A stretch of DNA of 64,000 nucleotides from a virus. Of this stretch, positions 1 through 64,000 are shown piece after piece. The DNA is taken from positions 96,001 through 160,000 of the IMG/VR virus record IMGVR_UViG_3300032304_002285. One strand, written 5' to 3'. The notes under the pieces are model-generated. The model saw only the letters and a program-made list of their open reading frames with translations, was not told where the DNA came from and made no database searches. Within the stretch, counting starts at the first letter, position 1. Each line of letters opens with the position of its first letter. The position numbers were made by a program, and so were the translations under genes.

Positions 1-2
1 TT

Positions 3-1703
3 GCCAACGAGGAGTTGAAAAGCGTAGAAGGGTTGGCAAATGAGATGGGGCAAAAGATTTTAGAGGCTGCTTCTTCATTCCAGGATGTTTTTAGCTCATT
101 ATCTGAGGATGTTAAGTTCAAGGCTGTTTCTAAAAAGATGGACTTAAGCTCAGCCATGAATGAGCTTGCTAATTATTCGGATAGCTGGAAATCCATGACA
201 AAGGAATCTTTTGAAATTTCATTAAAGGCTTCCCAAGAACGTCTTAAAATGGAGAAAGAGGCAATTAAATCCACACTGCCTGAGAAGATGAAAAGCATTA
301 ATGATTATTATGATTCTTTGTTAAAGAAGGGTGAGGACCCTAATAAGGTTGAGGCTGGAAGACAAAGTTCCATTAATAGTCTTCAGGTGGGTGTATTGGA
401 AGAGTTGGCGAAGAAAGAGGTTGAGCAAAAGAGATCGGTTGTTGAGGCTGCTAAAAAAGAGATGGATCTTGCTGATGCTCATATAGAAGCAAGACAGCAG
501 GTTGTAGAGGCAGAGGCTTCATTCTTGGCTGATATTGGTGGAAGCTGGAAGCAGGTTCTTGATCTTCAATATCAGAGTGTTGCCTATGAGAAAGAGAAAG
601 CTGATATAGCTGCCGAATATACTAGGAAGCTGGAGGCAAGCGGGGAAAGGGGCTTGGTGTTAGATCAGGCAAGAAGCGCTGCACGTTTGGCTGAATTAAA
701 GTATCAACAGAAGGCTCTTGGTGCTCAAAGAAATGCCTATGAAAAACTGGCTGGTATGGCTTTCGGTTCCATAAGGGATTCTTATGGTATTCGTAGCAAT
801 ACCAATTCGCCTACGTTTATGATGGGAAGAGAAAATACCCAAGTAAAGACAAGATCGGGTATGTATAGAAGCGCAGGCAAGGAAGGTGTTTTGTCTATTG
901 AGCAGCGTTCAGCAAATGCTCAGCTTGCGGGTTTTGGTACACCAGCAGGGGCTAAAAAGCCAACAGATGAGGTATTGGACAAATCCATGTCCGAATTAAC
1001 TCAGTCTATGGCTCAAAAGAGTGACATTGAAAAGCAAGTGGCTTTTGCCATGAACTCTGCTAAATCCAATGAGGAGACATCGAAAGCAACCCAAGAGTTG
1101 GTAGGGTATGCTTCTGATACTGTTGATGCTATAACAGAGTTGGCTGGTTATTTGACAAAATCCGGGTCTGGTCAGGGCATCAGGAAGCAAGAAAAAGAGC
1201 AAACACTTTCTTTGAAGAAGGTGGCTATCAATGAGAAGAAGGTTCTTTCAAAAGAAGAGCTTCAAAAGAAAGAGGATGATAAAATAGCTAAGGAGTTTTC
1301 AAATCCGTTTGTTGGTAATTATGCTGTTAGTGGACAAAAAACAGATGATTACCAAGCTCAATTGGATGAATCTCCGGGAGAAAAATGGAATAGAGAGCAT
1401 GGAATGAATACAGGAGTTTCTACTGAGACTGCTGGTGTTGGTGCTCAAAAAGAAACCGTATTCCAACGTTCTGCTGGCGGATTGGAGACTGCTCCGGGTC
1501 AGTCTGTTGGGTTTGCTGGTATGGGCGGGGAGTCTAGCTCTGCTGGTGGTGTTGCTAAGGTTACTGGTGAAATCACTGTAAAGTTTGATAATAAGTTGTT
1601 TAAGGCTCAGGTTGCCCAAATTGTTGGAGAGGTTATTAGAACTGCTGATATTCGTAAGGCACTTACTCAGCAAGGTTTTACAAATAGGATGAACGGTGCA
1701 TGA
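3..1703 (+). CDS. Probable tail tape-measure protein, C-terminal part (5' truncated by the window edge)
   Basis: Frame is open from position 3. Long Ala/Glu/Lys/Gln-rich helical sequence directly upstream of baseplate/fibre genes; its stop overlaps the next start (ATGA at 1700-1703). Assignment rests on composition and synteny only. Confidence 0.5.
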   Translation, partial: ANEELKSVEGLANEMGQKILEAASSFQDVFSSLSEDVKFKAVSKKMDLSSAMNELANYSDSWKSMTKESFEISLKASQERLKMEKEAIKSTLPEKMKSINDYYDSLLKKGEDPNKVEAGRQSSINSLQVGVLEELAKKEVEQKRSVVEAAKKEMDLADAHIEARQQVVEAEASFLADIGGSWKQVLDLQYQSVAYEKEKADIAAEYTRKLEASGERGLVLDQARSAARLAELKYQQKALGAQRNAYEKLAGMAFGSIRDSYGIRSNTNSPTFMMGRENTQVKTRSGMYRSAGKEGVLSIEQRSANAQLAGFGTPAGAKKPTDEVLDKSMSELTQSMAQKSDIEKQVAFAMNSAKSNEETSKATQELVGYASDTVDAITELAGYLTKSGSGQGIRKQEKEQTLSLKKVAINEKKVLSKEELQKKEDDKIAKEFSNPFVGNYAVSGQKTDDYQAQLDESPGEKWNREHGMNTGVSTETAGVGAQKETVFQRSAGGLETAPGQSVGFAGMGGESSSAGGVAKVTGEITVKFDNKLFKAQVAQIVGEVIRTADIRKALTQQGFTNRMNGA

Positions 1704-4192
1704 GCAATCCAACAGTAACAGTAGGTAGTACTATTCCGGTTCCTGCTGATCCATCTTTGGTTCGGAATGTATTTTCGTTATTGCAATTTACTTCTCAAAC
1801 ATTTAAGAATTATAAATTAGCTGAGAGGGCAACTTTTTCTCCCTCTGGTGCTGGTGATTTATTTTTCATGTCTGTTCCTCTTGGTGATTTATTGGCTGCT
1901 AAGCCTGGGTTTACAACACAAGAGGCATGGGATAAGAATGATAAGAATTTCATGTCTGTTTTTGTGACTCCTGCTGAGACAATGAATGCAGTAATGCCAA
2001 AGATAATAATTCCGTCAGATGCTCTTGTTTCTAATGGGGTGGATTCTTCTGGCGGTTCTAGTGCATGGTGGGCTTTTGACGCTAGCTATAAAGACTTGTT
2101 TAATTGGAAGATTTTAACTGTAAATGGTAGTGCTATATCTGCCAGTGATTATTATCAATATGCTCAGGTTGGTGGCAATTTTGCGTCTCAATATGTTGTT
2201 TCTAAAAAGCCAGATGATACAACCGCGAATAATGTAGTGGTTTGGGAATTGAATAACCCAGCTAATCCCCCTTTAGGAAGCTGGGATGAGACAAAGCTAG
2301 TTGGGGGTGGGGCTTTCATTATGATGTTGAATGTTACCCCGCTAAATCCTTCAAATGTTGATCCTGATCAGGTTCAACAAAAATCATGGAGTGTAAAAAT
2401 AGAGTTTGGTGATGTTACCATGACGTTGAACCAAACTGGAGCATTGGATGTTGTATTGACGGGGACAGGATCTTCTCAAGATAATCAAAAGGCGAATTTG
2501 ATTTCTGGTCAGGCTTCTCAGGCTTCTCCACAGAAGGAGCAAATGAACGAAAAGAATCCTTATTGGATAACTGTTTATCCGGTATGGAATGGCATTGTTG
2601 TAACAAGTGGTATTTCGGATTCACCGGCTGCTTTGGCTTCTACTGCTCAATATATTGTAAAAAACAGAAAAGCATCCATTAGGAATTCTCCATATTCTAC
2701 TTGGTTTAATCCAGTATCCCCAGCAGACGTTGCTGTTACTTCTCCTGCTGATGTAAGTGTAAATTTTGGGACCAAAGTAACTCTTACAGCAACAGCTTGT
2801 GGTTTGGATTTTTCTTATGTTCCTTGTTTTTATACAACGGATGCTTCTTTTGATCAATTCTTTATAGCCAATGATGATATTCCGAATCAAATATCTTATG
2901 ATTTTGATATGTATGCTATTTATACATTAAATGGCACAGCTTATACTTTAACAAAAACAATTTCTAGTACTGGCGTTGCTGGCTCTGCTGCTCAAACTCA
3001 TTTTGAAAAATGTGCATGGGATATGGCATTGGCTGGTGGAAAGTTTTTAAGATATGCTCCTCAAGTTTTTGGTTCTGTTTTGGCAGTAGAAGAGACAAAT
3101 CAATATCCGATAAAAAATGGCAATGGGGCATTTAGTCTAACTTGGTCGGGTGGTACTCCGGGTGATCCTAGTCCATCAGCAAGCTGGCAGGATTATATCC
3201 AATCTATAAGTGTTACCTTGAGTGAAGACGGTTCAATGGGATCTATTGTTGTTGATAAATATGGGATTGCAGGACAAGATGCTGTGGCTGTTCAGAGCAT
3301 TGGTGCTATTACGATTGATGCAACAGGGGGATTTGGGACTGTAGCAGGAACCATTTTTAAAGGCTTGGGAATGGGGATTGCTGAAAACATAAATTCAGAC
3401 GGGTCTTCCTGGACAATTCCTCTTGTTGGGTTGGAAAAGAAGCTTGATGATATTGCCTTGATAAATATTCCATACTTTGATGGGAAGACAATTTCTGACG
3501 CTGTGATCTTCTTATGTAAGTATGCTGGAATTACTTATGATTTTACTTCTGCTGCTGGTACTACAGATAAGCTTGGAATTTCTGAAGATTTAAATGTTCC
3601 TCGTTTTGATTGGAAAACAGGTACAACTGTAAAAACAGCTTTGGATCAAATAATGGTTGAGATGGGTTTTCGTTATTTGGTTATTGATGGGGTTGTTCAT
3701 TTGTATGATATTAATACTTCGGGTATGCCATCAACTCCGGGTCCTGATAGAAATGCAGGAGGAACGGTTTACCCAAATACCAAAGTGATCACAATAGATC
3801 GGACTCCTGATTTTGAAGATTTAAGAAATGAGGTTGTTTCTACTGCGATGAGGGCAGTTACGGATGGGGAGAATGCTCAATTTGATGATATTCCTGTTGA
3901 TCCTCTTTTGGTTGCAAAATCTCAAACAACTACTCCGGATATTCCATGGTCTCGTGCTGCATTTTTTGCTGAATCTGGCTTGATGACGTTGAGCGAATTA
4001 ACTACCATTGTAAATAAAAGATTGAAGTTGTCTAAGAAATATAACATTTCCGGGAAGACAACAATTCCAGGAAATGCTAATATTAAACCCTTTGATGTGT
4101 GGAATGGATCTTATATTGGAAGTGTGACGCATAATTTGGATTTTATAGGGAAGTCTTGGACAACGGATATAGAGTTGTTTACATATGGATAA
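1700..4192 (+). CDS. Large virion structural protein, probable tail/baseplate hub-like (830 aa)
   Basis: Beta-rich Thr/Ser/Gly composition and position after the tape measure. The C-terminal third resembles tail hub proteins. Confidence 0.45.
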   Translation: MSNPTVTVGSTIPVPADPSLVRNVFSLLQFTSQTFKNYKLAERATFSPSGAGDLFFMSVPLGDLLAAKPGFTTQEAWDKNDKNFMSVFVTPAETMNAVMPKIIIPSDALVSNGVDSSGGSSAWWAFDASYKDLFNWKILTVNGSAISASDYYQYAQVGGNFASQYVVSKKPDDTTANNVVVWELNNPANPPLGSWDETKLVGGGAFIMMLNVTPLNPSNVDPDQVQQKSWSVKIEFGDVTMTLNQTGALDVVLTGTGSSQDNQKANLISGQASQASPQKEQMNEKNPYWITVYPVWNGIVVTSGISDSPAALASTAQYIVKNRKASIRNSPYSTWFNPVSPADVAVTSPADVSVNFGTKVTLTATACGLDFSYVPCFYTTDASFDQFFIANDDIPNQISYDFDMYAIYTLNGTAYTLTKTISSTGVAGSAAQTHFEKCAWDMALAGGKFLRYAPQVFGSVLAVEETNQYPIKNGNGAFSLTWSGGTPGDPSPSASWQDYIQSISVTLSEDGSMGSIVVDKYGIAGQDAVAVQSIGAITIDATGGFGTVAGTIFKGLGMGIAENINSDGSSWTIPLVGLEKKLDDIALINIPYFDGKTISDAVIFLCKYAGITYDFTSAAGTTDKLGISEDLNVPRFDWKTGTTVKTALDQIMVEMGFRYLVIDGVVHLYDINTSGMPSTPGPDRNAGGTVYPNTKVITIDRTPDFEDLRNEVVSTAMRAVTDGENAQFDDIPVDPLLVAKSQTTTPDIPWSRAAFFAESGLMTLSELTTIVNKRLKLSKKYNISGKTTIPGNANIKPFDVWNGSYIGSVTHNLDFIGKSWTTDIELFTYG

Positions 4193-4204
4193 GGAGAATT
4201 TTTA

Positions 4205-4408
4205 ATGTCTAGCGTAGGTAAGTGGTTTAGAGGAGCGATGACAAGTGATTCTGCTGCTAGGCTTTCTCAATATAGGACAATGGCAAAGACGGGTCCTAAT
4301 TATGTTATGACAGGGGAACCAACAAAAGATCCAGATAAAGCTCCTCCTGATGTTAATTATATTATAGCGGGTCAGTCTGAAGTTGGCGGGGATGAGGTGG
4401 CAGGATGA
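4205..4408 (+). CDS. Hypothetical protein (67 aa)
   Basis: RBS AAGGAG at about 4191-4196; stop overlaps the next ATG. Confidence 0.6.
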   Translation: MSSVGKWFRGAMTSDSAARLSQYRTMAKTGPNYVMTGEPTKDPDKAPPDVNYIIAGQSEVGGDEVAG

Positions 4409-5325
4409 TTTACAAAAATAAAACTAAAATTCTTGGCATTCCTGTTCATGGTCTTGGAGATCGTATTATTCCAGAAGTGGAATTGCAACGATTTCAGATT
4501 ATTGAGAACATGCTTATTGCAGGAACACAGGGAGTAAAAAATTGTGTTTTTGATGATGGGTTGTTTTCTATTGATCCAGAAACAGAAAACACTTTCATTG
4601 TTACACTGAAGGCGACTGGTTGTTCTCCATCGGCTTCAGGGTTGGTTGGTGGGGCTTATTTTTTTGGTTCTCCAGTCCTTTCATGGAAAAACTTAAACAG
4701 GGGTTATGTTTATCATCTTTATCTTCGTGGGTTAAACAAAACCTTTGAAGATCCGTCTTCTATTGCAGAGGTTTCTTCTTTATATCCAATAGAGGGGGAT
4801 AATGTCTTAATCGCCATTGCAGATTGTAGGGCAGATGTTCCAAAAATTAACACCAATCCCGATGGCAAGGTTTATTCTTGTGATCTTGCTGCTCATATTA
4901 ATGACGTTGAAAATCCTCATGGTAGGTCTGTGATTCAAGATAAGCTTTATGTTCGGGAAAAAATTTGTTTATATAGTCCTGAAGGTAAAGGAGCAGAAGT
5001 TGAGATTTTGGTTGATGGTGTTGCAAAACAAATTCCTGTAAATTTGCTCCCCGGAGCGGCATTAGAGCTTGCAGGAAGAAAGGTTGTGACTATAGATTTT
5101 CTTTCTTTAGGTTCCGCTGGAAAAATAATTGAAATTCCAGATATTAATAAGGTGTTGTTTGTTCAGGTGTCTCGGAGGTTTTCCGATAATATGGATAAGG
5201 TTTTGGGAGAAACTATGATCGGTTATTATTCAGAAGATCCAAGCCTCCACCTTCCTTCCGAATTCTCTGTTTATAATTCCGGGGATTCTGATATCCCTTT
5301 GAGAGCATTAGCTTATTGCTGGTGA
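4405..5325 (+). CDS. Hypothetical virion/tail-associated protein (306 aa)
   Basis: Long ORF translationally coupled to its neighbours inside the structural module. Confidence 0.55.
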   Translation: MIYKNKTKILGIPVHGLGDRIIPEVELQRFQIIENMLIAGTQGVKNCVFDDGLFSIDPETENTFIVTLKATGCSPSASGLVGGAYFFGSPVLSWKNLNRGYVYHLYLRGLNKTFEDPSSIAEVSSLYPIEGDNVLIAIADCRADVPKINTNPDGKVYSCDLAAHINDVENPHGRSVIQDKLYVREKICLYSPEGKGAEVEILVDGVAKQIPVNLLPGAALELAGRKVVTIDFLSLGSAGKIIEIPDINKVLFVQVSRRFSDNMDKVLGETMIGYYSEDPSLHLPSEFSVYNSGDSDIPLRALAYCW

Positions 5326-5331
5326 GATTAA

Positions 5332-9528
<4,197 letters not shown>

Positions 9529-9530
9529 GT

Positions 9531-11747
9531 ATGGCTCAAATAATCACAGGAAGTCGTTGGTCTAGTCCAAGACCTTTGACATATCGGTTATTAAACGGGA
9601 ATGATATTCTTTTAGATCCTTATACAAGCGTTGCTGAGGCTGATCTTGGTGTTATTGAAAGTCCAGTAGAAGGGCAGATGGCTATAGATTCATTAGGGAT
9701 AAGTTGGCAGTATTTGTCTGGGAGGTGGGGTGCATTTATTTTTGACCCATATACAAAATTACTATTGCACGGATTTAGTTATAATGGTTCAACAACTATT
9801 ATAGATAGTTCGCCATATCCTAAATCTTTATCCATTGTTGGAAATACTAATATATCAACAACTACATCAAAATTTGCTGATAAAAGTAGTATATATTTTG
9901 ATGGAAGTGGAGATTATTTAAATGCTGAAAACTTTGCTAGCTGGAATTTTTCAACTAATAATTTTTGTTTAGAATTTTGGCTTAGAAGTTCAGCTTCTAT
10001 TACAAACTCAAAATATATTTGTTATTTAGAAAATACTGCTGGTACAGAATATATTAGCATTTCACTAAATAATCGTTATGATGTTGGTGGGCCAGATTAT
10101 GGAATTATTGTGGGTGTAAATGCGTCATGGATGGGTTATGGAGCAAATGGCAGTTTGACAGATACTAATTGGCATCATTTTGCATTAGTAAGAAATGGAA
10201 ATACTATACTAATGTATATTGATGGAAATTTAGGTAATAGTTTAGCATTTTCAAATCCTATAAATCTCCTTGGCACAAAGAAATATTTTGGTGGTTATGG
10301 ACCAGACTTACCGCAATATAGTATTGATGGATATATGTCTGATATTAAATTATCTGTTGGTACTGCACGATATACTGATGAGTTTACACTTCCTATTATT
10401 CCACATTCAGATTTATCAACGGGTAATGACGGATATACATCATTATTAATTCATGGTACAGGAAGTGATGGAAGTATATTAATCCAAGATTATAGCCCAC
10501 AAACAAAGAGCGTATCCATTGTTGGGAATACGAATATTTCAACGGCTCAAAGTAAATTAGGGAATGGTTCAATTTGTTTTGATGGGAGTGGTGATTCTAT
10601 AACAGTTGCAGATAATGTAGATTTTAGTTTGGGTAGTTTAGATTTTACTATTGATTGTTGGGTTTATTTGACAACATTGGATCAAAATCAAGTTTTTTGG
10701 TCTTCTGTTTATACTGATGGTGCGTTTTCTTTCAGTTTTAATCATGCAACTTCGGGGAAACAGGGTTTGAATATTGGTTGCTGGTCTACCGGATGGGTGT
10801 TGGTATTTTATATTTATCAAGGAAATAAAACTGGTTGGACTGTTAATAGTTGGAATCATGTAGCAGTAGTTAGAAGTGGGAATATAATTACATTATATCT
10901 TAATGGGGTTGCGGTTGCGAATGGGTCATGTTCTTCCGCTATTCCTGCTTATAATCAACATTCAATAGGCAGTGTGATTTCAGAACAATATTTAAACGGT
11001 TATATGCAAGAATTTAGATTTTCTAAAGGAATAGCCAGATGGGTAGATAATTTTACTCCTAACAGCCTGCCATACAAAGGTGGAGAATGGGACGGGGTTG
11101 ATGAATACACAAAGTTATTATTACGTTTTGATGGAGTTAATGGTCAAAATACAACAGTAGATAGTAGTCAGTATAATCACACAATTTCTATGTATAATGG
11201 GGCTAATTTAACAACAACCGTAAAATATTTTGGTACTACTGCATTGTTGTTAGATGGTTCAGATGATTATTTATCCACGCCTCAAAGTAGTGATTTTAAT
11301 TTTGCTGGTGATTTTACGATAGAGTTCTTTGTAAGCTTTAATAATCCTGCAAGTCTTGGATATTTAATAGGTAATGGTAATTTGCAACTTGGAACAGATG
11401 GGTGGTCAATTGGAAGGAATTCTGGTGGTTTTATTTGGATATCTTATACGGGGGTTTCTATAAGTTGTAATGCCGATGGTTGGACAGCAGGAATATGGCA
11501 TCATGTTGCTCTTGTTAGAAGTGGAAGTTCAATAAAAGTATATAGAGATGGAGTTCAAGATACTAGTCAATACGCAACAGCAACAGATTCGTCTAATTGG
11601 GTTTCTTCTAATCCACTACAGATAGGAAAGGCTCCTGCTGGCAATAGTTATATGTTTTCGGGGTATTTGGATGAGGTTAGAATATTGAATGGATATGCTA
11701 AGTATACCCAAAACTTCTCGGTTCCTTACAAGCAAGTTGGAGTATAA
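9531..11747 (+). CDS. LamG/concanavalin-A-like domain protein with three tandem lectin-fold repeats (probable fibre/receptor-binding)
   Basis: Three repeats of FDGSxDYL...FTIxxW...WHHxAxVRxG...GYxxExRxxxG.ARYxxxF. Start moved to ATG 9531, just after the collagen gene stop. Confidence 0.85.
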   Translation: MAQIITGSRWSSPRPLTYRLLNGNDILLDPYTSVAEADLGVIESPVEGQMAIDSLGISWQYLSGRWGAFIFDPYTKLLLHGFSYNGSTTIIDSSPYPKSLSIVGNTNISTTTSKFADKSSIYFDGSGDYLNAENFASWNFSTNNFCLEFWLRSSASITNSKYICYLENTAGTEYISISLNNRYDVGGPDYGIIVGVNASWMGYGANGSLTDTNWHHFALVRNGNTILMYIDGNLGNSLAFSNPINLLGTKKYFGGYGPDLPQYSIDGYMSDIKLSVGTARYTDEFTLPIIPHSDLSTGNDGYTSLLIHGTGSDGSILIQDYSPQTKSVSIVGNTNISTAQSKLGNGSICFDGSGDSITVADNVDFSLGSLDFTIDCWVYLTTLDQNQVFWSSVYTDGAFSFSFNHATSGKQGLNIGCWSTGWVLVFYIYQGNKTGWTVNSWNHVAVVRSGNIITLYLNGVAVANGSCSSAIPAYNQHSIGSVISEQYLNGYMQEFRFSKGIARWVDNFTPNSLPYKGGEWDGVDEYTKLLLRFDGVNGQNTTVDSSQYNHTISMYNGANLTTTVKYFGTTALLLDGSDDYLSTPQSSDFNFAGDFTIEFFVSFNNPASLGYLIGNGNLQLGTDGWSIGRNSGGFIWISYTGVSISCNADGWTAGIWHHVALVRSGSSIKVYRDGVQDTSQYATATDSSNWVSSNPLQIGKAPAGNSYMFSGYLDEVRILNGYAKYTQNFSVPYKQVGV

Positions 11748-11760
11748 GGACGTACTATAA

Positions 11761-12060
11761 GTGAATCCACAGATACAAGAAGGAACAACTAGCATTCTCA
11801 TCCTTGCTTCTGGGGATATTATGGGTTTTTGTTGTTGTTCTGATGGATTTATTTACAGATATGATCCTTGTACTGTAAAAATTCAACCGTATGCTTTTAA
11901 GTATGATCCTTGTATTGTGTGGTTTTATAATTTTACTTATGAATATGCGGCTTGTACTTATTATGAAACTCAGCTTTCTTATGAATATGCGGCTTGTACT
12001 TATTATGAAACTCAGCTTTCTTATGAATATGCAGAATGTACTTATCCAAGTTATTATTAA
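11761..12060 (+). CDS. Small Tyr/Cys-rich protein with internal tandem repeat (99 aa)
   Basis: GTG start with a purine-rich upstream region; fills the gap between flanking genes. Confidence 0.6.
   Translation: MNPQIQEGTTSILILASGDIMGFCCCSDGFIYRYDPCTVKIQPYAFKYDPCIVWFYNFTYEYAACTYYETQLSYEYAACTYYETQLSYEYAECTYPSYY
11938..12045 (+). repeat. 42-bp tandem repeat, about 2.6 copies (YEYAACTYYETQLS)
   Basis: Identical units at 11938-11979 and 11980-12021, with a diverged partial third unit. Confidence 0.9.
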
Positions 12061-12084
12061 GATAAAGTTAAAGGATTTAGTTTT

Positions 12085-12870
12085 ATGGCTAATATTAGAG
12101 TTCCAATGAATTTTGGGGAAGCTTGTCGAGTTAATGGCATTGCTTATGGCAAGGTTTATGATGCGGGAGTTAGCGTAACGGGGGTTGTTTATGTTGCTAA
12201 TAATTTGTGGAGAGTCCCTTACGTTGCTCATGGTTTGGTTGCAGGATGCGGTGTTTATTTAAGTATATCTGGTACTGGTGGTTCGTATTCAGGGACCTTG
12301 CCTGTTTATTCAGTAATAGATGCTGATAATTTTTATGTTATGAATATTACTGGAATATATATAGGTCATTCTTCCAGTGGTATATGTAAGAAGACACAAC
12401 CTTCAGTTGGCCAAGCAACAGATTCGATAGAGGATGGGGACGCAACCGGATATGCTGATTATACTTGGTATTATGATGATAATGGAAGAGGGGGTGGGGG
12501 TGCTCATAGAATTTGGACGGCTTGCCAAATGGCTGTTTGTAATTTGCCAGTAAATTGTCACGATGTTTATGCTGGAGAACCTGTAAATGAAGTTTACAGG
12601 ACTCTTAGCTTAATTACAGTAACCAGAAGTGGAGTTCTGAGGGTGTGGCATGATTATCGGGAAAGAGGCGCGATAGCTGGTTATATTTATATAAATGATG
12701 TTTATGTAGGAACGACCGAAGGTGGTCAAAGTAATGCTGTTCCATATAGATTAATAGCAGGTGACGTAGTAACAGCAGCTACTAAATGGGCGAAGTCCCA
12801 TTATAGTGTGCCAGGGTATGACTTACAGGGTCATGTTGGATCTGTCTTTCTTCCTTATACTTGGCCATGA
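12085..12870 (+). CDS. Virion-associated protein, paralog A (N-terminal FCCH-like beta-barrel)
   Basis: HGL..G..V.....G.....G...V..V.DADNF pattern. Shares YTWYYDD, HRxWxxC, AGDV and VFLPYxWP with the next gene. Confidence 0.6.
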   Translation: MANIRVPMNFGEACRVNGIAYGKVYDAGVSVTGVVYVANNLWRVPYVAHGLVAGCGVYLSISGTGGSYSGTLPVYSVIDADNFYVMNITGIYIGHSSSGICKKTQPSVGQATDSIEDGDATGYADYTWYYDDNGRGGGGAHRIWTACQMAVCNLPVNCHDVYAGEPVNEVYRTLSLITVTRSGVLRVWHDYRERGAIAGYIYINDVYVGTTEGGQSNAVPYRLIAGDVVTAATKWAKSHYSVPGYDLQGHVGSVFLPYTWP

Positions 12871-12878
12871 GGTGATTC

Positions 12879-13661
12879 ATGTCAGATGCTACTACTGTTT
12901 ATGCTCCTAATAATTATGGTTATGCTTGGAAGCATTTTTCTACCCATACAACAGTAACAGGGGGTGAAACTTCCCTTGCGACTTGTTATGGGTTGGTGAG
13001 GTTTCCTGAGACAAATGTAACGGGTGAGATCAATAGTAATTATGTAATGGAAATTGTATGGCCTAGTCATGGCATGGTATTAACAAATTTTGTAAAAGTA
13101 AATATGGTTAACAGTTCAGCGAATGTGGTTGATGGAACCTATCCTGTGGTGATGATTCCGGACGCTGATCATTTTGTTATTTCATTTCCAGGATGGATGT
13201 ATAATGGGAATTACACAGGGACGGCTCAGCTTCAACAGCCACTTCCTGGAGTTCCAACTATTTCTGTTGGCGCAACCGATGTTTTGAATTATCAGTCATA
13301 TACTTGGTATTATGATGATAGTTCTTTGGGTTTAGGACCTGTACACAGAACTTGGGACCCATGCGATGTATGTGTAAGTCAATTGCCTCAGCACTCTAGA
13401 TTAAACATCCTTCACACAGAGATGCCAGTTGAATTTACCGTTCCACTTGATGGAGTAATGAGATTTTGGAGTAGCACTGCTTTTTTTTTCCGTGTATCTA
13501 TCAATGGATATGTTTGGTATACTCCGACAAATCCCGCGTTTTATTATGCTTATCCATTGAGGGTAAAGGCTGGTGACGTAATAAAAATGGAGCTTGGAAG
13601 TGGAAGTGGTGACTTTTCTTATGTTTTTCTTCCCTATGAATGGCCCCCAACAACCCCTTAA
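12879..13661 (+). CDS. Virion-associated protein, paralog B
   Basis: Same motif order as 12085-12870; RBS GAGGTG. Confidence 0.6.
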   Translation: MSDATTVYAPNNYGYAWKHFSTHTTVTGGETSLATCYGLVRFPETNVTGEINSNYVMEIVWPSHGMVLTNFVKVNMVNSSANVVDGTYPVVMIPDADHFVISFPGWMYNGNYTGTAQLQQPLPGVPTISVGATDVLNYQSYTWYYDDSSLGLGPVHRTWDPCDVCVSQLPQHSRLNILHTEMPVEFTVPLDGVMRFWSSTAFFFRVSINGYVWYTPTNPAFYYAYPLRVKAGDVIKMELGSGSGDFSYVFLPYEWPPTTP

Positions 13662-13672
13662 TCTGTGTTTTT

Positions 13673-13903
13673 ATGATTGATGTAGAAAAACTTAAAGAAG
13701 CCTTGGTTCATTCTATTTTTGGGCGGTATAATGAGGCTGCACAGCTAATTGTAGCCAGTAGGGCTCCTGCTGTTGGGTTGAGAGTAGAAGACATTAGAGA
13801 GGCTATTTTAAGGGTAGAGAGTCAAGAATTACAAGAGGGTCATGATTTCCTTCCTCATCCTGATTGGAGACCCAACACGGGTTCTGGTTGTTGTTGTAAA
13901 TAG
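13673..13903 (+). CDS. Hypothetical protein (76 aa, ends GCCCK)
   Basis: Start moved to ATG 13673 to remove the overlap with the upstream gene. Confidence 0.55.
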   Translation: MIDVEKLKEALVHSIFGRYNEAAQLIVASRAPAVGLRVEDIREAILRVESQELQEGHDFLPHPDWRPNTGSGCCCK

Positions 13904-13919
13904 AGAAAGGTGGCTATAG

Positions 13920-15599
13920 ATGAGTTCTTTGTCTGTATCTATTATCATGAAAAACGAAGAGGGTTGTATTGCAAGGTGTTTATCTACAGTTTCTAAATTT
14001 GCCGATGAGATTATTGTTGTTGATACTGGATCAACTGACAAATCTAAAGAAATTGCAGCAACCTTCTCAAGAGTTAAGCTTTTTGATTCAGAATATTTTA
14101 ACAAAGATACTCATTTTTCTGATTTTGAGTTTGGTAAAGCAAAAAATGAGGCAATCAAGAAGTGTACGAAAGATTGGCTGCTTTGGTGGGATGCAGATGA
14201 TTACATAGATGAAGAGAATATAAATAAGATTTTGGGGATTATTAATACAGAAAAGAACCCTTGTCTTTTTTCTTTTGATATTTCTTATGGATTTTTGCGC
14301 TTTGAGCATTGCCGTCTTTTCAAAAATAATGCAGACATCTTTTTCGATGAGACGCATGCTTGTCATGAATATTTAAACACAAATGGCTTCCCTCTTTATA
14401 TTCGGAAGGACGTTGTTATTCAGCATCTTCCGGAGCACAAGACTGTTTCTTCCTCAAAGCGTAATATTGCTATTATGGAAAAGGATTATTACCGCAGGAA
14501 GCGTCAAGATCCTAGGACCATGTTTTACTTGGCTAATGGGTATAGGGAAGATGGTCAGTATGATAAAGCCATAGATTTTTATGATAAATATCTTCAAGTT
14601 TCCAATTGGAATGAGGAGAGATATTTTGCAAGGTATTATAAAGCTCAGTGTTTATTTCGTTCTGGAAAATTAGAAGAGAGCCGGAATGAGGTTCTTAGGT
14701 CTTTGACAGAAGATTTTCGTTTTGCAGAATCTTTTTGTTTTTTAGGTGATGTTGCTTTTTATTTTAAGGACTATGAAAAGGCGATTCTTTGGTATAAGAT
14801 GGCTTTGTCTACTCCATATCCGAAAGATGCCAGACTTTTTGTTTCTCGCTATTCTTATTCTGATTATCCAACCGCAAAAATTGGTGAGTGTTTATCTTTG
14901 GTTGGAGAAACCGGGCAATTAGCACAAGTAGTACAGCCAGTACAACCAGAAGCTAATCCTGAAGCAAAAGAAGTTACAAAGCGTATTTGTAATTTCACAT
15001 TGCCAGAAGATAAAGGTTTGGCAATGATTGCAGCAATGGTGTTTTCTAATTGTGTTAATAAAGGCTTGGCTGATATAAGCGTATTTGTTAAGGACGATTG
15101 GCAGAGGGCTTTGATGTCCAAATTTGCCAAAATAAGTCTTTCTAATGAATTAGGAGCAAAGATATCACTTCCTTCCAAGCTAAAAGAAAAGCATTTGTTG
15201 GAATGGGTTTCTAGATCTTCTGGTTTTTATGATTTAAATATTGATCCTGTTATTATCAACGGGGATTTTGAAAACCCTAGAGATACGATTTTACTTCAAA
15301 ACGTTATGGATTCTCCTGTTCTTGAGCGGGTAAAAATGTTGAATGGGGGTAAGAGGGCAATTGCAATGGTTAGTGAGGATGGTGGTTTTGACGAGACGGT
15401 TTCTTTTTTTATGAAGGGTTCAATATTTATTGGGAATGCGGGGTGGCTTCAGCATTTAGCACAATGGTTTAATATTCCTGCTTTTATTGTTATGGGAGAT
15501 AAAAATTTCAAAGAATATTCTTGGGGTAATCAAGAGAATGTTCCGACTATGGTTATACCAAAGCTGGAAAGTTTTTATTCTAGGAGTCAACAATGGTAG
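13920..15599 (+). CDS. GT2 glycosyltransferase with TPR repeats (SunS/SgtA-type protein glycosyltransferase architecture) plus a C-terminal GT9-like segment
   Basis: LSVSIIMKNEE...IARCL, IIVVDTGSTD, WLLWWDADD (DxD) and HE motifs. TPR helices DPRTMFYLA...YDKAIDFYDKYL and AESFCFLGD...YEKAILWYKMAL. Confidence 0.85.
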   Translation: MSSLSVSIIMKNEEGCIARCLSTVSKFADEIIVVDTGSTDKSKEIAATFSRVKLFDSEYFNKDTHFSDFEFGKAKNEAIKKCTKDWLLWWDADDYIDEENINKILGIINTEKNPCLFSFDISYGFLRFEHCRLFKNNADIFFDETHACHEYLNTNGFPLYIRKDVVIQHLPEHKTVSSSKRNIAIMEKDYYRRKRQDPRTMFYLANGYREDGQYDKAIDFYDKYLQVSNWNEERYFARYYKAQCLFRSGKLEESRNEVLRSLTEDFRFAESFCFLGDVAFYFKDYEKAILWYKMALSTPYPKDARLFVSRYSYSDYPTAKIGECLSLVGETGQLAQVVQPVQPEANPEAKEVTKRICNFTLPEDKGLAMIAAMVFSNCVNKGLADISVFVKDDWQRALMSKFAKISLSNELGAKISLPSKLKEKHLLEWVSRSSGFYDLNIDPVIINGDFENPRDTILLQNVMDSPVLERVKMLNGGKRAIAMVSEDGGFDETVSFFMKGSIFIGNAGWLQHLAQWFNIPAFIVMGDKNFKEYSWGNQENVPTMVIPKLESFYSRSQQW

Positions 15600-16066
15600 A
15601 CGGGTTTGAGGCATATTATAATCCCCAGTCACTTCATCCTTGTGACTTGCTTGGTATTTTAATTAAAGAATCGAAGCTGATTGGTCTTGTTAATAATTAT
15701 CCGTTGAGGAGAACTGCTGTGCCATATGATGCTATAGAACTTTATGCTGGGAATAAACGTAGACTTAGGCTTTATGTTAAGGATGCAAGTCTTAATCCAA
15801 TTAATTTAACTGGTGCTGTTTGTACTTTTACTTTAAAGAAAATTAAAAGTGGTCCTGTTGTTTTTTCCAAGAGGACTAATTATCCAGCAGAAGGTATGAT
15901 TGGTTCAGCGGATCAGGGCGAGGCTTTCTTTTATGTTAATCCGGCTGATACTCAGAGTTTAGATATTGCTCAATATGTGTATGACGTAAAGGTTGTGCTT
16001 GTGGGGGATGATGGACCCTATACTACTAACGAGGGTGTAATAAATCTTAAGAAGCCTGTAGGGTAA
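15593..16066 (+). CDS. BppU-like (baseplate upper protein N-terminal) domain protein
   Basis: GNKRRLRLYVKD...PINLTGAV.TFTLKK...GE.FFYVNP.DT......YVYDV pattern. Confidence 0.6.
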   Translation: MVDGFEAYYNPQSLHPCDLLGILIKESKLIGLVNNYPLRRTAVPYDAIELYAGNKRRLRLYVKDASLNPINLTGAVCTFTLKKIKSGPVVFSKRTNYPAEGMIGSADQGEAFFYVNPADTQSLDIAQYVYDVKVVLVGDDGPYTTNEGVINLKKPVG

Positions 16067-16081
16067 ACTCCTATTCCTGTT

Positions 16082-16089
16082 GGTATAAT
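16082..16089 (+). promoter_or_regulatory. GG-TATAAT sigma70-type -10 element upstream of the SNF2 gene
   Basis: Perfect TATAAT at 16084-16089, intergenic, 28 nt before the ATG; no canonical -35. Confidence 0.6.
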
Positions 16090-16117
16090 ATCTTAACTGG
16101 GGATCAGGAGTATTATT

Positions 16118-19100
16118 ATGTCTAGAATGTGGGTTCGCAATGATGGCTTTTTAATTATTGAATGTGATTATGAGCAACGGAATTTGGTAAAAGAGATAGG
16201 TGGGAGATGGGATGTAGTAGAAAGGGCTTGGGTTGTTGCATTTAGTATTTCCAATGTGGAATATTTAGTTGACGAGATTGATTCTTTAACGGTTGATCAG
16301 TCTGTTGAAGATAAGCTGCATCAACAGATAGAAAAAGAAGACAAGCTAAATAAAATCCGGGAAATGTCCAAACAGGATGTTCCGGTTCGTCTTCTTGTCC
16401 CTGGTCTTAAGGAGAATTGTAGACTCTATAATTACCAAAAACTGGGTGTTGTCTATTCTTTAACAAATGCAGAAGGGGTATTAATTGCCGACGAAATGGG
16501 TTTGGGAAAATTTTGTGCTATAAACACCCCCGTATTAACAGCTTATGGCTGGCAACCAATTGGTTCTTTGAAGGTCGGGGACATGGTTTATTCGAGGGCT
16601 GGAACCCTTAGCCGGGTAAATGGAGTTTATCCTCAGGGTGTGAAAGAATTACTGAAAGTAACTTTTAGTGATGGGTTTTCATGTGAGTGTGGGTGGGAGC
16701 ATCTTTGGATAGCCCAGACGGACAACAATGCGAAGAGGAAGCAGGGGTGGAGAGTTCTCGACACTCGACAATTATTTGGTGACTTACACTACAAGGATAA
16801 AAGGGCCAAGTGGCGGATACCCTTGGTCGAACCAATCGCCTATAACACTAAGACGTATATCATACCACCATATCTAATGGGAGTGTTGCTTGGGGATGGT
16901 TCCTTGACAGATGGAGTAACCTTTGTTCCTGGGGATGATGAAACTCCATTTCTTGTACAGAAGGCTGTACCTCCGGGTTATAGCTTGCATAAGAATGCTG
17001 ATTATGGAACGTCAACTCGGTATTCTATTGTTTATAAAGGCAGTGGATACGAGAACCCACTAAAAACTCAAATTGTTAAATATGGACTAAATGTTACTGG
17101 GGAAAGGAAGTTTATTCCTCATGAATATCTTGAAGGAAGCATAGAACAACGGAAGCAGTTGTTGGCTGGCTTATTGGATACAGATGGTTCTGCAATGAAA
17201 GCTAGGACTAGGTTTTCAACAGTATCGGAACGTCTTGCTGATGACGTTATCGAGCTTGTTCATAGTCTGGGTGGAATGGCTACTAAGTCTCTTGTTCCTG
17301 GCAGATTAAGGGTAAGGGATGGGAAGCAGGTTCAGGAGCAGGATTGTTGGCAATTGGTTGTTAGAACTAGTTTTAATCCATTTTCCCGTCCATCTTCTAT
17401 TGCGAAGTGGAAGAGATCATCAAAACTTGTCAGGAATATTGTAAGTATTGAGCCTGTACGGTATGATGATGCGGTATGTATTGCTGTTGATTCCAAAGAT
17501 CATTCGTATGTTATTCAGCATCATATTGTAACACACAATACCCTGCAAGGTCTTGCTATTTCGTTGGTTAGGAAGAATAAGAACGGGGCAAAAAAGTGTC
17601 TTATTGTCACTCCTGCTTCTTTAAAGTACAATTGGCCAATTGAAATCGAAAAATTTACAGATGAGAAGTTTGTGGTAATTGATGGGAGTCCAGAAGAGAG
17701 GATTGCTCAATGGATGCGGGATGACGTTTATTATTACGTTGTTAATTTTGAGCTTATTCTTGAGGATTTGTTTGGAGGTAGGGAATATAAAGAAGATCCA
17801 GATGATGATGAAGAGAAGACTGCCAGAAAAAAAGAATTAAAAGCTAAGGCTCAATTTAGGAAGAAAATTTTAAGTTCTGTAAAAGAACGAGATTGGGATA
17901 TGATCCTTGTGGATGAATCCCATGCCCTTAAATCTCATGCTAGCAAGAGAAGTAAGTGTATAAAGCAATTGAAGAGTAAATTCCGAGTGGCTTTAACAGG
18001 TACTCCGATGGATGGGAGATTAGAAGAGTTACATTCAGTTATGGAATTTGTTTATCCTGGGTTGTTGGAATCAAGAACCAGATTTCTTCAGAAGCATGCC
18101 ATTACTGATTTCTGGGGAAAGGTGACTGGGTATAAAGATATTGATGATGTAAAGAAGCGGATAGCTCATTGTTTTATTCGCAGATTAAAGGCTGATGTTT
18201 TAAAGGACTTGCCTAATAAAATCTATCAGAATAGGATTGTGGTTCTATCAAAGGAAGAAGAAAAAATCTACAAGGCGTTAGCTTCTTCGGGTCATGTAGC
18301 AACCCAAGATACTGAAGCCATGGTTACTGTGATCAGATGTAAGCAGTTTTGTGATTATCCTGGATTAATTGGTGAGAATTGCAAGGTGAATTCTAAGCTT
18401 GAGGCTTTTAAGGAGATTTTGGATGAGGTAATTATTCAAAATGGGCATAAGGTTCTGGTTTTTAGTCAGTATAAGCAGATGATAGATGTTTTGGTGAAAG
18501 TAATGGAAGAGATGAATCTGAAATATCTTCGGATTGACGGAGATACACCAAAGCAGCTTCGAGCGGGGATGCAAAAGCAATTCAACGAGGATAAATCAAT
18601 AGATTCGATGATTGGCACAGAGGCTATGTCTACTGGTTTGAATTTCACCTCTGCTGATTATGTAATTAATTATGATGACAATTGGGCTCCTGCTATTATG
18701 GCTCAGAGGGAGGATCGGTGTGTTATAGAGGGTCAGTATGTCAATACGGATCGCGGGATGGTTAAGATTGAGGATGTTAAGACTGGGGATATGGTTTTAA
18801 CTCATCGGGGTAGATATCGGAAGGTATTAGACGTATGGAATAAACTTCATAGATCTAATACAACTGGTGGATTAACAACGGAAATCAAATACAGAAGATA
18901 TGGCTATCCATTAAAAGTAACCCATGATCATTTAGTTTTGATCCTTAGGGGTGAAAAAATAGATTGGATGGAGGCAGTTGATGTCCGTCCTCGTGATTTT
19001 TTATTATCTCCTATTTTGTCTGAAGAAAGAAATGACCCTGGTGAATTGGAATTTCCAGAGGAGTTTTCTTTTAATAAGATGCAGAGATTAAATGGTTCTG

Positions 19101-20005
19101 CTGAATTTGTTAATGGTAGATATCATCCATTGCCAAGAGCCATCAAGATAGATGACGACTTCCTTTTTGTTGTTGGTTGGTATTTGGCGGAAGGGTTTTG
19201 TTCTATTTCAAATGACAAAGGCAAGTTTGTTTCTTTTTCTGGGCATGTTAAGGAGATGAGTATTCTGGAAAGGATAAAAAAGTATTCTAAGGAAATACTT
19301 GGAATAAATGGAACAATAAATAAGCCAGCAACTAACGGGATAGAATTAAGAGTATATAGCTCTGAGTTGGCTTTTTGGTTTGAAAGTTTATTTGGGGGCG
19401 AATGTTTTAAAAAACAAATACCCCACGATTGGCTTGTAAAGTGGGATATAAAATATTTAGAAAAAATATATGGAGCATATGTCCAGGGGGATGGGTATTT
19501 TAGAAGGAACACTAAAGAATGGGTTACTGTTTCTCCAATTCTTTCTTTACAAATGACGAAAATAACCGAAATGATGGGTTATCCTTCAACGTTGAGGCAG
19601 GTTGATAATTGCCATAATAAGGGCCATTGGATTGGCGCTTTAACGGCAAATGGAGATTACAGAAGTTCGCCTCTTTTAAATAAGAAAGTGGATGGTTATG
19701 TATGTCTTCCTGTTTCTGAGGTTATGACAAGAATAGAGACCAGTAAGAAAGTTCGGGTTTATGATTTAACTGTTGAGGAAGATTCTTCCTTTGTTGTTGG
19801 AAGGGCGGCTGTTCACAATTGTCATCGCCTTGGCCAGAAAAATGTAGTTAATGTAATTAATTTTGTTTGTAAAAATACGATCGAGGAAAGGATTCGTGGT
19901 GTTTTATATGGAAAGTCTGTTGTTTCAGCGGAGACACTTGGGGATGATGTAGACGATATGGTTTTACATCGGTTGGGACCTAAAGATATTGCTAAATTGC
20001 TTTAA
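16118..20005 (+). CDS. SNF2/SWI2-family helicase with two inteins (1295-aa precursor, about 585 aa spliced)
   Basis: Exteins contain ADEMGLGK|T (motif I), ILVDESH (II), ALTGTP (III), KVLVFSQY (IV), GLNFT.AD.VI.YD..W.PA (V) and QREDR|CHRLGQ (VI). Confidence 0.92.
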   Translation: MSRMWVRNDGFLIIECDYEQRNLVKEIGGRWDVVERAWVVAFSISNVEYLVDEIDSLTVDQSVEDKLHQQIEKEDKLNKIREMSKQDVPVRLLVPGLKENCRLYNYQKLGVVYSLTNAEGVLIADEMGLGKFCAINTPVLTAYGWQPIGSLKVGDMVYSRAGTLSRVNGVYPQGVKELLKVTFSDGFSCECGWEHLWIAQTDNNAKRKQGWRVLDTRQLFGDLHYKDKRAKWRIPLVEPIAYNTKTYIIPPYLMGVLLGDGSLTDGVTFVPGDDETPFLVQKAVPPGYSLHKNADYGTSTRYSIVYKGSGYENPLKTQIVKYGLNVTGERKFIPHEYLEGSIEQRKQLLAGLLDTDGSAMKARTRFSTVSERLADDVIELVHSLGGMATKSLVPGRLRVRDGKQVQEQDCWQLVVRTSFNPFSRPSSIAKWKRSSKLVRNIVSIEPVRYDDAVCIAVDSKDHSYVIQHHIVTHNTLQGLAISLVRKNKNGAKKCLIVTPASLKYNWPIEIEKFTDEKFVVIDGSPEERIAQWMRDDVYYYVVNFELILEDLFGGREYKEDPDDDEEKTARKKELKAKAQFRKKILSSVKERDWDMILVDESHALKSHASKRSKCIKQLKSKFRVALTGTPMDGRLEELHSVMEFVYPGLLESRTRFLQKHAITDFWGKVTGYKDIDDVKKRIAHCFIRRLKADVLKDLPNKIYQNRIVVLSKEEEKIYKALASSGHVATQDTEAMVTVIRCKQFCDYPGLIGENCKVNSKLEAFKEILDEVIIQNGHKVLVFSQYKQMIDVLVKVMEEMNLKYLRIDGDTPKQLRAGMQKQFNEDKSIDSMIGTEAMSTGLNFTSADYVINYDDNWAPAIMAQREDRCVIEGQYVNTDRGMVKIEDVKTGDMVLTHRGRYRKVLDVWNKLHRSNTTGGLTTEIKYRRYGYPLKVTHDHLVLILRGEKIDWMEAVDVRPRDFLLSPILSEERNDPGELEFPEEFSFNKMQRLNGSAEFVNGRYHPLPRAIKIDDDFLFVVGWYLAEGFCSISNDKGKFVSFSGHVKEMSILERIKKYSKEILGINGTINKPATNGIELRVYSSELAFWFESLFGGECFKKQIPHDWLVKWDIKYLEKIYGAYVQGDGYFRRNTKEWVTVSPILSLQMTKITEMMGYPSTLRQVDNCHNKGHWIGALTANGDYRSSPLLNKKVDGYVCLPVSEVMTRIETSKKVRVYDLTVEEDSSFVVGRAAVHNCHRLGQKNVVNVINFVCKNTIEERIRGVLYGKSVVSAETLGDDVDDMVLHRLGPKDIAKLL
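16511..17539 (+). mobile_element. Intein 1 (343 aa, class 3 type) with LAGLIDADG homing endonuclease, inserted in Walker A (GK|T)
   Basis: Starts FCAINTPVLTAYGW, block B ..EHLW, block F VCIAVD, ends VTHN before Thr. LAGLIDADG-like motifs YLMGVLLGDGS and LLAGLLDTDGS. Confidence 0.88.
18719..19819 (+). mobile_element. Intein 2 (367 aa, class 1) with LAGLIDADG homing endonuclease, inserted in helicase motif VI (DR|C)
   Basis: Starts CVIEGQYV, block B VTHDH, block F VYDLTV, ends VHN before Cys. Motifs VGWYLAEG and YGAYVQGDG. Confidence 0.9.
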
Positions 20006-20017
20006 TGGGAGAGGTTT

Positions 20018-21841
20018 ATGTCTGGTTTTAATGACACTATGGAGCTAGAGCGTTCGCTTTTGCATCTTCTTGTTACTCAGAAGATGACTCTTCAGAAAAT
20101 CCACAATAAAATCAAAGAAGATTATTTTACATCTAAAGAAAGAAAGTTTATCCGGGATAATATTGTCCGTACCTTTAAGACTTCTAAGGGGTTGTTGACT
20201 CAAAACATTTTTGATTATGAGGTAAGAAGCCGGATTGATGTTAAGGATGCTCATTTTTATGAAATGGAATGGAGCCTTATTAATGGCTTGCAAGGTAAGG
20301 ATGAGCCTGAGGTTTTGTTAGAAAGATTAGGGAAGGCTCATGTTGGAAGGCAATTATTAGACGTTGCTGAATCTGTGGCTGAGTTTATTGAAAAAGGAAA
20401 GATTGATGAAGCTCAGCGTTTCATCAAAACTTCTCTTTCTAAGATATCGGATCAAAAGCAAACTCCTGATATTGTAGAGCTTACGGATTATAAGCATCGG
20501 CTTGAGGTTATTCAGGATAAGAAGGATCATCCAGAAAAATATCTTGGGATAAAGACAGGCTTTGCTACTTTTGATAATGCTACTGGTGGTTTATTCCCTG
20601 GTGAATTGACTTTGTTTTCTGCTATTACTGGTGTGGGTAAGTCTACTATTCTTAAGCAGATAGAGACGGGAATTATTAAGTGCAATAAGAATAAGAATGT
20701 ACTTCATATTTGTAATGAGGAGCATCTATTACAGGTTGAGACAAAATTTGATGCTCAAATGAGTGGAATCCCATATAGGGATTTTAAGTTGGCTACGATT
20801 ACTGATGAAAATTTGGAAAAATGGAAAACAATAATGGAGGTAGATTTAAGGCAACCCGGAATTGGGAGAATTTTTGTAAAAGAAGTTCCAGCTTTTACTG
20901 ATATCACTTTGATTGAGGAGGCGATTAGGGAATTAGAGGCAAAGGGAATTAAGATTGATGTTGTGATCATTGACCATTTGCCCCACGTAAAACCGGTTGA
21001 GCAGGCTTGGGGGGAATTTGATGAACAAGGGAAAGCTGCTACTGATTGTAAGGAGTTGGGTAGGGCTTTCCATTTGGCTGTGGTTACTGCAACTCAGGCT
21101 TCAACAGAAGTAGAAAAGAAACAGACTAAGGGAAAGGCTGCTGGGAAGATGGATGTATATGGATCTAAGGAGCAGGTTCATGTAGCAAATACCTCTATTG
21201 CTGTGACTGTAACCGGGAAAGACGATTCAGATCTCAGCATTCCAGAATGGGAAAGAGATGTTTATTGGAGTGTTGATATCAAAAAGAATCGTGATGGTGC
21301 TTGTTTCGCATTTAAGGCTGTTCATCATGTAAAATATGGATTTGTTGAGGAAAGGAAGGAGGAGCCTAAGCAGAATAAGGCGGTAGATAATTCATTAAAT
21401 AATGCTGTTGGCGAAGTAGGGAAAGGAACAGAGAAAGGGAAACAGAGCAAGAAGCAAGAAGAGAAGACAACGGAAGAAAAGCCAAAGGAAGAGAGTACAA
21501 AGGAAGTGGATCAAGAGGAAAAACCGAAAGAGGATTCACAGCAGGAAGAAAAACAAGTAGAGGATGATCCAAAGCCTCAAGAGGAAGTTAAAAAAGAGGA
21601 AGAGGTGGAGGTTGGTGTTGATGCGGGAGTTCCAATTTCTTTTCTTGATAAACAAAAGGCTTTGGAAAAAACAGGAATGAAACCAATAGCTAATAGTGAA
21701 ATAGAGACTTCGGATGAGGCTATGGAAGAAGTGAAAAAATTAGTTATTACTAATCAGCCGGTTGCCATTTCTCAGCCGAAGGTGGAAAAAACTTTGGTAA
21801 GTACAATTAAGAAGCCAAAAATTTTAGGTTTTAATTCTTAG
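20018..21841 (+). CDS. dnaB: DnaB-family replicative helicase with a long acidic low-complexity C-terminal tail
   Basis: GIKTGF..FD..TGG..PGEL, Walker A ITGVGKS, VVIIDHL, TATQ, IKKNRDG. Confidence 0.85.
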   Translation: MSGFNDTMELERSLLHLLVTQKMTLQKIHNKIKEDYFTSKERKFIRDNIVRTFKTSKGLLTQNIFDYEVRSRIDVKDAHFYEMEWSLINGLQGKDEPEVLLERLGKAHVGRQLLDVAESVAEFIEKGKIDEAQRFIKTSLSKISDQKQTPDIVELTDYKHRLEVIQDKKDHPEKYLGIKTGFATFDNATGGLFPGELTLFSAITGVGKSTILKQIETGIIKCNKNKNVLHICNEEHLLQVETKFDAQMSGIPYRDFKLATITDENLEKWKTIMEVDLRQPGIGRIFVKEVPAFTDITLIEEAIRELEAKGIKIDVVIIDHLPHVKPVEQAWGEFDEQGKAATDCKELGRAFHLAVVTATQASTEVEKKQTKGKAAGKMDVYGSKEQVHVANTSIAVTVTGKDDSDLSIPEWERDVYWSVDIKKNRDGACFAFKAVHHVKYGFVEERKEEPKQNKAVDNSLNNAVGEVGKGTEKGKQSKKQEEKTTEEKPKEESTKEVDQEEKPKEDSQQEEKQVEDDPKPQEEVKKEEEVEVGVDAGVPISFLDKQKALEKTGMKPIANSEIETSDEAMEEVKKLVITNQPVAISQPKVEKTLVSTIKKPKILGFNS

Positions 21842-21920
21842 GATCAGGGTGAGGATTGGGTTCTCAACGGTATAATGGTTTGTCGTTCAATTTGGGAACA
21901 AAAGACAGAAGGGCAATCAG

Positions 21921-22928
21921 ATGAAGAAGGATCAGGAAGAAATGGTTAATCAAGCTGAAGAGCATGCCTTGCTGATGTCTCAGGGAATTGGGAGTTCTTT
22001 TGCTGGGATTTATTATGTTGAATCGGCTTATGTTAAGCTGACAGCCCAGAATAAGAAATATACCGATTTGATTCTGCGGGATAAGTCTGGTGGGAGAAAC
22101 GTAAAGTACTGGGGAACGGTTCAGGATGTGAATGCTGGGACCTTTGTTTTAGTTTCTGCAATGGTTGAGGATTATCAAGGTAGCCCTTCTATCATTGCCA
22201 AGAATCTGGAAAAGGTTGATGATCCAGATGATTTGTCAGATTTCATTGCTGTTTTTGAGAATATTAAAGAGGTTGAAGATCGGTTTGTTCAACTTGTGGA
22301 TCAGGTTGTAAAGATGGAGTCTCAAGAAGGGCAAGAAACCTGTACTCTTCTTCTTGGTGAGGTTTTTGATGCTAATGAGGCTTTGTATCAAAAGTTTGTG
22401 GAATCTCCGGGGAGTGAGAATCCCTATTATGGAAGGATGGGAGGATTGCTTGTCTCTACTGTAAACGTTGCTGAGAATGTTATGGCATTGGCTGGACGTT
22501 ATGAGATGTCTAATATGGAAAAGGCTATTGCTCTAACTTCTGCTCTGTTGCATAAGATTGGTGCAGTTGATGGTTTTGAGTTCAAGAATTGTTTGCCTAA
22601 AACAACCAAGAAGGGTTTGTTGTTGGGCTTGAACAATTTGACATTCAATCGGATGTCCATTGCTATTAGGAAGGCTGTTGCAGAGGCGAAGGCTCAGGGG
22701 AAGGCTGTATCTCAGGAATTGATTCTGCTTATTCTGCATGCGGTTTCTTCTTATGATGAGACTTCTGTAAAGCCGATGTCTAAGGAGGCATTGCTTCTTT
22801 CTGCTGCTGTTAAGTGTGATAAGGAAATGGTTGAATCTTTCGATTTCATTTCCAATGATCTTAATACTTCGGAAGAGTTTACGGCTTATGACGTTCGTAA
22901 GGGACGTAAATATCTTCGGGGTGCATAA
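21921..22928 (+). CDS. YhaM/Cbf1-like OB-fold + HD-domain protein, catalytic residues degenerate
   Basis: N-terminal OB fold (YTDLILRDKSG....KYW). HD region GGLLVST and ALLHKIG in place of the usual HH..GGL..H and LLHDIGK. Confidence 0.7.
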   Translation: MKKDQEEMVNQAEEHALLMSQGIGSSFAGIYYVESAYVKLTAQNKKYTDLILRDKSGGRNVKYWGTVQDVNAGTFVLVSAMVEDYQGSPSIIAKNLEKVDDPDDLSDFIAVFENIKEVEDRFVQLVDQVVKMESQEGQETCTLLLGEVFDANEALYQKFVESPGSENPYYGRMGGLLVSTVNVAENVMALAGRYEMSNMEKAIALTSALLHKIGAVDGFEFKNCLPKTTKKGLLLGLNNLTFNRMSIAIRKAVAEAKAQGKAVSQELILLILHAVSSYDETSVKPMSKEALLLSAAVKCDKEMVESFDFISNDLNTSEEFTAYDVRKGRKYLRGA

Positions 22929-22931
22929 CCA

Positions 22932-24026
22932 GTGGAACTTGGAATTAAAGAACAGCTTCGGTATCGAGATATTTCCTGGTTAATGTCAGGGGTAGATATC
23001 GAAGCTGTTATGGGAAAGCTAGGGACTAAGATTCATGGATGGTCAGGGGATCGTGTCATAGGATTTTGCCCTGACCATCATCTTTTCATTAATAGGAGAC
23101 CGTCCCACCCTAGATGGATGTTAAGCATTAAGACTGGAGAGACTTTTTGTTTAACGGAAGGCAGGGGAAGCAATCTTCTTTGGACAATTTGCCGTCTCTT
23201 TGATTGTTCTCCTAAAGATGCGATTAGCATTATAACGGGGGAAGAGTCTGGGTCTTTGACTGAACAGAGGATTCAGTTGAATTCCATTCGGGGTAGATTG
23301 CGGAGGATGCGTGAGGTTGAAGAAGTGGTTGCTCCTAAGATCGTTCAGGGGTTGGACGATATTGGTAAGGATTTGGTAGAAAAGCCAATTTCCCAGAGGT
23401 GCTACGATTTTTTCATTAAGCCTCCCAATAAGCCTCATCCAACTAACATAAAAAAAGAGACGGTTGATCGGTATAGTATCTTTGAAAGAACGTGGGGGTA
23501 CTATTCGGATAGGGCTATTATTCCTTTTTACATGAGGAAGGAGCTTAAGGGTTTTGCTGCTATAGATCTTCTTGGGGAAGACGAGTGGAAGAAGAAGCAT
23601 CCTTTGTCCGATAATTACAGGAAGACTCTTACAGCTATAAACTTTCAGGTGGCAGAATATCTATTTGGCTTTGATGATTGTCAGAAGGGTGCAGACTGGC
23701 TAATCGTCACAGAAGGTCCCAGAGAAGTCATGAAGCTTTGGCAGGAGGGGTTTCCTAATGCTGTTGCTACTTTGGGGATAAACATTGCCCCAGGCCAGCA
23801 TAGGCTTTTTGCCGAGTTGATGCCCAAAAACATTGTTCTGATGTATGATGGGGATGCACGAGGTCTGGCTGCAATGGATAAGATCGGAGAGAGTTTTGTA
23901 AGAATTTTTGGAAAAAAACACGTTCATAAGTGCCTCTGCCCCAATGGTTATGATCCTAAGAACTTATCAGCCAATGAGTTAATTTCCCTATTTAATGGGT
24001 TGAAAGATAAGGGTTTTGGAGTATAA
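22932..24026 (+). CDS. dnaG: DnaG-type DNA primase (Zn-binding N-terminus + TOPRIM)
   Basis: FCPDH...HP N-terminus; LIVTEG, NAVATLG, VLMYDGD TOPRIM motifs. Confidence 0.85.
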   Translation: MELGIKEQLRYRDISWLMSGVDIEAVMGKLGTKIHGWSGDRVIGFCPDHHLFINRRPSHPRWMLSIKTGETFCLTEGRGSNLLWTICRLFDCSPKDAISIITGEESGSLTEQRIQLNSIRGRLRRMREVEEVVAPKIVQGLDDIGKDLVEKPISQRCYDFFIKPPNKPHPTNIKKETVDRYSIFERTWGYYSDRAIIPFYMRKELKGFAAIDLLGEDEWKKKHPLSDNYRKTLTAINFQVAEYLFGFDDCQKGADWLIVTEGPREVMKLWQEGFPNAVATLGINIAPGQHRLFAELMPKNIVLMYDGDARGLAAMDKIGESFVRIFGKKHVHKCLCPNGYDPKNLSANELISLFNGLKDKGFGV

Positions 24027-24096
24027 TTGAGTGGTTGGCTTTATTAGGCTTTGAATAGGCTGCCGAATTATCGGCTTGTAGAAAAAAGGCGTGGGT

Positions 24097-24858
24097 ATGT
24101 CAGACAATATTGCTCGTTTCCCTGTTTCTCTCCTTGATTTGGTTAGTTATTTTAATGGGACCAATCGGTGTAAAGACCCGAATTGTCGTTGCCATTTAGC
24201 TATGGCTAATCACTCTCACCTTGTCGAATCTTCCCCCATTGTCCGGGTCCCTGTCACTCAGAAGCATGCTGTTGCCATTCTTTCTGGCAAGTTTGTTTGT
24301 GAGGACAAAAACTGCAAGTGTCACAAAAGTAGTGCTTATATTGGCGATGCTTTCTATGAATCAATAAATAAATTGGTTTGGAAGTTGGCTAATAAATATG
24401 CAATCACTTGCAAATTAGATGACGTGAAGGACTTGGGAGGTATTTGTTTTAATCGAATCGTCAAGATGCTTCACAAGTATGATCCAAAGTACGAGTTCTC
24501 TACTTGGGTTTGGACGGTTTGTGAAAACATCCTTCGCCATCAGTGCGAGAAGACTAAGAGGTATATTGACGTTTTTCAGCCGGTTGACGATGATACTAAT
24601 TTAATTGGCAAGAAAGAAGGTGATTCTTTTCTTTTTGCTGAAATGGTATCAGCCATTGATGACTTGAAAGAAGAGTTCCCGGCTTGGGAGGGCTTCTTGA
24701 CTGCTTTATTTGGTAATACAAAGGAGGCTGGGTATTGCATGCCCGATGCTGTTTGTATTGCCAAGTCTGCTCGTGTTGCTGGAAGATCTTACAATGAGGT
24801 TCACCTCTTTATGAAAGAGGTTGTGAGACCTTTTTTTTCTGAGAGATTCGGGTTGTGA
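24097..24858 (+). CDS. Phage-encoded sigma70-family factor (region 2 plus a possible region-4 HTH)
   Basis: LVWKLANKY...DDVKDL....F...VKML.KYDPKY.FSTWVW matches region 2 (D.....F.TY pattern). Confidence 0.7.
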   Translation: MSDNIARFPVSLLDLVSYFNGTNRCKDPNCRCHLAMANHSHLVESSPIVRVPVTQKHAVAILSGKFVCEDKNCKCHKSSAYIGDAFYESINKLVWKLANKYAITCKLDDVKDLGGICFNRIVKMLHKYDPKYEFSTWVWTVCENILRHQCEKTKRYIDVFQPVDDDTNLIGKKEGDSFLFAEMVSAIDDLKEEFPAWEGFLTALFGNTKEAGYCMPDAVCIAKSARVAGRSYNEVHLFMKEVVRPFFSERFGL

Positions 24859-24889
24859 TTTAACTGAAGAGAAGAGGAGATGTAAAAAA

Positions 24890-25648
24890 ATGGGAACGGA
24901 AGAGGCTGAGAAGAGTGTTGTTGCTGGAGCAAAGGTTCATCATTCGGCTACTTGCTGGGGACATTTTGATAAGAAAGCCAAGGAATGCTCACAGTGCTTG
25001 GTTTTCCAAGCGTGTCTGGAGGCTACTGTCAATATTAACACGCTACAGGCTTCTCCTGCTAAGGCAAAGCCGGTAGCTACAGTTACTCCTGCTCCTGTGG
25101 TTATTGCTACTCCTGTGGCTCCTGTTGTTGCTTCTGGGTGTGTTGCGTCCTCTTCTCCTGTCCATAAGAAAGTGGTTAAGCCAGAAATTTTGGCGACTCC
25201 TGTTAGGACGGCTGATGTTGAGGTTGTGAAAAAACAGGAAGAGGATGTTCCTGTTGAAGAAATTAAGATTGAGGTAAAAAAGGAAGAGCCAAAGGTTCTT
25301 GCGATTGTCCCGGAAGTTGCTCCTGTGTTGGTTGTGGAGCCTCAGAAGGATGATTTGGATCAGCTTCCTATCATTAACATGTTGAAGGAAAAGCTTGGAG
25401 TAGAGCCGAATGTTAAGGGTGGGTTTGGTTCTGATGTCTATCTCTTCATTTATGGAGAGGATAAGGGTTTGCAGGTTGTCCTTCAAAAGGCATCTGGTGA
25501 TGCTGTTTTCATGAATAAGGACGGGGTTAAGAAGGAGTTTTCTTATTTTAAGACAGTGAAGGTAAAGGGAGGGAAGCCAACGAAAGAAAGGCTTTCGTAT
25601 CAAGAGAAGACCAAGAAGATTCAAGAAATCTTTGACGCTGTTCTCTAA
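24890..25648 (+). CDS. Hypothetical protein: N-terminal Cys4 finger, Pro/Val/Ala/Glu linker, C-terminal globular domain
   Basis: CWGHFDKKAKECSQCLVFQAC at 24953-25015; RBS GAGGAG. Confidence 0.75.
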   Translation: MGTEEAEKSVVAGAKVHHSATCWGHFDKKAKECSQCLVFQACLEATVNINTLQASPAKAKPVATVTPAPVVIATPVAPVVASGCVASSSPVHKKVVKPEILATPVRTADVEVVKKQEEDVPVEEIKIEVKKEEPKVLAIVPEVAPVLVVEPQKDDLDQLPIINMLKEKLGVEPNVKGGFGSDVYLFIYGEDKGLQVVLQKASGDAVFMNKDGVKKEFSYFKTVKVKGGKPTKERLSYQEKTKKIQEIFDAVL

Positions 25649-25649
25649 T

Positions 25650-26549
25650 ATGTATACGATTGACTTTCCTTATTATCAGCCTCCTTTTCCGGAATATAAT
25701 CCGGTCCAAAGTGCTGTAATTCCGTTCATTGATAAAGATATGAACGTGGTTGCAGCATTTGGAACAGCAACAGGGAAGACAGTCTTAGCCGAATGTGCTT
25801 TTGCTTATCACTTAAGTCAAAATGATTCGGCTAGGGTTGTCTTTGTCTGTCCTTTCCGTAGCCTTAGTGAGGAAAAGTTTAAGGCTTGGAAAGCGAACGA
25901 TCAATTGTCTAAGTACTCTGTGGTTATTAGCACTAGTGACCATGGAACTACTCCTGAGGAATTCATACAGGGGAGATTGTCGATTGTAACCTCAGAGTCT
26001 TTTGATTCAAAGGTTCGGGGAAGTCGGTACCGGGATTGGGTCAATTCAATTACTTGTGTTGTAGTTGATGAGGCTCATATCATGGGGGAAAGAAATGGTT
26101 CGATAGAGACATCATTGATGAGAATAACCAAGATAAATCCTCAAGCGAGGATTATTCTTCTTTCTGCTACGCTGGGTAATGCTATAGATTTGGCGAAGTG
26201 GTTGAAGAAGCTGAATGGTAAAACAACGAAATGTTTTACTAGTAGTTGGAGACCAACAGCTATTACTACTGAAATTCATGTGGTAGAGGATGGATATCAG
26301 GATAAGATAGATAAGGCTGTTGAGCTTGCTTCTAATAATGAAGGGAAGATCATTATTTTTGTTCATTCAAAGGTTCTTGGTGCTGATATATGCAAGAGGT
26401 TGAAATCTTCCGGTTTTAGATCTGCTTTCCATAATGCTTCTTTGTCATTTGCTTTAAGAAACAAAATAGAAAAAGCTTTTTCTGATCCAAGATCTGGATT
26501 GGATATTTTGGTCTCAACAAGCACTTTGGGTGCGGGTGTAAATTTATAA
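25650..26549 (+). CDS. Ski2/Hel308-like SF2 helicase, N-terminal part (motifs I-V)
   Basis: GTATGKT, VVVDEAH, LLSATL, IIFVHSK, FHNASL; ends ILVSTSTLGAGVNL-stop. Confidence 0.88.
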   Translation: MYTIDFPYYQPPFPEYNPVQSAVIPFIDKDMNVVAAFGTATGKTVLAECAFAYHLSQNDSARVVFVCPFRSLSEEKFKAWKANDQLSKYSVVISTSDHGTTPEEFIQGRLSIVTSESFDSKVRGSRYRDWVNSITCVVVDEAHIMGERNGSIETSLMRITKINPQARIILLSATLGNAIDLAKWLKKLNGKTTKCFTSSWRPTAITTEIHVVEDGYQDKIDKAVELASNNEGKIIIFVHSKVLGADICKRLKSSGFRSAFHNASLSFALRNKIEKAFSDPRSGLDILVSTSTLGAGVNL

Positions 26550-26560
26550 TATGGTGTTTT

Positions 26561-27115
26561 ATGTCTTTGCAGGAAATTAAAGAAAATTGTTTGTCTTGTA
26601 AAGCTTGCCCTTTAGGTGGCAGGGGAGTTGTTTTTTCTAATATGAATGAACAAGCTTCTATCATGGTTATTGGTCAGAGTCCGGGAAAGGACGAGGTAAG
26701 GGAGGGAGAGCCTTTCGTTGGGGTTTCTGGTAAGAATTTTGATGAAGCAATAAAAGAACATGTTGGGCTAAACCGTTCATTCTTTTATTTTTCAAATGTA
26801 ATTCGGTGTTTGGTTCCGGAAAAGTATTTACTTACAGAGCAGAATTTTTCAGCTTGTCGAGTTCATCTTGATAGAGAGATAAAGGAAGTCAATCCAGTTT
26901 TGATTGTTACTTTGGGATCATCAGCTTTCGAGTCATTAACAGGGATGCATGGCTTGATGAAGCATCATGGGAAGTTTATTATTTCTTCCCGATATATGAT
27001 TCCGGTTCTTCCTTTGTTGCATCCTTCTCCTTTGGTGATGAACAATGTGGAGACTAGAGATCTTTTTATTAAAGACTTAAAGAAGATTCGGGAGTTTATT
27101 TCACAAAATGGCTGA
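26561..27115 (+). CDS. udg: Uracil-DNA glycosylase, family 4 (Fe-S type)
   Basis: C..C..CPL, IMVIGQSPG..E...G.PFVG.SG, SNVIRC, EI..V.P..IVTLG, LLHPS. Confidence 0.9.
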   Translation: MSLQEIKENCLSCKACPLGGRGVVFSNMNEQASIMVIGQSPGKDEVREGEPFVGVSGKNFDEAIKEHVGLNRSFFYFSNVIRCLVPEKYLLTEQNFSACRVHLDREIKEVNPVLIVTLGSSAFESLTGMHGLMKHHGKFIISSRYMIPVLPLLHPSPLVMNNVETRDLFIKDLKKIREFISQNG

Positions 27116-28094
27116 TAGAGTAATTATTGTTGGCGCAAGTCGGCGTGGTGAGAGAATTCCCATTGGAAGTTTACGCCAAATGTGCGGACGAGCGGGAAGA
27201 GGGCATGAGTTAGGGGAGTGCCATGCTGATTTAATTGTGGCTGAAAGCGATGCTGATTATGTAGAGAATGGATTAAATCTTGCAAGTGAGTTGAGCATAT
27301 CTTCTGTCTTGAGTAAAAAGAATCTTTTGGCTTTTCATATTCTTCCTGAGATTGCATCAGAAGAAGTTTTGGATGTAGTTAGTGCTGAGTTATGGCATGA
27401 AAGAAGTTTTCATTCTTATCTTGGATTTGAGGTTAAGTGGGAAAAGATTTTTGAGTTTTTGTCTGAGCATGGTTGTGTAATTTGGGATGGTAATTTCGTA
27501 AAGATTACTCCTCTGGGGAGTATTACTGCTTCTTATTATTTCCATTCTTCAGATGTTTGTGATTGGAAGAATAATTTCTCTTTCATTTTTGAGCTTGGCT
27601 TAGAGAATGATGATCTTGCCTTGGCTTGGGCTTTGGGTAATGTAAGGAACAATCGTCGTTCTGGTGATTGTAGCAAGTTGGGTGAGATAATAGAGGATTG
27701 TCGCAACCGTCTTCCTGTTCCCTTGGAGATAGATGATGGTTGTGTATTGACTGTTCTTTTATGGTGGCATGTTTTTGGTGGTCCTCCGGTTGGCAAGTTA
27801 AAGAATCAATCAATCGAGTTAAAGAGTGACTTTGGAAGAATTTACAAGGTTCTTTCTGCTATTGATTCTGATGTATCTAATTGGGGAATGCAGAGTTTTT
27901 TTGATGATCTTTTGCTTAGGTCTAAAAAAGCAATTTCTTCGGAGCTTGTCAAACTTATCAAAATCGGCGGTATAACAAAGGGACAGGCAATAGCCCTAAA
28001 GGATAGGGGTATTAGCAATCGTAAGGAATTATTGGAGTCTAAAGAGCATATGGACCTTACAGATGTTCTAGGAGAGGGATATGACTTTTCCTGA
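27108..28094 (+). CDS. Ski2/Hel308-like helicase, C-terminal part (motif VI, winged-helix/ratchet region, HhH)
   Basis: Begins MADRVIIVG; QMCGRAGRG (motif VI); ITPLG.I.A.YY; C-terminal LIKIGGI..GQA..L...GI. Confidence 0.85.
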   Translation: MADRVIIVGASRRGERIPIGSLRQMCGRAGRGHELGECHADLIVAESDADYVENGLNLASELSISSVLSKKNLLAFHILPEIASEEVLDVVSAELWHERSFHSYLGFEVKWEKIFEFLSEHGCVIWDGNFVKITPLGSITASYYFHSSDVCDWKNNFSFIFELGLENDDLALAWALGNVRNNRRSGDCSKLGEIIEDCRNRLPVPLEIDDGCVLTVLLWWHVFGGPPVGKLKNQSIELKSDFGRIYKVLSAIDSDVSNWGMQSFFDDLLLRSKKAISSELVKLIKIGGITKGQAIALKDRGISNRKELLESKEHMDLTDVLGEGYDFS

Positions 28095-28539
28095 AAGGGC
28101 TGTTTTGACTTGTGCATCCCGGCTTAAATCCGGAAAGGTTTACGAAAGTGATATTCGTAATATCTTGAAGTGCATAAAAGTTGATGTTTCCCCGATAGAG
28201 CCTTTTTTAAATCATGTAGATTCCCTTGTACGGATGGCTGCAATTAGGATTATAGGGGCAAAGGGGAATGTTAGTTTGTTGTTTAATGTGTTGAGAGACG
28301 AGCAAGATAAATCAATTGTATTTGAGGCTATGAGGCATCTAGGGAAGCGAGGGGGAAATCTTGAAGATCTAGTTGGGATTTTAGAATCAAATGATTCTAT
28401 GATGAAGCAAGAAGCTATCGCCATGTTTAGACGTTCGGGAAATGTTGATTGTTTGTTCCCGTTATTATTTGATCAGGATCAAAATATAGTTAGTCAAGTC
28501 AAGGAGTATTTTGATGAGCGAGAAAGAAAATGTGTTTAG
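28081..28539 (+). CDS. HEAT-repeat protein
   Basis: Repeated L...D..VR.AA...LG helical units. Confidence 0.65.
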   Translation: MTFPERAVLTCASRLKSGKVYESDIRNILKCIKVDVSPIEPFLNHVDSLVRMAAIRIIGAKGNVSLLFNVLRDEQDKSIVFEAMRHLGKRGGNLEDLVGILESNDSMMKQEAIAMFRRSGNVDCLFPLLFDQDQNIVSQVKEYFDERERKCV

Positions 28540-29197
28540 GGTTCCGGTTCCTAAGAACAACGTAGAATATTTCATTGGGATGGTTTATTCGTTTTCTGAG
28601 CTTTGTGGGATAAATAAGATTCCTGAGCTTCATCATCAAATTGAATTGTTAGCAAGAGCGGCTGACGTTCATTTGTATGAGAAGGATAAGGGACCCGTTA
28701 AGAATCCGGTTAACGATGAGAAAAAGAGGTTTATTTCAAGCTTCAAGAATCGGTTTTTGGTTAATTTGGGATATGAATATCCTAACACCATAAAACCTCT
28801 TGATTCTAAAATGATTGACCAGTTTATTTCCGGGAAAATTAGTCAAAATCACATTGATGCAGATTTTTACTTGGCTTGGTTTTTCGATGACTATCTTGAA
28901 GAGCGTCAATACTTGAATCCTCCGGAATTTACGACTGCTGTTTCTTCAAAAGCTTGGAACACCTTTATCTATGACAATAAGGATGCAATTAAGACGAAAA
29001 AAGAAGAGTTTATGCAGCAATCTGAAAGCATTAATTTGATTAATCGGGCTAGGGTTGTTGCTCGTTCTACAGAAGATATGGAAATTAGAACAAAAGTTTT
29101 GGAAATCCTAAAAAAGTTTCGGGACAAGGGTATAATGATTGCAGAGTTCAGGAAGGAAGTTCAGATTTTGGAAAATCAGATTAAGTCGAATCAGTAA
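28514..29197 (+). CDS. Hypothetical protein
   Basis: Long coupled ORF; no recognised motif. Confidence 0.7.
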   Translation: MSEKENVFRVPVPKNNVEYFIGMVYSFSELCGINKIPELHHQIELLARAADVHLYEKDKGPVKNPVNDEKKRFISSFKNRFLVNLGYEYPNTIKPLDSKMIDQFISGKISQNHIDADFYLAWFFDDYLEERQYLNPPEFTTAVSSKAWNTFIYDNKDAIKTKKEEFMQQSESINLINRARVVARSTEDMEIRTKVLEILKKFRDKGIMIAEFRKEVQILENQIKSNQ

Positions 29198-29207
29198 AGG
29201 AGTTTTT

Positions 29208-29789
29208 ATGACAATGGCTGTGATTCAAAATATTGCTGAAATGTCTATGAAATTAGGCCAGCAAGACATTTGTGGGATTCGTCTTGAGGATGCAGGTCCA
29301 GATCTTCTTGACGTTAGTAAGCTTGATTTGGATATGCATGTTATTATGCAACCAAACGCAATTGCTTATTATGGTGCAGTGAAGAAGGAAGCTAGTAGGC
29401 AGTTGAGTAATTTAAAGAAGGCTTATGATCGTTGGTCTAAGAAGAAATATGCAGAAGCTAAGGCTAGTCTTGGTGCTGGAACCGGGAAAACCACCGTAGC
29501 AGATATTGAGGCAAGATTCATCGTTGATAATGAGATTCAGATTGAGGATTGGGAAAGGCGGATTGAGGAAGCTCAATTTGATTATGATACGATGGATTCA
29601 TATCTTGAGGCTTGGAGGCAAAAATCCTTTACGATCCGTGAATATGCCAATTTAAACAACATGGAAAACTATAACTCTAATTCCTCTTTGTCTGAGGAAA
29701 AGGCAAGGAATACGGGTTCGATGACAAGCAGTGTTAGTAGGGTTAAATCTGTGATTAGGCAAAGGCATGAGGAAAAACTTCAAGGCTAA
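29208..29789 (+). CDS. UvsY-like recombination mediator
   Basis: Helical protein with ..TVADIEA.. and ..LEAWRQKSF.. patterns, next to SSB and RecA; RBS AAGGAG. Confidence 0.55.
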   Translation: MTMAVIQNIAEMSMKLGQQDICGIRLEDAGPDLLDVSKLDLDMHVIMQPNAIAYYGAVKKEASRQLSNLKKAYDRWSKKKYAEAKASLGAGTGKTTVADIEARFIVDNEIQIEDWERRIEEAQFDYDTMDSYLEAWRQKSFTIREYANLNNMENYNSNSSLSEEKARNTGSMTSSVSRVKSVIRQRHEEKLQG

Positions 29790-29826
29790 TGCCAAGGTAA
29801 AAAAAGGCAAACAAGGGAGTAGCGTC

Positions 29827-30768
29827 ATGAGTAGCGTACTGGACAAGATTCGTCGGATGAAGGAACGGGAACCGGTTCGGACTAACTTCAGTTCTTTCCG
29901 GGGTATCTTCCATTCTTGGAAAGATGCTGATAACATTGTCCGTCTGGTTGGGGAAATGACTGAGGTTCATACTCACTATGTTTGTCCCAATCCGAAACGT
30001 GGGGAACGTGGGCTGTGCCAAGGCAAGTCTTTTCAGGGTGAAGGGAAGATTCCCGCTACGGTGAATTGCCTTGATTGGGACATTGCCAAGGAAGAAATGA
30101 AGAAGGATCGTACTTGCCCCTTCTGCAAGCTTTCTGCTTTGGCAAAACAGGCTCTTAAGGAGAACCCCAACGCTGAAGAGAAGAAGTTCTTTGAGGCTCT
30201 TAAGCAGGCTTCTTATGCTCGTGTTGCTTTGAAGTGGAACATTATTGATCGTGATGACCCGTATATCATCAAGGTTGATAATGGGAACGAAATCAAGGTC
30301 CCTGGTTTGAAGATTGCTACGGTTGGAAAGGAATTGTGGCGTGATATCGAAGGTGTCTTCAATCAGTGTGGTTTTGATATCACTGATACTGATGAAGGCA
30401 TTGATATCTGTGTTACCAAGGGGAGTGGGGCTAAGACTACTTATGCAGCTAAGGCTGTATTGTTTGGGAAGCCTCTTTCCGTCAAGGTTACTCCTTTGAC
30501 TGCTGAAGAGCGTTCTTGGGATCTCCATGATTTGAAGACCATTTGTGGTAAGCAAACAGCTTTTGATTTGCTTATGGATGCACTCCATCCTGATCTTCGG
30601 GAGTTGCTGGATCTGAATTCTGGAGAGGAGGAAGCTGCTCCTGCTACTCCTCCTAAGTCTGCTGGGAAGATTCCCCGGAAGATGGCTGAAGAGGAAGAGC
30701 AAGATGATGCTCTTGGTGATGAGGATGAGGATGCAATTGGTGGTTCTTCGGGTGTAAAAAAAAAGTAA
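29827..30768 (+). CDS. T4 gp32-like single-stranded DNA-binding protein (313 aa, acidic tail)
   Basis: IVRLVG, HTHYV, C..., CPFC, NIIDR, G.DI..TK.G...T.Y and acidic C-terminus EEEEQDDALGDEDED; RBS GGGAG before ATG 29827. Confidence 0.7.
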   Translation: MSSVLDKIRRMKEREPVRTNFSSFRGIFHSWKDADNIVRLVGEMTEVHTHYVCPNPKRGERGLCQGKSFQGEGKIPATVNCLDWDIAKEEMKKDRTCPFCKLSALAKQALKENPNAEEKKFFEALKQASYARVALKWNIIDRDDPYIIKVDNGNEIKVPGLKIATVGKELWRDIEGVFNQCGFDITDTDEGIDICVTKGSGAKTTYAAKAVLFGKPLSVKVTPLTAEERSWDLHDLKTICGKQTAFDLLMDALHPDLRELLDLNSGEEEAAPATPPKSAGKIPRKMAEEEEQDDALGDEDEDAIGGSSGVKKK

Positions 30769-31052
30769 CTGAGGTTCAGGAGAAAAAGCCGGAACCGTCA
30801 AGGCAGTCTCAGGTTGCTCCTGTAGAATCTAAGCCTGTTAAGCCAGTTTCGGCTCCTGTTTCCCAGCCAGAACCGGAGAAAGAGATTCCGGTTCTAAAGT
30901 CAGAGTCTTCTGCTAGCTCGAAATCGGCTCTTGATTTCTCAAACATTGATCCTGAAAAAGACTGGGAATGTTTTGGGACTTATGACAAGAAGAGTCATGA
31001 ATGCAAAGAATGCCCATTTGCAGTTAAGTGCGAGCAGAAAAAAGGCGGTTGA
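30765..31052 (+). CDS. Start-less -1-frame extension of the SSB (95 aa, Pro/Glu/Ser linker + Cys4 finger); candidate programmed frameshift product
   Basis: Open -1 frame after the A9G run with no in-frame ATG/GTG/TTG; ends CFGTYDKKSHECKECPFAVKCEQKKGG-stop. Absent from the ORF track. Confidence 0.75.
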   Translation, partial: VTEVQEKKPEPSRQSQVAPVESKPVKPVSAPVSQPEPEKEIPVLKSESSASSKSALDFSNIDPEKDWECFGTYDKKSHECKECPFAVKCEQKKGG

Positions 31053-31067
31053 GATAGAGGTTAAACC

Positions 31068-31095
31068 GGGGGATGGATTGTCCATCCCCTTTTTT
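31068..31095 (+). terminator. Intrinsic terminator
   Basis: GGGGATGGA-ttg-TCCATCCCC followed by T6. Confidence 0.8.
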
Positions 31096-31108
31096 AGGAG
31101 AGTGGTTT

Positions 31109-32284
31109 ATGGCTTCAAATATTCAGATGACTCCTGATCGGCAAAAGCGGTTTGAACGGTTGCGGAAGATTTGTGATACGATTAAGAAGGCTGAAAAAGC
31201 CCAGGATATTATTACCTTTTTGGGTTCTGGTGATACTATTCCTATTGCTCGTTTTTCTTCTGGTTGTCCCGAATTGGATTCTGCATTGGGAGGAGGTTGG
31301 CCAAAGGGGAGGTTTATTGAACTTTTTGGGCCTGAATCTGGCGGTAAATCCACTACCTGCTTGCATGCTATCGCTGAGTTCCAAAAAGATGCTCCGGATG
31401 AAGATGTTGCTTTGGTTGACACTGAGTTTTCATTTGATGAAGAGTATGCTAGGAATTTGGGTGTAGATACTGATTTGCTTCTTGTGAATCAGCCTGAAAG
31501 TGGTGAACAGGCTCTTAAGGTTGTTCGTCATTTGATTCAGCTTGGGGTTGGTCTTATCATTGTCGATTCGGTTGCTGCTTTGACTCCTCAGGCTGAGCTT
31601 GATGGTGACATTGGCGATCAACATGTTGGGCAACAAGCTCGCTTGATGTCTCAAACAATGCGAATTCTTTGCGCTGAGGCTGGTAAGCGGGGTACTACTA
31701 TCTTTTGGACCAATCAGATGCGTGAAAAGATTGGTGTCATGTATGGGGATAAAACAACAACTCCCGGTGGTAGAGCCTTGCGCCATTACGCTTCTATTCG
31801 GGTGAATATCTCTTCTATTTCAAAAGAGAAGGATGGAGAGATTATTGTTGGGAGCAAGGTTCAGGCAGATGTAAAGAAGAACAAGACTGCTGCTCCTTTC
31901 AAGAAGGCTATCTTCTACATTTCCTTTGGAACAGGAATTGATCGGGTTGCTGCTATTTGCGATAAGGCAATTGCGATTAAGGTTGTTACAAAGAGAGGGG
32001 CAAAAATCTCTTATAAGGATCAAGTTGTTGGAGCAGGCAGAAAAGACTTCATTGATTTTGCTAAGAAAACCCCACAATTCTTTGCAGAATTGGAGGAGGC
32101 TGTAAAAAATGCTCCTAAAGATCCGGTAGATGCTTTGGAGGCAGAGGAAGGGGAATCTGCTGTTGCTATCAAAAAGCCAAAGGGGATGATTAAGAGAACC
32201 CCTGTGACTTCTTTAGAGGAGGCTCTTCCCGATGGTAGCGTTAAACAAGTAGATGCGGAATTGGTGGAGGAACAAGATGCCTGA
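31109..32284 (+). CDS. recA: RecA recombinase
   Basis: LDSALGGGWPKGR.IELFGPESGGKST, IIVDSVAAL, QARLMSQ, NQ.REKIGVMYG...TTPGG.AL.HYASIR, KNKTAAPFK. Confidence 0.97.
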   Translation: MASNIQMTPDRQKRFERLRKICDTIKKAEKAQDIITFLGSGDTIPIARFSSGCPELDSALGGGWPKGRFIELFGPESGGKSTTCLHAIAEFQKDAPDEDVALVDTEFSFDEEYARNLGVDTDLLLVNQPESGEQALKVVRHLIQLGVGLIIVDSVAALTPQAELDGDIGDQHVGQQARLMSQTMRILCAEAGKRGTTIFWTNQMREKIGVMYGDKTTTPGGRALRHYASIRVNISSISKEKDGEIIVGSKVQADVKKNKTAAPFKKAIFYISFGTGIDRVAAICDKAIAIKVVTKRGAKISYKDQVVGAGRKDFIDFAKKTPQFFAELEEAVKNAPKDPVDALEAEEGESAVAIKKPKGMIKRTPVTSLEEALPDGSVKQVDAELVEEQDA

Positions 32285-33212
32285 TGGTAAGCCAAAGCTT
32301 CTCTTGATTGATGGGAACAACCTTAGCCATCGTTCTTATTGGGCTCATAAGGAGCTTAGTTATAATGGAAGATGTACGGGGTTGTTGTATGGATTCTTTA
32401 GGGCTTTGATTTCCTTACACAAGGAGTTTCCTGATCACTTTCGGGTTATTGCTTGGGATAGAGGATATCAACGCCGACTAGATGAATCCACTAAGGCTGT
32501 TGAAGCGGGGTTGATTCCTTCTGCTTACAAAGCCAATCGGAGAAGCACGGCTGAGCTTTCGGCTCAAGACCCTGACAAGGCTCAAATCCTTGAAGAAATT
32601 CATGAGCAAATGGATGAGATGAAGGATGCTTTGAACCTTGTCAGGTGTCTTCAGGTTGGCATTGATGGGGCAGAAGGTGATGATGTTATTTATACCTATG
32701 CAAAACAAAATCAGGCAAATGGAGGAGACACTGTTATTGTTTCTTCAGATCATGATTTTATGCAGGTTATAGATGACAATGTTATTGTTTATGATGCCAT
32801 GAAACAAGAGCGTTGGACCAAAGAGAGATTCAAGCTTGAGTTTCAATTTGATCCAAGTCTTTGGGTTGATCTTGGTGCCTTGGAGGGGGAACAGGGACCA
32901 ACCAAGGATAATATTTTTGGTTGTGAGGGATGGGGTCCTGTAACTTCTTGTAAGTATGTTCGTGAGCATGGCAGTTTGGAAAACATAATTGAAGCCATTA
33001 AGGCTAAGCCTAAAAAATCCAAAAAGGAACAGGTTCTTTTGGATAGTATTCCAAGAGTGATGCTAGCCAAATCATTGAAACAAATGGATATTCTTCCTTA
33101 TGTTCCAAAGCCTAGGGTTTTGAAAACTTATGATCCGAAAGAATTGGAGAAGTATTTTATTACATTTAGGTTTGTTAGTATTCTCAAAGATGTTTGGAGA
33201 TTAATAAAGTAA
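32277..33212 (+). CDS. 5'-3' exonuclease / flap endonuclease (Pol I N-terminal, T4 RNase H-like)
   Basis: LLLIDGNNL, YKANR, EGDDVI, SSDHDFMQ, DNIFG..GWGP.T. Confidence 0.9.
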   Translation: MPDGKPKLLLIDGNNLSHRSYWAHKELSYNGRCTGLLYGFFRALISLHKEFPDHFRVIAWDRGYQRRLDESTKAVEAGLIPSAYKANRRSTAELSAQDPDKAQILEEIHEQMDEMKDALNLVRCLQVGIDGAEGDDVIYTYAKQNQANGGDTVIVSSDHDFMQVIDDNVIVYDAMKQERWTKERFKLEFQFDPSLWVDLGALEGEQGPTKDNIFGCEGWGPVTSCKYVREHGSLENIIEAIKAKPKKSKKEQVLLDSIPRVMLAKSLKQMDILPYVPKPRVLKTYDPKELEKYFITFRFVSILKDVWRLIK

Positions 33213-33226
33213 ACGGAGAGGTGAAA

Positions 33227-33805
33227 ATGATCACTACAGCTTTTCGTGTTGGAATAACAGGTGCAGCGGGTACCGGAAAAAGTTCTCTTGCTAAGTGCTT
33301 GAGCGAGAAAATAGGAATTGGCTTGATTGAGGCAAAGTCAATTACAAAAGAGATTCTTATTAGAGATTGCTATGACTATTGTTCGGGGATTCAGATTGAA
33401 AGGTTCTTAGCCAGCCCAGATAGGCAGAAAGAGATTCTTGATAAGACGATCAATACTCTTACGGTTGGTTCTCCTTGGGTAACAGATAGGACGTTGATTG
33501 ATCTTGCGGCTTATGCTGTTAATGAGTTGCATGACATTGATACTGCTCTTCTTCGGAAAATCTTCTTTGCTTGTAAGAAGCATGCTTCTATCTATACTCA
33601 TATTTTCCTTTGCCCCTGGATGGATGTTCCTCTTGAGAACAACAAGAAGAGGACTTTGAATCCCTGGTATCAATTTCAAATTCATGCCTTAGAGAAGGGG
33701 ATAATGGAGGACTGGGGAATTAAGTATCACATTTTGAAAACGAGTGATACTGCTTCTCGAATTGAGGAGATAATTGATGTAATCGGGCTGAAAACTAAGT
33801 CTTAA
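33227..33805 (+). CDS. P-loop nucleotide kinase-like ATPase (NadR/AAA_28 type)
   Basis: VGITGAAGTGKSSLA; VTDRT.ID..AY. Confidence 0.7.
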   Translation: MITTAFRVGITGAAGTGKSSLAKCLSEKIGIGLIEAKSITKEILIRDCYDYCSGIQIERFLASPDRQKEILDKTINTLTVGSPWVTDRTLIDLAAYAVNELHDIDTALLRKIFFACKKHASIYTHIFLCPWMDVPLENNKKRTLNPWYQFQIHALEKGIMEDWGIKYHILKTSDTASRIEEIIDVIGLKTKS

Positions 33806-33869
33806 GAAAAAATTTATATTTTTTCTTTCGGTAATGAAAAACAATGATAACAAACATGAGTTTGGTTCT

Positions 33870-34015
33870 CCACTGAGGACTAGGAGGGATTACGGTTCTC
33901 CTGGTTCTGGGTTAGGCTTGCTTGCCAAGGACTTATTGAAAGTGGCAAGACTCCTCTTGTGTGGGAAGAAGAAGAGGGGTCCGGGTAGGGCTCGATAAAG
34001 AGAGTCCAATCCCTT
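33870..34015 (+). ncRNA. Candidate structured non-coding RNA
   Basis: GC-richer non-coding stretch with several predicted stems, ending at a strong terminator; family not recognised. Confidence 0.35.
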
Positions 34016-34022
34016 TATATAG

Positions 34023-34058
34023 ACCCGCAGGTAAAAAGCCTGCGGGTTTCTTTTTTTT
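34023..34058 (+). terminator. Intrinsic terminator
   Basis: ACCCGCAGG-taaaaag-CCTGCGGGT followed by TTCTTTTTTTT. Confidence 0.88.
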
Positions 34059-34065
34059 CAGAAGG

Positions 34066-34098
34066 TTTGGATTTCTGACTTCTCTGGGTAATACATAG
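34066..34098 (+). promoter_or_regulatory. Bipartite motif TTTGGATTT-N16-ATACATAG (copy 1 of 3)
   Basis: Intergenic; same motif and spacing recur at 58272 and 59819. Confidence 0.55.
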
Positions 34099-34139
34099 AC
34101 GTAAACAAGATTGAGCGGACCATCAAGGGAGATTGAGAA

Positions 34140-34637
34140 ATGGAAAAGCCTTATTTGATTCAGCGGTGTTTGTTGCGCAAGCAGCAGGGACAGAAGCCGG
34201 GGTTTGATTCAAAATTCCAGCTTGATTATATGGGCAGTGCTGAGTTTGAATTCGGCTCGGTTCCGAAGTCTTTGAAGAATTTTACCAAGAACCTTGAAAG
34301 CCTTAAGATCTTTCAGGCTGGGGTTATGGACTACAAAGGGCAGGGTTTGTGGGTGGTTTGCATTCCTGAGGTTTGGGAGAAGTACAAAGAGTACATTCCT
34401 CTTTTGGTTTCTGGAAACATTCGACTGAAAGAGGTGTCATATCTTCCAGAAGCGACTCTTGGTAAGGACTTTCGGGGGAAACCCTTGGACCCATGCTATA
34501 ACAAGGCAGATTTGTGGTGGGATATTGAGAATAACGTGATGATGGCATATGGTAAGGACGTTATTAAACTCGCAATGAAAGCCATTCAAGAGGTCCGGGA
34601 AGCCAAGAAGGCTCAGGATGCTAAGGACTGGCTTTAA
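34140..34637 (+). CDS. Hypothetical phage protein with a DYMGSAEFE motif
   Basis: Clear ORF with RBS; function unknown. Confidence 0.75.
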   Translation: MEKPYLIQRCLLRKQQGQKPGFDSKFQLDYMGSAEFEFGSVPKSLKNFTKNLESLKIFQAGVMDYKGQGLWVVCIPEVWEKYKEYIPLLVSGNIRLKEVSYLPEATLGKDFRGKPLDPCYNKADLWWDIENNVMMAYGKDVIKLAMKAIQEVREAKKAQDAKDWL

Positions 34638-34652
34638 GACTGAAAGAAGAGC

Positions 34653-35582
34653 ATGAACACCAAATTCCTATTCTTTACAGATCCTCATGTGACGGCTGTT
34701 GCCCCTATTCACCGGGTTGATGACTACAGCCAATCAATCCTCTCTAAGATAAGAGAGGCTTACGAAATGGCTGCTTCTCAGAATTGTGAGTTTGTGGTGC
34801 TTGGGGGTGATCTCTTCAATGTTCATCGTCTTTTTTCTTATGAGTTGATCAATGATTTGATGGAAATCATTTGCGATTCTGGTTTAAACACTTATGCTGT
34901 TGTTGGGCAACACGATATCCATGGGTACAATCCAGAAACCTTCAAGTCTTCTACGTTGGCTTTTGTGACAAAGCATTGTAGCCGGTTGAACATTCTTTGG
35001 GAACCTACAGAGGTTAAGGCGGGGGTTTTCCTTTATCCTTCTCATGTGTGGGAGGATGTCAATCTTGCTCTGAATCCGGCTGGCCTAAATCCGGCGAACG
35101 TGAATATTCTTGTTGCTCATCATTTGATTACGGATCAGAAGAAGATGTTTGATACTGTCTCAACGTCTCTCTTTAAAGATGGACCTTATGATGTTGTGGT
35201 GAGTGGGGATTTACATTGTGGTTTCGAGCCTCATCAGCTTAATGGGCATTGGTTTTGCAATCCTGGCTCTTTGGCTAGGCGAGCCAGTGATGAGGCGGAT
35301 AGGGTCCCGATGGTTGCTGTGATCGGGATTGAAAAGGGTAAAAGGACTTCTGTTGACCAATATCCCTTGTCTGTGGCAAAGCCGGGTGGGGAGGTTTTTG
35401 GTCAAGAGGCTATGGCGATTATCAACAAAGCCAAGGAAGATTTTGACCCGACAAAGTTTTTGGAGAACGTGGACAAGTTTGAGATGGACGTGGCTGATAT
35501 TCATGAATTGATCCAGAAAGTAGGGGGAAAGGAAAAGATCGAACCAAGGGTTTTGGCTTATTTAGCCTCCAAGAAAACCTGA
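34653..35582 (+). CDS. sbcD: SbcD/Mre11-like metallophosphoesterase nuclease
   Basis: FTDPH, GGDLF, VGQHD, LVAHH, SGDLH, NPGSL.R. Confidence 0.85.
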   Translation: MNTKFLFFTDPHVTAVAPIHRVDDYSQSILSKIREAYEMAASQNCEFVVLGGDLFNVHRLFSYELINDLMEIICDSGLNTYAVVGQHDIHGYNPETFKSSTLAFVTKHCSRLNILWEPTEVKAGVFLYPSHVWEDVNLALNPAGLNPANVNILVAHHLITDQKKMFDTVSTSLFKDGPYDVVVSGDLHCGFEPHQLNGHWFCNPGSLARRASDEADRVPMVAVIGIEKGKRTSVDQYPLSVAKPGGEVFGQEAMAIINKAKEDFDPTKFLENVDKFEMDVADIHELIQKVGGKEKIEPRVLAYLASKKT

Positions 35583-35675
35583 TTCTTGGCGGTTGAGAGT
35601 GTAAAAGGGAATTTCCGGGTATAATGTTTGTGGTAACGAGAAAAGACGAAAACGAAAAAAAGAAAGAGAAGACAA

Positions 35676-36938
35676 ATGAATGACAAGGATGAAGTGCTGG
35701 GGACTGAGAGTGGGATTCCGAGTGAGGTTCTTGGGGGTCAAGAACCGGAAGGCAAAGAGCAGGGGGATGGAATGAAAATCGAAGTGGTGGAAGAAAAGAA
35801 GAAGCGGGGACGGAAGCCGGGGCAGAAGGCGGGAATGAAGGTTGGGGCTGATGGCAAGACCTTCCATGACGAAAAGAAGGAAGGAGCCAAGCGGGGACGG
35901 AAGCCCAAGGAGAAGAAGGAGAAGGCTGAAAAGGACTCTCTGGAAGCCATCGTCAAGAAGATGATTTCCAAGGCAGGGTTGCAAGAACTTCCTCCCCTGC
36001 GGACCATCCTGGCCGGGAAGGTTGGTACCAATGTCCGGATCTGTGACATTGGCATCTTCATCGGGGAAAAGGAAAACCTTCCTAAGGCTCTTCAACAAAT
36101 TGCTGAGAAGTGTACTCTCAAGAATCGGATCAACCTCAGTGCAGAGATTGATCTGAATAACGTGTTCAAGGTGTCTCAGGACATTTTGATCCCTGGACAG
36201 ATGTTCCAGCCAATTACTGTGGCTCGGGTGGAGGATGGCGCAATCGAATGCACCTCTGGTCGGCATCGGTTGGCGTTTCTGGCCATGGCTTATGGTCCGG
36301 AAGCTGAGGTTCCTGTCTATATCGAGGATATGGACTTGAATACGGCTCGGGATGCTGTGGTTTATTCCAATCAGGCTCGGAAGATTGCTGCTCAGGAACG
36401 TGCTGAGCATGCGGTTATGGCTGCTCTTGGTGGCAATGTCGAAGCGGATCAAGAGGAGCTTTATCAAAAGCTGATCAAGACCCGAAAGAATGGTATTTCC
36501 AACTACTGTGTCTATTCGGTTATTGATCGCCATAATCCTGCCAAGTTTGATTTCCCGGTTTCGTCTGCCAAGACTCGTCGGGGTGGTGAGTTGACCACTC
36601 TTGCCAATATCCAGAAGTATTGGAAGGCGGCTCTTTTCTGGCAAGATGGGATGGATCGTCGGGATTTTGATGCTTCCTTGAAGGATTCGGTGGAATTCCT
36701 GAATGCCTTGGTTAAGGAGCTTCAGGCGGTTCAGGGATTTAAGCCAGAGGTTCAGCTTTCGGAAAAGAGCATGATTGCTGCTGGCAAGTATTACAACAGT
36801 TTTATTGGGTTCTCTACCAGTAGTCCCCTTACGATTGTCAAGAAGCTTGCTGGTGTCATGGTGAATGTTATCCAAGATGGTCATGGACGATCTGGGACTA
36901 TCTTCCAGGATGTTACTAAGGGGATGAAACAGCCTTAA
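35676..36938 (+). CDS. ParB/Srx-like domain protein with a basic N-terminus carrying two RGRKP motifs
   Basis: QPITV......ECTSGRHRL.......P core; KKRGRKP and AKRGRKP. Confidence 0.6.
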   Translation: MNDKDEVLGTESGIPSEVLGGQEPEGKEQGDGMKIEVVEEKKKRGRKPGQKAGMKVGADGKTFHDEKKEGAKRGRKPKEKKEKAEKDSLEAIVKKMISKAGLQELPPLRTILAGKVGTNVRICDIGIFIGEKENLPKALQQIAEKCTLKNRINLSAEIDLNNVFKVSQDILIPGQMFQPITVARVEDGAIECTSGRHRLAFLAMAYGPEAEVPVYIEDMDLNTARDAVVYSNQARKIAAQERAEHAVMAALGGNVEADQEELYQKLIKTRKNGISNYCVYSVIDRHNPAKFDFPVSSAKTRRGGELTTLANIQKYWKAALFWQDGMDRRDFDASLKDSVEFLNALVKELQAVQGFKPEVQLSEKSMIAAGKYYNSFIGFSTSSPLTIVKKLAGVMVNVIQDGHGRSGTIFQDVTKGMKQP

Positions 36939-37975
36939 TGGTTCTGTACGGACATGATCCTGTAAAGGGTTATCTGTTCGTATGGGAAAAAGAGTTCAAA
37001 TTTGCCGGAAGGGTTAATCCCCCTTCCGGCAATTCTTTTCTCATACAGAATAGAGTTTTAGACTCACTGAGGGGAGCTTATTTCCTTTCTGGCAATAGAA
37101 AGCCAGTAAAGGTAATTTGGCTTTCCAAGGATGGGTCTTTTCCTTTTTGGTGTTGCTTGGGGGAAGAAGGTATTTGTTGTGCAGTAATAGATAACTTTGT
37201 TGTACATCCAACTGAATTGATTATCGTGTGTGGACCTAGCGTAGCAGATAGTTATTTGGTTTCTGTTGTTTGTAATCATTTCCCTAATAATCCTCTTTAT
37301 GTCTGTCCCGTTGTAGAAGAGCTTCCATCCTTTGGATTTTTGGCCAATGAACTTATTAAGCAGGGGAAAGAATATCCAAGAAGGATAAGTTTCTCTAATC
37401 CTGTGACTGGAGATATTGAAGGGTCTTATTGCTATCCGTATGAAGAGAGTATGGAGAATGACGCTTTCGGGAAGATGGCTTTTTCAGTTTCTAAAGACGT
37501 TGTTGTTTACAATGAAATGTTTACGGGGTTGGGCTTGTCTCCTTTTTATGGAAGAGGCTTGAGCAATAAGCCGATTTCGCCAGAAACCGTTTATATCTTA
37601 AATGAAGACATTGTTGATGATCTTTTGCCTCTGGTTCCGATATCTTTAAAGAATTATGCTGCGAAGACGGTACCTGTTGACGTTGTAGTGCCTGATGATT
37701 TTAGGAGGAAGACGGATTGCCAAGGAAAAAGGGCAAGGATTTTTGTTGCTAATGATTCCCTTTTTGGGGTTGGCGTTTTCATGAAGTTTTATGGAGCATT
37801 GACGAAATTGGGCTATGTCTGTTCTGGAGAAATTTCTGAGGGATTCCAGGGTAGTTTGTCCGTTTACCGATATAATAAGATGTATGAAGTTTCTTCGGGC
37901 TATCACAAGGAGATTCTATGTCCTCTCTCAAAGAATTGTATTCAATTGCCAATGTCTCAGACAAAGAGCGAGTAG
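36938..37975 (+). CDS. Hypothetical protein (345 aa)
   Basis: Long ORF coupled to the previous stop; no motif recognised. Confidence 0.65.
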   Translation: MVLYGHDPVKGYLFVWEKEFKFAGRVNPPSGNSFLIQNRVLDSLRGAYFLSGNRKPVKVIWLSKDGSFPFWCCLGEEGICCAVIDNFVVHPTELIIVCGPSVADSYLVSVVCNHFPNNPLYVCPVVEELPSFGFLANELIKQGKEYPRRISFSNPVTGDIEGSYCYPYEESMENDAFGKMAFSVSKDVVVYNEMFTGLGLSPFYGRGLSNKPISPETVYILNEDIVDDLLPLVPISLKNYAAKTVPVDVVVPDDFRRKTDCQGKRARIFVANDSLFGVGVFMKFYGALTKLGYVCSGEISEGFQGSLSVYRYNKMYEVSSGYHKEILCPLSKNCIQLPMSQTKSE

Positions 37976-40900
37976 GTTCACTGAAAAATGTTGTCATTGT
38001 TGTTTCGTCAAAGGACGTTGATGTAAATCCCATTCTTTCTTCCTTGGGTGTCTCTAAGTTTGAAGTAAACGTAACTTGGCCAAAAGAGAATCTTTCTCTC
38101 TTGGATGAGATTATGGCTATTCAGCCTAAATTGGTCATTCAAATTGGCCAGCAGTTTACTCGACGCTTCCCATTTCTCCCAGATGGTATTGCCCCAGATG
38201 ATTCTTTGAAGAAGAGAGTTAATCTGGCTGTTGCAGATCGGTATGTTGGTCTTCATCATCATGATGAATTCAGCTTGCAAGATGGACTTGGTTCTGTGAA
38301 TCAGCTAGGGGACCTCTTGAAGGCTCAGCGCCGTTCCTTTCTTGCTGTTACTAATCATGGGTCTATTGGTGGTTGGATTAAGCAGTATAACACTTGTAAG
38401 GCTTTGGGTTTGAAGTGTCTTTTCGGGATGGAGGCTTATGTAGAGAACTATAGAGGAGACGATGCTGAAGAAAAGAAAAAACACCGTTCAGCTAATCACT
38501 TAATTCTTTTGGCTAAGACCAAAGAGGGGTTTGATAATCTGATACGGATTCACAATGATGCCCAGTTAAATGGGTTTTATTACTCTCCTCGTTGTGACTG
38601 GGAGGCATTTAAGAAATGGGGCAAGGGAATTATTGCCACAAGTAGTTGTGCTGCGGGGGAAATTCCAAGAGCCTTAATGCAGAATGACTATGAGAAAGCT
38701 GAGCAAATTGCAAAGCTTTATAAGGAATGTTTTGATCAATTTTATCTAGAGCTTCAGATAATCGAAATGCCTGAACAGCGAGAGATCAATAGGCGGTTGA
38801 TTGAGTTTTCTCAAAAGGTAGGGATTGAGCTTGTTCTTGCCTGCGACTCCCATTATCTAGATTCTTCTCATTCTGATACACACAGCCTCCTGATGTATAT
38901 TCGGCAAAAGAAAACGATTGCTGATGTTAAGGAGGTTGATGAGGATGTTTGGGATTTTGAGGTAAAGAATTTGTTCTACAGAAATGCAGAGCAAATGGAA
39001 GATGTATTTCGGGGTGGCTTTACAACCAAAAATGGGACAAAGCATTTACCGTTTTTGGATGATGTTTTCACTGAAGATGTTTTTTATAAGGCAATGGATA
39101 ACACTAGGAAGATAGCTCTTTCTATTGAAGACATTGTTTTGGATTCAACGATTAAACTTCCAAGACTTTATCCTGATAGTAAGCAGATTCTTAAAGAGAA
39201 GATTAATGTTGGGTTTAAGTTTCTTGGTTTGCACTTGAAGCCAAATAAACAGGAGTACATGGATCGTGTTCGGTATGAGTTTGAAGTGATTACCCGTCTT
39301 GGGTGGGCAGATTATTTTCTGGTTATGGAGAAAATCATTTCTGCTACAAAAGAGAAATATGGGGAATTTTCTGTTGGGTATGGTAGAGGTTCGGCGGCTG
39401 GGTGTTTGGTGTCTTGGTGTTTGGGCTTAACTGATTGTGATCCATTGAAATATGGATTGCTTTTTGAACGATTCCTGGATGAAAGCCGTTCAGATCCACC
39501 GGATATTGACTCTGATTTTGATCCTCGTTGTCGGGACTGGGTAAAGGAATATGTTGTTAAAACCTTTGGGCAAAACAACACATGTTCCATTGGTACTTAT
39601 GGAACATATAAGACTCGTGCTGTTATTCTTGACATTGCTCGCGCATTGGCTTTGGATTATCACGAGGCTCAAGAATTGACTAAGAGTTTGGAAATGACTG
39701 TTTCAGTTGAGAATGACGAGGGAGACGATGAGGATTTTAGCATTGATAAGGTTGATTTTGATGAACTAATAGAACAGTTCCAGGATCTCAAATTGTATTT
39801 TGAGAAGCATCCAGAGGTTTTGTTTCATGCAAGGATTCTTCGTAATCAAGTTAAGCATGTAAGTACACATGCGGGTGGAGTGATTATTAGTGATTTGGAC
39901 TTGAGGGATAGGATTCCCGTTTTTGAAGACAAAAAAGGCAAGGTTGTTTCTTGCTGGAATGAGTCTGGTAATGTTTCTGAGTTGAGTAGCGTAGGCTTGG
40001 TGAAGTTTGATATTCTTGGGTTAAACAATTTGAGTGTTATTTCTGATACGATTGGTTTAATCAAAAGGACTCAGAATAAAGAGATAGCCAGATGGGAAAT
40101 CCCCATTGATGATCAAGAGTCTATCAAGATGGGGTCTAAGCGGGATTTGATTGGGATCTTTCAATTTGAGAATCCAGGGGTAAAGCCGGTAGTCGAAGCT
40201 GTAGGTATGGATTGTTTAAATGATGTGGCTGCAATTACTTCATTGATTCGTCCTGGTCCTAAGGACATGGGCATGGATATGGAGTATGCAAGGCGGAAGA
40301 GAGGAGAGCCATATGATGAGGTTGAAGTTTTGAGGTCTATGCTTTCGGATACTCATGGGATTATGGTCTACCAAGAGCAAGTTATGAAAATTGCCCGTGA
40401 ATTAGCTGGCTTTTCAATGGCTGAGGCTAATAAGCTTCGGAAAGGTATGGGTAAGAAAAAGAAAGAAGTTATTGCTGATTTGAAAGTCAAGTTTATGAAA
40501 GGTGCTCAAAAGGCAATAAGTGAGGGTTCTGCAACCCAAGAAGAAGTTGAAACAGTTTTTCGTAAAATCGAAAGTTTTGCAAAATATGGTTTCAACAAGA
40601 GCCATGCAGTATCTTATGCTGCAATGACTTGTGCCGAATTGTGGTTGAAGTATAATTACCCATTGGAGTTTGTAACTGCTTTGATTAACAACACAGATCA
40701 AGGTAAGAAGAAGTTTGGTGTTGAGATGTTTCCTTATTACATCAACTATGCTCGAAAGAGAGGATTCCCTGTTTTAGGACCCGATGTTAATAATAGTAAA
40801 GAGCAGTTTACGATTGAGATTGACAAGATTCGTTTTTCTCTTGGTCATATTAGGAATGTGGCTAGTGCTGCTGATGTTGTCATAAAGAATCAACCTTATG

Positions 40901-41493
40901 TTGATATGGCTGATTTTTATGAAAGAGCAGCAGAGGAAAGTGTTTCTGAAAAGACAGGCAAGACTACAAAGAGGCGGTTAAACAAAAGGGTTGTTGAGAG
41001 TTTAATTGCTGCTGGAGCATTTGACTGTTTTGGTTCAAGAAATGATGTTATGCGTCAGTATTATGAATGTAGGAAGGATAAGAAGGCTGAATATTTCCAA
41101 GGGACAGATAAACAATGGTGTGAGAAAGAAGAGGAGATGATTGGGGTTTGTCTTTCTGTTGATCCGATTAGATGGAAATATGAGAAGCTGATAGAGAAGA
41201 ATCGTTGGTGTCCTATTAACATGGTAAAAGAACGGGGTAGGACAAAGGTGTTTGGACGGGTTCAGAGTATTCGTCAGACTACATCTAAGAAGGGAAATCA
41301 GCAGCTTGTTATTGAGATTTCTGATGACTTGGATTCTTTGAGGTTTTATGTGTTTGGTGGTGGAATGAATCGGTTTCAGATGGAATATAAGACAGGAGAT
41401 ATTGTTGCTATTCCGATCAATAAGTTTCAGGATGGTGGTGACGTTAGGTTCTTTGATGTTGATCGGGATGGTGACATGGTAGAGAAAAAGTAA
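37918..41493 (+). CDS. dnaE: DNA polymerase III alpha subunit (family C, PHP domain) with an N-terminal extension of about 105 aa
   Basis: LHHHDEFSLQDG, TNHG, HLILLAK, DSHYL, GRGSAAG, FERFL, PDIDSDF, HAGGVII, KFDILGL, RPGP, VYQEQVM, YGFNKSHA. Confidence 0.96.
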   Translation: MSSLKELYSIANVSDKERVGSLKNVVIVVSSKDVDVNPILSSLGVSKFEVNVTWPKENLSLLDEIMAIQPKLVIQIGQQFTRRFPFLPDGIAPDDSLKKRVNLAVADRYVGLHHHDEFSLQDGLGSVNQLGDLLKAQRRSFLAVTNHGSIGGWIKQYNTCKALGLKCLFGMEAYVENYRGDDAEEKKKHRSANHLILLAKTKEGFDNLIRIHNDAQLNGFYYSPRCDWEAFKKWGKGIIATSSCAAGEIPRALMQNDYEKAEQIAKLYKECFDQFYLELQIIEMPEQREINRRLIEFSQKVGIELVLACDSHYLDSSHSDTHSLLMYIRQKKTIADVKEVDEDVWDFEVKNLFYRNAEQMEDVFRGGFTTKNGTKHLPFLDDVFTEDVFYKAMDNTRKIALSIEDIVLDSTIKLPRLYPDSKQILKEKINVGFKFLGLHLKPNKQEYMDRVRYEFEVITRLGWADYFLVMEKIISATKEKYGEFSVGYGRGSAAGCLVSWCLGLTDCDPLKYGLLFERFLDESRSDPPDIDSDFDPRCRDWVKEYVVKTFGQNNTCSIGTYGTYKTRAVILDIARALALDYHEAQELTKSLEMTVSVENDEGDDEDFSIDKVDFDELIEQFQDLKLYFEKHPEVLFHARILRNQVKHVSTHAGGVIISDLDLRDRIPVFEDKKGKVVSCWNESGNVSELSSVGLVKFDILGLNNLSVISDTIGLIKRTQNKEIARWEIPIDDQESIKMGSKRDLIGIFQFENPGVKPVVEAVGMDCLNDVAAITSLIRPGPKDMGMDMEYARRKRGEPYDEVEVLRSMLSDTHGIMVYQEQVMKIARELAGFSMAEANKLRKGMGKKKKEVIADLKVKFMKGAQKAISEGSATQEEVETVFRKIESFAKYGFNKSHAVSYAAMTCAELWLKYNYPLEFVTALINNTDQGKKKFGVEMFPYYINYARKRGFPVLGPDVNNSKEQFTIEIDKIRFSLGHIRNVASAADVVIKNQPYVDMADFYERAAEESVSEKTGKTTKRRLNKRVVESLIAAGAFDCFGSRNDVMRQYYECRKDKKAEYFQGTDKQWCEKEEEMIGVCLSVDPIRWKYEKLIEKNRWCPINMVKERGRTKVFGRVQSIRQTTSKKGNQQLVIEISDDLDSLRFYVFGGGMNRFQMEYKTGDIVAIPINKFQDGGDVRFFDVDRDGDMVEKK

Positions 41494-41505
41494 ATGGAGG
41501 TAAGT

Positions 41506-41823
41506 ATGTTGAAGGTTGGCGATGCGATCAAGGTTAAGACAACGACTAAGGATGATGTTTTCGGAGAGTGTGTTTATAAAGTTGTAGAGGTTGGGCTTAA
41601 ATGCCCATTCTGCAAGAAAGATGATGGTATTCGTTTCTCGATGTTTGGGGGGACTGGTCCTGCTGCTCGTCCTGGGTATCTTGTTACAGATTGCCCTGAG
41701 CGAGTGCAGAACGATATCAAGCGTGGGGTTACTGTTGTCTTGACTTCGGCTCAGGCGAATCTTTTTGAGAAGCATTATTCTGACAAGGGTGCTTCTCGCC
41801 CTAGTCACGAAATTGAGATGTAA
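41506..41823 (+). CDS. Hypothetical protein with CxxC
   Basis: RBS GGAGGT before ATG 41506. Confidence 0.65.
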   Translation: MLKVGDAIKVKTTTKDDVFGECVYKVVEVGLKCPFCKKDDGIRFSMFGGTGPAARPGYLVTDCPERVQNDIKRGVTVVLTSAQANLFEKHYSDKGASRPSHEIEM

Positions 41824-41852
41824 TTTGTGACAATCACAAGGCGATAAGTATT

Positions 41853-42767
41853 ATGAGTAAAGTTTCAATTGTGGTGTGTTGGCGTCATGGCACTGAAGAT
41901 ATGATTACTGCTTGCTTGAAGAGCATCGGTAAGCATACGAAAGATGTTGATTATGACGTTATGCTTGTAAGCTTATTGCCTTGTGAGTCAAATCTTAATC
42001 CGATGCCTATTTTGAAAGATATTGTTTCTGTAAAAGCATTAAAGGTTATTGGTCTTCCTATGGGTGTAGAGGAGGCGACTAGTAAGACTCATGGAAAAAT
42101 GCTTGATGCTATTATTCCTAATCGGATTGATAGCGAATATTTTTTGACTTTGGATTCAGATTGTTTCCCCGTAGCAGATGGTTGGTTAAGTGATTTAATT
42201 AAGATGCTTGAGAATGGAGCTAAGGTTGCTGGGATTCTTCATCCTTGGGCTCCTCCTGTTGGGGTTGCTACAAATAAGATTGAATACAGGGTAAGATCTC
42301 AACATTGTTGGGAAAGGACTCATGTTGCTTGTCAATTGATGAGGACTAAAGATTATTTGGAATTGCATGCTAATGGTTGTCGATTTAATGGTGGGGATGA
42401 CACTGGATTGTTGATTCCTAAGATGGTAAAAGAGATGGGTGGCATTATAGACGGGTTTAAGGTTACTCGTTGCCCTAAGGTCTGGGAAGGGGATTTAGAC
42501 CCTGAATTTAATAGGTATGTGTGTTTGGTTTTTGGGGATAAGGTTTATCATCATGGTGGATTTAGTCGGGTTAGGACTACAGATGATGAAAGAGTTTTTG
42601 GCAAGAGTTTTACATGGTGTGAGGATTTGGTGTTATGGGGAAGAGGTGCAGAGTTTCTATTGAATGATCGGTTCTGTTATAAATTCAAACTTGATAGAGA
42701 AGAGGACGTTGCTAAGGAAAAGATGGAGAGACTGTTTGGTTTGTCCAGTAAGAGGTTGGCTGGGTGA
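41853..42767 (+). CDS. GT-A fold glycosyltransferase-like protein, paralog 1
   Basis: LTLDSDCFP (DxD); highly similar to 42906-43814. Confidence 0.7.
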   Translation: MSKVSIVVCWRHGTEDMITACLKSIGKHTKDVDYDVMLVSLLPCESNLNPMPILKDIVSVKALKVIGLPMGVEEATSKTHGKMLDAIIPNRIDSEYFLTLDSDCFPVADGWLSDLIKMLENGAKVAGILHPWAPPVGVATNKIEYRVRSQHCWERTHVACQLMRTKDYLELHANGCRFNGGDDTGLLIPKMVKEMGGIIDGFKVTRCPKVWEGDLDPEFNRYVCLVFGDKVYHHGGFSRVRTTDDERVFGKSFTWCEDLVLWGRGAEFLLNDRFCYKFKLDREEDVAKEKMERLFGLSSKRLAG

Positions 42768-42905
42768 AGTATTCTTACTGTGCATCGTTGTATAAATCAT
42801 TTCTTGAAGGTAGGTATTCTTTTTCCTCTCTTAAGATTTTAAGGATGAAAAATATTTTATTTGAAGTTGAAGGTATGATTGTGATTTTAAAGGAGAGAAG
42901 ATTTT

Positions 42906-43814
42906 ATGGGTGTTGTAATTTTAGCGGCTTATCGTCCAGGGACTAGGGATGTTTTCCAATCTTGTCTTGAAAGTGTATTTAAATATACAGACAAAGATCA
43001 AATTGATTTTCGTATTATTTATGACAAAGCTTTGCCTCTTGATATTGAGGATTTGATTTCAAAGTTTCCTGTTAGTGTTTATGGATATGGAGTTCAGGAT
43101 GGACTTCGGGGAAGTTTTATCCATGGAACTCTATTGAATCAGGCTTTAAAAGAGAAGATGAGTGGCGATTATCTTTTGACTTTAGATTCGGATTGTTTCC
43201 CCGTAGCGAGTGGTTGGTTGGATGATCTAATTAAGATGCTTAAGAATGGGGCTGGGGTTGCTGGGATTTTGTATCCTTGGCAACCAATTCCCATTGGTGT
43301 TATGAAGGGTAATATTGAGAGGAGAATCCGGGAAAAACATTGTTGGAACAATACACATGTTGCTTGTCAGTTAACTAAGCTTTCTTTTGTTTATGATAAC
43401 AACATTGATTATATGGCCAATGATGACACGGGGTTTATGGTTCCTTGTAAGGCACATGAGTTAGGTCTTCCGGTTACTGGATTTAAGCTAACCCGTTGCT
43501 GTAAGGCGAATGATGGGGTTGATTTTAATCCAGAATTTAACAGGCATGTTTGTTTGGTTTATGGAGACAAGGTTTTCCATTATGGTGGAGCCACCCAAAC
43601 ATTAACTGGGTATAAAATTGATAGAGACGATATGTTTTCTGATGCTTGCAGGAAAGTTTTGGAAAATAAAAGTGCAGATTGGCTTTTGGATGATTCTTTA
43701 AGTCATAAATTTAAGCTGGATAGGGAAGAGGAGATTGCTGACTTCAAGATGAGGATTATGTATGCTGAAATGGTAAAATTCCTTGAAGTCAATGATAGGC
43801 TTTTTAATCCTTGA
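42906..43814 (+). CDS. GT-A fold glycosyltransferase-like protein, paralog 2
   Basis: Shares LTLDSDCFPVA.GWL.DLIKML.NGA.VAGIL, THVACQL, DDTG, PEFNR.VCLV.GDKV.H.GG and KFKLDREE with the previous gene. Confidence 0.7.
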   Translation: MGVVILAAYRPGTRDVFQSCLESVFKYTDKDQIDFRIIYDKALPLDIEDLISKFPVSVYGYGVQDGLRGSFIHGTLLNQALKEKMSGDYLLTLDSDCFPVASGWLDDLIKMLKNGAGVAGILYPWQPIPIGVMKGNIERRIREKHCWNNTHVACQLTKLSFVYDNNIDYMANDDTGFMVPCKAHELGLPVTGFKLTRCCKANDGVDFNPEFNRHVCLVYGDKVFHYGGATQTLTGYKIDRDDMFSDACRKVLENKSADWLLDDSLSHKFKLDREEEIADFKMRIMYAEMVKFLEVNDRLFNP

Positions 43815-43823
43815 GGTGTATAG

Positions 43824-44693
43824 ATGGAATTAGATGACTCAATTAAAAAGTTTAAAGACATAGCAAACTTATGTTCTCAGACTTTACCAGGATCTTCTTC
43901 TGAGAATGCTCAGATTGCGACTTGGCTTGAAGAGCTTAAGACATTAAAGCAGAAATTTGTTGTCCAAGGTCCTCATTCGGGGTTGTCTCCAATAGTTGGG
44001 GTTTCCATTTGTATTCTTACCTATAATGTTTTGTTCTATAACAAGATTGCGGTAAAGAATATCAGAGAGTTTACAAAATTTATTCCTTATGAGATTATCT
44101 TTTTTGATAATGGCTCGGATGATGGTTCTGTTGAGTGGTTGCAGGATCAGGGTTTAAAAGTGATTAAAAATGATCGGGGAGAGCATTTTCGCCATGGTTC
44201 TGTTTTAAATTATTTAGTTAGGCATGTAGCCAAGTATCCTATTACTTGTACTTTATGTTCTGATGCTTTCCCTGTTAGTCCTGAATGGTTGAGTCCTGCT
44301 TTTTATTTAAATGATAAGGTTATGCTTTCTGGTATTAGCCGGGGATATGGTCGGATTACGAAAGACTATGTGTGTCCTTCTTATTTGTTTGGGTGGACTG
44401 ATTGGTTAAAGAATCATTCTTTCTTGGATAATTGGCCTAATACAGATACAGGAGAGCAATTAACAAGGGATTGTTTGGATGAAGGGAAAGAAATCAAGAC
44501 ATTTCCTTTTAATGCAGAAACCTTTGATGGTAGGTTTTCTGCCAAGAATTGTGATTACAATGGTTGGACATGGCATGTTTGGTGGGGCGGAAGATCTCAG
44601 ACGGTTAAGACTGCTGCTGGGGTGGAGTTTGAGCATGGGTATCATGAATTTATGATTGAATATCTTAGGAAGAAACACAATTTAGACTTTTGA
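43824..44693 (+). CDS. GT2 glycosyltransferase
   Basis: VSICILTYN, IIFFDNGSDDGS. Confidence 0.75.
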   Translation: MELDDSIKKFKDIANLCSQTLPGSSSENAQIATWLEELKTLKQKFVVQGPHSGLSPIVGVSICILTYNVLFYNKIAVKNIREFTKFIPYEIIFFDNGSDDGSVEWLQDQGLKVIKNDRGEHFRHGSVLNYLVRHVAKYPITCTLCSDAFPVSPEWLSPAFYLNDKVMLSGISRGYGRITKDYVCPSYLFGWTDWLKNHSFLDNWPNTDTGEQLTRDCLDEGKEIKTFPFNAETFDGRFSAKNCDYNGWTWHVWWGGRSQTVKTAAGVEFEHGYHEFMIEYLRKKHNLDF

Positions 44694-44705
44694 GGTAAAT
44701 AAGTT

Positions 44706-45620
44706 ATGGATATTCCTGTTCCCTTGACTGAATCTTTTTTTAACGAGTTAATTTCAACCGAATTGATTTTAGCTCGTAATGTTTTACCGTCTACCAAATA
44801 TGATCGTCTGGCTAAAATCCGATTTTTAGAAGATGGTAGTTATAGTGGGGATATGGTTGGTAAATGGGAAATTCTAAAAGGGAATTTGTTTGTTTATGAT
44901 CAGTGGAAAAAACCACTTTTCACTTTTTACGGTGCTGAGGCTAGAAATGGATCATCGTTTTTGGTTGGAGAATCATTTCTTGAAGCTCAGAAGCTTGGAT
45001 TTTTGAGAGCAGTTCTTTATCCGTATAAGCCTCTTGGTAATTTTAGGATTTGTATCTCTAGTCATGTTGATTATATCAAAGAGACGATTCCCCGTCTATT
45101 GCGTTCTTTGACTAGGGTTGCTTTCCCGAAGGAAGATATCTTGGTGGTTGTTGCTGGGTCTAAAGAATCAAGTCGGGCAATCATTGATGGAATTTCTTAT
45201 GTCTACATTAAAGAGAACCATGATGGATTAAGTGCCTTGGCGGCTGTTTCGTCTATGTTTGGGGATTACTGGCTTCTTTTGCATGACACTACTGAGGTTA
45301 ATGATGATTTTATTTCCAAGATGAGGATAATTGATGTTGGTTTGAATTTTGATTTCATTTCTTTCTTTGGGGAGATTGGCCTTTATTCAGATGAGTTTAT
45401 AGACTTGTTGAATAGTAGAGGTTTTTTCAATAAGAAGGTATCAAAAGACGGTATTTGTTCTTTGTGTGGTTTGTGGGATGATCTTGGGGAAGTTTCTAAA
45501 TCTCGTCATGCTCAAACTAAAGACGTTTATGGGATTGGGAATAAACGTGACGTGATTTATTTGGATACTTTTGGATTAAAGAAGTATCGGAGAGTGAGTG
45601 GGGTTGTAGCCAAACCATGA
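44706..45620 (+). CDS. Hypothetical protein, C-terminal GT-A-like region
   Basis: ICISSH......PRLL.SL, WLLLHDT pattern. Confidence 0.5.
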   Translation: MDIPVPLTESFFNELISTELILARNVLPSTKYDRLAKIRFLEDGSYSGDMVGKWEILKGNLFVYDQWKKPLFTFYGAEARNGSSFLVGESFLEAQKLGFLRAVLYPYKPLGNFRICISSHVDYIKETIPRLLRSLTRVAFPKEDILVVVAGSKESSRAIIDGISYVYIKENHDGLSALAAVSSMFGDYWLLLHDTTEVNDDFISKMRIIDVGLNFDFISFFGEIGLYSDEFIDLLNSRGFFNKKVSKDGICSLCGLWDDLGEVSKSRHAQTKDVYGIGNKRDVIYLDTFGLKKYRRVSGVVAKP

Positions 45621-46033
45621 AGACTGTTTTTTGTAATGGTTGTTTTTCTCATTTGCATTCGGGACATTTATTTTATTTGGGATTTGCTAGAGGGCAAGGT
45701 GATTCCCTTATTGTTGGGATAAATAGTGATAGATACATTAAATCAAAGAAGGGATATAATCCAATTCCAGAAGATGAGAGACGGAATGAGATTATGGATC
45801 TTGGGTTTGTGAAAGCTGTTTATGTCTTTGATGAAGCAAACGCTTGTCCTTTAATAAACATGATTCGTCCTGATGTTCATTGTATTTCTGAAGAATATGG
45901 GACTAACTGCCCAGAGTATGTTCTGTGTCAGGCTTTGGAAATTCGAGTTGCTTTTATTCCTAGAATAGGGAAGTGGTCAACTCGGGCAATATTGAGGGGT
46001 GAAGTTTCTTATGATGGAAAATCCAATCCTTGA
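45617..46033 (+). CDS. Cytidylyltransferase-family nucleotidyltransferase (TagD/RfaE-like)
   Basis: NGCFS.LHSGH (HxGH), LIVGINSD, P...E.ER, KWSTR.IL. Confidence 0.85.
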   Translation: MKTVFCNGCFSHLHSGHLFYLGFARGQGDSLIVGINSDRYIKSKKGYNPIPEDERRNEIMDLGFVKAVYVFDEANACPLINMIRPDVHCISEEYGTNCPEYVLCQALEIRVAFIPRIGKWSTRAILRGEVSYDGKSNP

Positions 46034-47300
46034 AGAATCTACTTTCAGGCACTCAGGGGCAAGAGGGGATATTGTCTACTCCTTGCCTACGATTCTTGCC
46101 CTTGGGGGCGGGAAATTGCTTCTAGTGAGGGATTCAGATGCTTTCATTGGAAGACCATTGAGTGAACAAGAACTTGGATGGATGAAAGACTTGTTGGTTG
46201 GGCAATGTGGCATTTCTGATGTTTTAGAATATGACAATAGAACCGTCAAATACGACTTGGATAATTTTAGAAAAGCAAATGATTTAGTTGTAGAACATTT
46301 AGCTAAATGTCATTTAAAATATTTTGGAGTGGAAAGTGATTTGTCTTGTCAATGGCTAAAAGGGTTTAGTCCAAAGACGGTTGGGAAGATTGTTGTTAAT
46401 AGAAGCAGTCGATATGTTGGACCTTTTAGATGGCAAGAGTTAAGAGGGTGGGAAAAAGACTCAGTTTTTATTGGTTTCCCTGAAGAATATAATGATTTCA
46501 AAGAGAAGACTGGACTGGATATTCCTCTTTATGTCCCGACTTCTTATGTTGATATTTGTCAGGTACTTCTTGGATCTTCATTGTTTATAGGGAATCAATC
46601 TTTTATTTTTTCTTTAGCAGAAGCATTGAAGGTTAATAGGGCGCAAGAGGTTTGTTTGTTGTGTCCGAATTCCTTGCCTCAGAGTGATAATGGGTATGTG
46701 AGTCTGGATCAAAATATCCTTAGGTATTATGTTCGTGCAGAAGGAAGGAAGCCGAAAGGGATTAGAGAAGCGCATTCTATTTTGCAGATAAGGAATAAAT
46801 TTTCTGGGAATTCCTTGCCTAAGCAAAAGAATATTTACAATCCGATTTTGAACAGAAAGCAATGTTCAATTGTTTTAATTGTTGAGAATGATTTTGAGAG
46901 GGATAGGCTGACTGCTTGTTTATCGAATATGCCTTCTAAAGAGATCTTTTGTGTTTACAGGGATTCTTCTGTTAATGAATTAAATACTGTGTTAATGAAT
47001 ACATCCAGTGATTTGATTGTTTTGATTGAGGATCGGGTTTCGTTGGCTGGCTCTTGGTTAAAGGAGATGGCTTGTTTGATTGAAAACAATGTTGGGATTG
47101 TGGGTTGTCATGTGGGGAATGATTCTCCTATGCAATTAAGTGGCGGGGTTGTTGCATTTCCTCGTAAAATAATTTTAGATTGTGGTGGTTTTACTTCATT
47201 GAGTGATCGAATGTGGATTGAGTTTTGTCAGAAGATAAAATCTTATGGTTATAGCTTCCGCCAATGCAGAAGTAGTAATGTAAAATTAAAGGGTTGCTGA
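46011..47300 (+). CDS. Glycosyltransferase-like protein (GT9-like N-terminus, GT2-like C-terminus)
   Basis: HSG.RGDIVYSLP, LFIGNQS; C-terminal CSIVLIV...DLIVLI...VGIVG. Confidence 0.55.
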   Translation: MMENPILEESTFRHSGARGDIVYSLPTILALGGGKLLLVRDSDAFIGRPLSEQELGWMKDLLVGQCGISDVLEYDNRTVKYDLDNFRKANDLVVEHLAKCHLKYFGVESDLSCQWLKGFSPKTVGKIVVNRSSRYVGPFRWQELRGWEKDSVFIGFPEEYNDFKEKTGLDIPLYVPTSYVDICQVLLGSSLFIGNQSFIFSLAEALKVNRAQEVCLLCPNSLPQSDNGYVSLDQNILRYYVRAEGRKPKGIREAHSILQIRNKFSGNSLPKQKNIYNPILNRKQCSIVLIVENDFERDRLTACLSNMPSKEIFCVYRDSSVNELNTVLMNTSSDLIVLIEDRVSLAGSWLKEMACLIENNVGIVGCHVGNDSPMQLSGGVVAFPRKIILDCGGFTSLSDRMWIEFCQKIKSYGYSFRQCRSSNVKLKGC

Positions 47301-47302
47301 TT

Positions 47303-48055
47303 ATGGTTATCAAACTTCTTCATGGTGGTGTTAGAAAGAGTTTAATTTTAACTTCTATTATTCATGAGTGTAAGATCCGTTATCCTCAAGATGAAATTCT
47401 TTTGGAGACAACAAATCCTGAGATATTTAATGGGAATCCAGATGTAGATCAAATTGGGTTTTTCAAAGGGAAATCTATTATTGATTTAGATGTTATTGTA
47501 GATTCAATTTTTGATGCCCATTTAATGGATGTTTATTCTTTGGCTATTTTGGGAGACGTTCGGTTGAGATCTAGGAGGATGAGGGTTTTTCATCCATATC
47601 AAGATATTAAGGTTCCTGATGTTGTATATGTTGGCGAATTATTCTCTAATCGTTATCCTGAGATAGTAAAGCAAATCGCTTTGTCTTATCCAAAGATGTC
47701 TGTTCTTGGATATTCAGCAAATGATTTGTGTCTTTTGGTTAATCTGTTAAGTCAGGGTAAAGCTTTTGTTGGTTGTGCAGAGGATATGTCTTGGGTTGCG
47801 ATGGCAACTAATATCCCGATGGTTTTTGTTAATGGATTTTTTTCTGAAAAGCATATTCGTCCCTTCAGAGAGGGGATTCCATGCAGAATGGTTTCGGGTG
47901 AATGTTGTAGCAAAAATGAGTGTTTAAAATTGAATGCAGTTTCTTTATTTAATAATGTTTTGAAGATTAAATGTGCGAATAAACAAGAGAACATTTGTGA
48001 GACTGATGTAAAATGTGAAGAAATTATGGAAGCTTTATCTCAAATAGTTAAATGA
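47303..48055 (+). CDS. GT9 (heptosyltransferase-like) degenerate glycosyltransferase
   Basis: AFVG......WVAMA.NIPMV motif; EIFNGNPDVD. Confidence 0.55.
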   Translation: MVIKLLHGGVRKSLILTSIIHECKIRYPQDEILLETTNPEIFNGNPDVDQIGFFKGKSIIDLDVIVDSIFDAHLMDVYSLAILGDVRLRSRRMRVFHPYQDIKVPDVVYVGELFSNRYPEIVKQIALSYPKMSVLGYSANDLCLLVNLLSQGKAFVGCAEDMSWVAMATNIPMVFVNGFFSEKHIRPFREGIPCRMVSGECCSKNECLKLNAVSLFNNVLKIKCANKQENICETDVKCEEIMEALSQIVK

Positions 48056-48798
48056 GCAAAACTTCTGTAATTATTTCTTCTTATAACCAGAGACAAACTT
48101 TAGAATTGTCTCTGGAGGCGTTATCCAAACAAAGCGTGTTGCCTATTGAGGTTATTGTATCGGATGATGGTTCAACTGATGGGACTATAGAATGGCTTGA
48201 TGCTTTGCCTGGGAGTCGATTCCCTTTCCCATTGTCCTATGTAACAACCAAACATGACGGGTATAATGTTGCAGGGGTTTACAATGCGGGGCTTGGAAGA
48301 TTAAAAGGAATAAGGCTCTTAATTTCTAATGCAGATGTCTTACTTTCTCCTGATTCTGTAAAATTACATGAAGACCTTCCTGATTTTAATTTAGGTGGAG
48401 GGTTTATCAGGGAGATTGTTTCAACAATTGCTTCTTTAATTAAGATTGATGATATTTCTTGTTTTGAGTATATAGAGTTTCTTTATAATGCTCACAAGGG
48501 AGGGTATGGTAATGAAATTTGGCGCGGATATCGTCCGATGTTGAATCCTTGTGGGTTTTGGTGTGGTAACTTTTCTGTTCCTGTTAAGTTCTATGAAGAC
48601 GTTAATGGTTTTTCTTCTGATTATAAGTGTAAATATGGTGGTGAAGAGCCAGATTTCGTTGAACGCTGTTTAAAAGCTGGGGCTTGGGCTTCTTGGGTTG
48701 AAGGCTCATTCGGATATCACTTGGCTCATCCTCGGAAGGTTTATTCAATAAAAGCTTTGGGTATTCAGAAATATCGTAAAGACAGGGGAATGATATGA
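48052..48798 (+). CDS. GT2 glycosyltransferase with a GT7-like C-terminal motif
   Basis: SVIISSYNQ, VSDDGSTDGT, NADV, VNGF...Y..YGGEE.DF..R. Confidence 0.8.
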   Translation: MSKTSVIISSYNQRQTLELSLEALSKQSVLPIEVIVSDDGSTDGTIEWLDALPGSRFPFPLSYVTTKHDGYNVAGVYNAGLGRLKGIRLLISNADVLLSPDSVKLHEDLPDFNLGGGFIREIVSTIASLIKIDDISCFEYIEFLYNAHKGGYGNEIWRGYRPMLNPCGFWCGNFSVPVKFYEDVNGFSSDYKCKYGGEEPDFVERCLKAGAWASWVEGSFGYHLAHPRKVYSIKALGIQKYRKDRGMI

Positions 48799-49199
48799 GG
48801 ACAATTAGAATAGATAAAATAGATAAGGAAATGATTACTCCGGAATCGAACCCGATGGTTCTTCATTCTGCTGAGGACTACAACTTTGATTTTGGTGGCA
48901 TTCGGTATATTAAGACAGGTTTGAGGTTTTATTTCCCTGCTGATATTCAAAGATTTTATTCTTCGGTTGTTCCTGGTATTGTTATCTTAGATGCTCAGCA
49001 GAGTAATATTGATGGGGATCTTCAGTTTGTTGTTTTATGTGTTTCAATGTCAGCAAGTATTAAGAGGATGCAACCTTTTGTATCTGTGAGTTTTTGCCAG
49101 ATGAATCCTTGTCCGATTAGGTTTGCCGAATATTCCGAAGAAGGTAAGCGGTTTGTTTTTGGGAGGAGAGAGAACATTGAGAATAGCACTGGCGTTTAA
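48795..49199 (+). CDS. Degenerate dUTPase-fold protein
   Basis: LHSAEDY......YIKTGL.F..P resembles dUTPase motif 1; catalytic motifs not recognisable. Confidence 0.4.
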   Translation: MRTIRIDKIDKEMITPESNPMVLHSAEDYNFDFGGIRYIKTGLRFYFPADIQRFYSSVVPGIVILDAQQSNIDGDLQFVVLCVSMSASIKRMQPFVSVSFCQMNPCPIRFAEYSEEGKRFVFGRRENIENSTGV

Positions 49200-49920
49200 T
49201 CATCCTAGTCCTGAATTAGAAGCAATTGCAATTGCTCTATCTAGGCTTGATGAGGTAATTAGGATTTCTAATGGGAGTCCTTTGTCACATACAGAGGTTT
49301 ATGATTTGGCTGTATGTGTTGGATCGGTTGCTGTTTGCCCTTTAGCAAAGAAGAGGATTCTTTTTGTTTTAGGACAGGTTAAGAATCATCCTGTTGGGGA
49401 TTGGGATGGGATTGTTGTTTCTTCTTCTATGGCTCAGGATTTGGCGTTTAAGAGGTTTGGTCATGGGTTTAGGTCTTTGGTTGCCCCTCCTCCTATTCTT
49501 GGCTTAGAAGCGGGTAGAAGGCGGCTGGTGAATCCAGAAAATGGAATGATTCATCTTTCCGATGGTGGTTTCAGTTTCCCGGATGATGTTCTTGTTTTTA
49601 GGACTTGGGGGAATTGTCAGTTTGATGTTAAGAGGGAATTTTTGTATTCAAATTTAGATTTCAATTCAAAGATTAGGGCTGGTTGTGTTGGTTATTATCC
49701 GTCTGATATGGAAGATGGGTATGATATTCAGGTTAGGAGACATTTGGCGTTAGGCGGTTCTGTTATTTGTCGGAGGGATAAGTTGGTATTGGGAGATTTG
49801 ACTAATAGGTGTTTTGAATTAGGGGAAAAAATTCCGGATAAAATAGAGGCTGTGGATTGTGTTGGTGATTTGGAAGAATATGTTGATAAGATATTGGTTT
49901 TTGTGAGGAGAGTGTTATGA
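49177..49920 (+). CDS. Hypothetical protein (possibly a GT-B fragment)
   Basis: TTG start with RBS GGAGGAG. Confidence 0.55.
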   Translation: MRIALAFNHPSPELEAIAIALSRLDEVIRISNGSPLSHTEVYDLAVCVGSVAVCPLAKKRILFVLGQVKNHPVGDWDGIVVSSSMAQDLAFKRFGHGFRSLVAPPPILGLEAGRRRLVNPENGMIHLSDGGFSFPDDVLVFRTWGNCQFDVKREFLYSNLDFNSKIRAGCVGYYPSDMEDGYDIQVRRHLALGGSVICRRDKLVLGDLTNRCFELGEKIPDKIEAVDCVGDLEEYVDKILVFVRRVL

Positions 49921-50510
49921 TGGAATGTCTGTCTTACGAATCTTGGTTGAAGATAGTTGCTCACCCTTTAGATGTTGGTTGTCATGGGGAAAATTTCTAT
50001 AATCATTATGTGACAAAGTATAAATTAGCAAGGCGATTTGGTCCAAAGAAAATTGGTGAGATAGGAGTGCGTTTGGGTTATTCTGCTCATGCTTTTTTGT
50101 CTGGATCTGGCTTTAGCGTCCCCTATTCTGGTTTTGACGTTGTTGGTGGAGAACATGGGGGGACTAACATAGCCGGGTTAGAATATGCGAATTCTATTCT
50201 GAAGAGAGATTTTCCAAGGTCCAATATTTCTTTGACTAAAGTAGATACCCAATCAATTAATGAATTCCCAGAAAGCGGGTTCGACTTTTTTCATGTTGAT
50301 GGAGATCACACTACTGCTGGAGCCTTGCATGATATGCGAATGGTTTGGGGAATAATTAAAAGCCATGGAATTATGCTTGTTGATGATTATGATTACATAG
50401 CAGATGTAAAGAACGCTATTGATGAATTCTTGAAAGAGAAATCTGGGGATATTCTCTACAAGGAATATGTAAAGAGTTTTCGTGGTGAAATTCTTATTAT
50501 AAAGAGATAA
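49917..50510 (+). CDS. Class I SAM-dependent methyltransferase (Methyltransf_24-like)
   Basis: EIGV..GYS, FDFFHVDGDH...G...D, ..LVDDY. Confidence 0.85.
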   Translation: MMECLSYESWLKIVAHPLDVGCHGENFYNHYVTKYKLARRFGPKKIGEIGVRLGYSAHAFLSGSGFSVPYSGFDVVGGEHGGTNIAGLEYANSILKRDFPRSNISLTKVDTQSINEFPESGFDFFHVDGDHTTAGALHDMRMVWGIIKSHGIMLVDDYDYIADVKNAIDEFLKEKSGDILYKEYVKSFRGEILIIKR

Positions 50511-50519
50511 GGAGAGATT

Positions 50520-51737
50520 ATGGCTGGTCTACTTCCCGTTGTTTGTATTTTTGGTGTAGAAAATATTTCATTAGAGTCTCTTGGTCCTGTTCCTGTATTT
50601 GAGACGAGCAAGTTGGATTGTCGTTGTTATTTAACAGACGATGATCTTTATTCTGTATTGGCTAAGGATCGTCCTGGGGCAATTATTTCATTTGGGAAGC
50701 AAGAAGACTTTCCAAATCTTTATTCTGCTTCTTTCGAGGTAAGAAGGAAGTGGGTGAATTATGAGAAGATGGATGATTTAGCAAAGATTGGTGGAGAAGC
50801 TTTTTACTGTTATCTTCATAGTTTGTTGGCGAAAAGAGATTCTTTCCCGTTGGTTACTGTTTTTACGCCTGCTTATCGCACGGGTGATAAAATTCTTAGA
50901 CCATTTCAATCCTTGGTGTCTCAGAAGTATAAGGATTGGGAATGGGTTATCATGGATGATTCTGATGATGGTGGTAAAACTTTTGAGATGCTAACAGAGT
51001 TGGCGAAGAAGGACTATCGGATTCGTCTTTATAGGGCGGATAGGAACTCTGGGGTTATTGGGCATGTGAAGAGGGATGCTTGCATGTTGGGGAGAGGAGA
51101 ATTCCTTGTTGAGTTGGATCATGATGATGAATTGACGCCTTGGGCATTAGAGAAGGTAGTTGCTGCTTATCAAAGCCATCCTGAGGCTGGTTTTGTTTAC
51201 ACCGATTTTGCAGAATGCTTTGAGGACGGTTCTCCTGTTGAATATCCAAAGGGTTGGGGTTTCGGCTATGGGTCTTATCGAGAGGAGATTCATGGTGGGG
51301 TAAAGTATTTGGTTTCAAATGGTCCGAATGTTAATCCCAAGACCATTAGACACATCATTGCTGCTCCGAATCATATTCGTTCTTGGAGGAGGAGTTTTTA
51401 CAATGATATTGGAGGGCATGGGGATAACATTCATGTTGCTGACGATTATGAATTGATGGTAAGGACATTTTTGGGGACAAGGATGGTTCGGGTTCCTAGT
51501 TGTTGTTATATCCAGTATCGGAATGCTGAGGGGAATACTCATAAGGTTAGGAACCAAGAGATTCAGAGGTTGGTTCGGTATTTTTCTACTTGGTATGATA
51601 AGGCTATTCACCAGCGGTTTTTGGAGCTAGGGATTGATGATTATGTGTATAAAGAAGGGGAGTATACGTTTTGGAAGTTAGGGAATATCCCTAATTGCGA
51701 GAAAGAGCAGATAGCAAATCTTGTTTTTGAGGGGTAA
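50520..51737 (+). CDS. GT2 glycosyltransferase
   Basis: LVTVFTPAY, WEWVIMDD.S.D, ELDHDDEL, DDYEL.VR. Confidence 0.85.
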   Translation: MAGLLPVVCIFGVENISLESLGPVPVFETSKLDCRCYLTDDDLYSVLAKDRPGAIISFGKQEDFPNLYSASFEVRRKWVNYEKMDDLAKIGGEAFYCYLHSLLAKRDSFPLVTVFTPAYRTGDKILRPFQSLVSQKYKDWEWVIMDDSDDGGKTFEMLTELAKKDYRIRLYRADRNSGVIGHVKRDACMLGRGEFLVELDHDDELTPWALEKVVAAYQSHPEAGFVYTDFAECFEDGSPVEYPKGWGFGYGSYREEIHGGVKYLVSNGPNVNPKTIRHIIAAPNHIRSWRRSFYNDIGGHGDNIHVADDYELMVRTFLGTRMVRVPSCCYIQYRNAEGNTHKVRNQEIQRLVRYFSTWYDKAIHQRFLELGIDDYVYKEGEYTFWKLGNIPNCEKEQIANLVFEG

Positions 51738-51739
51738 GT

Positions 51740-52318
51740 ATGTCTTTTGAAACAACAAAAGCATTTAATAGGCGTTTTTCTAAAAATCCGGTATATAAGA
51801 ATATTTTTAGGGGAGATGGTATTGATATCGGATGAGGTGGAGATCCTTTCAAGAGACATTGGTTTGAGAATATTGATCTTGTTCAGACTTTTGATATAAA
51901 GAATGGGGATGCTCAATTTATTTCTGATTACGTAAAAAGGACTTTTGACTTTGTATATAGCTCAAATTGCTTGGAGCACTTGGTAGACCCGGTTGTTGGA
52001 TTAACCCAGTGGTGGTCTTTGGTTAAGTTTGGTGGGTATATGGTGGTAATAATACCGGATGAAGATTTATATGAACAGGGAATATTTCCTTCTAGATGGA
52101 ACCAAGATCATAAATGGACTTTTACTCCTTGGAAAAAAGAATCTTGGAGTTCAAAGTCTGTGAATGTTATAGAGTTTTGTGATTTTCTTCCAGGAAGTAA
52201 GTTTGTTCATTTAATTAAGGCGGATTCTGGTTACGATTATTCATTGAGGAATGTTGATCAAACGCTTGATGGTAATGGGGCAGAATCATTTATCGAGTTG
52301 GTTTTGCAGAAAAGATAG
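51740..52318 (+). pseudogene. Class I SAM methyltransferase interrupted by an in-frame TGA at codon 32 (nonsense allele, readthrough/recoding, or error)
   Basis: One frame: ...GDGIDIG-TGA-GGDP...FDFVYSSNCLEHL..P...W..LVK.GG.MV...PD. The ORF track shows only the 3' part. Confidence 0.8.
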
Positions 52319-52480
52319 GGTTTAAGAATAGTAAATCGTCTCTTTTTAAAATAGGTGAATCCATGAATTAGGATAAAGACTAATAGAAAATCTTGTTTTT
52401 TAGGGATAAATGGTGTTTATTTCTCCTTGTTGACATTGATTCTCGTTTTGAGGATCGGGGACAAAAAGGGGGAATGGGAA

Positions 52481-52987
52481 ATGAAAAAGGTATTGATGAT
52501 GGTGGTAGCAATGGGAAGTATGGTCATGGCTCAGACTGAGGAACCGAAAGCACTTCAGATGCGCAGGCAACAGTATGAGCAGAAGGTTAAGCAGGTAGCA
52601 GAGCCTTATAAGAGGGCTTATTTGGTTGATTTGGAAATGATGAAACGGAATTATGGGGTACAGGGGGAAACAGAAGCCATGGCTTTTGTTCAGAAAGAAA
52701 TTGATATTGTAAAAACAATCTCATCTACTGAAAGCAGTTTGATTGTAGGTAAGTGGGTATGGTTTAATGGGGTGGTTGTTGAATTTCTAGCTAATGGTAC
52801 TTTAAAAACGGAAGATGGATCTACGGGGACTTGGGTGTTAACAAGTTCTCGTCCTGTTATGCTTAAAACGAATTTTAGCAATGATACTTCTCATGAATTT
52901 ATTCTTTCTTCGGATGGAAAGGTGTTAAATGGAACTCAGTTGAAAGGATATATCATAGGATTTAAATTTAAGGTGACGAAAAAATAA
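52481..52987 (+). CDS. Predicted secreted protein (signal peptide, helical segment, beta domain)
   Basis: MKKVLMMVVAMGSMVMA|QTEE Sec-type signal peptide. Confidence 0.7.
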   Translation: MKKVLMMVVAMGSMVMAQTEEPKALQMRRQQYEQKVKQVAEPYKRAYLVDLEMMKRNYGVQGETEAMAFVQKEIDIVKTISSTESSLIVGKWVWFNGVVVEFLANGTLKTEDGSTGTWVLTSSRPVMLKTNFSNDTSHEFILSSDGKVLNGTQLKGYIIGFKFKVTKK

Positions 52988-52997
52988 GGTTTTTTTA

Positions 52998-53705
52998 ATG
53001 AGTCGATATGTAATTGGTCAGCAGTGTGGGGGTTTAGGGGATAATCTTCAGTTTTCAACTCTTCCTGAGTTATTGACTAAGCATGGGCATGAAGTATTTG
53101 TATCATCAAAAAACGTTCTTCGTAATTCTCAGACAAAAAAACTTGTTTGGGAAATGAATCCTTATGTGTCTGGGTTCACAGATGATGATGCCAATTTAGG
53201 TTGGAATCCTATTTATCCGACTCCAATGATATATAATTTGGTATCTGTTTGGGAAAAGGCTTATTTAGGGAAAATCTTTAATATTTATCCAAAAATTTAT
53301 TACAATCCTTGCTTGAGAGGGGATTTTGTTGGGAAAACAATTTTAGAATTTAACACCGTTACTTTTAATTATGATTCTGCTGTAGAAGTTCTGCCATCTA
53401 AAATTGAAAGTCATTTTGAAGATCAAAATGTTGTTATCATTGATAATTCGAGAGTTTCCCGGCATTCTTTGAGGTTTGATAGATTTAAAAGTTTTAAAAC
53501 GTACGTTCCCTCCGATATTTTTGATTTTTGTGATATAATATTTAGTTGCAAGAAATATATTAGTTTATTAAGTGGTGGGACTATTTTAGCATCTGCTTTA
53601 AGGCAAAATAATTTATTTCCGAAGCTAATTTGTTTTTGTCCGCAAGTTGATGTTAACGGTAGGGGTTGGATTTTTGATAATGTAGATTATTTTCCGGTAA
53701 TTTAA
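52998..53705 (+). CDS. Glycosyltransferase-like protein
   Basis: GGLGDNLQFSTLP motif; inside the GT cluster. Confidence 0.5.
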   Translation: MSRYVIGQQCGGLGDNLQFSTLPELLTKHGHEVFVSSKNVLRNSQTKKLVWEMNPYVSGFTDDDANLGWNPIYPTPMIYNLVSVWEKAYLGKIFNIYPKIYYNPCLRGDFVGKTILEFNTVTFNYDSAVEVLPSKIESHFEDQNVVIIDNSRVSRHSLRFDRFKSFKTYVPSDIFDFCDIIFSCKKYISLLSGGTILASALRQNNLFPKLICFCPQVDVNGRGWIFDNVDYFPVI

Positions 53706-54532
53706 TGAAAAAAGTTAGCTTTTATAATGAATGTCATATCGGAGATTGCATATGGTCTCTTACTTATTTCCATTCGATTCTTGAATTTAATGACATTAAT
53801 ATCGTTTTTTGTGTTAATTATAAATATTTTCAAGAATTGAGGGAATTGGTTCATCCATTTTATAAAGATAGGATAGAGCTTCGCCCATTAGAAGAGGCTG
53901 ATAAGTCTAATTCTATTAACACATGGTTTGGCCATCCAGATTATTCTTTTACTTCTAACTTAAATTCAAATAATCATGAAATAAATGGTATGTGTTTTAC
54001 TATGTTTAAAGGCTTAAGCCAAAGACATGGTATTTACTTCCCGATGAATCACAGAGATGAATTTGTTTTTGATCATCCATGGCATTATGGGTCCAATCCG
54101 ATGCTTGAAAAAGAAGGAGACCCTGAGTTTTTGTTTATAAATTCTGTACCTATGAGTGGTCAGTTTTCTCAAAATGATGACGATCTTATTCCGTTATATA
54201 ATTTTTTGGGAACGAAAAAGACTTTTGTTACTAAAAGGTCTCATGGATTTTCCTGTACTTTGGATTATGGGTTGAATTTGTTGCAGATTGGACAAATAGC
54301 AGTAAAGGCAAAGAAGGTGATTGGTGTTAATACGGGTCCTTTATGTGCTTGTGTTAACAAGGCGGCTTTAAAGAAAAATAGAGATTGGCATGTTCTTATA
54401 AAAAAGAGTTTGCCTCAAGTGGTTTATAATAGAGTTGATGAAAGATTTATTGTTTCAGAGAATGCTCAAGAGGTGGTTGATTGTTTAGTTAAAATTATCG
54501 AGACTAATAGGAGTTTTAAGATAAATGTTTAA
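53705..54532 (+). CDS. Glycosyltransferase-like domain protein, paralog of the N-terminus of 54525-57920
   Basis: FYNE.HIGDC.W, DHPW..GSNPML, CTLDYGL.LLQIGQIA, TGP.CACVNK shared. Confidence 0.6.
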   Translation: MKKVSFYNECHIGDCIWSLTYFHSILEFNDINIVFCVNYKYFQELRELVHPFYKDRIELRPLEEADKSNSINTWFGHPDYSFTSNLNSNNHEINGMCFTMFKGLSQRHGIYFPMNHRDEFVFDHPWHYGSNPMLEKEGDPEFLFINSVPMSGQFSQNDDDLIPLYNFLGTKKTFVTKRSHGFSCTLDYGLNLLQIGQIAVKAKKVIGVNTGPLCACVNKAALKKNRDWHVLIKKSLPQVVYNRVDERFIVSENAQEVVDCLVKIIETNRSFKINV

Positions 54533-57500
54533 TGATAAAAAAGAAATTTCATTTTACAATGAATTGCATATTGGAGATTGCCTTTGGGCAATTACTTATT
54601 TTAATCAGATACTCGCATTAAATGATTTTGATGTAGTTTTTTATATTAACCCTGATTACTTCAAACAAGTAAAAGAATTGATTCATCCAGCTTATATTGA
54701 TCGGGTTTTATTGAAGCCGATAATAGAAGTTGACAAAAGTAAATCAATAAATACTTGGATTGGTAGTCCTGAAAATAACTTTTGTCAAAACATAGAAGTT
54801 AGTGGTAGAGAGATACAGGAAATGTGTTTCCGAATGTTTTTGGAAATTAGTTCCAAGAATGGCATTATTTTTGGTATAAAAGACAAGTCGGAGTTTATTT
54901 ACGATCATCCTTGGATTTGTGGTTCTAACCCAATGTTAAGAGACATTGGGAATCCTGACGTGCTTTTTGTTAATTCGACTCCTATGAGTACGCAATTTAG
55001 TCAAGATGAAAATGCTTTGGCGTCTTTATATGAAGAATTGAAAGGCAAGAAGGTCTTTACCACAAAGAAGTTTGGCGATTTCCCATGTACTTTGGATTAC
55101 GGATTGAGTTTATTACAGATAGGCCAAATTGCAGCTAAATCAAAGATTGTGATTGGTATTCAGACAGGTCCATTTTGTGCTTGTGTGAACAAAGAAGCGA
55201 TTAAAAATGTTAAAGAATGGTATGTTTTGGTTTGGAAGAATAAGTCAGAAATTATATTTCATAACATTGGGGGAAGGTTTAATATATGTGAAAAAGCAGA
55301 TCAGGTTGTTGATCTTTTAAAAGGAAAATATTCAAAACCAGAAATAAGCGTACTAATGTCTTTGTATAAGGGTGAAAAATTTTTAGAAACATATTTAAGT
55401 TATTTTTCTAAATTTACGAATCTTGATAATTGTCAGTTGGTTATTTGTCACAACTGTCCTTCCAAAATTGAATTGGATATTATTGGTAATTTTAATAGAA
55501 AATTTCCAGGAAAAGTTAAACATATAATTAAAGATTCATTGACAAATTGGGCTGAGTCGATGAATGAATGTGTTAGAAATGCTGATGCTGATTTATTAAC
55601 GATTGGGAATGTTGATGATCTTAGACCTCCAGATTCACTTAGGCAGCAAGTTGATTTCTTAAAAAATAATACCGGGTGTGACGTTGTTCATGGTAGTTTT
55701 TGGATAGTTGGGCGTTTTGGTTCTTATGAAGGGTGGAGGTGTGTTCGTTCTGGTTATTCTACAGGAAACCCGGAATTATTGAAAGAAATGAGGATAGGTC
55801 CTTTTTTTGTGTGGAGAAAATCCACCATGGAAAGATATGGATATTTCGATGAACAGTTTAATGTTTCTGCTGACTATGATTTTGCAATGAGGCTTGCAAG
55901 GAGAGTTCAAATCGAGGCTCTTGATATTGATCTTGGATTTTATCTTGATGAAGGCATGGGGCTAAGCACAAGACAAGGTAGCGAAGAAGCTTTAGATAGA
56001 ACTGCTATTAAGATGAGGTATGGAATACCACTAAATGGACAAGAGATGGATATTTCTAAGACACGTGACATAAAGAAGTATAACCTTACAGATTCTACGT
56101 ATTTTGGGAAAACTCATAGGAATTCGATTACTTGTTTTCTTGGAGAAACAAGTAATCCGATAAGGATTGCTTATTTGATGCCATCTTTGACTTTTGGTGG
56201 TTCTGAAATGAATTTTTATCGTCTTGGATTAGAGGCAAAAAAGCGTGGATATAAGGTTGGATTTTTTGCAACTGCTAGAAGAAGTTTATCGTATGATGTT
56301 TCGTGGGCAGATGAGGTTTGGACTCAGGCAGGACCAAACACTTGGGATGCAATGACTGAGGAAATGGTTCGTCGGCTGGGTAATTATGATATTATTCATC
56401 TTACCAACTTAACGGAATATCAAAGAATATATCTTAAGGAAAGATTAAAGGATAAAAAGTTTTTTGAAACATGGCATGGGATACAATCAATGAATTGGGC
56501 TTGGTCTGGGAGTAAAAGTTTTCCAGCAGATTTTGCAGTTGCTCGATTTTGCGTAACAGATTTATTAGTTGATGCTGTTAAAAATAAGTGCGGTGATGAT
56601 GTCTTTTTATCTTTGAACCCAATCTTTGTCCCAACAAAAACAGCCCAACTATCTGGAAGGACAGTATCAATGTTGGGGAGATTGGATGAAGAAAAGAATC
56701 AAATGGAGTTTGTTGAGATTCTTGCTGGAATTCCTAATGTTAAAGGAGTGTTAATTGGAGATGCAGAGCCAGGAAGTGCATACCGTTCTGAAGTAGAGAA
56801 GAAGGCCAAGTTATTGGATGTAGATTTGGTTGTTACTGGCTATGAGCAAGATCCCACACAGTATTTACTGGATTCAGATGTTATTCTTCATTCTTCTAGT
56901 ATGGAAAACCAACCAATAGCAATTTTAGAGGCTATGTCTTTCGGCATACCTGTAGTCGCCAGGGCTGTTGGGGGGATACCATCTATGATTTCTCATGGGG
57001 AAGATGGATTTTTATATACAGATAATAATAAAGCGAAAGAACTTATTTCTTTATTGTTGAGTGATAAAGAGTTTTCTAAAAAAATAGGAAAACAAGCAAG
57101 AGATTTGGTTTCAAAAAAACATGAAGTTTCTAAATGCTTTGATTTTCATGAAGGGTTTTATAAGAAAGCGTTTCCTTTTAATTTTGAGAACACTGTTTCT
57201 GTAATGGTTTCTTCTTATAACCAATTGGGTGCTCTTAAGATTTTCCTTGAATCCCTTAGTTTTCAAAAACAATTGCCAATAGAAGTAATCATTACGGATG
57301 ATGGTTCCACCGATGGAACTATAGAATGGCTTGATTCTTTAACCCAAAACAGATATCCATTTGAAATTCGATATGTAACAAGAGATCATGGTGGATATCG
57401 TCTGGCTTCTATTCAAAATTTAGGAGCAAATAAAGCAAAAGGATCAAGGCTTTTATTTACGAATGCCGATGTTATTCACTGTCCTGATTCAATTTCTAGT

Positions 57501-57920
57501 CATTCGGAATTAAAAGATGATACCATTGGAGCCGGAATAATAAAAAGCATTAATGAAGTAGGAACGAGAAAAATCTCTCCTAAGAATGTTTCGACTTTCA
57601 ATCAAATAGTTTCTATTGCAGAAATGAATCAGGAGGGGAGAACTAATTTGGTATGGGGAATGTATGATTTGAATTCCAACTCTATTGCTGTATGGGGAGG
57701 GAATTTCTCAGTCCCTTCTGGTATGTTTGCTAAAGTATGTGGATTTGATGAGGGATATATTGGCTGGGGAGGAGAAGATGCAAACCTCGCTAATCGTTGT
57801 CGAGATAATGCGGGTGCTAAAATATCTTGGGTTGGGGGTTCTGTGGTTTTCCATCTATGGCATCCATTAAAGATATATAGCCACCGTCAACTTGGTTCCG
57901 CTAGGTATAACGGAAGATGA
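54525..57920 (+). CDS. Four-domain glycosyltransferase fusion (unknown GT-like + GT2 + GT4 + GT2/GT7-like), 1131 aa
   Basis: ISVLMSLYK..NVDD (GT2); GGSE...GRLD.EKN...S..ENQPIAILEAM..G.PVVA..VGG (GT4); SVMVSSYNQ..TDDGSTDGT..GFDE.Y.GWGGED (GT2). Confidence 0.88.
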   Translation: MFNDKKEISFYNELHIGDCLWAITYFNQILALNDFDVVFYINPDYFKQVKELIHPAYIDRVLLKPIIEVDKSKSINTWIGSPENNFCQNIEVSGREIQEMCFRMFLEISSKNGIIFGIKDKSEFIYDHPWICGSNPMLRDIGNPDVLFVNSTPMSTQFSQDENALASLYEELKGKKVFTTKKFGDFPCTLDYGLSLLQIGQIAAKSKIVIGIQTGPFCACVNKEAIKNVKEWYVLVWKNKSEIIFHNIGGRFNICEKADQVVDLLKGKYSKPEISVLMSLYKGEKFLETYLSYFSKFTNLDNCQLVICHNCPSKIELDIIGNFNRKFPGKVKHIIKDSLTNWAESMNECVRNADADLLTIGNVDDLRPPDSLRQQVDFLKNNTGCDVVHGSFWIVGRFGSYEGWRCVRSGYSTGNPELLKEMRIGPFFVWRKSTMERYGYFDEQFNVSADYDFAMRLARRVQIEALDIDLGFYLDEGMGLSTRQGSEEALDRTAIKMRYGIPLNGQEMDISKTRDIKKYNLTDSTYFGKTHRNSITCFLGETSNPIRIAYLMPSLTFGGSEMNFYRLGLEAKKRGYKVGFFATARRSLSYDVSWADEVWTQAGPNTWDAMTEEMVRRLGNYDIIHLTNLTEYQRIYLKERLKDKKFFETWHGIQSMNWAWSGSKSFPADFAVARFCVTDLLVDAVKNKCGDDVFLSLNPIFVPTKTAQLSGRTVSMLGRLDEEKNQMEFVEILAGIPNVKGVLIGDAEPGSAYRSEVEKKAKLLDVDLVVTGYEQDPTQYLLDSDVILHSSSMENQPIAILEAMSFGIPVVARAVGGIPSMISHGEDGFLYTDNNKAKELISLLLSDKEFSKKIGKQARDLVSKKHEVSKCFDFHEGFYKKAFPFNFENTVSVMVSSYNQLGALKIFLESLSFQKQLPIEVIITDDGSTDGTIEWLDSLTQNRYPFEIRYVTRDHGGYRLASIQNLGANKAKGSRLLFTNADVIHCPDSISSHSELKDDTIGAGIIKSINEVGTRKISPKNVSTFNQIVSIAEMNQEGRTNLVWGMYDLNSNSIAVWGGNFSVPSGMFAKVCGFDEGYIGWGGEDANLANRCRDNAGAKISWVGGSVVFHLWHPLKIYSHRQLGSARYNGR

Positions 57921-58210
57921 CAAAAACTAATGAGAGAAAATTTAATAGGTCTGGGATTCAGGTCTGTCCAATATGCAAAAATAAATCAGTATTGGTTGAG
58001 CATCATATTAACGGAAGAGAAATTAAAGATGCCAATGCTGGTTTCAATATTTCTTGGATCTGTGCTTCATGTCATGATCTAGTTCATATTGGGCAGATAG
58101 AGATAGAGGGTTGGATGAGAACGACTGATGGAAGGGAACTCTTTTTCCATCAAAGAGGGGAACCGCCTAAGGTCAAGGATGTTGCAACTCCACCTCTATA
58201 CGGTAAATAA
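57917..58210 (+). CDS. HNH endonuclease
   Basis: CPIC......EHHI.........N...IC.SCH..VH. Confidence 0.8.
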   Translation: MTKTNERKFNRSGIQVCPICKNKSVLVEHHINGREIKDANAGFNISWICASCHDLVHIGQIEIEGWMRTTDGRELFFHQRGEPPKVKDVATPPLYGK

Positions 58211-58271
58211 TCTATTGACTAATAAAGACTTATAGATATTCTGACTATTTCTTAAAATTCTTTTCGTTTAG

Positions 58272-58338
58272 TTTGGATTTTCAGGTCTCCTTGGGTAATA
58301 CATGGGTGTAAGAGATTGATCCCAGTAACCAAGGAGAC
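58272..58338 (+). promoter_or_regulatory. Bipartite motif copy 2 (TTTGGATTT-N17-ATACATGG) inside a 10-bp inverted repeat covering the RBS
   Basis: GTCTCCTTGG (58285-58294) / CCAAGGAGAC (58329-58338). Confidence 0.6.
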
Positions 58339-58339
58339 A

Positions 58340-58897
58340 ATGATGAACGACTACGCTTCCTCCCCTGCTGCGGTGATGCTTGCCACTCACTGTGTTGTGT
58401 GTGGGAGACCCCTTATTGATTCCATCAGCGTTGAAATGGGCATTGGTCCCGAATGCCGGGAAGGCTTCAACGCCGACTTGAGCCCCGAAGATCAGAAGAA
58501 GGCCAATGTGCTGGTCCATGAGGCTTCGGTTGCGGCTCAGAATGGCAAGGTTGAGAAGGTTCTTGCCATTGCTAAGCAGATTGAAGAAGAATGCCATATG
58601 GGGGAATTGGCTGAGAAGATCCGGGAACGGTTCAAGGTTTCTCATCGGGACCCGGACATTCTGATTGAGAAGCGGGGACAGGTGTTGATGGTTGTGACGC
58701 CTTATCGGCGCGGGAAGGCTGAAGACTTCAAGCAGGCATGGCGCAGCATTCCGGGGAGACGGTGGGATAAGTTGGTGAATGCCAACATGATCCCGGAAAG
58801 CCAGAAGTCTGCTCTCTGGGACCTCCTCAAGAAATTCTTTCCGGGGAAGTACGGGAAGGGTCCTCAGGGTTGGTTCCGAGTCCCCAAGTCTGTCTGA
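58340..58897 (+). CDS. Zn-finger protein, DUF6011-like
   Basis: CVVCGRPL.D..S...GIGPECR; RBS AAGGAG. Confidence 0.75.
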   Translation: MMNDYASSPAAVMLATHCVVCGRPLIDSISVEMGIGPECREGFNADLSPEDQKKANVLVHEASVAAQNGKVEKVLAIAKQIEEECHMGELAEKIRERFKVSHRDPDILIEKRGQVLMVVTPYRRGKAEDFKQAWRSIPGRRWDKLVNANMIPESQKSALWDLLKKFFPGKYGKGPQGWFRVPKSV

Positions 58898-58910
58898 TCG
58901 GGGGACAAGT

Positions 58911-58950
58911 AAAGGACTCGTACTGAATAAGGTACGGGTCCTTTTTCTTT
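58911..58950 (+). terminator. Intrinsic terminator
   Basis: AAAGGACTCGTAC-tgaataag-GTACGGGTCCTTT followed by a T-rich tail. Confidence 0.85.
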
Positions 58951-59052
58951 GGTTGTGGATTATTTTCCAGGGAAATATAAGAAAAAGATATATTTGTGGG
59001 GTATAATGAGAGTGCAGCAAGGAATGAAGACATCAGCTAAAAGGGAAAGTAA

Positions 59053-59811
59053 ATGGAAAAAAAGCAGATCATGACGTATGAAGAGGCGAAAGCCTTTGTC
59101 CAGAAGCATGGGATTAAAAAAGCTATGGAGTTTATGACATGGATGAGTAGACCAGCCGGGGTTCCATCTAATCCTTGGAAGGCTTATCAGGGTAGGGGTT
59201 GGACATCTTGGCCTGAGTTTTTGGGAAAAAAGAAGAAGCCTAATGGTTCTAATTTTCTTTCTTATGATGAAGTAAAGGAGATTATTCGTAAGAAGGGAAT
59301 CAAAAGGATGGTGGATTACAGGACGTGGGAAGAAAGACCTTCCAATATTCCATCTAATCCTGAAGTTTTTTATAAAGGAAAGGGCTGGGTTAGTTGGTCC
59401 GAATTCTTGGGTAATGGGAGAAGACCAAGGAACCTTGTTTTTCTTTCTTATGAAGAAGCTAGGGCGATTGTTCAGAAGCAAGGGATTAAAGGAAGAGAGG
59501 AATACAGAAAGTGGAAAAAGAGACCTCTTAATCTCCCCTATTGCCCTTCTGACGTTTATAAAAACAAGGGTTGGGTTTCTTGGTCTGATTTTTTTGGAAA
59601 TGATTTTACTCCTAGGGTTTTTAGTCACTTGTCTTATGAAGATGCAAAAAAGATTGTTCAAAAACAAGGAGTTAAATCGGTAAATGAATATCGAAAATGG
59701 AAAAAATCATCCGATATTCCACGTAACCCGGATAGGTTTTATGTAAATAAAGGATGGACTAGCTGGGTTGATTTTTTTGGTACTGAAAGAAAACCAATAA
59801 AAACTTCTTAA
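59053..59811 (+). CDS. Protein of four approximately 60-aa integrase-repeat-type units (putative DNA-binding)
   Basis: 4x SYEEA...VQK.GIK...EY..W..RP..IP.NP...Y..KGW.SW.(D/E)F.G. Confidence 0.75.
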   Translation: MEKKQIMTYEEAKAFVQKHGIKKAMEFMTWMSRPAGVPSNPWKAYQGRGWTSWPEFLGKKKKPNGSNFLSYDEVKEIIRKKGIKRMVDYRTWEERPSNIPSNPEVFYKGKGWVSWSEFLGNGRRPRNLVFLSYEEARAIVQKQGIKGREEYRKWKKRPLNLPYCPSDVYKNKGWVSWSDFFGNDFTPRVFSHLSYEDAKKIVQKQGVKSVNEYRKWKKSSDIPRNPDRFYVNKGWTSWVDFFGTERKPIKTS

Positions 59812-59818
59812 GGGTTTC

Positions 59819-59872
59819 TTTGGATTTCCAAGGGTTGCCAGTGATATATAGTCATGGCAACCCTTATTTTTT
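59819..59872 (+). terminator. Terminator-like hairpin containing bipartite motif copy 3 (TTTGGATTT-N16-ATATATAG)
   Basis: AAGGGTTGCCA (59830-59840) / TGGCAACCCTT (59855-59865) followed by ATTTTTT. Confidence 0.7.
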
Positions 59873-59889
59873 ACTCAGGAGTCCGATAA

Positions 59890-60639
59890 ATGAATGTAGT
59901 CTTGGTAAAGGGTAGTCCTCCCCGGTATAGCCTTTATTGCATCCATAAAGAGATTGGGGAACGGTTTACAGTCCGGGTTAAGGTTCTTGACGAGAAGGGT
60001 TCTCTTATTGAAATCCGGGATATCCCCGGCTTCACTATCCTTCAGTCTGCCAAAGAGCGTCTTAAGGGCATGGTTAAGATCAAGCAGGAAAAAGGGAAGA
60101 TGAATTATGTTCAAAACCCTCCCGATTGGATCTGTGCTCACTTTGAAGACGAAAACAAGCTGATTGTTTCTAATGATGAAATGCTTCAAAGCCTTAAGGA
60201 TGCACTCAAAGAACGCTATGTTTGTTTTAAGGACAATTCCGGCTTGGAAGACAAATTTGATCTTGATGTTGAATACCTTGCTATCCATTTGGGTGATGAT
60301 GAATTCATTGACGTTTATAATAAGTATGGAGAAATTTGTACTTGTATGTCAACTCGCTTCGCCTCTGTGAAAAAGACAGAGGATTGTTTGGAAGCAGAGA
60401 GATTAATGGATAGCTCTAAGAACGCTATCAAAAAGATTCATTCGGTTGCGGTTAAGCCTTGTCTTGATTGTATGGGGAAAGGAGTAGACGTTCACTGTGT
60501 AAATTATGACAACAGTTGCGCTTTGAATGAACGGTGTTTTGAGGATAATTGTAGCTGTATTGACCAGAAGTTGGAGACTCATAAATGCCGGGAGTGTGAC
60601 GGTACTGGTTTTATTCAAGTTAGGGATGAAGAGGACTAA
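59890..60639 (+). CDS. Hypothetical protein with C-terminal Cys-rich CxxCxGxG motifs
   Basis: CLDCMGKG and CRECDGTG. Confidence 0.7.
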   Translation: MNVVLVKGSPPRYSLYCIHKEIGERFTVRVKVLDEKGSLIEIRDIPGFTILQSAKERLKGMVKIKQEKGKMNYVQNPPDWICAHFEDENKLIVSNDEMLQSLKDALKERYVCFKDNSGLEDKFDLDVEYLAIHLGDDEFIDVYNKYGEICTCMSTRFASVKKTEDCLEAERLMDSSKNAIKKIHSVAVKPCLDCMGKGVDVHCVNYDNSCALNERCFEDNCSCIDQKLETHKCRECDGTGFIQVRDEED

Positions 60640-60711
60640 AGAAAAATTTTTAGGACAGGAAGATAAAGGATCTTTGGCTGTGTATAATAGGGGCTGGAGA
60701 CCAAAAGCTTT

Positions 60712-62148
60712 ATGAACATTATCAGAAAAATTGCGCTCAAGAATTTTGAGTCCCATGAGGACACGGTACTTGACAATCTCTCTCCTGAGTTGAATGCCAT
60801 TGTTGGTTTAAGCAATTCAGGGAAGTCGGCTATTGTCAGAGCACTTGCACTTATTGCCTATAACCAATTTGATCCTGAATCAGTTAGGAAGGGCAGTGAC
60901 AACTGCGAGGTTCAGGTTTGGACAGACAAGGGCAATGTAAAGGTTACACGTGGCAAGAAGAATCTCTGGGAAGTTACTGATGCTTCCGGTAAGACTTCTT
61001 ACTTTGATAAAATTGGCAAACAGATTCTTCCTCAGGTTTCGGAAATTCTTGGGTTTGGTTTGGTAAAGCTGGGTGATGTTGAAATGAAAGTCAATATCAT
61101 GGATCAGCTTGAGTCTCATTTTATGCTTTCGGAATTTGCGGGGCAAGATGCAACTGGCTCATTAAGGGCTCAGGTTGTTGATGAAATTTCTGGTCTTTCG
61201 GGAATCGAGATGTTAATCCGCGAGGTAAGCTTGGATAATTCTAGGCTTACTCGGGAGATCAATCAGCTTGAAGAACAGAATGAAGAGTTGACTAGCAAAT
61301 TGCATGATGAGAATCTTTTGATTGAGGAGCAACGTGTCCTGAATAAAGTTCAAGAGGATATGAAGAATTATGACGAGCTTAAGGAAGCGGTGGTCCTGGT
61401 TGAAGGATTGAAGAGCGAGCTTGGTAAGGAACAGGAAAAGATTTCTCAATTGGAAGCTGAGCTTTCTCAATATCCTGATGAGAAGAAGGCTTTTAGTTTC
61501 TTATCGTCAGGGCAAACATTTCTGAATGATGCTGAATCAATGTCTAAGTTTTACAAAGAATGGCAGGTATCAGAAGCTCAAGCCGTTTCTTTGAATGGTG
61601 AGTTAAAGAAGCTTCCTGATAATAGGAAAGCTTTGGGTGTTGTTGATAGTGGTTTAGGAAAGGTTTCTCGGGGTATGGATGCGCGAAAGTTTTATGATCA
61701 GTGGGTAATTTTAGACAGGGATACAAAGTCTTTGAATGTTGAATTAAAGTTGATCCCGAATGACGTTGCCGCTTTGATTAAGACTAAGCATGCAAATAAT
61801 TTCATTACGATGGTAGTTAATATGCATGCATTTTTGTCACTGGTGAAAACGTCTCAAGAACAAGTAGAAAAGCTGACAAGAGATCTTATTAAGTTTGCTG
61901 ATGAGAAAAAGGCATGGAATATCTTGGAGAAGGTTCCTCTGGTCTTGGAAAAGGCAAAAAAGATGAAGGCGGATTTGGATGCCTGGAATTCAGTTAAAGC
62001 TTTGGAGAAAAATGCTCTTGAATCTTTGAATAGAGAAGATGAATCTTTAAAGAAACAAATAAAAGAATATGAGGATGCACGTTCACAGGTTGATGTTTGC
62101 CCGATTACGATGAAACCTATTTCTGGGGATTGTTTGCAAAAAGATTAA
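60712..62148 (+). CDS. sbcC: SbcC/Rad50-like ATPase, N-terminal half only (Walker A, Q-loop, coiled coil to the hook)
   Basis: IALKNFESH, IVGLSNSGKSA, MDQLE, coiled coil ending VCPITMKPI; no signature or Walker B motif. Confidence 0.75.
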   Translation: MNIIRKIALKNFESHEDTVLDNLSPELNAIVGLSNSGKSAIVRALALIAYNQFDPESVRKGSDNCEVQVWTDKGNVKVTRGKKNLWEVTDASGKTSYFDKIGKQILPQVSEILGFGLVKLGDVEMKVNIMDQLESHFMLSEFAGQDATGSLRAQVVDEISGLSGIEMLIREVSLDNSRLTREINQLEEQNEELTSKLHDENLLIEEQRVLNKVQEDMKNYDELKEAVVLVEGLKSELGKEQEKISQLEAELSQYPDEKKAFSFLSSGQTFLNDAESMSKFYKEWQVSEAQAVSLNGELKKLPDNRKALGVVDSGLGKVSRGMDARKFYDQWVILDRDTKSLNVELKLIPNDVAALIKTKHANNFITMVVNMHAFLSLVKTSQEQVEKLTRDLIKFADEKKAWNILEKVPLVLEKAKKMKADLDAWNSVKALEKNALESLNREDESLKKQIKEYEDARSQVDVCPITMKPISGDCLQKD

Positions 62149-62162
62149 TTGGAGAGGAAGAT

Positions 62163-62600
62163 ATGAAAGAATTTATTGGTATTTCTGTAAAGTTTTTTTT
62201 GGCAAATGGGTGTAAGCTGGAAGGTATTGTTTTAGATGATAAGAGTGATCGGGTACTGATCAAGGATGAAGAGTCCGGGGATGTTTCCAGGATCTTCAAA
62301 AATCATATTGTTCTTTTTGTCCCAGCTTCAGAACCAGAGGCTTTTATTCCCTTGCAGCTTTTGAGTTGTTCATGTGAGAGCATTGGTTGTCCGGGGGTAA
62401 AATATATTACAGAGGGAGAAACCCTTACTCGTAAAATGTTTGATGAGTTTATGAAACCTTGTCCGAAGCGTTCACAACAATGTCAGTGCCAAACTAAAGG
62501 AGATATACGTACTGTTTCTTCAAAGACTTTAAGCAAGACCATTTCGGGGATGATGTTTGGAGACTATCCAGAAGTAGAGGAGAAAAAGAATGGCAAGTAA
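62163..62600 (+). CDS. Sm/Hfq-like N-terminal domain + Cys-rich C-terminus
   Basis: VKFFLANGCKLEG and IFKNHIVLFVP align by eye with Hfq Sm1/Sm2; RBS GGAGAGG. Confidence 0.55.
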   Translation: MKEFIGISVKFFLANGCKLEGIVLDDKSDRVLIKDEESGDVSRIFKNHIVLFVPASEPEAFIPLQLLSCSCESIGCPGVKYITEGETLTRKMFDEFMKPCPKRSQQCQCQTKGDIRTVSSKTLSKTISGMMFGDYPEVEEKKNGK

Positions 62601-62958
62601 TTTGGAAGAAAAAATCAAGCGATTGCATGAGGCGAAAAAGAAAGCTGAGGATATTTCAAACCGGAAGCAAAGGATTACCGGTGAGTTGGATGGACATCAG
62701 AAGCGTCTTTCTGAATTAGAAAAGAAATGTAAGGAAGAATATGATTGTGAGGTTACGGACCTTCCTGGGTTGATTGATCAACTGGAGAAGGAAGCGGACA
62801 TTTCTATTTCTGAAGCAGAGAGAATTCTTTCGGTTCCTGCAACGGTTGTGGAACAAGAGAATCCTGTTGAAATTCCTGTTGTTGGATCTTCTATCCCTAA
62901 AGTTCTTGAGCGTAAAATTAAAATGCCTAAAGCATTGCAAGAAGAAGACGTTCTATAA
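62590..62958 (+). CDS. Small coiled-coil protein
   Basis: Heptad-rich helical sequence. Confidence 0.65.
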   Translation: MASNLEEKIKRLHEAKKKAEDISNRKQRITGELDGHQKRLSELEKKCKEEYDCEVTDLPGLIDQLEKEADISISEAERILSVPATVVEQENPVEIPVVGSSIPKVLERKIKMPKALQEEDVL

Positions 62959-62970
62959 TTTGGAGAAATC

Positions 62971-63531
62971 ATGGAAGCCACAGATGATTCTGTATATTTA
63001 GGTCTTGATCTTTCTTTGAGTTCTACTGGTTTTTGCATCAAGAAGGGTGGAGAAACCAAAGTAGAGACGATTAAGAGTGTCCCTGGTGATTTTGATGATG
63101 ATCTTAGTAGGCTGAAGCATATTTGCCATGAGATTATCAGAAGAATCCCCAAAGACGTTAAGATGATTTGTGTGGAGGATTTTTATACTCCATGCAATGC
63201 CAAGCAGATTGGAAGTGCCATCAAGTTGGCGATGCTTGGTACTGTTATTCGGATGGCGTTGTATGATGCCAAATTTCCTTTCTACCTCATCAGTCCGAAT
63301 CAGATTAAGAAATTCGTGACGGGGAAGGGTTCTGGTCCGAAGAGTATGATTGTGATGGCTGTGTATAAACATTACGGGAAAGAAGTCGCTGATGATAACC
63401 AAGCAGACGCAATGGTGTTGAGCCATATTGCTAAGGCTTTGGTGAATACTTCAGATGTTTTCCAGCCAACTAAGGCTCAGAGTGAGGTTATCAAAAAGGT
63501 TCTTACTGATCGTCCTCGATATAATTGCTGA
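62971..63531 (+). CDS. ruvC: RuvC-like Holliday junction resolvase
   Basis: LGLDLSLSSTG, ICVED, P..IKK..TGKG, DDNQADA. Confidence 0.88.
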   Translation: MEATDDSVYLGLDLSLSSTGFCIKKGGETKVETIKSVPGDFDDDLSRLKHICHEIIRRIPKDVKMICVEDFYTPCNAKQIGSAIKLAMLGTVIRMALYDAKFPFYLISPNQIKKFVTGKGSGPKSMIVMAVYKHYGKEVADDNQADAMVLSHIAKALVNTSDVFQPTKAQSEVIKKVLTDRPRYNC

Positions 63532-63556
63532 GATTGGGAATAACTCAGGATAACCC

Positions 63557-63596
63557 AAAAGCTCTGGAGGTAAAAATCCAGGGCTTTTGTTTTTTT
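63557..63596 (+). terminator. Intrinsic terminator
   Basis: AAAAGCTCTGGA-ggtaaaaa-TCCAGGGCTTTT followed by a T-run. Confidence 0.8.
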
Positions 63597-63640
63597 AGAA
63601 TTGTTAGATAAAAAATGAATAGGAAATGACTTGGAGTACG

Positions 63641-64000
63641 ATGATGAGAATTTTAGCTCGTGAATTACTGAAGCTTGCACGTTGTCTTGTGTCCTCTTCT
63701 TCTGAAAAAGAAGTCGAAAGACTTTTAAAAGCTTTTCTTCCTGGGACAATGTTTTCTGGTCGAGTTCATTCGGTTGGGGGATATAATAGAGACGAGCTAC
63801 TTGGATTAGAAGCAAAAGATTTAGATCTTGTTGTTGAGCTTCCTTCTGAGAAAGGCAAGCAAATGCCAGAAGGAGCCAAGAAATTTACTCATTTTGTTTG
63901 GCAATCATTCCCTCAAGCTATTCACAAACCTTTTCAGACTGGTGCTGCTTATCCTATTTGGCAGATGGTTTTTGATGGTGATGTTGAATTCAATGGGGAA
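63641..64000 (+). CDS. cca: tRNA nucleotidyltransferase / poly(A) polymerase family protein, N-terminal part (3' truncated)
   Basis: VGGYIRDELLG...KDLDLVV signature; RBS GGAG at 63633. Not in the ORF track because it runs off the window. Confidence 0.8.
   Translation, partial: MMRILARELLKLARCLVSSSSEKEVERLLKAFLPGTMFSGRVHSVGGYNRDELLGLEAKDLDLVVELPSEKGKQMPEGAKKFTHFVWQSFPQAIHKPFQTGAAYPIWQMVFDGDVEFNGE

Follow-up and report, generated by a model that had tools for sequence, protein, structure and literature searches.

The nrdA gene of Aeromonas phage Aeh1 is split by mobE, a free-standing homing endonuclease gene, and is thus a gene in pieces (PMC3045599). An intein-less fracture of an SbcD-like gene, associated with a Vsr-like endonuclease gene, has also been described (PMC2677866), as have 'fractured genes', in which split inteins flank an endonuclease gene (Dassa et al. 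2009, PMC2677866). Here we characterize a 64,000-nucleotide stretch of viral DNA (positions 96,001 to 160,000 of IMG/VR record IMGVR_UViG_3300032304_002285, referred to hereafter as the window), in which a Hel308-like helicase is encoded by two cistrons with a uracil-DNA glycosylase (UDG) gene between them. The locus resembles the Aeh1 nrdA/mobE and SbcD-like cases in three respects: an essential phage DNA-metabolism gene forms two adjacent cistrons, cut at a conserved motif; Vsr-like zinc-finger endonuclease genes lie in the gap of seven relatives; and splicing is presumably not needed for the halves to reassemble. It differs from them in that the helicase split is fixed across a deep and diverse clade rather than confined to a single phage, in that the break has no added interaction residues, and in that the gap is a multi-cargo site, occupied in the window by a housekeeping-type UDG gene without an endonuclease gene. 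With the split-intein fractured genes it shares the two-cistron form of a phage replication gene, but the window and its clade lack intein fragments, and protein splicing cannot ligate the chains. No report of a split Hel308, or of the UDG arrangement, in phages was found in the literature.

Layout of the locus

The features of the locus, all on the + strand, are as follows.

20018-21841, +, DnaB-like helicase, conserved upstream synteny
between the DnaB-like helicase and the Toprim primase, +, unknown gene, conserved upstream synteny
22932-24026, +, Toprim primase, conserved upstream synteny
24091-24858, +, sigma-70 region-2 protein, conserved upstream synteny (block 20018..24858)
25650..26549, +, helicase N-half, 299 aa, ATG at 25650 in an ORF open from 25632, length as in homologues
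26547..26560, +, N-half/UDG junction, TAA followed by an 11-nt spacer, read directly from the sequence
26561..27115, +, family-4-type UDG, 184 aa, Pfam PF03167
27108..27115, +, UDG/C-half overlap of 8 nt, ATGGCTGA, the UDG stop lying within the first C-half codons
27108..28094, +, helicase C-half, 328 aa, starting MADRVIIVG and carrying QMCGRAGR
28081..28539, +, HEAT-repeat protein, conserved downstream neighbour overlapping the C-half end

The positions of the two halves and the UDG, and the overlap of the UDG stop with the C-half start, had been noted from the sequence alone and were confirmed by ORF and Pfam analysis. The gap consists of the 11 nt and the UDG ORF, which is in another frame than the helicase halves. 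Direct reading of the junction (26547..26560) revealed no clear Shine–Dalgarno (SD) sequence ahead of the UDG ATG in the 11-nt spacer, and promoter and terminator scans gave scores at or near background. The upstream gene order, from the DnaB-like helicase to the sigma-70 region-2 protein, is the same in four relatives (L004-L007) and in the fused relative L057.

The helicase and its break point

Pfam assigned DEAD and positions 1-81 of the 110 of Helicase_C to the N-half, which contains RecA1 and most of RecA2 with motifs I (GKT), II (DEAH), III (SAT), IV and V, and whose profile matches are the Brr2, Hel308 and Ski2 structures. It has more than 120 homologues, each of about 300 aa. The C-half contains the last RecA2 strands, a short beta-hairpin, the motif VI helix (QMCGRAGR) and the winged-helix, ratchet and HhH domains. 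Its AF2 model (pLDDT 95.3) gave Hel308 (9B15/2P6R), Hjm, PolQ-HLD and Brr2 as top Foldseek matches, with E values of 1e-10 to 1e-8, and the HhH segment aligned to Hel308. The SF2 motifs I, Ia, II (DExH), III, IV, V and VI are thus all present, shared out over two chains. These motifs and folds support the initial view of a Hel308/Ski2-like helicase broken in RecA domain 2 between motifs V and VI, with neither half holding a whole motor. The likeness to Hel308/Hjm and the PolQ helicase-like domain (2P6R, 2VA8, 2ZJ2, 5A9F) covers motifs I–VI, the RecA2 beta-hairpin between motifs V and VI, and the winged-helix, ratchet and HhH domains. In contrast to Hel308, with which its identity is about 19-24%, the window helicase consists of two polypeptides, broken after motif V, and is phage-borne within a replication module. 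The halves scored 95.5 and 27.5 bits against the curated Hel308 equivalog NF040935 (cut-off 1200), and the window helicase is Hel308-like without being a Hel308 equivalog.

The N-half ends in GAGVNL followed by the TAA stop, and the C-half begins MADRVIIVG. In LR756511.1 this region is unbroken: a contiguous homologue of 675 aa has GLNLPARRVVI here, residue 327 being the last to align with the N-half and residue 329 the first to align with the C-half. The initiating Met therefore occupies the position of the Pro in GxNL-P-ARRV and nothing is lost or duplicated, exactly as the sequence-only reading had proposed. On the model of L057, which matches full-length Hel308 with a TM of 0.67-0.69, the split point falls in a coil at residues 306-313.

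Relatives were recovered from viral contigs with a profile query, single sequences having given almost no matches. The search in related phages that had been suggested at the outset yielded fused genes, splits with UDG, naked splits and splits with other gap genes. Fifty-two distinct, complete split loci share one split point. Among the best 150 representatives of C-half clusters built at 50% identity, 65 are stand-alone C-halves that begin at this same residue, so that at least 65 distinct clusters do so. In every complete split locus the N-half and C-half are adjacent and in the same order. The arrangement recurs in dozens of independent metagenome assemblies and is therefore neither chance nor mis-assembly, which disposes of an early concern about the junctions. 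The shared frame and the 561 nt between the last N-half codon and the C-half start are true of the window, but the frame relation is no conserved trait: gap length modulo 3 was 0, 1 and 2 in 26, 15 and 11 of the 52 loci, respectively.

Relaxed selection, which would have spoken against a working enzyme, was not seen. In chosen pairs, for which dS was near saturation so that the ratios are rough, dN/dS was 0.03-0.06 for the N-half, 0.07-0.13 for the C-half in closer pairs (0.27 in one distant pair) and 0.06-0.16 for the UDG. Both halves and the UDG are under strong purifying selection. Catalytic motifs were invariant over sequences 25-70% identical to the window's halves; GKT, DEAH, SAT and TSTLGAGVN are invariant in N-halves, and Q-M-x-G-R-A-G-R is conserved in C-halves. 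Because both halves are under purifying selection, a two-chain helicase is the best reading, in agreement with the original proposal.

The UDG and other occupants of the gap

The window UDG scored 92 bits against PF03167 (cut-off 24.3), and its profile matches to solved family-4 enzymes ranged from 1e-33 to 1e-40 (4ZBX, 1.2e-39; 1UI0, 2.8e-33). It has the conserved Cys ligands of an Fe-S cluster and the Phe/Asn residues of the pocket; its motif A is GQxPG and its motif B HPSP. C10, C13, C16, C83, C99, H154, S156 and P157 were invariant across 27 gap UDGs. Judged by these matches and residues, the gap gene is a family-4-type UDG. It is like the enzymes of Sulfolobus tokodaii (4ZBX), Thermotoga (TM0511) and Thermus (UDGA, 1UI0) in the Fe-S cysteines, the Phe/Asn pocket and the HPS motif B, but differs in its site inside a split helicase, in motif A, which is GQ(N/S)PG in 27 of 27 gap UDGs rather than the family-4 GE(A/G)PG, and in its TIGR00758 score of 106.7, below the trusted cut-off of 125.3.

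UDG was found in the gap of 60 of the 84 classifiable split loci. In 17 loci the split is naked, with a 15-18-nt spacer comprising a stop, an SD-like motif and a start, in some cases with two stops. The same split without UDG occurs in a sister clade of eight lineages and in L006/L082, L017/L095/L100, L108 and L128, some naked lineages being nested within UDG-bearing groups (SH-aLRT 100). Non-UDG cargo replaces UDG in some loci and joins it in others. Vsr/DUF559 endonuclease genes are in the gap of seven loci (L004, L018, L071, L078, L081, L085, L086), a different endonuclease-like ORF in L102, TnpB in L122 and a family of ~90-aa ORFs in 16 loci. Thymidylate-synthase-like (TS-like) genes lie in the gaps of L106 and L125; L116 has one too, along with a C5 methylase and two N4/N6 methylases. 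The window's own gap contains UDG alone, with no endonuclease gene or remnant. In a comparison of the two, the identity of the Vsr-like endonucleases tracked that of their hosts, with no sign of recent endonuclease transfer. Inteins are common in the gene family of the helicase. One related helicase of fused-type sequence (L144) carries a true split intein, with IntN and IntC, at motif V, three residues upstream of the window's split point, and is exactly a split-intein fractured gene.

History and explanation of the split

All split genes formed one clade against the fused relatives, which come from 570-595-kb phages, with an SH-aLRT of 99-100 in trees built by quick searches, for which SH-aLRT is the only support and in which several basal rows are on long branches. 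The UDG-bearing crown clade comprised 35 of the 43 rows of the full-length tree. UDG groupings mirrored the helicase tree (pairwise distances, r = 0.78), and UDG appears, from these trees, to have been acquired once and then inherited vertically. It was lost at least three or four times, and the split helicase stayed intact. The all-naked sister clade fits an order in which the split came first and UDG later; UDG loss in that clade would cost only about one extra step. Re-fusion of a split gene is suggested for L057 by its place in the tree (SH-aLRT 99), the AU test of L057 outside the split clade giving p = 0.093.

We consider it probable that the locus is an ancient two-chain Hel308-like gene in pieces whose gap serves as a cargo slot. 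A Hel308-like SF2 helicase of ~300-kb phages would have been broken once, in a surface loop after motif V, to give two cistrons. The N chain would supply RecA1 and most of RecA2 with motifs I–V, and the C chain the next RecA2 beta-strand and hairpin, the motif VI arginine finger and the winged-helix, ratchet and HhH domains. The chains would reassemble non-covalently, the C-half strand completing the RecA2 sheet, and the helicase would then work in the phage replication/recombination module; close packing of the cistrons may favour matched synthesis of the chains. After the split the intercistronic gap would be a harmless place for insertion, with cargo varying by lineage. A single gain of UDG, possibly along with a Vsr-like endonuclease gene, would lie near the root of the crown clade that bears it; UDG would then have passed on vertically, expressed in the helicase operon as a passenger useful to the phage and not as a required partner of the helicase. 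We infer that the split itself originated by insertion of a mobile gene, and a homing-endonuclease history is plausible for the window locus.

The sequence-only reading had instead seen a helicase cut in two by UDG itself, an obligate two-chain enzyme co-translated with UDG and possibly a coupled uracil-repair module. In its full form this rival makes the two chains and UDG, as a functional or physical partner, one obligate uracil-repair machine. UDG indeed occupies most of the classifiable gaps, has long been inherited alongside the helicase and is under purifying selection. The 8-nt overlap of the UDG stop and C-half start is conserved in eight deep-branching relatives, including the basal L125, and would often couple translation of UDG to that of the C-half in UDG-bearing lineages. 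The gap copy is also the only UDG in the window's 180-kb record and in a complete 304-kb split-clade genome, and a complete 572-kb fused-clade genome has none. However, UDG does not define the cut and need not have made it, as the same break is found with a 15-18-nt spacer, in the sister clade and in nested lineages, or with quite different gap genes replacing or joining UDG. Moreover, no UDG-helicase fusion was found among the longer C-half relatives, which are gene fragments, intein hosts or fused helicases. We consider this rival unlikely. A further version, in which the N-UDG-C operon would be a three-part machine, with UDG as physical partner or assembly factor and uracil excision coupled to fork remodelling, and the gap an endonuclease-serviced bay exchanging base-metabolism genes (UDG, TS-like, methylases) among huge phages, also seems improbable to us, a little more so.

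Rejoining of the halves after transcription or translation, by a group I/II intron, split-intein trans-splicing, ribosomal bypass or stop-codon read-through, might be thought of since they share one frame in the window and since inteins are common in the family and fracture L144. Yet the frame relation varies among split loci, what fills the gap is an ORF in a different frame that is conserved and under selection, and the naked spacers combine a start codon with an SD-like motif and in some cases contain two stops. No Rfam match, such as the structured RNA of a group I/II intron flanking or containing the ORF would give, was obtained in the window at gathering score, nor at E <= 1 in 26300-27400. 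No Pfam intein/Hint fragment was matched in either half; in place of IntN, and of IntC with Cys, Ser or Thr, the N-half stops at its last extein-like residue (GVNL) and the C-half opens with Met (MAD). The initial statement that neither intein nor intron lies at the junction accordingly holds, and rejoining is very unlikely. We give as little credence to the idea that the halves are no longer a helicase and are decaying remnants or have separate functions. A break within a RecA domain would normally inactivate an SF2 motor, but neither half has a dN/dS anywhere near 1, the catalytic motifs are invariant among divergent sequences, the halves are adjacent and ordered in every complete locus, and the clade is large and old.

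On the two-chain reading, an SF2 motor apparently tolerates a cut within RecA domain 2, between motif V and the arginine finger, under very long selection in a large clade of environmental huge phages, and such a natural split-helicase pair is of interest for protein engineering and for helicase domain assembly. For annotation, ORFs for a ~300-aa 'helicase' and a ~330-aa 'hypothetical protein' would represent one enzyme. The split widens the idea of genes in pieces, known from curiosities of single phages, to a trait fixed in a whole clade. An essential gene, once fractured, can become a stable landing pad for repair and modification genes, endonuclease and transposon genes and inteins, which build up there and are replaced over time.

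The helicase locus and its break point

The IMG/VR record behind the window is 180,758 bp long and, since its completeness is estimated at only 51%, the phage is a large one. Genes around the helicase locus all lie on the + strand and, in the window and its relatives alike, run in the order DnaB, an unknown gene, primase, a sigma-like gene, a small gene, the N-half of a Hel308/Ski2-like helicase, a gap, the helicase C-half and a HEAT-repeat gene. Just upstream of DnaB, a 1295-aa SNF2-family helicase (16118-20005, + strand) carries two inteins: one lies within the SNF2 domain and contains a LAGLIDADG/Hom_end domain, and the other, with Hint and Intein_splicing matches, comes after Helicase_C.

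Features of the split helicase in the window
25650-26549, + strand: helicase N-half, ATG at 25650; 299 aa, equal in length to its homologues; ends GAGVNL-TAA
26561-27115, + strand: middle ORF, with a Pfam match to UDG (family-4-type uracil-DNA glycosylase)
27108-28094, + strand: helicase C-half ORF; begins MADRVIIVG

Pfam assigned DEAD and positions 1-81 of the 110 of Helicase_C to the N-half. On PHROG 6819, a helicase profile of 645 positions, the N-half covered positions 21-302 and the C-half 330-485. A contiguous 675-aa homologue, reading GLNLPARRVVI at the break, is encoded by the uncultured 595-kb phage LR756511.1; the alignment of the N-half to it ends at residue 327, and that of the C-half begins at residue 329. 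Met therefore stands in the place of Pro with no residue lost or duplicated, as the sequence-only reading had claimed. The layout that it described was likewise borne out by the ORF coordinates, and the 561-nt spacing and the shared frame of the halves were confirmed, as was the UDG stop overlapping the start of the C-half by 8 nt. No well-placed SD motif was present in the window at the UDG start (26547-26560) or the C-half start (27090-27110).

Spread of the split and contents of the gap

The N-half search returned 203 relatives; the best 120 were 50-72% identical to the window's N-half and nearly all 299-307 aa long, the exceptions being some shorter fragments and a single call of 320 aa. 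An exhaustive, profile-free C-half search of 1.84 billion cluster representatives produced 431 matches, and among the best 150 were 65 stand-alone C-halves of ~330 aa with an identical start residue (mostly MAD or MSD) and 53 fused helicases. Viral contigs, metagenome contigs and assemblies together yielded 139 loci. Wherever the helicase was split, the N-half ended in GVN(L/I/M) with 0-3 further residues or a short junk tail, and the C-half began M-(A/S)-D-x-V. The split belongs to a whole clade and is no local accident. A helicase cut by a UDG gene had been read from the window; in related phages fused, UDG-bearing, naked (a short spacer without a cargo gene) and other-cargo forms were all found.

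Classification of the collected loci
Fused: 36 loci
Split with UDG: 60 loci, additional DNA being present in half
Naked split: 17 loci
Other cargo without UDG: 7 loci, among them L005, a start-codon artefact that is really UDG-bearing
Contig ending too early for classification: 17 loci

Naked spacers were mostly 15-18 nt long, the remainder reaching about 60 nt, and consisted of a stop codon (two consecutive stops in some), an SD-like motif and an ATG/GTG/TTG start. Their SD motifs were clear (AAGGA/GAGG), unlike the window. Elsewhere the gap is a slot for multiple kinds of cargo.

Cargo other than UDG in the gap
Zn-finger and Vsr/DUF559 endonuclease genes, usually directly 3' of the N-half: L004, L018, L071, L078, L081, L085, L086
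Endonuclease-like ORF of another type: L102
TnpB (OrfB_IS605/Cas12f-like), directly 3' of the N-half: L122:5969-7150
C5 DNA methylase, thymidylate-synthase (TS)-like gene and two N4/N6 DNA methylases, 3' of the N-half: L116:5834-10714
TS-like genes, 3' of the N-half: L106, L125
SLOG-domain gene: L021
~90-aa ORF family, between UDG and C-half: 16 loci (L004:6362-6646, L008:7506-7784, L128:5916-6164 and 13 more)

The N-half tail was a junk extension in L004 and L018, and no C-half was found within 5 kb in L116. The ~90-aa ORF had no Pfam match, was the sole gap gene in L128 and was not present in the window.

Descent of the split and its cargo

Inteins were removed before trees were built from the match columns of N and C. 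Split genes formed one clade against the fused genes of larger phages (SH-aLRT 99-100). The first fork of the full-length tree, inferred under a mixture model, separated an all-naked clade of 8 rows from a 35-row clade (SH-aLRT 96) containing all UDG-bearing rows, the scattered naked rows L006, L017/L095/L100 and L108, and L128. The nesting of L006 among UDG-bearing rows (SH-aLRT 100) means that the gap lost its UDG in at least this lineage. The UDG groupings were those of the helicase tree (pairwise distances, r = 0.78), which fits a UDG acquired once and inherited vertically since. The gap UDG was the only one in a complete 304-kb split-clade genome (G005), the window's own record likewise held a single UDG, and none was found in a complete 572-kb fused-clade genome (G002). 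A split that preceded the UDG was ~1 step cheaper than a split made by it, a margin that leaves both orders possible. Identities of the Vsr-like gene followed those of the host helicases, which suggests an old gap resident repeatedly lost; it may have arrived together with the UDG. One fused 659-aa helicase (L057, 4001-5980; junction GVNL-SC-DRAIIV) had split-clade synteny and was nested inside the split clade (SH-aLRT 99); an AU test did not reject its placement outside (p = 0.093), and a secondary re-fusion is possible on this phylogeny.

Rejoining of the halves was considered and judged very unlikely. Pfam detected no intein fragment in either half and Rfam no family even at E = 1, consistent with the earlier view that neither intein nor intron lies at the break. 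Gap lengths were 0, 1 and 2 mod 3 in 26, 15 and 11 of 52 loci, so that the frame relation is not conserved; the window's gap is filled by an ORF under selection, in a frame other than that of the halves, and naked spacers have their own translation signals.

Inteins were frequent in the relatives' loci. In split helicases they measured 145-525 aa and hit three catalytic motifs in different lineages: motif I (L111, L116, L120, L122) and motif II (L139) of the N-half, and motif VI of the C-half (L120, L126, L127), where the position that serves these inteins as the +1 residue is that of the Cys in the window's QMCGRAGR. The gap UDG of L019, a 253-kb relative (7157-8812; 551 aa), was interrupted by an intein with a LAGLIDADG endonuclease domain. 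A related helicase with the fused-type junction CNMPARNVII (L144, 3-938 and 1047-2201) was fractured by a natural split intein inserted three residues upstream of where the window's helicase is split; IntN closes the upstream ORF and an IntC of ~35 aa opens the downstream one, the two lying 108 nt apart without an endonuclease gene between.

A probable two-chain helicase and its UDG

Catalytic motifs were invariant in both halves across sequences 25-70% identical to those of the window. Relaxed selection was not seen in either half: dN/dS was well under 1, at 0.03-0.06 for the N-half and 0.07-0.13 for the C-half in closer pairs (0.27 in one distant pair), and 0.06-0.16 for UDG, all rough values with dS near saturation. 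The C-half model (pLDDT 95.3) opens with a strand at residues 4-8 and continues through a short hairpin, the helix of motif VI (19-26) and a further strand to WH, ratchet and HhH; its best structural matches were Hel308, Hjm, the PolQ helicase-like domain and Brr2. The fused L057 was modelled with full Hel308 architecture (TM 0.67-0.69), and the split point fell in a coil at residues 306-313, after motif V and before the strand that follows it. Hel308 enzymes separate strands with the hairpin that lies between motifs V and VI, and their arginine finger comes from motif VI. With both in the C-half, the N chain alone would lack these elements; the ATP site lies in the N-half, and the C chain alone would therefore lack it. 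We infer an obligate two-chain helicase whose RecA2 sheet would be completed by the first strand of the C chain.

UDG matched solved family-4 enzymes at 1e-33 to 1e-40, retaining five invariant cysteines, the pocket Phe and Asn, and the HPSP motif; motif A was GQ(N/S)PG, not GE(A/G)PG, and UDG scored under the TIGR00758 cut-off. The identical 8-nt overlap with the C-half start recurred in 8 deep-branching loci, basal L125 included, which points to conserved translational coupling from UDG to C-half and would fit co-expression with the helicase. The two-chain part of the sequence-only reading is supported. That UDG made the cut, or is an obligate partner, was not supported, given the naked splits and the repeated loss of UDG, which argues against such a partnership.

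Literature searches found no description of a split Hel308 or the UDG arrangement in phages. Known fractured genes include Aeh1 nrdA with the free-standing endonuclease gene mobE (PMC3045599), an SbcD-like fracture that has a Vsr-like endonuclease gene but no intein, and 'fractured genes' with split inteins (both PMC2677866). In contrast to these, the host gene is a Hel308-like helicase cut within RecA2, no interaction residues have been added at the break, the fracture has become fixed throughout a large and old clade of ~300-kb phages, and its gap takes cargo of several kinds.

What the first reader, a model, noticed from the sequence alone, without database searches (positions are those of the whole stretch)
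30756..31095. Probable programmed -1 frameshift (or A9 slippage) producing a long SSB isoform with a C-terminal Cys4 finger
The SSB ends GTA AAA AAA AAG TAA, with the in-frame heptamer A AAA AAG (30759-30765) inside an A9 run. The -1 frame is open for 95 codons to TGA 31050-31052, has no ATG/GTG/TTG and is closed upstream by TGA at 30726. It encodes a linker and a Cys4 motif paralogous to 24953-25015. A candidate stimulatory hairpin starts 4-7 nt downstream (TGAGGTTC 30770-30777 with GAACC-G-TCA 30792-30800). The operon terminator (31068-31095) follows the extension's stop, not the SSB stop. Established: A AAA AAG with a 3' stem-loop is the E. coli dnaX-type -1 signal, and runs of 9 or more A permit transcriptional slippage. 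Inference: two SSB isoforms (313 aa and about 408 aa); the longer one buries the acidic partner-binding tail and adds a finger. I know of no described recoding of a gp32-like SSB.
Basis: partly seen in the sequence, partly recalled or inferred. Interest (0 to 1): 0.85.

Follow-up and report, generated by a model that had tools for sequence, protein, structure and literature searches.

The report
Conserved frameshift extends phage SSB
The single-stranded-DNA-binding protein gene of this huge uncultured phage ends in a run of nine A's where a one-base backward slip adds a 95-residue tail with a four-cysteine module; dozens of related phages keep the same arrangement, so it looks like a real and apparently undescribed case of programmed recoding in a replication gene.

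Summary
The gp32-like SSB (29827-30768) ends GTA AAA AAA AAG TAA. The -1 frame is open for 95 codons to TGA 31050, has no start codon, and ends in a Cys4 module.

It is not an assembly artefact. Of 44 distinct related loci with a split gene, 43 carry an in-phase X_XXY_YYZ heptamer in the short 0/-1 overlap. Eleven distinct relatives carry the same module fused in frame, and the two states interchange at least 7 times on the SSB tree.

Twelve loci use short sites: A6-A8, G_GGA_AAC, G_GGA_AAA, C_CCA_AAA or C_CCT_TTC. All are in phase and tend to be followed by stronger hairpins, which points to ribosomal -1 frameshifting.

The 31 loci with A9 or A10, including this window, have weaker hairpins, and about two thirds also close the +1 frame within 12 nt. 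That pattern fits RNA-polymerase slippage. The window's own hairpin is not significant (z -1.35).

Both routes give the same 408-aa protein, and I cannot separate them here. I found no published description. The scan has noted the same recoding in two other genomes. I class it as a new member of a known kind.

The parts
29827..30768 (+). gp32-like SSB gene in the 0 frame; the short isoform is 313 aa
   Evidence: ORF. It hits the PHROG 1192 SSB family at 2.6e-11. The AF2 core model has pLDDT 84, and its best PDB matches are the RB69 and T4 gp32 cores at probability 1.0. There are 114 homologues.
30726..30728 (+). TGA that closes the -1 frame upstream and bounds the 37-nt shift window
30756..30765 (+). 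Slippery site: an A9 run followed by G, giving tandem in-phase heptamers A_AAA_AAA and A_AAA_AAG
   Evidence: An equivalent in-phase heptamer is present in 43 of 44 distinct relatives.
30766..30772 (+). TAACTGA double stop: TAA closes the 0 frame (30766-30768) and TGA closes the +1 frame (30770-30772)
   Evidence: The +1 frame closes within 12 nt in 19 of the 29 loci the script scored as A9/A10, against 14% for background positions.
30765..31052 (+). -1 frame extension of 95 codons plus TGA: a Pro/Val/Glu-rich linker followed by the FDFSxIDP-Cys4 module
   Evidence: It has no start codon of its own.
30770..30800 (+). Candidate stem-loop 4 nt after the heptamer
   Evidence: It is the minimum-free-energy fold at -10.7 kcal/mol, but z is only -1.35 and it ranks 0.17 against background from the same locus. 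Significance is not shown.
30909..31049 (+). Conserved C-terminal module. The four invariant Cys lie within 30969-31031.
   Evidence: Alignment A2 holds 54 sequences; the four Cys are invariant, and Gly and Glu nearly so. The profile finds 137 proteins. The AF2 model has pLDDT 77.
31068..31095 (+). Intrinsic terminator after the stop of the extension and before recA (31100-32284)
24953..25015 (+). Second copy of the Cys4 module, at the N-terminus of ORF 24890-25648

Best explanation
The SSB gene is deliberately recoded. Most products stop at TAA 30766 and give a 313-aa SSB with an acidic tail. A fraction enters the -1 frame on the A9 run and gives a 408-aa SSB that continues through a flexible linker into a four-cysteine, probably metal-binding, module.

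Within the family I see two flavours of the signal:

1. Short canonical heptamers, tending to stronger downstream hairpins. These fit ribosomal -1 frameshifting.
2. A9 or A10 runs with weaker hairpins and, in about two thirds, stops in both non-target frames just after the run.

The window belongs to the second flavour. My best guess for this window is that RNA-polymerase slippage, making A10 transcripts, is the main route, and that ribosomal -1 slippage on the same tandem heptamers also contributes. All routes give the identical protein (...GVKKKVTEV...).

What is shown: the signal, its conservation, and that the -1 frame codes for protein. What is inferred: which machine slips, the ratio of the two isoforms, and what the module does. 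I suggest the module docks the long isoform to a partner; this is a guess.
For: - That recoding is real: 50 of 91 fetched loci (44 distinct) need a -1 shift to reach the Cys4 module, and 43 of the 44 have an in-phase X_XXY_YYZ heptamer in the overlap.
- 15 loci (11 distinct) are fused in frame. Fused and split states interchange at least 7 times on the SSB tree.
- The module is conserved, with four invariant Cys in 54 sequences.
- The -1 ORF has no start codon.
- For the A9 flavour: 28 of 43 sites are exactly A9 and 3 are A10, longer than ribosomal slippage needs.
- The +1 frame closes within 12 nt in 19 of 29 scored A9/A10 loci, against 1 of 14 other sites and 14% background (p 4.7e-5). Different sequences achieve this (TAACTGA, TGATTGA, TGAGTGA, TAACTAA).
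- Downstream folding is weaker at A9/A10 loci (mean -9.7 kcal/mol) than at short sites (-15.0).
- The window's hairpin has z -1.35, and the close A9 relatives L094, L078 and L040 have none.
- L049 has an A9 run but needs +1. Only slippage in both directions, or an error, explains that.
- The phage encodes tRNA-Lys(CUU). In E. coli this tRNA is known to lower slippage at A_AAA_AAG (Tsuchihashi and Brown 1992, from my own knowledge).
Against: - The run is also a perfect tandem ribosomal slippery site, followed directly by a stop codon and by a modest hairpin at a plausible 4-nt spacing.
- Relatives with G_GGA_AAC, G_GGA_AAA, C_CCA_AAA, C_CCT_TTC and A6-A8 sites show that this family does use ribosomal frameshifting.
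- The +1-frame stop could be a by-product of conserved [VL]-x-[DE] residues in the -1 frame.
- A9 loci are related to each other, so the counts are not fully independent.
- There are no transcript or protein data.
- The host and the transcribing polymerase are unknown.
Confidence: 0.5

Rival explanations
1. This is dnaX-type ribosomal -1 frameshifting, and it is the main or only route in this window too. tRNA-Lys slips on A_AAA_AAA or A_AAA_AAG, helped by the adjacent stop codon and the stem-loop at 30770-30800.
For: - In-phase tandem heptamers.
- All 12 loci with short or non-homopolymer sites are in phase, and the non-A sites have no out-of-phase heptamer.
- Downstream structure is enriched across the family: 23% of loci fall in the lowest 5% tail (Wilcoxon p 0.008).
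- Strong hairpins start 6 nt after the heptamer in L002 (z -2.9) and L062 (z -5.7).
- The 0-frame stop directly follows the heptamer in most loci.
Against: - The window's hairpin is not significant, and its nearest A9 relatives do not conserve one.
- Ribosomal slippage does not need nine A's, yet A9 dominates.
- The stop in the +1 frame just after the run is unexplained by this reading.
- No upstream Shine-Dalgarno-like enrichment (median rank 0.43).
- The phage carries tRNA-Lys(CUU).
Confidence: 0.38
2. Length variation of the homopolymer in the DNA. Either this is an A9/A10 assembly or sequencing error, or a phase-variable tract, so that each genome makes only one form.
For: L054 is the A10 allele of the usual A9 arrangement and reads as one continuous ORF. 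L049 has an A9 run in the +1 register. Together these show that tract length does change between genomes or assemblies.
Against: - 44 distinct assemblies from many samples share the same -1 relation.
- Sites without any homopolymer (L037, L045, L060, L090) keep it too.
- Random homopolymer errors would give +1 as often as -1, but the ratio observed is 50 to 1.
Confidence: 0.07
3. The downstream ORF is a separate small gene, or a decaying remnant of a formerly fused gene, and is not joined to the SSB.
For: Gene callers list many of the -1 ORFs as stand-alone proteins of 50-150 aa.
Against: - There is no ATG, GTG or TTG in the window's -1 ORF.
- The module is under strong purifying selection.
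- The slippery site always sits in the short overlap.
- Natural fusions show that the module belongs to the SSB.
Confidence: 0.03

Closest known systems
E. coli dnaX tau/gamma programmed -1 ribosomal frameshift (A_AAA_AAG, downstream stem-loop, upstream SD-like element)
   Same: It has the same heptamer and the same logic: one replication gene yields two isoforms that differ in a C-terminal interaction region. Relatives with short sites have a strong stem-loop about 6 nt downstream.
   Different: Here the shift extends the protein rather than truncating it. No upstream SD-like element was detected. The window's stem-loop is weak. The gene is an SSB, not a clamp-loader subunit.
Thermus thermophilus dnaX, Shigella mxiE/spa and IS-element transcriptional slippage on A9/T9 runs
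   Same: There is a run of exactly nine A's, both non-target frames are closed straight after the run, and no strong RNA structure is needed. In Thermus dnaX both shifted frames likewise end quickly.
   Different: No transcript data exist here. The same gene family also uses non-homopolymer heptamers that RNA polymerase cannot slip on. No upstream nascent-RNA hairpin was found.
T4 and RB69 gp32
   Same: The core fold matches (Foldseek probability 1.0). Conserved His/Cys metal-site residues are present (H50, C81, C97, C100). The C-terminal tail is disordered and acidic.
   Different: Sequence identity is about 14%. No recoding is known for gp32. gp32 has no C-terminal Cys4 module.
Tail assembly chaperone G/GT -1 frameshift of tailed phages
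   Same: It is a conserved phage -1 frameshift that adds a C-terminal domain to a fraction of the product.
   Different: The gene, the functional class and the module added are all different.

Membership tests
Programmed -1 ribosomal frameshift (dnaX type) | An in-phase X_XXY_YYZ heptamer inside the 0/-1 overlap | tested here: met
   The heptamers are at 30756-30762 and 30759-30765. 43 of 44 distinct relatives have one.
Programmed -1 ribosomal frameshift (dnaX type) | A stimulatory RNA structure 5-9 nt downstream | tested here: inconclusive
   In the window the fold is -10.7 kcal/mol with z -1.35. Structure is enriched across the family (p 0.008) and is strong at short sites. The nearest A9 relatives have none.
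Programmed -1 ribosomal frameshift (dnaX type) | An upstream Shine-Dalgarno-like stimulator | tested here: not met
   Anti-SD pairing energy 4-20 nt upstream has a median rank of 0.43 against background. The host's anti-SD sequence is unknown.
Programmed -1 ribosomal frameshift (dnaX type) | A -1 ORF that codes for protein and has no start of its own, conserved in relatives | tested here: met
Programmed -1 ribosomal frameshift (dnaX type) | Two protein products from a single mRNA species | not testable with these tools
   This needs a western blot or mass spectrometry, together with transcript sequencing.
Programmed transcriptional slippage | A homopolymer run of 9 or more A or T in the coding strand | tested here: met
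   A9 at 30756-30764. 31 of 43 related sites are A9 or A10.
Programmed transcriptional slippage | The frames reached by slippage in the wrong direction are closed at once | tested here: met
   In the window, TGA at 30770-30772 closes the +1 frame. The same holds within 12 nt in 19 of 29 scored A9/A10 loci, against 14% background.
Programmed transcriptional slippage | Transcripts with heterogeneous run length | not testable with these tools
   No RNA data are available.
gp32-like SSB | The OB-fold core of gp32 with a Cys/His metal site | tested here: met
   Foldseek matches 2a1k and 1gpc at probability 1.0. H50, C81, C97 and C100 are invariant.
gp32-like SSB | Binding of single-stranded DNA | not testable with these tools
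   This needs a biochemical assay.

The most novel reading that the evidence does not exclude
One phage gene family has repeatedly swapped between two recoding machines to keep the same pair of SSB isoforms: ribosomal -1 frameshifting at short heptamers with hairpins, and RNA-polymerase slippage at A9 runs with double stops. The isoform ratio may be tuned during infection by the phage's own tRNA-Lys genes. The Cys4 module would be a portable docking tag, also present on ORF 24890-25648 and on HEAT and TPR proteins, that ties the long SSB to a shared partner in the replication compartment.
Probability: 0.3. Interest if true: 0.8.

Novelty: new member of a known kind. Interest (0 to 1): 0.64.

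Why it matters
- SSBs are the hubs of replication and recombination, and their C-terminal tips decide which partners they recruit. A conserved mechanism that makes two SSBs with different C-termini from one gene would be a new layer of replisome control in huge phages.
- It would add a replication gene to the short list of conserved prokaryotic recoding events.
- The family offers dozens of natural variants: short heptamer with hairpin, A9 with double stop, and plain fusions. These could be used to compare ribosomal and transcriptional slippage in a single gene context.
- Gene callers currently split or truncate this gene in most of these genomes, so annotations need correcting.

Tried and rejected
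- GenBank phages: tblastn with the SSB and with the extension found no match. The first IMG/VR scan with the single protein also found nothing; the alignment-based scan worked.
- Pfam: no hit for the extension. Nine of 54 modules weakly resemble the CxxCPxxxxC stretch of DDE_Tnp_1_6 and one resembles WhiB. I treat these as motif likeness only.
- Structure and profile searches for the module gave nothing usable: a PDB sequence profile, Foldseek on the 47-aa model and the ESM Atlas.
- Upstream SD-like stimulator: not enriched.
- A stem enclosing the A-run (GGCTCA...TGAGCC and similar), which I noticed by eye: not significant overall (mean z -0.5). I dropped it.
- The window's HEAT protein against the HEAT-Cys4 protein P0120: no real similarity. 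The P0120 contig is too short to give context.
- DNA of the two closest homologues, P0002 and P0003, could not be fetched.
- Literature: four searches and the PRFect paper gave no description of SSB recoding.

Full report
**What is in the window**

The record is an IMG/VR virus contig of 180,758 bp, estimated about 51% complete. The window covers 96001-160000 of it.

The ORF 29827-30768 encodes a 313-aa protein.
- It matches the PHROG SSB family 1192 at 2.6e-11.
- Its AlphaFold model has pLDDT 84 overall, with residues 269-312 disordered.
- The only significant PDB matches of that model are the RB69 and T4 gp32 cores, at Foldseek probability 1.0.
- His50, Cys81, Cys97 and Cys100 are invariant in an alignment of 32 homologues.

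It is therefore a distant gp32-like SSB. It sits in a replication and repair block that holds a split helicase, a UDG, a HEAT protein, the SSB, RecA and a flap endonuclease.

The gene ends GGT GTA AAA AAA AAG TAA.
- The A9 run is at 30756-30764 and holds two in-phase slippery heptamers.
- The -1 frame is closed upstream at TGA 30726. After the slip it runs 95 codons from 30765 to TGA 31050.
- It contains no ATG, GTG or TTG ORF.
- It ends in a conserved ...DFSNIDPEKDWECFG... stretch with four Cys.
- An intrinsic terminator follows at 31068-31095. recA starts at 31100.

A slip on either heptamer, or an A10 transcript, gives the same 408-aa product. This is the only A9 run inside a coding region of the record.

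**Is it more than chance or an error?**

The SSB has 114 homologues in the protein collection. Most end in ...KK[KNSTDA], and about 12 carry the Cys4 motif fused in frame. I fetched 91 related loci from IMG/VR and from metagenomes. Among those with a complete 3' end:
- 50 need a -1 shift to reach the Cys4 module;
- 15 are fused in frame;
- 1 needs a +1 shift;
- a few distant ones lack the module.

After removing duplicates there are 44 distinct -1 loci. Forty-three have an in-phase X_XXY_YYZ heptamer inside the short overlap between the upstream -1-frame stop and the 0-frame stop. That overlap is often only 10-50 nt.

The slippery sites are A9 (28 loci), A10 (3), A7 (6), A8 (1) and A6 (1). Four loci have sites that are not homopolymers: G_GGA_AAC (L037), G_GGA_AAA (L090), C_CCA_AAA (L045) and C_CCT_TTC (L060). 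All twelve short sites are in phase, and the non-A sites have no out-of-phase heptamer. A homopolymer error cannot produce these.

On a maximum-likelihood tree of 58 SSB cores, the split state is spread over the whole family, with pairwise identity down to about 40%. Fused and split states change at least 7 times.

The residues encoded by the slippery site are not conserved: the short isoform ends ...VKKK...SEGNA...TPKA or ...DTPF in different lineages. Slipperiness is conserved, so selection acts on the nucleotides. The extension's C-terminal module has four invariant Cys and a nearly invariant Gly and Glu in 54 distinct sequences. The closest relative for which DNA was available (L094, 67% identity) has the identical GTA AAA AAA AAG TAA followed by a -1 ORF, a terminator and recA.

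**Which machine slips?**

Evidence for the ribosome comes from the short sites. They are canonical heptamers in the correct phase, and they tend to be followed by stronger structure.
- The mean minimum free energy of the 45 nt downstream is -15.0 kcal/mol, against -9.7 at A9/A10 loci.
- L002 has z -2.9 and L062 has z -5.7, with stems starting 6 nt after the heptamer.
- Across the family, 23% of loci fall in the lowest 5% of background from their own locus (Wilcoxon p 0.008).

The A9/A10 loci look different.
- The run is longer than a ribosome needs and is sharply peaked at nine.
- Hairpins are weak or absent. The window has z -1.35. The near A9 relatives L094, L078 and L040 have z -0.16, +0.26 and +0.45.
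- The +1 frame is also closed within 12 nt of the run in 19 of 29 scored loci. This compares with 1 of 14 in the other class (which the script let include two A9 loci) and 14% at background positions (Mann-Whitney p 4.7e-5).
- Different sequences achieve this closure: TAACTGA in the window, and TGATTGA, TGAGTGA, TAACTAA and TAATTGA elsewhere.

Closing both non-target frames is what one expects if transcripts of n-1 as well as n+1 A's are made, as in Thermus dnaX (my own knowledge). L049 has an A9 run but reaches the module only by +1, and L054 is an A10 allele that reads straight through. Both show that the tract length does move.

The phage also encodes tRNA-Lys(CUU) as well as tRNA-Lys(UUU). 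In E. coli, supplying tRNA-Lys(CUU) lowers slippage at A_AAA_AAG (my own knowledge).

I therefore put polymerase slippage slightly ahead of ribosomal slippage for this window, at about 0.50 against 0.38. Both probably contribute, and I am about 0.9 confident that the recoding itself is real.

There are three caveats. The loci are related, so the counts are not independent events. The +1 stop could follow from [VL]-x-[DE] residues in the -1 frame. There are no RNA or protein data.

**What the extension is**

It has a Pro/Val/Glu-rich linker. Some relatives (L005, L044, L040, L078, L075, L094) carry one to three extra zinc ribbons in the linker. The linker is followed by a module of about 45 aa.

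A profile of the module finds 137 proteins.
- Most are the -1 ORFs, mis-called as small genes.
- It also occurs as one to three tandem C-terminal copies on HEAT plus cNMP-binding proteins and on TPR proteins, one of which has an Mrr nuclease domain.
- A second copy sits at the N-terminus of ORF 24890-25648 in this window.

The AlphaFold model is a small helical knuckle with pLDDT 77 and no PDB match. Pfam shows only motif-level likeness to the CxxCPxxxxC stretch of a DDE transposase family. The C-x2-C-x5-C spacing recalls the Fe-S ligands of WhiB and AddB/Cas4 (my own knowledge, not tested). The function remains unknown. A portable metal-dependent docking tag is my working guess.

Naturally fused lineages keep an internal acidic-aromatic motif. 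The claim that the extension inactivates the acidic tail is therefore unproven. In L060 the slippery heptamer encodes a terminal Pro-Phe like the bacterial SSB tip, so there the free C-terminus probably does matter.

**Comparison and novelty**

The mechanism is of a known kind: dnaX-type -1 frameshifting or Thermus/IS-type transcriptional slippage. The gene and the module are new to it. Four literature searches and the PRFect paper gave no description of SSB recoding. GenBank phages hold no relative. The scan has seen the same arrangement in two other genomes, with follow-ups that reached the same reading. My counts, the phase test and the split into two regimes were computed independently here.

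Noticed in passing
G000:C1:5701-5775 and 72868-73271 (outside the window): The phage record carries 31 tRNA genes, including Lys(CUU), Lys(UUU) and a tRNA with a CUA anticodon (a possible amber suppressor), and also a tmRNA gene. Several relatives end the short SSB with TAG, so suppression could matter there.
   Followed up: no
window 24890-25648: This 252-aa ORF has the same Cys4 module at its N-terminus, followed by a Pro/Val-rich linker and a C-terminal domain with no Pfam hit. It lies between a sigma-70 region-2-like gene (24091-24858) and the N-half of the split helicase.
   Followed up: partly
P0120, P0137, P0154, P0176: The Cys4 module occurs as two or three tandem C-terminal copies on HEAT plus cNMP-binding proteins and on TPR proteins, one of which has an Mrr_cat nuclease domain. 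It looks like a portable module of unknown function.
   Followed up: partly
L005:3476-4149, L044, L040, L078, L075, L094:2187-2633: In some relatives the frameshift extension is far longer (150-235 aa) and holds extra double zinc-ribbon domains (Pfam DZR) before the Cys4 module.
   Followed up: partly
L060:2440-2475; L077, L084, L020: Some SSBs of the family end in ...PF, like the bacterial SSB C-terminal tip. In L060 the slippery heptamer C_CCT_TTC itself encodes that terminal Pro-Phe, so the frameshift would mask the tip.
   Followed up: no
L035:1250-1312: This is the only split locus without a canonical heptamer. The 0 frame ends GCG AAG TGA and the overlap is 130 nt. It may be a non-canonical slip site or an indel.
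   Followed up: no
L050:2417-3100: This A10 locus is in the normal -1 register, but a stop codon lies inside the Cys4 module (CKGCP*REEC). It may be a decaying copy or a sequencing error.
   Followed up: no
window 13481-13489: A T9 run lies in frame inside ORF 12879-13661 (it encodes ...AFFFR...). I saw no sign of an alternative frame.
   Followed up: no
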